DNA from: an uncultured archaeon
GTDB lineage: Archaea; Asgardarchaeota; Thorarchaeia; Thorarchaeales; Thorarchaeaceae
NCBI GenBank assembly: GCA_964354495.1
Contig: CAYHAA010000012.1
Location: forward strand, 63,209 to 95,208
Direction of reading: 5' to 3'
Length of the DNA stretch: 32,000 nucleotides
The position numbers were made by a program, and so were the translations under genes. The first letter of the stretch is position 1; each line of letters starts with the position of its first letter. Below are positions 1 through 32,000 of the stretch, in pieces. The notes under the pieces were generated by a model, which searched no databases, was not told the DNA's origin, and saw only the letters and a program-made list of their open reading frames with translations.

Positions 1-1
1 G

Positions 2-151
2 AAGAATACAGTCATCGGAGTAGGAGAGCCCTGCTCCATAATGGAGCCCGAACTGATCAAGAGTGTGTATGGGCCCACAGCTAAGATTGTGGAGTACTCT
101 GGACACAGATACTGTCTAACGCGTGACTCAGGATTTGATCGACATGATTGA
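2..151 (+). CDS. 3' end of a probable metal ABC transporter ATP-binding subunit (ZnuC/MntA-like), partial
   Basis: Open frame from 2 reads KNTVIGVGEPCSIMEPELIKSVYG...FDRHD* (TGA 149-151), resembling the C-terminus of ZnuC-type ATPases. It overlaps the start of the permease. Confidence 0.6.
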   Translation, partial: KNTVIGVGEPCSIMEPELIKSVYGPTAKIVEYSGHRYCLTRDSGFDRHD

Positions 152-1100
152 TATAATTCAGGTCATCTTGACTAGTCCCTTTCTTCAGCGAGCATTGCTT
201 GCAGCTATCCTCATTGCTGTCATAGCTGCGGCAAGTGGAACTTTCCTAGTGTTTAGAGGACTCTCGTTCATGGCTTCCGGAGTCGCTCACGCGGCACTTG
301 GAGGAACTGCACTTGGAATATTCCTTCAAGAATCCGGACTCGTTCCTTGGTTTGATCCTGTTCTTGGAGCGCTGCTATTCAGTGTCCTTGTAGCCATTTT
401 CACAGGATATGCCGGAGAATCTGGTGTCACACAGAAGATGGAGGTTGCAGTTGGTGTATCCTTCGCCCTCTCGATGAGTCTTGCAGTCTTTTTGATGTAC
501 TACATACCTCCCTACAGAGTCCCTCAAATATGGGGATACCTAGTTGGTGATATCCTTCTTCTCAACAACTTTGACATCATCATGCTGACAAGCACAGCCT
601 TTCTCCTTGGAGTAATCACTCTGATGTTCAACAAGGAATTCGTCTATGTCAGCGTGGATATGGAAGGGTCGGTCGCCCATGGTATGAATGCTCGGGGTTA
701 TCATTATCTCATGCTTATCGTTTCGGCTCTAGCCATCGCACTTGCTACCAAAGCAGTAGGTGCGATTCTTGTCTACGCCATACTGGTTGCTCCTGCAGCG
801 GCATCCAATGAGCTTGTAAAGTCAGTCAGAGGGGTGATTTTCTCAGTGTTCATGATTGCCCTTATTGCAGAGCTCGTTGGGATATCAGCTTCATTCGTTG
901 TCTATGTTTCCCCCAGCGCAATTGCCGGCATATTGGCAGCTCTCTCGTATGTTCTTGCTCTCCAAATAAAACGAGTGAGAGACCGATTAAGAACAGAACT
1001 TCCAGAGGTTGAGTTTCGACCAGAGGATGTCACTGAGCCGCTCAATCCGTCCGTTGCCGATGTGCATACGCACAATGATGGGTCATCTCATGATGCATAG
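144..1100 (+). CDS. znuB: Zn/Mn ABC transporter permease (ZnuB/MntB, ABC-3 family)
   Basis: Multi-TM protein with FLVFRGLSFMASGVAHAALGG, YLVGDILLL and KAVGAILVYAILVAPAAAS motifs and a His-containing tail. ATG 144 is preferred over GTG 123 because it couples to the upstream stop. Confidence 0.9.
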   Translation: MIDIIQVILTSPFLQRALLAAILIAVIAAASGTFLVFRGLSFMASGVAHAALGGTALGIFLQESGLVPWFDPVLGALLFSVLVAIFTGYAGESGVTQKMEVAVGVSFALSMSLAVFLMYYIPPYRVPQIWGYLVGDILLLNNFDIIMLTSTAFLLGVITLMFNKEFVYVSVDMEGSVAHGMNARGYHYLMLIVSALAIALATKAVGAILVYAILVAPAAASNELVKSVRGVIFSVFMIALIAELVGISASFVVYVSPSAIAGILAALSYVLALQIKRVRDRLRTELPEVEFRPEDVTEPLNPSVADVHTHNDGSSHDA

Positions 1101-1142
1101 GATTGCATCGTCTATCTCATCATCTTCTGGCCAAAACGAAGA

Positions 1143-1185
1143 CAAGGGTCCAGTCTCTGATTGTGAATCAGGCTGGACGACCTTG
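1143..1185 (+). other. Long imperfect inverted repeat/hairpin downstream of znuB
   Basis: CAAGG/CCTTG, GTCCAGT/GCTGGAC and CTGATT/AATCAG nested around a GTG loop: about 18 bp with two 2-nt bulges. Confidence 0.6.
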
Positions 1186-1199
1186 AGTCTGTCGCTATC

Positions 1200-1207
1200 T
1201 TTAAGAG
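1200..1207 (+). promoter_or_regulatory. Putative TATA box (TTTAAGAG)
   Basis: Lies 50 nt before GTG 1250. The same or a near-identical motif recurs at 25436, 26986 and 27030. Confidence 0.45.
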
Positions 1208-1249
1208 TGATACATTAACCCTCGATTTTCAAGGTCGGAGTGAACAACA

Positions 1250-1648
1250 GTGAGCGATGATGTTCCAGAAAGACGCGAAGTGATACGCTCTACAGTGATT
1301 ACTTTGGTACTCACGGTTGTATTCTTGATTCTAGGATTTACTTTTTGGGTATGGTCCTCGCCTGCCATCATTGAGACCAGCCCGATTGGCATACTCGACG
1401 ATATGAATCCATTTGTCACTATCCTGCTTGAGTCACTCACGATGGTTGGGATATTCATATTCCTCTCGGTCACTGTGATTAACCTGAAGCTCTTCACATC
1501 TGGAGTGAGAGCCGGCTGGTTTGAAGTGATAGTAGTCTTCATTATAGTCACAGCAATGGCTTGGCTCATGTTTGGATCCGCAGTGGGTGCCACCACTACA
1601 CTACTCTCTCTCGGATTCATCGTGTATCTCTATTGGCTCCAACAGTGA
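1250..1648 (+). CDS. Hypothetical membrane protein (about 4 TM helices)
   Basis: 132 aa with four hydrophobic segments and an SD-like GGAGTG upstream; family not recognised. Confidence 0.75.
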   Translation: MSDDVPERREVIRSTVITLVLTVVFLILGFTFWVWSSPAIIETSPIGILDDMNPFVTILLESLTMVGIFIFLSVTVINLKLFTSGVRAGWFEVIVVFIIVTAMAWLMFGSAVGATTTLLSLGFIVYLYWLQQ

Positions 1649-1724
1649 TATCATCAATATCAGTCAGCAGGAAGGGAACCGGTGTTGCTAGGCTGATAGA
1701 CCAGAAGCTTTATGTGGCTAGGTC

Positions 1725-1794
1725 GGGGAATTGCCTTTGAGCCCAGGCAGTATAACAGCTTAGGGCTGACTACAAAGGAGTCTTTACAATCCCC
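1725..1794 (+). ncRNA. Candidate structured RNA/leader upstream of the proteasome operon
   Basis: GGGGA(A)TTG/CAATCCCC, CCTTTG/CAAAGG, AGCCC/GGGCT and AGGC/GCTT form a nested rod within a 220-nt intergenic region. Confidence 0.35.
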
Positions 1795-1869
1795 TGGAAC
1801 TGTCAGGCGATGCCCACTTGTGGGTTCTGGCTTCCGGTGAGTTCTAATGACTACTTGGAGGAATACATT

Positions 1870-2604
1870 GTGTTTGGAATCTCTGGTGCTGGTTATGATA
1901 TGAGTACCAGCATCTTCAGCCCTGATGGGAGAATATTCGCCGCCGAATACGCGAAGAAGGCAGTAGAACAGGGGGCAACTTCGATTGGGGTCCTTGTAAA
2001 CGAGGGGGTCACTCTCGTTACAGAGAAGAGAATCGAACCTCTTCAGGAGCCCGACAGTGTTGAGAAGATAGCAAAGATAGATGACCACATTGGCACAGCT
2101 ACATCGGGTCTGATGGCGGATGCGCGCAGGCTTCTATATGAGGCCAGAATTAAGGCACAATCATACTGGCTCACCTACGAAGAACCTGTTCCTGCAGAGG
2201 TCATTGCTGAACACATATGCAACAAGAAGGCAGAGTTCACTCAGGGCGGTGGTGCCCGACCCTACGGTGTAGCCATGATAATCGGGTCTGTTGACTTTGA
2301 CAACTCACCACGACTCTTTGTGACTGACCCTGTTGGCACGTACTGGGGCTTTCTAGCTGCAGTAATCGGCAAAGGTACGGCAAGGGCAGGCGAATTCCTT
2401 GAGAAGAACTACTCAAGAGAGAAATCACTATCTGACGCAATCAAACTGGCACTTGGTGCACTTCGCGAAGCAACTGAGCGTGACCTCTCAGCGCACAATG
2501 TTGAGATTGCCAAGATACCATTGGCGACACGCAAGTTTGAGAAGCTCTCTCGTGCTGAGATTGACGCGTTTCTGAATCCTCCCAAGCCTGGGAAGAAGCA
2601 TTAG
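1870..2604 (+). CDS. psmA: 20S proteasome alpha subunit
   Basis: GYDxxxxIFSPDGRIFxxEYA, EKIAKIDDHIG, GLMADAR and RPYGVA motifs. GTG 1870 follows GGAGG. Confidence 0.97.
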   Translation: MFGISGAGYDMSTSIFSPDGRIFAAEYAKKAVEQGATSIGVLVNEGVTLVTEKRIEPLQEPDSVEKIAKIDDHIGTATSGLMADARRLLYEARIKAQSYWLTYEEPVPAEVIAEHICNKKAEFTQGGGARPYGVAMIIGSVDFDNSPRLFVTDPVGTYWGFLAAVIGKGTARAGEFLEKNYSREKSLSDAIKLALGALREATERDLSAHNVEIAKIPLATRKFEKLSRAEIDAFLNPPKPGKKH

Positions 2605-2621
2605 GAGTTGACTGCAAATTG

Positions 2622-3347
2622 ATGAGCGGCGGAGATAGGAGAATTGGCGAAACTTGGCTTGATCTTGATGCTGTTGTTGTTAGTCTTAAGAAGGGGCCCA
2701 ATCGGTTTGAGCTGTTTGTTGACCCTGATCTTGCCTTCAAGTACAGACGTGGAGAAGAGGTCCCGCTTGAGGACATACTCAAGTCCTATATTGTATACGA
2801 AGATGCGAGGAGAGGTGACCATGCCTCAGAGAGCCTTTTCGAGGATGCATTTGGATCCTCTGAAATCTTTGAGATTGCTCCTCAGATTATCAAGAAGGGA
2901 GAGTTCAAGCTCACTCACGAGCAGCGAGTTCAGCTTGTGCATGAGAAGACGGAAACCATCGTTAATCACATTGCGAAGCGTGCGATGAACCCTCAGACGG
3001 GCCATCCTCATCCACCTGACAGGATTCGTCAGGCTCTTGAGGAGGCAAAGGTGCAGGTCGACCCTTTCATCAATGTTGATGAACAGATTCCCAACGTGGT
3101 CAAGGCACTGAGAGTCATCATTCCAATATCCTTTGAGAGCGTTAAGCTGCAAATCACCATACCTGCAGCACACTCTGGAAAGGGATACAATTTGGTTTCA
3201 AATGCAGGAGTCATCAAGTCAGAGTCGTGGAATCTCGATGGCTCATGGACCGGTCTGGTTGAGCTTCCTGCCCAGAAGAGACAAGAGCTCTATGACGAGT
3301 TGAATAGGCTGACAAAGGGTCAGATCCGTATTGAAGTTGTTAGATAA
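2622..3347 (+). CDS. sdo1: Ribosome maturation factor SBDS/Sdo1
   Basis: FELFVDPDLA, MNPQTGHPHPPDRI and IIPISFE motifs; canonical position after psmA. Confidence 0.95.
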   Translation: MSGGDRRIGETWLDLDAVVVSLKKGPNRFELFVDPDLAFKYRRGEEVPLEDILKSYIVYEDARRGDHASESLFEDAFGSSEIFEIAPQIIKKGEFKLTHEQRVQLVHEKTETIVNHIAKRAMNPQTGHPHPPDRIRQALEEAKVQVDPFINVDEQIPNVVKALRVIIPISFESVKLQITIPAAHSGKGYNLVSNAGVIKSESWNLDGSWTGLVELPAQKRQELYDELNRLTKGQIRIEVVR

Positions 3348-3405
3348 CTGAATCCCGTTAGAGGAATAATGAAGATTGAAATTAGATTACAGAGGGAACG
3401 AATAA

Positions 3406-4329
3406 TTGGCAATATACTTTCGAAAACGTGAAGTTGTTGTGCCTGGGCAGCTGCTTGCAGAAGGCAGATACAGACCGTCCTATGGCACGTATGACGAAAA
3501 TGGCAAGATCTACTCTACACTTGTTGGATTAGCTGAGCTTAGAGGCAACACTGTCAAGGTTGTTGCGCTGGAGGGTGCTTACATCCCAAAGGAAGGTGAT
3601 TTGGTAGTTGGCATCATCACATCAGTTGCAGGAAATAACTGGAAAGTGGATATCGGTGGTCCCTACGGAGCATCTTTACACGCAAATAATGCGCTGAGAC
3701 GCCCCTACTCCGATGATATTTCCGAGTACATGGATATTGGTGATGTGATAGCCGCTGAAGTGCTTGCTTTTGACAGGCAAATTGGTCCATTCCTCTCAAT
3801 GAAGGGAAGAGGCCTACGAGTCCTAGAAAAAGGGATGCTCCTTGATGTTAGCCCAGCAAAGATACCACGGATTATTGGTAGAAGAGGGTCAATGATTAAC
3901 ATGATTACGGATCACCTGAGGATACAGACAATGGTTGGTCAGAATGGACGCATCTGGATAAGAGCGCCAGATATTGTGTCATTGCGGTTGGCAATCAAAG
4001 CCATCAAGACTATTGAAACTCAGGCACATACATCCAACCTGACTGAAAGAATCAATACGATGCTTGCCGCAGAGGTAGCACAGCTTCGTCCTGCTGCTCC
4101 CTCCAAGAAGGCTGGAAAGAAGACCGAGGGAAAAGCTGGGGCTGAGTTCGCCGAAATCGAGCAATTTGCTGATGAAGGTGATGAAACCGTTGAAGCTGTA
4201 GAGAATGATCGAGATTTGGAACCTGATACGGAGGATTATCCTGACGAGGAATCAGAAACTACAGCTTTTGATGACGCTGAAGATGAATCAGACGATACAG
4301 TTGAAAATGAGGAAGTGAAAAAGAAATGA
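3406..4329 (+). CDS. rrp4: Exosome cap subunit Rrp4 (S1+KH) with long acidic C-terminal tail
   Basis: VVPGQLL, YIPKEGDLVVG, PRIIGRRGSMI and GQNGRIWI motifs; TTG start after an SD. Confidence 0.95.
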   Translation: MAIYFRKREVVVPGQLLAEGRYRPSYGTYDENGKIYSTLVGLAELRGNTVKVVALEGAYIPKEGDLVVGIITSVAGNNWKVDIGGPYGASLHANNALRRPYSDDISEYMDIGDVIAAEVLAFDRQIGPFLSMKGRGLRVLEKGMLLDVSPAKIPRIIGRRGSMINMITDHLRIQTMVGQNGRIWIRAPDIVSLRLAIKAIKTIETQAHTSNLTERINTMLAAEVAQLRPAAPSKKAGKKTEGKAGAEFAEIEQFADEGDETVEAVENDRDLEPDTEDYPDEESETTAFDDAEDESDDTVENEEVKKK

Positions 4330-5144
4330 GTCCAGAAACAAAACCCGATTATCTGATTAGTCCAGAGGGTTTGAGGGTCGATGGTCGACGACCTGATGAG
4401 TTACGACCAGTTGAGCTGAAAGTTGGTGTTTTGAAGCAAGCCGATGGTTCTGCATCAATCCGACAGGGAAAAACATACATCATTGCAGGAGTCTACGGAC
4501 CAAGGGAACTACACCCGAGACATCTTGCACTGAACGATAAAGCATACCTTAGAGTAGTCTACAGGATGGCTACTTTCTCAGTTCCTGACAGAAAGAAGCC
4601 GGCTCCCTCTCGAAGGGAAAAGGAAATCTCAATGGTAATTGCTAATGCGTTGAGTCCTGCACTGTTCTTGGAAGAATTTCCACGTGCAGTGATTGACGTA
4701 TTCATACAAGTCATTCAAGCTGACGGAGGTACCCGCTGTGCATCGATCAACGCTGCATCACTAGCGCTTGCAGATGCAGGAATCCCGATGAGGAGTTTAG
4801 TTCCGGCCGTAGCTGTTGGCAAGGCTGATGGCGTAATCATTGTGGATCTTGGCGATGAGGAAGACAAACATGGTCAGGGAGATGTTCCGATAGCGATTCT
4901 ACCCCCAACTGACGAAATCACACTCCTGCAACAGGATGGTTTCTTCACTCGTGAGGAGCTTCTGGAAGCGATTCAGATGGGTATTAGCTCCTGCAAGTAC
5001 CTGCACGAACTTCAGAAAGACGCTCTGAAGAGAGCATATGTCCGGAAGACCCCCAGCGGCGAGCCTGTTGGAGATGAAGATGAGTTTGAGGACGACCTCG
5101 AAACGGACTTGGGCGAGGCCGACATGCCAGAGGAGGATGAGTGA
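4326..5144 (+). CDS. rrp41: Exosome core subunit Rrp41 (RNase PH fold, catalytic)
   Basis: RVDGRRPDELRP, GVYGPRE and phosphate-binding QADGGTR motifs; ATGA overlap with rrp4. Confidence 0.97.
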   Translation: MSPETKPDYLISPEGLRVDGRRPDELRPVELKVGVLKQADGSASIRQGKTYIIAGVYGPRELHPRHLALNDKAYLRVVYRMATFSVPDRKKPAPSRREKEISMVIANALSPALFLEEFPRAVIDVFIQVIQADGGTRCASINAASLALADAGIPMRSLVPAVAVGKADGVIIVDLGDEEDKHGQGDVPIAILPPTDEITLLQQDGFFTREELLEAIQMGISSCKYLHELQKDALKRAYVRKTPSGEPVGDEDEFEDDLETDLGEADMPEEDE

Positions 5145-5145
5145 A

Positions 5146-5973
5146 ATGAGTGATTTTTCATCTCAAACAATCAGTCACATTGACCGCGAGTTCATAGCTG
5201 AACTTCTTGCAAAGGGAGAGAGACTCGATGGTCGTGCATTCGATCAATATCGTGATATTCAGGTCGAAGCGAATGTTGTACCTGCTAAGGCAGAAGGATC
5301 AGCTCTTGTACGACTCGGCGACACAAGTGTTGTTGCGGGCGTCAAGGTCCTTGTAGGAGAGCCCTATTCTGATGCTCCCGATGAGGGTGTCGTAATGGTG
5401 ACTGCTGAAATGTCTCCAATTGCATCACCCCTATTTGAGCTCGGCCCCCCCAAAGAGGATGCAATTGAACTTGCCAGAATCGTTGACAGAGGTGTACGCG
5501 AGTCGGAGATGATCGATTCGAAGAAGCTCTGTATTCAAAAGGGCAAGAAGGTATACATGGTATTTGCAGATGTCTATCCGCTTGAATATGATGGTAACCT
5601 CATCGATGCATCGTCGATTGCGGTGAATGTTGCTCTGCTGACGACGAAGTTTCCTGAAATGAAGGTTGAAGAGAAGGAGCTTGTCGCTACGGGTAAGATA
5701 CTTCCACTTCCTGTTGCTAACATTGCAGTGGAACATACAATCGTCAAGATTGGCAAACATCTGATTCTGGATCCCACTCTTAAGGAGGAGTTCGTTCAGG
5801 ATTGCCGACTCACCATGGCTATCGACGAGAAGAACAACTTCACTGCTTTCCAGAAAGGCGGAGGAACAGGTGCAATATCACTCGGTTTCATCGAGCAGGC
5901 AATGGACATGGCTCTCGTTGCAGGGAAGGACATTCGCAGGAAGATCGACGAGTCTGTAAAAGCAGTCAAATAA
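5146..5973 (+). CDS. rrp42: Exosome core subunit Rrp42
   Basis: RLDGRAFDQYR, AEGSALVRLGDT, ELARIVDRGVRES and YDGNLIDA motifs. ATG 5146 follows AGGAGG; the ORF-track start at 5038 is over-extended. Confidence 0.96.
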   Translation: MSDFSSQTISHIDREFIAELLAKGERLDGRAFDQYRDIQVEANVVPAKAEGSALVRLGDTSVVAGVKVLVGEPYSDAPDEGVVMVTAEMSPIASPLFELGPPKEDAIELARIVDRGVRESEMIDSKKLCIQKGKKVYMVFADVYPLEYDGNLIDASSIAVNVALLTTKFPEMKVEEKELVATGKILPLPVANIAVEHTIVKIGKHLILDPTLKEEFVQDCRLTMAIDEKNNFTAFQKGGGTGAISLGFIEQAMDMALVAGKDIRRKIDESVKAVK

Positions 5974-5980
5974 GCCTGTG

Positions 5981-6014
5981 GAGGGCTCTAGGTCACTCTT
6001 TGAGCCTTCTTTCT
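5981..6014 (+). terminator. Hairpin plus pyrimidine tract after rrp42
   Basis: GAGGGCTC (5981-88) pairs with GAGCCTTC (6002-09) and is followed by TTTCT. Confidence 0.45.
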
Positions 6015-6117
6015 GCTTACAGACAGATATGCTAATAAGCGATTCATGCGGGCGATTGGTAGGCTCCAGCAGCCACCTCATGTAGTCCATATACGATACT
6101 ATAAGGAGATTATACAA

Positions 6118-6522
6118 TTGGCACGAACCAAGAAGGTCGGGAGCACCGGAAGATTCGGACCACGGTATGGCGCCAAGCTACGAAGGCGAGTCCTTGATAT
6201 AGAGAACAAGGCGAGCGAACCAGTCCGGTGTCCGTCATGTGCAACAAAGGCACTGAAGAGAGAAGCTGCTGGCCTCTGGAAGTGCAATAAGTGCAATCTT
6301 CTATTTGCAGGTGGTGCCTATATTCCCTTCACCGAGCCAGGAAAGGCTTCAAGGAGAGTAATCGCCCAGAGGGTTGCTGGTGACTTTCTCTCGCTTCGCG
6401 AAAACGAAGACATTGAGGATGTTCTTGATTTCTTACCCAATGTCGAAAAGGAAGAGGACGAAGTCATTCTTGATGCTGAAACTGCTTCAACATCAGAGTC
6501 TGAAGACACTGATGACGACTAA
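6118..6522 (+). CDS. rpl37ae: Ribosomal protein eL43 (L37Ae) with acidic C-terminal extension
   Basis: TKKVGSTGRFGPRYG, CPSC...WKCNKC and FAGGAY motifs. TTG 6118 follows AAGGAG. Confidence 0.95.
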   Translation: MARTKKVGSTGRFGPRYGAKLRRRVLDIENKASEPVRCPSCATKALKREAAGLWKCNKCNLLFAGGAYIPFTEPGKASRRVIAQRVAGDFLSLRENEDIEDVLDFLPNVEKEEDEVILDAETASTSESEDTDDD

Positions 6523-6539
6523 TCTCGAGCCGATTCCAG

Positions 6540-7103
6540 TTGCCGAGTCTATTACTTACAACTTCACGGAAGACTTCAAACAGAGTTCGAACTTTCGTTC
6601 GTGATCTGTGTTCAGTTCTACCGGGTGTTGAGCGGTTCAATCGTGGAGGAATGAGCCTCTCTGAACTCACTGCCCGGATAAACCAGAATGGCGCAAAGGC
6701 AGCCATTATTATCTCCATTTGGAAGGGCAACCCTGGTGAGATGACGATTCTCTCAAACGCTGGTCAAGAAGTCATCAACATCAGACTTGACAGTGTTCAC
6801 CTTCGACGCGAGGTCTCTTCTTCTACTTCAACAAGCATTGCGAGAGCCAAGAGTGTGGTCATCAAATCGGAAAGCAGTGAGAGAGCTAAAGCGCTGGCCG
6901 ATGACATTGCATCACTACTGAACCTCAATCTCTCAGAGCAGCTCAATCCCAGTGGAGCATTGACGGAGGATACGCAAAGTTTCATCTGGTTCGAAGACGA
7001 TGACTCAGGAGAGATTCTTTGGACTCACTATGATGCTCATGATGGGCTTGAAATTGGACCAAGGATTCTAGTTTCTACGTTCAGGAGGAAGTGCAACGAG
7101 TGA
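6540..7103 (+). CDS. Brix-domain ribosome biogenesis protein (Imp4-like)
   Basis: LLTTSRKTSNRVRTFVRDL, NRGGMSL and EIGPRI motifs; conserved operon position. Confidence 0.88.
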   Translation: MPSLLLTTSRKTSNRVRTFVRDLCSVLPGVERFNRGGMSLSELTARINQNGAKAAIIISIWKGNPGEMTILSNAGQEVINIRLDSVHLRREVSSSTSTSIARAKSVVIKSESSERAKALADDIASLLNLNLSEQLNPSGALTEDTQSFIWFEDDDSGEILWTHYDAHDGLEIGPRILVSTFRRKCNE

Positions 7104-7384
7104 CCGGTAGTGAAGTCATGAGCAGATCTGTTCTGGAAATACCTCTTGAATCAGAGCAGAAAGCAAGAATTCTATGCTCCGCCCTGACACCTGAAACAGA
7201 GTCAATTCCATCAGAGAGGGCTACGTCTACAGTCACAGTCAATGGCTCTTCTCTGATTGTTAGAATTGAGGCTAATGACCTGACCGCGATGCGTGCGTCC
7301 TTGAACTCCTATGTTGCATGGATCTCTGCATGCATGAGAACACTAGAAGGCATTGACCCGGGGAGTACTGATGCAAAGCCTTAA
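7100..7384 (+). CDS. pcc1: KEOPS complex subunit Pcc1
   Basis: ILCSALTPE and IEANDLTAMRASLNSYVAW motifs. Start is GTG 7100 (GTGA overlap) or ATG 7118. Confidence 0.88.
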   Translation: MTGSEVMSRSVLEIPLESEQKARILCSALTPETESIPSERATSTVTVNGSSLIVRIEANDLTAMRASLNSYVAWISACMRTLEGIDPGSTDAKP

Positions 7385-7446
7385 GTCACCAGTCCGAACG
7401 CGCAGTCTAAGACGGCACTACTGTCGGATTTGGGAGATACAGTATA

Positions 7447-7809
7447 ATGGCTCAGAATATACCTCCAGCATTAGAGCAGGAACTTCAGAAGTTCGATACG
7501 ATGCGCAAGAACCATGAGAATATCGGCACATTGTCACAAGCGCTTCAGTCCGAACTCACTGAGGTGACGGGCACTCTTGAAGAGTTGAAGAAGCAGGCGG
7601 ATGACGTTGTGACTTACAAGGCGGTAGGGCAAGTGATGTTCAAAGTAGATAAACCTACACTCGTTGCGGAACTTGATGATAGACAAAAGACCCTAGAACT
7701 GCGGCTTGCATCCACGAAGAAGCAGCTCGAGAGTCTGACTGGGAAGCTTCAAGAGCTCCAGAACAAGATACAACTTGAACTCTCTAAACAGAATCTTCGA
7801 CTCCAGTGA
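7447..7809 (+). CDS. pfdB: Prefoldin beta subunit
   Basis: Two coiled coils flanking the VTYKAVGQVMFK hairpin; 120 aa. Confidence 0.93.
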   Translation: MAQNIPPALEQELQKFDTMRKNHENIGTLSQALQSELTEVTGTLEELKKQADDVVTYKAVGQVMFKVDKPTLVAELDDRQKTLELRLASTKKQLESLTGKLQELQNKIQLELSKQNLRLQ

Positions 7810-7814
7810 GAGAG

Positions 7815-8117
7815 ATGACTAACATTATCGATATCGGTCTTCCCGATATCTCTGAAGAGATTATTGAGCAGCTGGCTGAGGAATGTGAACGCCAAGTCAC
7901 TGGATTCCTTCTGAAGAGGGTACCCGGGAAGAGCATCGAAGATCTATTCGTCAGCTGCGCTCTAAGCCTGGTTGACCGTCAACTGGATGTTGATATTGGT
8001 ATCGAGATTGGTCAGGGTTTTGACACTGGCATTTTGCTTGATGACGTAATCCAGGCGGCGACCGATTGGGGTGCAGAGTGGCTCGAAAAACAGCTGATGG
8101 AGCTGAAGTCAAAATGA
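7815..8117 (+). CDS. Conserved archaeal protein, DUF3194-like
   Basis: About 100-aa acidic alpha/beta protein at the position after pfdB where DUF3194 usually sits. Confidence 0.6.
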   Translation: MTNIIDIGLPDISEEIIEQLAEECERQVTGFLLKRVPGKSIEDLFVSCALSLVDRQLDVDIGIEIGQGFDTGILLDDVIQAATDWGAEWLEKQLMELKSK

Positions 8118-9094
8118 AACTGAGGTCTCTCCTTTCAGAATCAGTGAAACCGCTAATTCTAGGTCACCAGAATGCTGATCCGGATGCAGTCTGCGCAATG
8201 ATTGCGCTCTCCACACTGTACAGGATAGTCCATCCTGCAGGAACACCCATCCTCCTAGCTGATGATTTGAGCCGTCTGTCTCATCAAGTCATAGATGCTT
8301 TCACCTCCGGTGTATCAATTCTTGAAACATCAGAAGTCGTGGGTGATCTTGTCATTCTGGTCGATACGAATAGCATATTCCAGCTTGGACCGAAACTTCA
8401 GAAAATACCACAAGACCCTAGCAAGACCATAATAATCGATCATCATGAGTATAACCCCGAGGTTGAGACTCTATCCGAACACCGACTGGTGATGAGCGAT
8501 CGTTCGTCAACCTGCGAAATCATCGTTGGTATCTTTGAGGAAGAAATGATTCACATTGACCCTGCCACTGCCAACCTCTTGCTCACAGGAATCATTTTCG
8601 ATACGAGGCGGTTCTATTTTGCAGACATTAAAACGCTTCAGACAGCCATTAGACTAATTGAATATGGTGCAGACTATGAACGATGCATCAAGGCTCTCCT
8701 GATGCGTCCAGACCGCTCCGAGAGAATAGCTCGTCTGAAGGCAGCAGGAAGAATCAAGATTCACACGATTGGGGACTGGGTGCTTGCCACTTCTACGATT
8801 AGCGCGTTCGAGGCAAGCGTGTGTAGAGCTCTCATCGATATGGGAGCCGATGCGGCAATCGTTGGTGGCAGCCCCTCAAAAGGTGTAGTGAGAGTCAGCT
8901 CACGAAGCACTCGTGAATTCTCCGCAGCAACGTCAGTCAATCTTGGCAAGGATGTGATGGAGCCTCTTGGGGATATCATTGGAGGAAAAGGTGGCGGCCA
9001 TGCAAATGCAGCTGGAGCCAACGGCACGAAGGGTCTTGAAGAGGCAATTGTTAAGTCTGTAGAGATGATAAGAACAATCATAGAGAGAGCATGA
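8114..9094 (+). CDS. DHH/DHHA1 phosphoesterase (NrnA-like oligoribonuclease/pAp phosphatase)
   Basis: HQNADPDA, LVDT, IDHH, GIIFDT and GGKGGGHANAAG motifs; ATGA overlap at 8114. Confidence 0.9.
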   Translation: MKLRSLLSESVKPLILGHQNADPDAVCAMIALSTLYRIVHPAGTPILLADDLSRLSHQVIDAFTSGVSILETSEVVGDLVILVDTNSIFQLGPKLQKIPQDPSKTIIIDHHEYNPEVETLSEHRLVMSDRSSTCEIIVGIFEEEMIHIDPATANLLLTGIIFDTRRFYFADIKTLQTAIRLIEYGADYERCIKALLMRPDRSERIARLKAAGRIKIHTIGDWVLATSTISAFEASVCRALIDMGADAAIVGGSPSKGVVRVSSRSTREFSAATSVNLGKDVMEPLGDIIGGKGGGHANAAGANGTKGLEEAIVKSVEMIRTIIERA

Positions 9095-9126
9095 GCCCTC
9101 AAGTGAATCCTAGGAGATCATAGTCA

Positions 9127-9969
9127 ATGTCATTGATTGAGTTTCAGGACTTCAGTTTCAAATATTATGGGACTGATTTCCTTGCACTCAAGAAGATCAA
9201 TTTGACTATTGACGAGGGTGAATACATCGTTATCACGGGACCCAGCGGATGTGGCAAGACTACACTGTGCAGAACTATCAACGGACTTGTGCCACAGTTT
9301 CATCGTGGATACATTGCTGGGAATGTCATTGTCAACGGAATGAACACCCGCGACCATACAGTGGCGGAAATGGCCACAATTGCAGGACTTGTCTTTCAAC
9401 AACCAGAGAACCAACTTGTCACACTCAACGTCGAGAAAGAGATTGCATTTGGCCCTGAAAATCTCGGTGTAGAGCCAGCAGAGATACGCCGCAGGGTGGA
9501 GGAGCTAATCGATCTCTTGGAGCTTGAGCATCTTCGAAACAAGCATCCTCACGAGATGTCAGGAGGGGAGCAGCAACGGGTTGCAATAGCATCGACACTG
9601 GCGCTCAAACCGAAGATACTCGTTGCTGACGAACCCACATCAAATCTTGATCCGAAGAGCGCCGAGATGATTCTGAATATTATCTCTGGATTGAATAAGC
9701 GAGATATGACTGTTCTCCTGGTGGAACATCGTCTGGATCTTGTGTCGAGAGATGCAAGCCGGATTGTCCTCATGAATGAGGGAAGAATCGTTGCTGATGG
9801 TCCGCCCAGAGATGTTCTTGCGATGGATCTGTGTCAAGAGATTGGTGTCGGTGTACCCAAGGCAACTCTTGTCTATAGGAGTCTGAGAGAGCGAGGTATA
9901 CGCCTAGGAAACGTTCCGCTCAGTGGGCAAGAACTAGCCCAAATGGTGAAGGAGGCGGCCCGCCCGTGA
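9127..9969 (+). CDS. ecfA1: ECF transporter ATPase EcfA
   Basis: GPSGCGKT, VFQQPENQ, MSGGEQQR, LVADEPT and VEH motifs. Confidence 0.93.
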   Translation: MSLIEFQDFSFKYYGTDFLALKKINLTIDEGEYIVITGPSGCGKTTLCRTINGLVPQFHRGYIAGNVIVNGMNTRDHTVAEMATIAGLVFQQPENQLVTLNVEKEIAFGPENLGVEPAEIRRRVEELIDLLELEHLRNKHPHEMSGGEQQRVAIASTLALKPKILVADEPTSNLDPKSAEMILNIISGLNKRDMTVLLVEHRLDLVSRDASRIVLMNEGRIVADGPPRDVLAMDLCQEIGVGVPKATLVYRSLRERGIRLGNVPLSGQELAQMVKEAARP

Positions 9970-10790
9970 TAATGACTGAGAGTGTTCATTTTGCCTATGA
10001 GGGCATCTATACCGCCTTACGGGGGGTCTCTCTTCAGATTGATGATGGCGAGAGAGTCGCCATAGTGGGCGCGAATGGCGCTGGAAAAACCACACTTGTG
10101 AAGCATCTCAACGGTCTTCTTCGCCCACACAGTGGAAGGGTCATCCTTGATGGTGTTGATACAAAGCAATATTCCGTTGCTGAATTGGCTAGACAAGTCG
10201 GCCTTGTGATGCAGAATCCTGATCACCAGCTGTTCCTTGACAGTGTGGAGAAGGAGGTTCTCTTTGGTCTCAAACAGCTCGGATTTTCTGAGGAGATTGC
10301 AAGAGAGCGATGCAAAACAACTCTATCGAATCTTGGCATAAGCAGTCTATCAGATCGCTCCCCATTCACCCTCTCTGGCGGCGAGAGAAAACGAGTAGCC
10401 CTGGCCTCAGTGCTCGCCACAGAACCCCGTGTACTAGTACTCGATGAACCAACAATTGGTCAGGATGCACGACAGAAGGAGAATCTCGCACGCATGCTTA
10501 GAGACCTCAATGAGACCGGGAGAACTGTCATTGTCGTGACGCATGACATCGAGTTCGTTATCGAGAACTTTCCGAGAACTATTGCCATGGCAAATGGCAC
10601 AGTGGTCGCAGACGGCCCAACGAACTCAGTCTTGAGCAATGATGCAGTCATTGAACGATGTTCGCTCACTACTCCACAACTCACACTTGCAGCGAGGTCA
10701 ATTCACACCTCATTTCCTGATGTCTCTGAACGCCTGACACTCTTGTCCAATCTTGAAGAGGAAATCGAACGAGTCCTGGGAGGTGTCTAG
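9966..10790 (+). CDS. ecfA2: ECF transporter ATPase EcfA'
   Basis: GANGAGKT, MQNPDHQLF, LSGGERKR, LDEPT and VTHD motifs. Confidence 0.93.
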   Translation: MIMTESVHFAYEGIYTALRGVSLQIDDGERVAIVGANGAGKTTLVKHLNGLLRPHSGRVILDGVDTKQYSVAELARQVGLVMQNPDHQLFLDSVEKEVLFGLKQLGFSEEIARERCKTTLSNLGISSLSDRSPFTLSGGERKRVALASVLATEPRVLVLDEPTIGQDARQKENLARMLRDLNETGRTVIVVTHDIEFVIENFPRTIAMANGTVVADGPTNSVLSNDAVIERCSLTTPQLTLAARSIHTSFPDVSERLTLLSNLEEEIERVLGGV

Positions 10791-11553
10791 TCTGTCATTT
10801 CTCGAAGTATTCCAATATACCCACCAAGACTCCATAATCCATCATCTGGATCCGCGCGCGAAGCTCCTCATGTCGATTGTATCCGCGATTATTTCTCTGT
10901 CATTCCTAGAGATACTGCCCCTCCTGATCATCCTTGCAGTATTGATTCCCTTGCTTATCGCTGCGAAGTCATTCAAGCGATGGCTACGAAGTATGAAGGG
11001 GCTCTCCGTATTACTCGTGTTCATTCTCGTGGTCAACACGCTCCTCTTAACAAGCCCATACCCATTCAACCATTCGGTCGCTCTTACCCTGAGGTTAGTG
11101 GCCCTCATGACCTCTTTCTCAATTTTCTTCCTCACGGTCCATCCCGATGAGCTCTCGCAGGCGTTGATTCAGATGCGGGTTCGGTTCGAGTTTGCATTTG
11201 CCATGAGTATGGCAATGAGGTATGTACCTACTCTCGGCCAAGAGGCATATGCAATCATGGATGCTCAAAAGGCTCGCGGAGTGGAGCTTGATAAGGGAAA
11301 TCCATTGAAACGTATCCGAAACATAGTACCGATCATAGTACCTCTCATTATTGTATCAATTCGTAGAGCGCTGTCAATCGCAGAGAGCATGGAATCAAGA
11401 GGATTCGGCGCAAGTCCCAGTAGAACATACATGAATAGGCTCTTCTTCAAGAAGCGAGACTGGGCAGTAGTGTTCATCTCCTTGCTTGTTCTATTTATCT
11501 CAATCTACATTCGTTTCTACATAACCCTGCCAGTCTGGTCTATTCCCTTCTAG
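10783..11553 (+). CDS. ecfT: ECF transporter transmembrane component EcfT
   Basis: HHLDPRAKL, AMRYVP, AQKARG and AESMESRGF motifs; GTG 10783 overlaps the ecfA2 end. Confidence 0.93.
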   Translation: MSSLSFLEVFQYTHQDSIIHHLDPRAKLLMSIVSAIISLSFLEILPLLIILAVLIPLLIAAKSFKRWLRSMKGLSVLLVFILVVNTLLLTSPYPFNHSVALTLRLVALMTSFSIFFLTVHPDELSQALIQMRVRFEFAFAMSMAMRYVPTLGQEAYAIMDAQKARGVELDKGNPLKRIRNIVPIIVPLIIVSIRRALSIAESMESRGFGASPSRTYMNRLFFKKRDWAVVFISLLVLFISIYIRFYITLPVWSIPF

Positions 11554-11615
11554 CCTGAATCAATCAACTCTCTTTTAAGGCAGTTCCTGAGGAAATCCAA
11601 CAAGGATAGAGCCGA

Positions 11616-12959
11616 TTGATTCAATCTGATAGAGTCATCACGATGAAGGAGCGTGAAGTTGCTCGAGGTGAGTTTGTTCTCTACTGGATGCAGGCTTCAC
11701 AGAGAGTTGAGTACAATCATGCTCTTGAATATGCGATCCACCGAGCCAACTCAGTGCACTTGCCACTTCTTGTCACCTTCTGCCTTGCCGATGAGTTTCC
11801 AGATGCAAATGCATCACACTATCAGTTCATGCTTGAGGGGCTTCAGCAGGTCAACACAAGTCTGGAAGAAGATGGTATTGGGTTCATAGTACAACTTGGT
11901 GAACCTGCCCATGTAGTTCCTGAGATATCTGCAAACGCGGCATTGCTGGTCACTGACCGTGACTATCTTCGAATGCAGAGAAAATGGAGGCAATCGACCA
12001 TCGAATCTGTTGATTGTCCTGTCTATCAAATCGAATCCAATGCTATTATTCCAATCGAAACAGTGTCGAACAAAGAGGAGTACTCTGCCGGGACCCTCCG
12101 CCCCAAGATGCAGAGAGTGTTGCGGGAATACTTCACTCCCTTGAGCCATCACAGGATTGAGAGGAAATGTCCTGACCTTGGATTCAAGGGGCTGGACATC
12201 ACTAGTGTTTCTGATGTCATGAGTCACCTGAAACTCGAGAACTCCGCGGAACAGCAGGTCCGTTTCCATGGCGGACCAATGAGCGCAAAACGCGAGCTCC
12301 AGAGCTTCATTCGGAACAAACTCAATCAGTTTGGCGATTTACGCAATGATCCCTCTCTTGATTATCTATCGAATATGAGTCCCTACCTTCATTTTGGAAA
12401 CATATCTCCACTCTTTGTCGCTCTTGAGATACGGAGGGCAGGAGGTCCAGGAGCGGCATCATATCTTGAGGAACTAATAGTGCGCAGGGAGTTGAGTCTG
12501 AATTTTGTATACTTCAACAGAAACTATGATAATCCTGAGTGTCTTCCAAAATGGGCTAAGGAGTCCTTAGAACTACATGCCTTCGATCCCAGGGAGTACT
12601 CTTATTCTTTCAGTGACTTGGAACAGGCAAAGACGCACGACCCGTATTGGAATGCGGCTCAGACTGAAATGGTTCGATTTGGAAAAATGCATGGCTACAT
12701 GCGGATGTACTGGGGCAAGAAGATCTTGGAATGGACTGAGTCGCATTTTGTCGCATTTGAAACAGCTCTCAGGCTCAACAATATGTACGAATTAGATGGT
12801 AGGGATCCAAATGGGTATGCGGGTGTCGCATGGTGCTTTGGCAAGCATGATAGAGCTTGGAGCGAACGTCCAATTTTCGGCAAGGTCCGGTATATGAATG
12901 ATAGAGGACTTGAGAGGAAGTTCGATGTCGATTCCTATGTTACTGCGATTTTGCAGTGA
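11616..12959 (+). CDS. phr: Class II CPD photolyase
   Basis: VLYWMQ, SNMSPYLHFG, EELIVRREL, HDPYWNAAQ, MHGYMRMYWGKKILEW and DGRDPNGYAGVAW motifs. Start is TTG 11616 or ATG 11643. Confidence 0.95.
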   Translation: MIQSDRVITMKEREVARGEFVLYWMQASQRVEYNHALEYAIHRANSVHLPLLVTFCLADEFPDANASHYQFMLEGLQQVNTSLEEDGIGFIVQLGEPAHVVPEISANAALLVTDRDYLRMQRKWRQSTIESVDCPVYQIESNAIIPIETVSNKEEYSAGTLRPKMQRVLREYFTPLSHHRIERKCPDLGFKGLDITSVSDVMSHLKLENSAEQQVRFHGGPMSAKRELQSFIRNKLNQFGDLRNDPSLDYLSNMSPYLHFGNISPLFVALEIRRAGGPGAASYLEELIVRRELSLNFVYFNRNYDNPECLPKWAKESLELHAFDPREYSYSFSDLEQAKTHDPYWNAAQTEMVRFGKMHGYMRMYWGKKILEWTESHFVAFETALRLNNMYELDGRDPNGYAGVAWCFGKHDRAWSERPIFGKVRYMNDRGLERKFDVDSYVTAILQ

Positions 12960-13041
12960 TTTGACATGGCTGACTACACCCAGACATGATTTATCTTAAC
13001 AAAGAGCTAATACATTCTGACGTTCGGTAGGTGAAACAGCC

Positions 13042-13608
13042 TTGCAGTTGACCATGAGGAAGAAGTATGCTGTAAAGGATGTCATGAATGATTTGAAGAA
13101 GATAGGCCCGTCTCCTGGTCTGCTTTGTGAGGTAGGTTCGAAATTGATCTACTTTGAATGGAGTTCCTGCGAGAATCTTCTTGGAACCAATCATCCTGTC
13201 ACTGTACACCTCAGAGAAGCACTCGACTTCATGGAACATGGGTATGAACGACTGCTAGTCGAAGGTGAGCTCTGGAGAATCAAGGACACGCCACAGACTG
13301 CGATCAACGACTTTCTCAAGGGTCGCCCTGCCGAGTTTCTTGACTACCCATTGGATCGACCCGTGGAATATATCAGAAGTCTTCTCGAGTCCGTAGCAGC
13401 AGCAAGACAGGAAGAGGTCAAACACTACAAACAGATGGAGGCGGGGATCCGTCAAGAGATAGAGGCAGACTCCAAGAATCCCCAGCTGTGGAACAAGTTG
13501 CGTCTTCTTCTCTGGATGATTGGGGACTACAATGAGGCAAGCGAGGCATTCAAGACTGCCAAGAGCCTTGGTTGGTCCAAGGAAAAGAGCGCAATAGTGG
13601 CTCTGTGA
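13042..13608 (+). CDS. Hypothetical protein with one C-terminal TPR-like motif
   Basis: NPQLWNKLRLLLWMIGDYNEASEAFKTA fits a TPR pattern; SD AGGTGA before TTG 13042. Confidence 0.7.
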   Translation: MQLTMRKKYAVKDVMNDLKKIGPSPGLLCEVGSKLIYFEWSSCENLLGTNHPVTVHLREALDFMEHGYERLLVEGELWRIKDTPQTAINDFLKGRPAEFLDYPLDRPVEYIRSLLESVAAARQEEVKHYKQMEAGIRQEIEADSKNPQLWNKLRLLLWMIGDYNEASEAFKTAKSLGWSKEKSAIVAL

Positions 13609-13715
13609 ACGGATGCAGCAGTCATCCTCTGACAACTCGGGAAGATGTAAATACGAGCAACTGACTGTCTGTTCGGGGATGCACAATCAGAACCAGTGAA
13701 GGCTCCGGAAACACA

Positions 13716-14618
13716 CTGAAACCGCTTGTACTCCTCAATGTCGCCGGTACCCGTGCGAGCATCTCTGCAGTCGCCGTTGATGACGATTATCTCTATGCTT
13801 CCGATAGTGACGGAAACCTTACTATTTGGAGCAAACCGAACATGGATGCGCCTCTAGTCCTCACTGGACAGACATCAACGCAGATAGAATCCTTGTTATC
13901 AGATGGGCAATATCTGTACAGTGGAAGTATCTCTGGTGACACTGTCATTCGTGTCTACAACCAAGACTTAGATCTCATACATATCATCAGGGGGCACGTG
14001 GGGACTATCTTCGACATGTCAGCGGACAGTAGGCACCTGATCTCTGGTTCAGGTGACGCCACAGTAAGAATCTGGGAGAAGTCTGCTTGGAGTCAGGTTG
14101 GCTCCGTTATGGCGCAGACTCATTTCGTTCTCTCAGTTGCTCTCGATGATGAATACATCTATGCTGGAGGCATTGACAACTGTACCAATGTCTTCAGCCG
14201 CTCCTCACTCAAACGAGTAGCGTCACTCCACGGTCATGATGCAAACGTTCTCGCTCTTGCAGTGGATGATAGGTACGCATACTCTGGTTCCGGAGAACTA
14301 TGGTGGGGTGGACCTGGATCGCCGCGTCCCAGCGTGTTCGAGAGTGCAGTCAGAGTATGGGACAAGAATGACTGGAGATGCATTGAGGTTCTGGTTGGCC
14401 ATCAGGACAATATCAACGCACTTGCTGTCGATAGGCGATTCGTCTACTCCGCTTCAGATGACAGTACAGTTAGAGTCTACTCAAAGGAAGACTGGTCTGA
14501 AGTTGCATTAATCGATATTGGCCTAGGAAAAATAGTTGACCTGACGCATGATGACAAATTCCTCTACTTTGCTTGTACGGATGGGAATGTTCGCTACATA
14601 GCAAAGAACATGTTCTAG
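13716..14618 (+). CDS. Seven-bladed WD40 beta-propeller protein (start uncertain)
   Basis: Six WD repeats follow ATG 13842 and a seventh lies in frame upstream (GTRASISAVAVDDDYLYASDSDGNLTIWSK). CTG 13716 is a tentative start. Confidence 0.8.
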   Translation: MKPLVLLNVAGTRASISAVAVDDDYLYASDSDGNLTIWSKPNMDAPLVLTGQTSTQIESLLSDGQYLYSGSISGDTVIRVYNQDLDLIHIIRGHVGTIFDMSADSRHLISGSGDATVRIWEKSAWSQVGSVMAQTHFVLSVALDDEYIYAGGIDNCTNVFSRSSLKRVASLHGHDANVLALAVDDRYAYSGSGELWWGGPGSPRPSVFESAVRVWDKNDWRCIEVLVGHQDNINALAVDRRFVYSASDDSTVRVYSKEDWSEVALIDIGLGKIVDLTHDDKFLYFACTDGNVRYIAKNMF

Positions 14619-14786
14619 CCGCTGAAGGTCAAAAAAAGCTGTCATATCTTCAATCTGATGGAACCGCAGCTTTCAGAATCTATCACTTCCGTTTCTTACT
14701 TTCTCTCAGCTGCTATCGTCAAACACCGAACCTGCAGTCTCACGCGTATAGATATGTCATCTCTACTTGATAGTGAACACAACAAA

Positions 14787-15062
14787 ATGAGCGGACAAGC
14801 CATGATGACTGGAATAAGACTGCCAAAGAGTGCTCTTGTGATCTTGGGAATTCTCCACAAAAAGGGGCCAATGCCTCCCAGAGATATCAGTAAGGAAACA
14901 AAAGTGCCCCTGAGGACAGTGACCTTTGCATTGGACAGGCTTGTGAATGCGGATATCTGTCAAAAAATACCGAATCTAGGTGATATGCGTCGGACGTTAT
15001 ATGTCGTCGACCAGGAAAAGGCACGTTCTATCTTCATCAGGTACGGAAAGATGTTCTCGTGA
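14787..15062 (+). CDS. Small winged-helix transcriptional regulator (MarR/TrmB-like)
   Basis: LPKSALVILGIL..KGPM...DI..ETKVPLRTVTFALDRL and wing NLGDMRRTLY. Start uncertain (ATG 14754, 14787 or 14802). Confidence 0.8.
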   Translation: MSGQAMMTGIRLPKSALVILGILHKKGPMPPRDISKETKVPLRTVTFALDRLVNADICQKIPNLGDMRRTLYVVDQEKARSIFIRYGKMFS

Positions 15063-15103
15063 ATGTCCCTTCCTGACATGAGATTCGCTGGAGTTATCCA
15101 CGC

Positions 15104-15502
15104 ATGTTGACACCTACCAAACTACTGCATCAGTACCAGCGAGCTATGGCAGAACCAGTCAAAAACGGCAATGATGAGTCAGTCTCTATCCTGTACAGCA
15201 CAGACTGGGTGAAGATTATGGTCGTGAGAGACCGGGAGTCACCAGAGACCTGCTTCATCGAGGTCGAGATATCGCTGCCTCCATGCACCATTGATCCCTC
15301 GACAGATGTCGAGTCTCTTCATAATGGGACTGCAAGGAAGTTCATCGAGGACACCATCTCTCATCTTAGGTATTTGCTCCGATTGGAGGAAGCCGGTCTT
15401 CTCATAGGGATTCTATCTGCAGAGGGAATCTGGAGTGCTTCGCTCGCAGTTCGGGAACATCCCGATGAAAGACTGTTTGAAGCCCTCATACCACCTTCCT
15501 AG
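15104..15502 (+). CDS. Hypothetical protein
   Basis: 132-aa ORF with protein-like composition filling the gap; family not recognised. Confidence 0.7.
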   Translation: MLTPTKLLHQYQRAMAEPVKNGNDESVSILYSTDWVKIMVVRDRESPETCFIEVEISLPPCTIDPSTDVESLHNGTARKFIEDTISHLRYLLRLEEAGLLIGILSAEGIWSASLAVREHPDERLFEALIPPS

Positions 15503-15615
15503 GTCCATGCTCCTTCTAGTAGTTCTCTCTACAGTCATACATTATCGAAACAGATGATGTCGCGTCCTTTATGAGGGCTGGCATCATTTTGGAAACTGCC
15601 AAGGGATGTGTTTCG

Positions 15616-17637
15616 ATGACGATTGACGTGTCGAAGGCGATGGAAATCAAGCTATCGTCCGAGTTACCCCCAAACCCAGTATTCAACCCTAAGATTCGAA
15701 GGGCCCCAGATCGAGGTTATGACCTGAATGAAACGGAAACCGTGATTGCAGTCAAGAATGCATTACGGTATATTCCAACTGAGCTGCACAAAAAACTGGC
15801 ACCAGAGTTCCTGAATGAATTGATGAGGCGAGGTCGAATCTATGGCTATAGATATCTACCTCAAGGCGCCATCAAGGCGCGACCAGTGGATGAATACACA
15901 GGAATTCTAGAGGCCCGAGCAATACAATTGATGATTGACAACAATCTTGATTTTGATGTCGCCCTCTATCCCTACGAACTTGTCACGTACGGTGAGAGCG
16001 GTCAGGTCTGTCAGAATTGGATGCAGTACCGGCTCATCAAGAAGTATCTTGAAGTCATGACTGACGAACAGACCCTGGTTGTCAGCTCAGGGCATCCAGT
16101 CGGGCTCTTTCCATCACGAAAGGAGGCTCCCAGAGTCCTTTCGACTAATGGTCTCATGGTGGGGATGTTCGACACTCCTGATGGATTCCACCATGCTGCT
16201 CAGATGGGCTCAGCCAACTATGCACAGATGACGGCAGGAGGATGGATGTACATCGGGCCACAGGGAATCGTGCATGGAACCTACATCACTCTGCTGAATG
16301 CTGGTAGGCTCTATCTAGGACTGCCTGATGACAAGGATCTTCGGGGTAAGGTATTCCTGACCTCAGGTCTGGGAGGGATGAGTGGCGCGCAGGCAAAAGC
16401 GATTGAGATTGCTGGGGGTATTGGTGTCATTGCTGAAGTCGATAAGAGCAGGATAGACACCCGACACGAGCAAGGGTGGTTGAGCAAGTTTTCATCAGAT
16501 TTGGACGAAGTCTTTGAGCAGGTCGCTGAGTATAGACAGAGAGCTGAACCAGTCTCTATCGGGTACCATGGAAATGTCGTGGACCTTTGGGAGTATGTCT
16601 TAGAGCGGAATATCAAGATCGAGCTTGCTTCTGACCAGACTTCATGCCACGATGTCTATTGCGGCGGGTATACTCCTCAGGGTGTCACCTTCGAGGAGGG
16701 CAGAGCTATTCTCAAGAATGACCGGCCTCGCTTCAAGAAACTGGTCGACGCCTCACTTCACAGGCAGTTCGAGCTTATTGAGGCGATGACAAAGCGTGGG
16801 ACTTTCTTCTGGGACTATGGCAACTCCTTCATGAAGGCAGTCTTTGATGCTGGTGCAACGCGTATCGCAAAGAACGGTATAGACACATCTCTGGGATTCA
16901 TCTTTCCCTCCTATGTTGAGGACATCATGGGTCCAATCTGCTTTGATTATGGGTACGGCCCCTTTAGATGGGTGTGCCTAAGCGGAAAGCATGAGGATCT
17001 GGTTCAGACAGACAAAGCAGCCATGTCAAAGATAGACCCTAATCGGAGAGGGCAGGACCGCGATAACTATCACTGGATAAGAGATGCAGAGAAGAACGCG
17101 TTGGTTGTTGGCTCTCAAGCACGAATCCTCTATACTGATGCACAGGGCCGAGTGAGTATTGCGTTGGCATTCAATAGATTGGTGCGGGACGGCAAGGTCG
17201 GTCCAATCATGCTGGGTCGAGACCACCATGATACAGGAGGTACTGACTCTCCATTTAGAGAAACTGCCAACATCTATGATGGGAGCAATGTAATGAGTGA
17301 CATGGCTCATCAGTGCTGGTCCGGAAATGCAGCTCGTGGCATGACGATGTGTGTCTTATCTAACGGAGGCGGCGTGGGAACTGGTAAAGCAATCAATGGG
17401 GGGTTTGGATTGGTCCTTGACGGGTCTGAGCGAGTTGATGCCATTATCAAGTCTGCTCTGGACTGGGATGTCATGAGTGGAGTAGCTCGTCGTGCGTGGG
17501 CTAGGAATGAACATGCTATTGAGACTGCCATTGAGTGGAATCAGCGGCTTGGAAACAAGGGGCACATCTCACTTCCATATATCCCAGATGATGGCCTTGT
17601 GGAACAGCTCGTTAGGAAGAGAATCAACAAGTCATAG
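15616..17637 (+). CDS. hutU: Urocanate hydratase, long form
   Basis: YPYELVTYG, QMTAGGWMYIGPQGIVHGT, GLGGMSGAQ, SDQTSCH and LGRDHHD motifs; ATG 15616 preferred. Confidence 0.97.
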   Translation: MTIDVSKAMEIKLSSELPPNPVFNPKIRRAPDRGYDLNETETVIAVKNALRYIPTELHKKLAPEFLNELMRRGRIYGYRYLPQGAIKARPVDEYTGILEARAIQLMIDNNLDFDVALYPYELVTYGESGQVCQNWMQYRLIKKYLEVMTDEQTLVVSSGHPVGLFPSRKEAPRVLSTNGLMVGMFDTPDGFHHAAQMGSANYAQMTAGGWMYIGPQGIVHGTYITLLNAGRLYLGLPDDKDLRGKVFLTSGLGGMSGAQAKAIEIAGGIGVIAEVDKSRIDTRHEQGWLSKFSSDLDEVFEQVAEYRQRAEPVSIGYHGNVVDLWEYVLERNIKIELASDQTSCHDVYCGGYTPQGVTFEEGRAILKNDRPRFKKLVDASLHRQFELIEAMTKRGTFFWDYGNSFMKAVFDAGATRIAKNGIDTSLGFIFPSYVEDIMGPICFDYGYGPFRWVCLSGKHEDLVQTDKAAMSKIDPNRRGQDRDNYHWIRDAEKNALVVGSQARILYTDAQGRVSIALAFNRLVRDGKVGPIMLGRDHHDTGGTDSPFRETANIYDGSNVMSDMAHQCWSGNAARGMTMCVLSNGGGVGTGKAINGGFGLVLDGSERVDAIIKSALDWDVMSGVARRAWARNEHAIETAIEWNQRLGNKGHISLPYIPDDGLVEQLVRKRINKS

Positions 17638-17724
17638 ACGATTCAATAAGACGTCATGTCCTGGCAGAGAACGCGCAAATCATTAAATTCCCCCAGTCCT
17701 AGACAAGAACAGAGGTGCGCCAAT

Positions 17725-18234
17725 GTGATTGTTCTCACAATAGACAATGCTGAGCTAGAACCAATACTCTCTTTCTTGCAGAGTAATTATTCGAAAGTTC
17801 TAGCCAAGGTATGGGAGAACGCGGGTATGACAAATGCTGTTTTTATCCAATCTGAGCTTGTTCTAAGAACCTTCAGTGAACAGACTATTACAGTAGTGAT
17901 GCAATACTACGGTGATACGCATAGTTGCGAGTTGACCACTGTAGCCAGCGGTGGCGGCGAAGGTCTTCTTAGAATTAGCCTGGGGTCACAAGAAGCAGCG
18001 GAGTCGACATTCATGGAAAGAATCAAGGATTTTGTGAGAGGGCATGGCTGGGAGCTCAATCGCAAACATCCTGGTTTTGCTGGCTCTGAATGTCCATACT
18101 GCAGCGCTTTCTATATGTACAAACAATCTCAGGTTATGGAAGATGGCTCAGTGAGATGCCAGAATTGCGACAAGAGTTTCTTGCTTAATGAAGCCCAGAG
18201 AGCACCGAAAGGAAGAATGGAAAAGCTCGTATAG
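17725..18234 (+). CDS. DUF6054-like domain fused to a C-terminal CxxC..CxxC zinc ribbon
   Basis: TITVVM...ELTTVASGGGEGLLRIS resembles DUF6054 from memory. CPYC-x17-CQNC is a zinc ribbon. GTG 17725 follows GAGGTG. Confidence 0.6.
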   Translation: MIVLTIDNAELEPILSFLQSNYSKVLAKVWENAGMTNAVFIQSELVLRTFSEQTITVVMQYYGDTHSCELTTVASGGGEGLLRISLGSQEAAESTFMERIKDFVRGHGWELNRKHPGFAGSECPYCSAFYMYKQSQVMEDGSVRCQNCDKSFLLNEAQRAPKGRMEKLV

Positions 18235-18339
18235 ATTCAGACAGCACTTTGCGATAACTACTAAAGTGACGCGGTGCGCACCACCTCTGTTAACTACGAA
18301 CATGAATCTACCGATTTCAGAATGCACAAGGTGGATCTA

Positions 18340-19872
18340 ATGGCAGTCTTGGTTGACGGAGAGAATGTTTCGATTGAGGATGTTGTCAAGGTCGCTCGGT
18401 ATAACGAGCATGTGGAGCTTGCAGACTCTGCAAAAGCACGTGTTCGTAGGAGTCGCGATGTTGTTGAAGATGCCATCAAGAGTAATCGAATCGTCTATGG
18501 CGTGAATACAGGTTTCGGAGACCTGGCTAATATTTCGATAGACAAGGATGATGTAGCTCGATTGCAGGTCAACCTGATTCGTAGTCATAGTGCTGGTGTC
18601 GGAGCGCCATTCTCGCGGGAGATAGTCAGAGGCATGATGCTCCTTCGTGCCAACGCTCTGGCCAAGGGCTTCTCTGGAGTCCGACCCATCGTCATCGAGA
18701 CCCTCCTGAGTATGCTAGATGGAGATGTAACACCCATGGTTCCGCAGCAGGGGTCTGTAGGCTCAAGCGGAGACCTAGCACCGCTCGCACATATGGCGCT
18801 TGTCATGATTGGTGAGGGTGAGGCGTTCCTCAAAGGGGAGAAGATGGCGGGAGCGACTGCAATGAAGCAGGCTGGGATTAAGACCATCAAGCTTCAGGCC
18901 AAAGAAGGTGTAGCACTCATCAACGGAACGCAAGCGATGACTGCAATTGGCGCACTGGCAGTGAATGATGCTCTTTGCCTTGCAAAAGACGCCATCGTGG
19001 CTGCATCGATGAGCCTGGAAGCGCTTCGGGGAACTCGTACAGCTCTCGACCCAAGGATTCACGCAGTACGTCCACATGAAGGTCAGATTGATGTGGCAAA
19101 TGCTATGAAGTCTGTTCTCCAGGATAGCGAGATCAATCGCTCACATGCCAACTGCGGAAAGGTGCAGGATGCATATTCTCTCCGGTGCGCGCCTCAGGTC
19201 TTGGGAGCATCCTTGGATACGATACGGTATGTGCAGAGCGTAGTTGAAATCGAGATCAATTCGGCTACTGATAATCCCCTCGTGTTTGCTGATGATGCGA
19301 CTGTAATATCAGGTGGCAATTTTCATGGCCAACCAATTGCTTTGGCAATGGACTTCCTAGGAATTGCACTCTCAGAGATAGCCAATATCTCCGAGCGACG
19401 AATCAACAGGCTGGTGAACCCTCATCTAAGTGGTCTGCCTGCTTTTCTCACGACAGAGAGCGGTCTTGAGTCTGGTATGATGATTGCTCAGTACACCGCG
19501 GCAGCCTTAGTGTCTGAAAACAAGATTCTGGCACATCCTGCAAGTGTGGACTCGATTCCAACAAGTGCAGACCAAGAAGACCATGTCAGTATGGGCACTA
19601 TTGCTGCGAGAAAAGCACTGAGCATTCTCGGAAACGTGCAGAATGTCATCGCCATCGAATACATGTGTGCAGCTCAGGGTATTGACTTGCTTTTCCCACT
19701 GAAACCATCGGTTCCTCTTGACAAGGCTCATTCCAAGATACGTGAGGTCGTTCCTAAGCTCGAGGACGACAGGCCTCTGAACCAAGACATAGCCAAGATA
19801 CGTGCATTAATGGACTCCTGTACGATTGTGACAGCCGCTGAGAGTGTCATAGGTCCCTTCTTGGACGTATGA
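18340..19872 (+). CDS. hutH: Histidine ammonia-lyase
   Basis: VYGVNTGFG, NLIRSH (His-specific SH), GSSGDLAPL, QDAYSLRC, GGNFHG and QEDHVSM motifs. ATG 18340 follows AAGGTGGA. Confidence 0.97.
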   Translation: MAVLVDGENVSIEDVVKVARYNEHVELADSAKARVRRSRDVVEDAIKSNRIVYGVNTGFGDLANISIDKDDVARLQVNLIRSHSAGVGAPFSREIVRGMMLLRANALAKGFSGVRPIVIETLLSMLDGDVTPMVPQQGSVGSSGDLAPLAHMALVMIGEGEAFLKGEKMAGATAMKQAGIKTIKLQAKEGVALINGTQAMTAIGALAVNDALCLAKDAIVAASMSLEALRGTRTALDPRIHAVRPHEGQIDVANAMKSVLQDSEINRSHANCGKVQDAYSLRCAPQVLGASLDTIRYVQSVVEIEINSATDNPLVFADDATVISGGNFHGQPIALAMDFLGIALSEIANISERRINRLVNPHLSGLPAFLTTESGLESGMMIAQYTAAALVSENKILAHPASVDSIPTSADQEDHVSMGTIAARKALSILGNVQNVIAIEYMCAAQGIDLLFPLKPSVPLDKAHSKIREVVPKLEDDRPLNQDIAKIRALMDSCTIVTAAESVIGPFLDV

Positions 19873-19874
19873 CC

Positions 19875-21140
19875 TCATGGACTGAGTTTTGTGTGAACAA
19901 CCTGCCCGTTTGAGATGACTGTGTGCACCAGATTGACTCCAAACCGCCAAGTCAAGTACTCGGGATTCGGGCAGTCCAGAATGAGAATATCCGCACGTTT
20001 CCCAACTTCTAGGCTTCCGAGTGTCTTACCCCGATCAATTGCGTGAGCCGCATTTATTGTGACTGCTGACAGTGCCTCTCGGGGCCGCATTTTCATCTTG
20101 TAGCAGGCTAGCGCAATGGTGAAGAACATTGACTCGTTGGCGCAGTTCGGATTGAAGTCTGTTGCAAGAGCAACCGGCAGTCCCATATCGATCATCTTGC
20201 GAGCATCAGCGTAGTTGGCGTTGAAACTGAAAGCTGTCGCAGGAAGAAGTGTTGCAATAGTCCCTGCCTTGTGCATTGCTTCGAGACCGTCATCTGATGC
20301 CATGAGAAGATGATCTGCTGAAACAGCCTTCAGTTCACCAGCCAGTTCAGCCCCTCCTAGCTGAACGATCTCATCAGCATGGACCTTCAGTTTCAATCCC
20401 GAACATCTGGCTGCCTGCAGGATATCTCGTGACTGGTCAACTCCGAATACGCCTTTTTCACAGAAGACATCGCAGAATTCAGCCAACCCTGCCTTTGTCA
20501 CTGCAGGAATCATCTCATTGATGATGAGGTCAACATAGTTGTCTGGTCTACCTATGAACTCTGGCGGTATTGCATGAGCTCCCAAGAATGTCGAAACAAG
20601 CCCAAGAGGCATTCTCTTACGCAATGCATCAGTTGCCTTGAGCATCTTGAGTTCGTCCTTGGTATTAAGCCCGTACCCACTCTTAGCCTCAATTGTCGTG
20701 GTCCCCATGCTCAACATACCTGTAGCGTAGGAGAACGCATTACTAGTCAGTTGCTTTTGTGTGGCGGCTCTTGTGGCTCGGAGTGTGCTGAGAATCCCGC
20801 CGCCAGCATCAAGAATCTCCATGTAGGTCTTTCCAGCCAGTTTCATTGCAAAGTCATTCTCTCGTGAGCCTCCAAAGACAAGGTGCGTGTGACTATCAAC
20901 GAATCCTGGTGTCGCTAGCATATTCGGGAACTCAATTGGAGGTAGGTCTGGCATCTCCGTGATATGCGCTAATACCTCAGCCGTGGGTCCAACCGCAGTG
21001 ATAATGCCGTCCTTCATCGCAATCGCGCCAGATTCTATGATAGACAGCTCTCCGAGATCCGCACCTGTTTTTGGATGTTCACTGTTTCCCTCAAGAGTCG
21101 CGACCTGTCCAATGTTCGTCAAGAGCATATCCGGTTTCAT
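19875..21140 (-). CDS. hutI: Imidazolonepropionase
   Basis: PGFVDSHTHLVFGGSR, EAKSGYGL, TFLGAH, DVFCEKG, HADE and ALATDFNP motifs; ATG at 21140. Confidence 0.96.
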   Translation of the reverse strand: MKPDMLLTNIGQVATLEGNSEHPKTGADLGELSIIESGAIAMKDGIITAVGPTAEVLAHITEMPDLPPIEFPNMLATPGFVDSHTHLVFGGSRENDFAMKLAGKTYMEILDAGGGILSTLRATRAATQKQLTSNAFSYATGMLSMGTTTIEAKSGYGLNTKDELKMLKATDALRKRMPLGLVSTFLGAHAIPPEFIGRPDNYVDLIINEMIPAVTKAGLAEFCDVFCEKGVFGVDQSRDILQAARCSGLKLKVHADEIVQLGGAELAGELKAVSADHLLMASDDGLEAMHKAGTIATLLPATAFSFNANYADARKMIDMGLPVALATDFNPNCANESMFFTIALACYKMKMRPREALSAVTINAAHAIDRGKTLGSLEVGKRADILILDCPNPEYLTWRFGVNLVHTVISNGQVVHTKLSP

Positions 21141-21255
21141 AGTTGTCCCTTCAATTTGACCCACAATGTCACTGATTTACGTTGTGCTGCCAGTAGCGGA
21201 ATTAATTAGGCAGTGGATAACGAGTTGTGCAAGAGAAAACTTGAGGCAGCAACCA

Positions 21256-21837
21256 ATGGAGTATCTCATTCTAAGCTGGCAGGATGTCTACAATCTGACT
21301 CTACGGCTATCAGAAAGAATCGTATCAAGTGGTTTCAGTCCTGACATCATCGTGGGAATCGCTCGTGGCGGTTGGATTCCCGCGAGAATACTATCTGATG
21401 TTCTCTACATGGAGTCACTACAGAACATTCGTATCGAGTACTACACAGATGTTGGTGCTAAGGGAAGAGAACCCAAAATCACACAGCCTCTTTCTGGTTC
21501 TCTCAAGAACAAAAGCGTCCTCATAGTGGATGAGGTTGCAGATACGGGAGACAGTCTCTTCTATGCTATCAATCATATCAAGTCCTTAGGAGTGGATGAG
21601 CATCGCTCGGCCGTGCTTCACCTAAAACCTGGGTCGAGAATCATTCCTGATTACTACATGGTCAAGACAAGTTGCTGGACGGTCTATCCGTGGGAGAATC
21701 GTGAGTCAATAATCTCACTTATCAAGTTATTCAGAAAAGAAGACCCCTCACTCGACCTGAAGGACATACGCGACCGTCTAGTGTTCGAGGTGGGATTTGA
21801 GCCAACTGTTGCCGACTACTTCATCAAGCGTCTATAG
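21256..21837 (+). CDS. Type I phosphoribosyltransferase (hypoxanthine/guanine/xanthine PRT-like)
   Basis: IVGIARGGWIPARILSD and PRPP-binding LIVDEVADTG motifs. ATG 21256 follows GAGG. Confidence 0.9.
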   Translation: MEYLILSWQDVYNLTLRLSERIVSSGFSPDIIVGIARGGWIPARILSDVLYMESLQNIRIEYYTDVGAKGREPKITQPLSGSLKNKSVLIVDEVADTGDSLFYAINHIKSLGVDEHRSAVLHLKPGSRIIPDYYMVKTSCWTVYPWENRESIISLIKLFRKEDPSLDLKDIRDRLVFEVGFEPTVADYFIKRL

Positions 21838-21858
21838 GTTCCAAGTTTCTGAGGTCTC

Positions 21859-22440
21859 ATGATGTTGTCCGAAACGATCGAATGGAAGGATGAAGTCATT
21901 CAAGTCGGTATGTCCGAGTTCAAGAACTCCAGACATCTCAACAGAAAAGCCCTGCTCACCCTGGCACGTTCGGAGGCTGAAAGTGTTCTTGCCATCCAGT
22001 TCTTCGATAGTTCAATGATCGTCGATGAGTTGCATCTACTGTCTGCCGTCCAGAATGCAGTCAATGCTTGGAGAGGCGGCTACATGAAGTCAAGGGGTCT
22101 GGACGTAGAGATGATTGTCTATGCATCCGCACAACATCAGATTGGTCGAGCTCTCGAACTCATGGGTGTCACTGATGACACTAACGGAGTCCTTGTTGTC
22201 GTACTTGGAGCGCAATTGGGAAGCGTCAAGGAATGTATACGGATCCTCGGGCTCGCTATAGGCAAGGAGATTACTCCGGCCTTTCATAAGACCCTTGATC
22301 GGATTAAGGCCATAATGAAGGTCTTCAGCATCAGTGATTCCGAGGTCGCTCTTTTTCTTACCCGGCATGACAAGAAATCATGGCAAAGGGCAGTGTCAAG
22401 ATGTCTAGTAAGTCGGATTTCGCAGGTTGCAGTGGGCTAG
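21859..22440 (+). CDS. cgi121: KEOPS complex subunit Cgi121
   Basis: HLLSAVQNA and DVEMIVYASAQHQIGRALELMGV motifs. Confidence 0.88.
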   Translation: MMLSETIEWKDEVIQVGMSEFKNSRHLNRKALLTLARSEAESVLAIQFFDSSMIVDELHLLSAVQNAVNAWRGGYMKSRGLDVEMIVYASAQHQIGRALELMGVTDDTNGVLVVVLGAQLGSVKECIRILGLAIGKEITPAFHKTLDRIKAIMKVFSISDSEVALFLTRHDKKSWQRAVSRCLVSRISQVAVG

Positions 22441-22447
22441 AGCCTCT

Positions 22448-22990
22448 CTATGTCTTCTCCATCGCTGTGATTGACAGAATATCTGTTCCCTCATCTAGTA
22501 CAGAGATGCCTGTCATCTCTCCAACAATCTCGACCCATATTGTCCTATCAGGATCATCAAGGTTGACAGTCCTAGGTATCTCCTCTGCAATTGCCTTGAT
22601 TACATCCATATTTTCAAGAGTCGTCTGTCTTCTTCTGACTGTCACTCTGAATGTTTCGTGTTCATTGATTCTCTGAAGGAGCTGGCGTGCAATTTCCGCC
22701 AGGGTTGCAAGATTGGACTTCACGCAGAATTCCAATGGCGTGAATCGAACTGCAAACCGGAATTGATACGGATTCTCAAGGGCAAACTCTCGTAGCCTAT
22801 GTACAACATGGAAAGGGTCCAGAGATGTCCGACAAGTAATCAGTCCTGAAATCCTCGTCACCGTGATTATGAGGTTGGCATCCGCCAGCAGGTCACCAAT
22901 GAAGTACTGAATCTCTGATTTTGCTGCTTGCTCGCGATCCTTAGGGCAACCAACAAGCAGGTTGAACTCTTTCAGCGAGATTCCCCTCAC
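22448..22990 (-). CDS. Stand-alone THUMP-domain RNA-binding protein (Tan1/THUMPD1-like)
   Basis: FNLLVGC, RFTPLE, TFRVTVRRR and VNLDDPD..IWVEIVG motifs; no catalytic domain. GTGA overlap with sua5. Confidence 0.88.
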   Translation of the reverse strand: MRGISLKEFNLLVGCPKDREQAAKSEIQYFIGDLLADANLIITVTRISGLITCRTSLDPFHVVHRLREFALENPYQFRFAVRFTPLEFCVKSNLATLAEIARQLLQRINEHETFRVTVRRRQTTLENMDVIKAIAEEIPRTVNLDDPDRTIWVEIVGEMTGISVLDEGTDILSITAMEKT

Positions 22991-23691
22991 ATGTCAGTAA
23001 ATACGAACCTGCTCGTCCATACCCGTAGCGCATCGGAATCTACCTTGAGACTATCAGATATCATATCGATTGACAATGCGCCTTTCCTGTATATCTTGAT
23101 ATTCAACGGTTCTCCCTCACCCATCCCTTCCACACCGATGATAGTTGAATTGCCAGTGGCAGATGATGGCCCAGCATCTATGTACAAATCCACTTCGTTA
23201 CCTAATTGATTCAATGCCTCTTTCACATCAAATGGGCTGGGTCCTTGGCTCCTGTTTGCACTGGTTCCGACAATCGGACTACCTATCCTTTGAGCAATTC
23301 CTCTTGGTATGACATGATTTGGCACCCGTATTGCAACCGAATTTCGATCTGCTGTGATATGGCCCGGCACATTGGGTCTTGGCGTGACAATGAGTGTTAG
23401 CTGCCCTGGCCAGAATATCCGTGCAATTATCCTCTCAAGGCTTCCAAAGTCATGGTATGTCTCACATTGTGGAAGGTCTGCAAAGAGGAGTGGTACTCCT
23501 AATTTGCGGTCCCGCCTCTTGACAGCAATGAGGCGATCCAAAGCCTCTGGTATTCTTGCATCACAGCCGAGGCCATAGCTGGTGTCTGTTGGATAGACGA
23601 TTATACCGCCAGATCTGACAACTTCGGCAGCTCTCTCCATAGCTGCATCAGCGTTCTTCAGATCTTCCACAGTCATGATTTGAGCTGTCAA
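22987..23691 (-). CDS. sua5: Threonylcarbamoyl-AMP synthase, short TsaC/YrdC type
   Basis: IVYPTDTSYGLGC, KRR, FWPGQLT, AIRVP and GTSAN motifs; no C-terminal SUA5 domain. Start is 23691 or 23676. Confidence 0.93.
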   Translation of the reverse strand: MTAQIMTVEDLKNADAAMERAAEVVRSGGIIVYPTDTSYGLGCDARIPEALDRLIAVKRRDRKLGVPLLFADLPQCETYHDFGSLERIIARIFWPGQLTLIVTPRPNVPGHITADRNSVAIRVPNHVIPRGIAQRIGSPIVGTSANRSQGPSPFDVKEALNQLGNEVDLYIDAGPSSATGNSTIIGVEGMGEGEPLNIKIYRKGALSIDMISDSLKVDSDALRVWTSRFVFTDM

Positions 23692-23766
23692 CTGGCATCA
23701 CATGTGCAACCCTGCAAACACACATATGGAACTTACGCTTCGTGTTGGTCAGCAGGAGGAATTGAT

Positions 23767-24807
23767 ATCCGCGGGGTGATTCTCGCAGCAGGAACAGGAA
23801 ACCGTGCCCGTCCACTTACAAAATTCATCCCCAAGGCACTGCTGAATATCGCTGGAAAGACACTCTTGGGCAGGAATCTAGAAGAACTCTCTCGAGCTGG
23901 TATACGGGACATAACTGTCGCTATCGGGTACAAAGCAGCCATGATTGGGGGCTATCTCACTTCACATGGACCGATGATTCGCAGCGGATCCCGTGTCACA
24001 GCTGTCTCTGTGCCTGATTACAAAATTGGTCCTCTCCGAACAGCATTGACCGCCATTGAGAGCTTTGCGGATGACGAGTTTCTCATCACGCCAGTAGATG
24101 CTGTTGTCAGTAGCGATATTCTCTCTGACATGCTTAATCAGCATTCTAAGGCACCGACGAGCATGATACTGGCCGTTGACTTTACTGCAGAATCAGGAAC
24201 TCCTGTCTATGTCAGCAACAATGGCTTGATTGTTGGCATTGGCGACTCAGTACCTGCCGGCCAGTTCTCTGTGGGACGTAGTGCGATGCTCTTGATTGCT
24301 GATAGGACAATTGAGGAGTACTGCAGGTGTGCCCTCATGAAAGGTGAAAGTCATTTAGTGCCAGTTCTTAATCAGATGATTCTTGATGGTGCCGAAGTTG
24401 TCTGTTCTGATGTGCAGACACAATGGTATGATATTGACACATTGTCTGATGTATTAACAACAAACAGCCTCCTACTCAGGATTGGAGATGTGCAGGACTT
24501 AGGCAGTGGCTTCTTTATTCCCCTTGGTGATTCAATGGTAACTGATGGTCGGCTGGCCGTGAAGGATTCGAATATAGTTGTAAGCGAAGATGTCACCCTT
24601 CAGGGTCCCGTTCTGCTCTCTCCTGGCAGTAGAATCGAAGAGAAATGTAGAATTGGTCCGGACGTCACCATTTGCTCCTCCGCGAGGATTTCGAATGGCT
24701 GTGAACTTATCGACACCATTGTGCATGACAGCTCTAGAGTCCCACCTAACAGTCGGATTGAAAACGCGATTGTCTATGGTCGTCAGATATACGAAGTGGA
24801 GTTGTAA
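23767..24807 (+). CDS. Sugar-phosphate nucleotidyltransferase with C-terminal hexapeptide (LbH) repeats
   Basis: GVILAAGTGNRARPLT..IPKALL, WYDIDT and GPVLLSPGSRIEEKCRIGPDV motifs. Start is unclear (ATT 23761, ATC 23767 or GTG 23776). Confidence 0.85.
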   Translation: MRGVILAAGTGNRARPLTKFIPKALLNIAGKTLLGRNLEELSRAGIRDITVAIGYKAAMIGGYLTSHGPMIRSGSRVTAVSVPDYKIGPLRTALTAIESFADDEFLITPVDAVVSSDILSDMLNQHSKAPTSMILAVDFTAESGTPVYVSNNGLIVGIGDSVPAGQFSVGRSAMLLIADRTIEEYCRCALMKGESHLVPVLNQMILDGAEVVCSDVQTQWYDIDTLSDVLTTNSLLLRIGDVQDLGSGFFIPLGDSMVTDGRLAVKDSNIVVSEDVTLQGPVLLSPGSRIEEKCRIGPDVTICSSARISNGCELIDTIVHDSSRVPPNSRIENAIVYGRQIYEVEL

Positions 24808-24810
24808 CTA

Positions 24811-25419
24811 ATGCCTAGTAGGCTGAGAGTAAGAGGAATCTTCAAGGGCGCCGTCATGGTGATGGCACGACCCCTCGCTCGATTTAGAGTTCGTCCCGAC
24901 ACAATAACATACTTCACTCTCCTGCTTGCAGTCCTCGCTGCTCTCTCTCTCGGCCTCCTTCAATCCCAAATCCTGTATGGGATATTGGTCTTCTTCGTCG
25001 GTTTCTTTGATGGTGTTGATGGTGAAGTTGCCAGACTCAACCAGACAGCTACGAAAATGGGTGCATTAACCGACTCTGTTGTGGATAAGGTGGCCGAAGC
25101 GGTAGTCCTAGTCTGCATTGGAGTTGCCTATCCCACTACTGACCTGTTTGGAATGTCTGTTTCAATATGGGTGGCTCTCTGTGTCTTTGGATGGCTCATG
25201 ACCAGTTATGTACGAGCTCGAGCGGAGAGCCTTGGAGTGATGGATCTTGATATTGGCCTTGGAGGTCGGTCAGAGAGACTTCTCACTCTTGTTGGTTTCT
25301 CAATCTTTGGGTTTCTTCTCTGGGGACTAGTTGTCGTGACAATCATGGGACTTGGGACAGGGGCATATCGATACTACTACTACAGGCAAGAACTGCTCAA
25401 GAAGTCACTGACTGCCTGA
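24811..25419 (+). CDS. CDP-alcohol phosphatidyltransferase, probably archaetidylinositol phosphate synthase
   Basis: DGVDGEVAR...GALTDSVVD signature. SYVRARAE and RSERL are typical of PI(P) synthases. Confidence 0.88.
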   Translation: MPSRLRVRGIFKGAVMVMARPLARFRVRPDTITYFTLLLAVLAALSLGLLQSQILYGILVFFVGFFDGVDGEVARLNQTATKMGALTDSVVDKVAEAVVLVCIGVAYPTTDLFGMSVSIWVALCVFGWLMTSYVRARAESLGVMDLDIGLGGRSERLLTLVGFSIFGFLLWGLVVVTIMGLGTGAYRYYYYRQELLKKSLTA

Positions 25420-25491
25420 ACGCTGAACCATCATGCTTAAGAGCCAAGCACTAGACGCCGCTATAGAGCCAGCAAGCGGGGTCCCAAACCA

Positions 25492-25911
25492 ATGCCCAAG
25501 TTCAGAGCTGATCACTATCTCATTGCAGAATTCGACAGGATTTCGGATACTAGAAAAGTTGGAGAGCAGGTTCTCGAAGCACTCAAGGGTCTGCCAGAGT
25601 TCAAGGACCTTGCCATTGCTTCAAAGAAACTAGAGGGAAAGAGCTGGTCGGAAATATTGGGCCGAATTGATGTTCCCGCAGGATCCAGGGAATTCTGGGC
25701 GATGATAAAGAAGGAGTTCTCTGAGCGGGAACCCTATCATCTTTTCATTCGCTTTGATATGAATGCAGAGGGAGAGAATATTGAGGCTGCTCGTGCCAAT
25801 GTACGAGCGTGGATTGAGAAGAATGTCGCACCCAGAATAAGGGCAAAGACCTCAGTCAAGACACTGAAAGTTCTTCAGGCCATCGAGATATTCATGCCCA
25901 AGCTCGAGTAG
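25492..25911 (+). CDS. Hypothetical protein
   Basis: 139-aa charged ORF with a CTTAAGAG box upstream; family not recognised. Confidence 0.75.
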   Translation: MPKFRADHYLIAEFDRISDTRKVGEQVLEALKGLPEFKDLAIASKKLEGKSWSEILGRIDVPAGSREFWAMIKKEFSEREPYHLFIRFDMNAEGENIEAARANVRAWIEKNVAPRIRAKTSVKTLKVLQAIEIFMPKLE

Positions 25912-25914
25912 GAT

Positions 25915-26928
25915 TTATTCATCAATGAAGTCGATGACATACAGGCTGTTTCCCACTGCTTGTACTATCTCGCACCTCTTGTTCCCGTCGATGTCTCCGA
26001 TGGCTAGAATTGACTCTGTTGCCTTTTTTGATGTTCTTAGTGTTGTCTCTAAATTGATTCTCTTTTCGACAAGTGTCAGTAGTGCAATGTTGGAGTTGGC
26101 ATGACTGATGACCATCTGACCTCGCATTGGCTCAAGATCCCAGAAGCGACCCATCTTGATCCCAGTGATAGTGTTAGGCGCTTTGATAGAGTCAATCCTC
26201 TCCATTGTCCCCTTCACAAGGCCAAACAGAGTAAGTGTCTTCGCGTCAGATACGGTCACTACCTCATCGTTCCCATCATCTGTGATGTCTCCGGAGGACA
26301 GGAGTTCAACGTCTCCTCCAACACTAGTTCTCGCTCTCTCGTGCAGTCTATCATCAGCATACTGATAGATATAGAAATACCCCGAATCGTCACCAAAGAT
26401 GAAACGATTATAGGGCAACATCTTTGTTCGCAGAGGCTGTATCGAGAATACCGGCCGCTCAAGCACCTTGTGTGCTAGCTTGTCAAGAGCAACATCAAAC
26501 CAACCATAGCATCGCATACTGCCATCGCTGGTAGCCACAACAACATCCACGCTCTCATTACCGAGAATGTTGAGAACTGACACAGATGTGGGAAGGCTGC
26601 CAAGAGGAGTTGAAGCCTTCACGCTGAGCTTATCGTCCAAATACACAACGACCCTGAGAGTGTTATCAAGCCCGCCCATGACAAAGTCAGCGACGCCATC
26701 ACCGGTGACGTCACCGATAGCAATGGCTGCCAGAGGTGGCATGTCCGCTAGACTGCATTGCTCAGCAAGCGGGTTCTTCTCAGATCTGTCGAACTCGTAG
26801 ACCCTTACATCCCCATTGAGCGTGGTCACAACAACGTTGCTCTTCCCTACTCCCTGCAGGTCCACCAGTTCGACGGAAGTGATTACCTCCTTGAAGGTAA
26901 CCTTTGAAAAGACGTCGAACGTAGTCAT
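25915..26928 (-). CDS. FG-GAP/VCBS-repeat beta-propeller with no signal peptide
   Basis: IAIGDVTGDGVADFV, SSGDITDDGNDEVV, AIGDIDGNKRCEIV and VDLQGVGKSNVV repeats; SD GAGG. Confidence 0.82.
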   Translation of the reverse strand: MTTFDVFSKVTFKEVITSVELVDLQGVGKSNVVVTTLNGDVRVYEFDRSEKNPLAEQCSLADMPPLAAIAIGDVTGDGVADFVMGGLDNTLRVVVYLDDKLSVKASTPLGSLPTSVSVLNILGNESVDVVVATSDGSMRCYGWFDVALDKLAHKVLERPVFSIQPLRTKMLPYNRFIFGDDSGYFYIYQYADDRLHERARTSVGGDVELLSSGDITDDGNDEVVTVSDAKTLTLFGLVKGTMERIDSIKAPNTITGIKMGRFWDLEPMRGQMVISHANSNIALLTLVEKRINLETTLRTSKKATESILAIGDIDGNKRCEIVQAVGNSLYVIDFIDE

Positions 26929-27029
26929 GTAGGCGGTCCTCTTACAGTGATGGGTTGATTAGACACGTGAAGGACTCCGATACCATTTAAGAGTTATTGG
27001 ACTGATAGGCCGTATCCGGAATTAATGTG

Positions 27030-27037
27030 TTTAAGAG
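27030..27037 (+). promoter_or_regulatory. Putative TATA box for a leaderless transcript
   Basis: TTTAAGAG begins 29 nt before ATG 27059. Confidence 0.5.
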
Positions 27038-27058
27038 CGAAGTATGAGACCTGATACT

Positions 27059-27604
27059 ATGGATGGAGACGCGGAACCACCAAAACTGAACGAGGATGAA
27101 TGGTTCTCCACGTCCGAGACCATCGCCAAGGAGCTTCAATCCTTTGCTGATGAGTTTGGCTCCTTTACACCCCATCATTTTGCTCAAGTCAACTTTCATC
27201 ATCTTCGTAGGGAGGGTCTCACTAGGGCAACTCGTGATGAGTTGTGCGAGATCTCCATTCACATCAAGACCTGCCCCAAGTGTGAGCTCCTCTACGTTGC
27301 CAAGAATTGCCTACTTTGGTCCCGGCTGTACAAGATGGCGACCTGGGACATCGTAGAGAGAACGCCACCATGCATACGTTTGGCCTATGCGAAGAAGACA
27401 ATCAAGACAGTCACGAACTACCTCGCAGCAGTAGGTCTTCTTGCGCCGCCATTTTACAAATTGCGGAGCGCTCCTTCCTGCAACTCTATGCGTCGCTGGG
27501 CGTATTGTCATCCTAATGAATACTGCAGAGCCATGAAGACCGATAACACCTTCGAGTATATTGCAGCTCGCGAACGTGTGAAGCTCTCGAGAACACATTT
27601 CTGA
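27059..27604 (+). CDS. HxxxCxxC zinc motif plus primase-large-subunit CTD-like 4-Cys domain
   Basis: HIKTCPKC, followed by PPCI...TNYLAAVG...PSCNSM...YC...EYC. Start is 27059 or 27044. Confidence 0.65.
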   Translation: MDGDAEPPKLNEDEWFSTSETIAKELQSFADEFGSFTPHHFAQVNFHHLRREGLTRATRDELCEISIHIKTCPKCELLYVAKNCLLWSRLYKMATWDIVERTPPCIRLAYAKKTIKTVTNYLAAVGLLAPPFYKLRSAPSCNSMRRWAYCHPNEYCRAMKTDNTFEYIAARERVKLSRTHF

Positions 27605-27625
27605 TATTATTACTCTTGTCATGGC

Positions 27626-27633
27626 TTATATAT
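27626..27633 (+). promoter_or_regulatory. TATA box TTATATAT upstream of the HD-domain gene
   Basis: Strong archaeal TATA match in the intergenic region; implies a leader of about 160 nt if ATG 27815 is the start. Confidence 0.5.
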
Positions 27634-27814
27634 CGGACATGTCTTCCCAGTCTTGGGTCGGACTGCATTGCAAAGTGATACAGATGTGAATGCCATCCAA
27701 CTCATTCGCCTGACTGGTCTCAGGGAGAATGAGATTAACACAGCAAAGAAGGAGGGTGGTAAGAAATGGAGTAGAATAGACCAGTCTATACGGGAACATG
27801 AGCGTCTCATAGGA

Positions 27815-29176
27815 ATGGGCGAGAAACATACACGACAAAAAGCCATCCAAGACCCTGTTCATGGAGCCATCATTCTAGATCCTTGGGAACTTGATGTAGT
27901 ATCCTCTTGGGAAATGCTTAGGCTCCGCTATGTGATGCAGCTGGGACCAGCTCATATTGTCTATCCCGGAGCCACTCATACAAGATTTCAGCACTGCCTT
28001 GGCACGAATTTCCTTGCTCAAAAGTCCATTCGAGTTGTGAACTACTGTGAGGACCTTGAGGGCGGTTGTTTCAAACCGTTTTCGGACTTGCTTGATGACT
28101 ATCAAAAGAGGCTCTTCAGGGCTGCGGCTCTGCTCCATGATGTCGGTCATCCTCCGACCTCTCATACAATCGAGTATGCTCTGAAATCTTGGGCCGGCCT
28201 TGATCATGTTGACCTTGGAGAATTCTTGATCCTTAACAGTGGTCTCACTGACACACTCAGACAAAACGGCATTGACCCGAGAGACATCATGAATATCATC
28301 AGACGGAAGACAAACGACCCTATACTGAACCTGCTAGCAGACTTTCTTGATCATCCCCTAGACATTGACAAGACCGACTATCTGATACGTGATGCGCACT
28401 TCAGTGGCGTGCAGCTAGGTGTCTTTCCTGCCGAACGAGTTCTACTCACCAACCGAGTGGTCATGGATAAAGACGGAAGATACGTTCGAGCCTTCATGTT
28501 GAAGGCAATCTCTTCTCTCGAGGCTCTCATTCTTAGTCGCAATTGGATGTTCTCTGATCTCTATCTCCACCATGCTGTGAAACTTGCAGAGGCACTGACT
28601 TCAAAGGCGACGTACTTCAGAATGGAAGAGGAGGGTCTCTCAAAGAACGAGTGTATTGGTCTATTCACCAGAATGAATGATGGAGACCTGTATCGCTGGC
28701 TCTCTGAATCTGATATCGCCTTTGTGAGAGAATATGCAGCGCGGATTCGCTATAGGCGGCTGTTCAAAGTTGCTCTCTCTAAGTCTCTCGCGTCATTTGA
28801 GCCAAGTGCAAGAAAGGAGCTTCTCTCGATGCTTACCCGAATCCAAACCCTGATTGAAGCAGAGAATGAGCTCTCTGAGGAACTTGGCAGTGTAGTGATT
28901 GATGTTGTAGTGCCTGACTTGGGGGCGAAGAGCCTCAGCAAGATACCGCTACTTGTGGGAGGCGAACATGGGTTTGATATTGTGAGCCTTGATGAAACAG
29001 GTGAGGGTTACCCTCTTCTGCAGACCCTCAGACAACAGACACGTACAATCCCCTCAGTACGTGTATACTCGGACCCCCGCATTGCAGGCATCGTACAGAA
29101 GAAGTTTGAGAGAATGTTTCCTATGGCCGACACGCCCCTCCATAGGGATGATGAACATGACTTCCTTGAGTACTAG
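27815..29176 (+). CDS. HD-domain phosphohydrolase, SAMHD1/EF1143-like dNTP triphosphohydrolase family
   Basis: IQDPVHG, RLRYVMQLG, VYPGATHTRFQH, LLHDVGHPPTSH, DIDKTDYLIRD and LYLHH motifs. Confidence 0.92.
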   Translation: MGEKHTRQKAIQDPVHGAIILDPWELDVVSSWEMLRLRYVMQLGPAHIVYPGATHTRFQHCLGTNFLAQKSIRVVNYCEDLEGGCFKPFSDLLDDYQKRLFRAAALLHDVGHPPTSHTIEYALKSWAGLDHVDLGEFLILNSGLTDTLRQNGIDPRDIMNIIRRKTNDPILNLLADFLDHPLDIDKTDYLIRDAHFSGVQLGVFPAERVLLTNRVVMDKDGRYVRAFMLKAISSLEALILSRNWMFSDLYLHHAVKLAEALTSKATYFRMEEEGLSKNECIGLFTRMNDGDLYRWLSESDIAFVREYAARIRYRRLFKVALSKSLASFEPSARKELLSMLTRIQTLIEAENELSEELGSVVIDVVVPDLGAKSLSKIPLLVGGEHGFDIVSLDETGEGYPLLQTLRQQTRTIPSVRVYSDPRIAGIVQKKFERMFPMADTPLHRDDEHDFLEY

Positions 29177-29844
29177 AGCAGATATCTGATGTTGTCTAGG
29201 ACTCTATCAAAACCATACTCCATCTGGATAATTCCATAGATGGCCTCTACCAAAGTTCCCTTGTCGTGCTCTATTTCTTCCCTGCTAGGAACCTCTGAAT
29301 CAAGATGAATACGATGTTCATAGAGCCCCCATCGATCACAGAGCGCTGCCATGTTTTCATTACTGACAATCTCGGACTTCTCCTTAGTCAGATGACCCAC
29401 ATCACTCGGTTCAGGTCGCCACAGCTGATATAGAACTCCCATTGCTATTGCAGCATCCCCAAGTAGCGCCATGACCATAGCTATCTCACCTAATGCTATC
29501 AGCTCCGCGAGGCCATGGTTGCCCAGGGGGTTTTCATTCTCACTCTTGTAGTGTGCTTCAAGCTCCAGAAACAAGTTCTTTGTGCTTGGCTGAAACATTG
29601 CCACTTGAAGAAGCTCTAGATTTGTGATTCTTAGACCTAGTATTGTTTCCAACTTGGGAGCAAGGTTGTGATTGACATATTCTATGCCTTCCTTCATCTG
29701 TTCAATCTGCTCTTTCCACCGACGAGTCTTGGCCAAGAGTCGCAATTTATTCGAGGGGGTTCTATTCCTAGTTTGTTCTATTGCCTCTAGCAGGATGTCA
29801 AGCTTGACTACTATGTCAACGGGTTTCCAGCCGAGTCTTATCAT
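29173..29844 (-). CDS. Stand-alone RNase III domain protein (Mini-III-like, no dsRBD)
   Basis: LQVAMFQPS, ALLGDAAI, LTKEKSEIVSNENMA and GTLVEAIYG motifs. Confidence 0.78.
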   Translation of the reverse strand: MIRLGWKPVDIVVKLDILLEAIEQTRNRTPSNKLRLLAKTRRWKEQIEQMKEGIEYVNHNLAPKLETILGLRITNLELLQVAMFQPSTKNLFLELEAHYKSENENPLGNHGLAELIALGEIAMVMALLGDAAIAMGVLYQLWRPEPSDVGHLTKEKSEIVSNENMAALCDRWGLYEHRIHLDSEVPSREEIEHDKGTLVEAIYGIIQMEYGFDRVLDNIRYLL

Positions 29845-29863
29845 TTTGAACGAATCACAATCC

Positions 29864-30637
29864 TCAGTAGTAGCTTATCTCAGCATTGGTCCTATCATAC
29901 CTAGTCACATGAAAGGCAGTGATTGAGTACTCTGCCGCGATCTTTGCCAACGCCAGAGCAATCAATGAAGGTCCAAGGGTCAAGTCGATGACGATGTCAT
30001 GGACGAGGATATTATCGATTATTCCTGTTTCCATGAAATCAAAGGTGCCCTGAAGATGTCCATACTCATTCTCATCGTCAGTTCCAATCACCTCATCCGG
30101 CACCTCAATCCATTCTGTAGTCCATCGTCTGAATGCATCATCAGGAATGAATCTGTCAACAATCCTTGACACACCACGTGTCCAATGTCTAGCCTCAACA
30201 AAGACCAGCAGTTTCTTTGGATTGAAATACGGATTGTTCGTCAGCCACTGTACAAAGGGCCTCTGATCCTCCGGCCTGTTCAATGATGTGACGTACAGTA
30301 ATGGTTTAGTAATCCCCAGAGCTCTACGTACTGGATGGATTGCCTTCGGTTCTAGTTCAAAGAGGCGGTACTGAGATTGCTTCCAACTGACAATGATGCC
30401 AAGATTTTCGAGGCGGGATGTGTTGTGATAGAGTTTGGGACTCGTCACATCCACTTTCTCAATCTCCTTCTTGCTTGCTCCCTCCAGCATCATCTGAGCC
30501 TTGATATCTGTCGCAATCTTCTCTCTCAGTTCTGCCCCAGTCTTCAGTCCCCCCTCAAGCTGGTCCAAGATGATTCGTCGTGCTCTGACCGTTTCAATCT
30601 CTTCTCTAATGATGTCTTCGAGAGGTTTTCTGAGCAT
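29864..30637 (-). CDS. ArsR-like wHTH fused to a C-terminal CARF-like Rossmann domain
   Basis: HTH and wing: TSPKLYHNTSRLENLGIIVSWKQSQYRLFEL. CARF-like: LLYVTSL / LLVFV / WIEVP / DIVIDLTLGPSLIALALAKIAAEYSITAFHV. SD AGGTGA. Confidence 0.7.
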   Translation of the reverse strand: MLRKPLEDIIREEIETVRARRIILDQLEGGLKTGAELREKIATDIKAQMMLEGASKKEIEKVDVTSPKLYHNTSRLENLGIIVSWKQSQYRLFELEPKAIHPVRRALGITKPLLYVTSLNRPEDQRPFVQWLTNNPYFNPKKLLVFVEARHWTRGVSRIVDRFIPDDAFRRWTTEWIEVPDEVIGTDDENEYGHLQGTFDFMETGIIDNILVHDIVIDLTLGPSLIALALAKIAAEYSITAFHVTRYDRTNAEISYY

Positions 30638-30781
30638 CTTCCGTCACCTTATGCGGATATATTATCTAGTAATCTTGTGTACTAACCTATTATACTTATC
30701 GAATGTATTGTGGTCTACTGCCCGAAAAACGGTCAGAAACGGCTCCTTAATATATATTGGTAAGATACTTTTCGAATTGAT

Positions 30782-30809
30782 TGATAGCTATCAGACGAAC
30801 CCTTAAATA
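30782..30809 (+). promoter_or_regulatory. Perfect 12-bp palindrome next to the putative actin TATA box
   Basis: TGATAGCTATCA at 30782-30793, then CTTAAATA at 30802-30809. Confidence 0.5.
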
Positions 30810-30912
30810 GATACTACCGAAACGATGTCGTAGCAAGGAGCTTACTAAGTTCCGAACTGGCAAATCTGAATTATTGGATTTACCCAAAACAAAATAACAT
30901 GAGGACCGAAAA

Positions 30913-32000
30913 ATGGCTGAAGACGAGTTTCTTGGCGCCAAGCCGATTGTCATTGACAACGGCACTGGATTGAGCAAGAACGGATACGCCGGCGAAGATC
31001 AGCCACGAAGTGTCTGGCCGACTCTGATTGGTTATCCAAGATATGAGTCAATCATGACCGATGTTGATCACTACACACGTGACTACTACATTGGCGAAGA
31101 GGCTATCAACCTGCGTGGTGTCCTGCGTCTGGTTTACCCGATCTCTCATGGAATTGTAGAAGACTGGGATGCCATCGAGAAGATATGGAGCTACACGTTC
31201 TATAACGACTTGAAGGTAGACCCAAGTGAGAACCCGGTGCTCCTCACTGAGGCACCATTCAACCCCAGAGAGAACAGAGAGCGTATGGCATCCGTCATGT
31301 TTGACAACTTCGGAGTGCCCGCAGTGTACGTTGCCACACAGGCAGTACTCTCACTGTACGCATCTGGCCGAACAACTGGTCTGGTCATCGACTCTGGTGA
31401 CGGTGTGACCCACATAGTACCTATCTATGAGGGCTTCTCAATCAATCACGCCATCCGCAGAATCGACCTGGCTGGAAGAGACATCACTGAGTACCTGCGT
31501 AGGCTGCTCAGACAGAGGGGATACTCCTTTGTCAGCGGCGCAGAGAAAGAGATTGTCAGAGACATCAAAGAGAAGCTATGTTATGTAGCTCTTGATCCCG
31601 AGAGGGAACGAATAGTCGCTGACAAGGCCGGTGTCGACAAGCCCTACATGCTCCCTGACGGTGAGGTCATCACTGTGGGTGCTGAGAGGTTCCAGGCTCC
31701 TGAGTTGTTCTTCAACCCAAGTGCTATTGGTCTTGACACAATACCCCTCGACGAGCACATTGTCGAGTCAATCAAGGCATGTGATGTCGACTTGCGACGT
31801 GACCTGTACGCCAACATTGTACTATCAGGCGGTTCAACCATGTTCCCAGGACTCAAGGAGAGACTCCACAAGGAGATCACCGAACTAGTCCCAGAGAACA
31901 TCGAGGTCCGAATCATTGCTCCACCCGAGAGACAGTACTCTGTCTGGATTGGTGGTAGTATTCTCGGCTCACTGAAGACATTCCAGAAGATGTGGGTGTC
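30913..32000 (+). CDS. Asgard actin (Lokiactin-type), truncated by the window end after 362 codons
   Basis: Manual translation: [121 protein letters not shown]. Absent from the ORF track because there is no stop in the window. Confidence 0.98.

Follow-up and report, generated by a model that had tools for sequence, protein, structure and literature searches.

A gene of an uncultured member of the Thorarchaeaceae encodes a two-module protein, in which an acidic N-terminal module carrying a set of four cysteines (Cys4) is followed by a reduced form of the C-terminal domain of the primase large subunit PriL (PriL-CTD). The C-terminal ~90 residues are a shrunken PriL-CTD paralogue that keeps the four [4Fe-4S] cysteines and their supporting helices. 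The gene lies in the window, the whole 32,000-nucleotide stretch of contig CAYHAA010000012.1 that was analysed, and the genome encodes a complete PriL elsewhere. Tentatively, we favor a role for the product as a clade-specific, single-copy, PriL-docking Fe-S accessory protein of the replicative primase. All of the support is computational; only the homology in sequence and fold is more than prediction or inference. The gene is delimited as follows:

27044-27604, + strand: gene for the 186-aa protein (P0001), a mini primase-like Fe-S protein, from the ORF list and its translation
27602-27604, + strand: stop codon of the gene

A two-module protein

Although the open reading frame begins at 27044, the true start is probably the ATG at 27059, giving a protein of 181 aa, because the residue equivalent to M6 begins most homologues. 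Residues are nevertheless numbered here from 27044. Searching 5.8 billion proteins returned 64 homologues with E-values from 1e-40 to 1e-118; these are ~181 aa long, almost all of them between 173 and 194 aa. An exhaustive HMMER search adds further relatives down to ~25% identity. The named homologues are all from Thorarchaeota or Promethearchaeota.

Family databases are silent on the whole protein. Pfam gives no match for 20 family members at E-values up to 10, PHROGs gives none, and NCBIfam yields no informative match, its single hit being insignificant (E 0.013). Neither the single sequence nor the profile matches any PDB sequence, PriX included. The motifs that had been read from the translation are all in place: H73xxxC77xxC80 upstream, then PPC110I, TNYLAAVG (124-131), PSC146NSM, YC155, EYC161 and FEY (170-172). 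All eight cysteine codons of the ORF were verified on the DNA. The same eight cysteines (C68, C77, C80, C89, C110, C146, C155 and C161) are kept across 72 homologues, each in 69 to 72 of them; the rest are gaps, apart from two substitutions at C89.

A shrunken PriL C-terminal domain

The second module, referred to below as the mini-CTD, contains the last four of these cysteines:

27320-27601, + strand: C-terminal mini PriL-CTD-like domain, residues 93-186, basic (hhalign and fold searches)
27371-27526, + strand: the four predicted [4Fe-4S] ligands (alignment with the PriL cluster cysteines)
27371-27373, 27479-27481, 27506-27508 and 27524-27526, + strand: ligand codons of C110, C146, C155 and C161, respectively

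Homology to PriL is clearest in profile comparison. Against an archaeal-type Asgard PriL profile, hhalign gives a probability of 93.5%, an E-value of 2.3e-7 and a score of 49.1, with 33% identity over 75 columns and the four cysteines in register, C110, C146, C155 and C161 pairing one-to-one with the PriL cluster cysteines. Sixty column-shuffled controls average 13.5 and peak at 22.1, against 49.1 for the real profile. The clear signal needed this broader archaeal-type profile: the Thorarchaeota's own, more diverged PriL taken alone gives a marginal result (E 0.02), in the upper range of 30 shuffles. In the other direction, an HMM of the family's CTD scores 15-23 bits on PriL in four other Asgard families, each time at the terminal Cys motif, and the whole-protein profile matched PriL itself in 2 of 301 genomes (E 2-4e-4 per genome). 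At the Cys motif these matched PriLs read PPSCNTLRTYNLCEKNEFC and the mini-CTD counterpart reads APSCNSMRRWAYCHPNEYC, with the same C-x8-C-x5-C spacing. This spacing is also that of PriL in several Asgard families, and the PPCI at Cys1 is likewise shared with PriL. The mini-CTD resembles PriLs with this spacing more closely than it does the PriL of the Thorarchaeota themselves.

Structural searches lead to the same place. Modelled alone, the mini-CTD has a pLDDT of 87 and a pTM of 0.74. In an exhaustive alignment with 48,161 PDB chains, human p58C comes first (5dqo_A, Z 3.8, rmsd 5.1 A over 87/94 residues) and yeast PriL-CTD third (Z 3.0), with just 40 chains at Z 2 or above. Among AlphaFold DB clusters, rank 1 is the protein's own family and ranks 2-12 contain nothing but PriL, primase and Primase-X entries (probability 0.57-0.96, TM ~0.5). 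The top three in the ESM Atlas comprise PriL, a cluster of stand-alone PriL-CTDs and a further cluster bearing the name of the primase small subunit (TM 0.53-0.57). Foldseek against the PDB returns nothing at E up to 0.001 for either the full model or the CTD model. Each fold score is modest, and such weight as the modelled fold carries comes from the agreement of three libraries. The structural comparison that the original prediction had proposed thus places PriL first among known proteins in the PDB, AlphaFold DB and ESM Atlas, and its view of the C-terminal half as a miniature PriL-CTD-type Fe-S domain with all four cysteines is borne out by profile comparison and fold searches alike.

The predicted cluster ligands are spaced C-x35-C-x8-C-x5-C. 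Of the 72 homologues, 72, 72, 72 and 71 carry them, the remaining sequence having a gap at C161, so that wherever the alignment covers them they are invariant; variable cysteines had been named beforehand as a result that would speak against the domain. The conservation and the pairing with PriL predict that C110, C146, C155 and C161 hold a [4Fe-4S] cluster.

What the domain has lost is equally well defined. Aligned to PriL, it lacks the HxxR loop of ~9-10 residues and a segment of ~33-36 residues that includes RYQVEHIxG, in agreement with the earlier reading that the HxxR motif and the template-binding segment are missing. These are the regions with which p58C contacts the initiating nucleotide, the 5'-triphosphate of the primer and the template, and we take RYQVEHIxG to be the counterpart of the human Y345/Y347 region. 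Their loss would leave several biochemical roles possible for the mini-CTD. The domain is strongly basic, with a median net charge of +11 and a pI of 10 over 69 homologues.

The relation to the PriL/p58 CTD (the C-terminal part of PF04104, DNA_primase_lrg) is therefore one of homology, with the four cysteines in the same order and the core helices shared. The two differ in size, the mini-CTD having ~90 residues and the domain in PriL ~125-190, and in that the mini-CTD has neither the HxxR loop, nor the RYQVEHIxG segment, nor a PriL N-terminal domain (PriL-NTD). The genome also encodes a complete PriL. The PF04104 model misses the mini-CTD protein and, run over the genome, returns the canonical priL only.

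The N-terminal module

27083-27319, + strand: N-terminal module (N-module), residues 14-92, acidic, helical, of no known family
27089-27214, + strand: conserved stretch W20...EFGSFTPxxFAxVNFHLLR, residues 16-57, the predicted PriL-NTD contact surface
27245-27310, + strand: N-module Cys4 set C68-x8-C77-x2-C80-x8-C89 (codons TGC 27245, TGC 27272, TGT 27281 and TGC 27308)

The N-module has a median net charge of -3 and a pI of 5.5 (69 homologues). W20, F41, P43, F46 and H52 do not vary between close homologues. Model confidence is low at residues 83-89, where the pLDDT falls below 50. Structural matches to winged helices are weak (Z 3.5-4.9), and the fold is not taken as identified; in a language-model atlas search the best score, 0.83, was uninformative.

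Cysteines occur at C68, C77, C80 and C89 in 70, 71, 71 and 69 of 72 homologues, and the conserved set is probably a metal site, for zinc or for a second Fe-S cluster. H73, which lies inside the set, is found in just 30 of the 72, its position elsewhere being taken by Y, K, S, N, F, Q or G. The original prediction had read H73xxxC77xxC80 as a ZAS/zf-HC2 anti-sigma motif. No Pfam zinc-finger or ZAS family matches, and the anti-sigma reading is rejected: what the family conserves upstream is a Cys4 metal motif (C-x8-C-x2-C-x8-C) and no HxxxCxxC, and the likeness to ZAS/zf-HC2 is a coincidence of this one sequence. To our knowledge, archaea have no sigma/anti-sigma system.

The N-module also exists alone. 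In a further Asgard family it makes up proteins of 105-110 aa that end just past the Cys motif (hhalign probability 90.4%). Because the module exists as an autonomous protein, the two Cys4 sets are most likely two separate metal sites.

We considered whether the N-module is homologous to PriL-NTD (PF26466, or the N-terminal part of PF04104) and rejected this on sequence: aligned alone to PriL-NTD it gives an hhalign E-value of 0.92, and the full protein scores 49.4 against PriL, compared with 49.1 for the CTD alone. The alignment does extend collinearly into PriL ~120-225 in greedy hhalign and, weakly, in Foldseek. Since the N-module adds no score, the earlier statement that the protein has no PriL N-terminal domain stands.

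The genome's own primase and the distribution of the family

A separate full-length priL, which the original prediction had suggested looking for, is present in the genome. This canonical PriL has 383 aa and is encoded on contig 25; the canonical PriS has 464 aa and is encoded on contig 6, where the preceding gene is PCNA-like by eye. The genome's PriL has kept both nucleotide/template segments, with H263, R266, Y300, Q301 and H304 retained in the alignment of Thorarchaeota PriLs. PriL is present in 61/61 sampled Asgard genomes.

The mini-PriL-CTD family is far more restricted. It occurs in 73 of 76 sampled Thorarchaeaceae genomes, nearly always in single copy, and in 81 of 85 in a second sample. 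It is also found in three other Asgard families (5/5, 1/1 and 6/6 genomes). In the remaining sampled families it was not found, with counts such as 0/68 (0/135 in the second sample), 0/28, 0/21 and 0/19. Such a distribution points to a clade-specific core gene, as opposed to a defence or mobile gene, and it fits a core, housekeeping role because the gene is near-universal and single-copy within the carrier families.

Predicted docking on PriL

Full-length PriL and the mini-PriL-CTD protein were co-folded as two chains in one job, with three seeds and unpaired alignments. The ipSAE is 0.67 (runs at 0.67, 0.71 and 0.04), and the best of three controls reaches 0.20. The ipSAE mark is attained by 58 of 80 solved complexes and by 2 of 110 mismatched pairs, a calibration that is rough only, custom alignments having been used. 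The runs have at least 82% of contacts in common, and the partner pLDDT is at least 69. Because the alignments were unpaired, the co-fold holds no co-evolution signal. Recall of a PriX structure is unlikely, because no complex of the family has been solved and the interface involves no PriL-CTD-like part.

In the predicted interface, residues 59-61, 97-108, 145, 162-166 and 182-191 of PriL-NTD face residues 21, 34, 37-39, 44-45, 48-52 and 55-57 of the mini-PriL-CTD protein. The latter fall in the best-conserved stretch of the N-module. The model supports, rather than shows, docking of N-module residues 21-57 on PriL-NTD, and it lends in silico support to the earlier suggestion of a primase modulator. 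If the docking is real, the protein may be an undescribed third primase subunit. Comparing the PriL interface residues between lineages with and without the mini-PriL-CTD protein revealed no separating pattern. By rough mapping from a published account in which the PriS-contact region of PriL is named (PMC12770985), this region corresponds to ~residues 136-156 of the genome's PriL and adjoins the predicted docking site.

The N-module on the helicase of an integrated element

The conserved part of the N-module recurs at the head of an SF3 helicase with D5_N, DUF5906 and Pox_D5 domains, encoded in one Thorarchaeaceae genome. The first ~48 residues of this helicase match family residues 16-57, with an E-value of 1.1e-6 per genome for a profile that excludes the helicase, and with an hhalign probability of 96.4% (E 1.1e-9). 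The 42-residue stretch borne by the helicase is the same one that contacts PriL in the co-fold. Around the helicase gene lie ORFans, a DUF488 gene, a C5 methylase gene and a tyrosine integrase gene overlapping a tRNA-Ser gene: the locus is an integrated element. Pfam finds no primase domain in the helicase ORF. A word-indexed search (query P0196, residues 1-75) found no second helicase with the N-module, and a module profile run over 400 Asgard genomes returned that helicase once only.

The recurrence fits a portable replisome-docking module. A host-primase docking module copied onto such a helicase would make sense, as we infer from this single case. If true, a docking module on the helicase of a mobile element would be a concrete case of replisome hijacking in Asgard archaea.

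Comparison with known primase systems

What the Fe-S cluster of primase large subunits does is an old question, and the cluster is almost universally conserved. In the Sulfolobus and Nanoarchaeum primases it is dispensable for primer synthesis (PMC5700102, PMC10250227). Against this background the family is a natural dissection of PriL-CTD, in which the cluster-holding core is kept and the nucleotide/template parts are discarded, under strong purifying selection beside a complete PriL. Should the protein bind primase, it would offer a small, tractable system for the cluster core's own role, as well as a third subunit for an Asgard primase. If it does not, the homologues would still form an undescribed Fe-S family whose N-terminal Cys4 module is new. 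A full-text literature search, partly judged by titles and abstracts, returned no published description of the family, and a 2025 survey of Asgard primases covers PriS and PriL only (PMC12770985).

The nearest parallel is PriX, the third primase subunit of the Sulfolobales, which sits near the PriS-PriL interface (PMC5700102). PriX is also a PriL-CTD relative, which retained its nucleotide-binding site and lost the Fe-S cluster, and that site is equivalent to the nucleotide/template residues of PriL-CTD (PMC5700102). Both proteins are small stand-alone PriL-CTD relatives in genomes with a full PriL, and the docking site predicted here, by rough mapping, also lies near the PriS-PriL interface. 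They differ by opposite losses: the mini-CTD keeps the cluster cysteines, and the segments equivalent to the PriX-type nucleotide site for initiation are deleted. The original prediction had set the protein apart from PriX by the latter's lack of a cluster, and this distinction holds. The N-terminal parts also differ, as do the taxa, Thermoproteota for PriX and Asgard for the mini-PriL-CTD protein. By analogy, the latter may be seen as the mirror case of PriX.

Reduced PriL-CTDs are also known from DPANN archaea. NEQ395 of Nanoarchaeum equitans is a monomeric PriS-PriL fusion (PMC10250227), and 180-aa stand-alone Nanobdellota proteins are found in the ESM Atlas. Like the mini-CTD, these have a compact [4Fe-4S] CTD with no PriL-NTD. 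However, the reduced DPANN PriL-CTD seems to be the regulatory domain of the primase itself, whereas the mini-CTD has a canonical PriL alongside. NEQ395 has 74 residues between Cys1 and Cys2 (C289 and C364), compared with 35 in the mini-CTD.

Models of function

In the primase-accessory reading that we tentatively prefer, the conserved face of the N-module (21-57) would sit on the cell's own PriL-NTD, beside the rough-mapped PriS contact. The N-module would thereby tie to PriS-PriL a second Fe-S domain, strongly basic and unable to replace PriL-CTD in dinucleotide formation. The added domain might instead hold the primer-template or single-stranded DNA, or it might modulate, possibly through its redox state, primer length, hand-off or primase access. 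Several points count against this reading: one co-fold seed at 0.04, unpaired alignments in that single two-chain co-fold, PriL interface residues that fail to set carrier lineages apart, the lack of conserved replication neighbours, the low Z of 3.8 to p58C (rmsd 5.1 A) and the missing PF04104 match.

A more elaborate form of the model is doubtful as a whole. It proposes a three-subunit Thorarchaeia-type primase, in which the acidic module would clamp PriL-NTD and add a [4Fe-4S] domain free of a nucleotide site, and in which elements would have copied the 42-residue module onto a D5-like SF3 helicase to recruit the host primase.

The main rival, unlikely though it seems to us, is that this Fe-S protein stands alone and binds nucleic acids with no part in primase; it might, for instance, act in DNA repair or RNA metabolism, or be a regulator that senses redox state or iron. 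Its PriL-CTD ancestry would then be historical only, and the basic CTD would bind DNA or RNA alone. The strong positive charge of the CTD and the disappearance of the primer-initiation segments suit such a protein, and the weak winged-helix-like matches of the N-module are reminiscent of regulators that combine a wHTH with a cluster. However, DNA-binding winged helices are not usually acidic, as the N-module is. In one lineage a DEAD/MZB helicase gene and an AP_endonuc_2 gene flank the mini-PriL-CTD gene, but this repair-type neighbourhood is a single case. The absence of conserved adjoining replication genes also agrees with independence from primase, while the co-fold with PriL, which passed its controls, and the recurrence of the N-module stretch on a replicative SF3 helicase both speak against this rival.

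An improbable alternative holds that the protein is a stripped-down large subunit that binds PriS directly, replacing or competing with PriL, and that initiation would be altered or primase inhibited as a result. The collinear alignments invite this idea, since Foldseek lays residues 25-185 of the full model along PriL ~140-350 (probability 0.51-0.80) and greedy hhalign runs into PriL 121-225; the contact site on PriL, moreover, adjoins the PriS-contact region as roughly mapped from the literature (PMC12770985). The failure of the N-module to raise the profile score or to match PriL-NTD by itself, set out above, argues against it.

Gene neighborhood

27653-29176, + strand: HD + HD_assoc_2 gene, dNTP-triphosphohydrolase-like by Pfam match, the downstream neighbour

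In the Thorarchaeaceae, a divergent FG-GAP propeller gene, the mini-PriL-CTD gene and the HD/HD_assoc_2 hydrolase gene follow one another in this order. The adjacency of the HD gene is of little informative value, because the entire 12-kb region, from a phosphoribosyltransferase gene to an actin gene and including CGI-121 and Sua5, is syntenic in the Thorarchaeaceae. In the three other carrier families the HD gene is elsewhere and the neighbours are different. The HD/HD_assoc_2 gene is thus probably outside the functional unit of the mini-PriL-CTD gene. Replication genes do not occur as conserved neighbours, either in the Thorarchaeaceae or in the three other carrier families.

A nucleotide-signalling or antiviral module formed with the HD hydrolase, an RNase III-like gene and a putative regulator, all adjacent in the window and kept in order among Thorarchaeaceae down to 48% identity, is very improbable, since that synteny takes in the housekeeping genes of the whole 12 kb, the association is broken in the three other families, and near-universal single-copy presence is unlike a defence island.

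The actin gene in the window is matched by Pfam Actin with an E-value of 6.6e-125.

The N-module beyond the family

The acidic N-module also occurs independently of the miniature PriL-CTD-like Fe-S domain. In one further Asgard family, two loci encode proteins of 105-110 aa that consist of the N-module alone and terminate just past its C-x9-C-x2-C-x3-C-x3-C motif, and the mini PriL-CTD is absent from this family:
L023:497-814, - strand, N-module-only protein
L024:458-790, + strand, N-module-only protein

Part of the module, residues 16-57, which form the predicted PriL-NTD contact stretch, is found at the N-terminus of an SF3 helicase, the only such case among 400 Asgard genomes:
L025:1258-3000 (G055:C27), 612-aa open frame, SF3 helicase with D5_N/DUF5906/Pox_D5 domains

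The helicase sits inside an integrated element (context L059:1-16001) that also carries ORFans, a DUF488 gene, a C5 DNA methylase and, overlapping tRNA-Ser, a tyrosine integrase.

Genomic settings

The priL and priS genes of the window's genome are unlinked, lying on contigs 25 and 6 respectively, and this priS comes after a gene that, judged by eye, looks PCNA-like. In one other Asgard family, priL (L021:418-1458) is directly followed by priS (L021:1519-2499) on the same strand.

One lineage has the family gene in a repair-flavoured setting, a single occurrence, flanked on either side by:
L061:1794-4400, - strand, DEAD/Helicase_C/MZB helicase
L061:5030-5878, + strand, AP_endonuc_2 TIM-barrel protein

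Another family includes a genome whose copy of the studied gene, at G006:C1:799291-799740, carries three in-frame stops (TGA, TAG and TAA), and is possibly a pseudogene or an assembly error.

Within the window, the surrounding genes include:
25915-26928, - strand, FG-GAP-type beta-propeller, 337 aa (weak matches to BBS7, ITFG2 and RSE1/DDB1 propellers)
27653-29176, + strand, HD + HD_assoc_2 protein, dNTP-triphosphohydrolase-like (weak NCBIfam dGTPase matches)
29173-29844, - strand, RNase III-domain protein (no dsRBD detected by Pfam)
30913-31998, + strand, Asgard actin (Pfam Actin, E 6.6e-125), running past the window end

The HD/HD_assoc_2 and RNase III-domain genes are convergent, with their ends overlapping by 4 nt. 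The propeller gene and the gene studied are divergently oriented and remain neighbors throughout Thorarchaeaceae.
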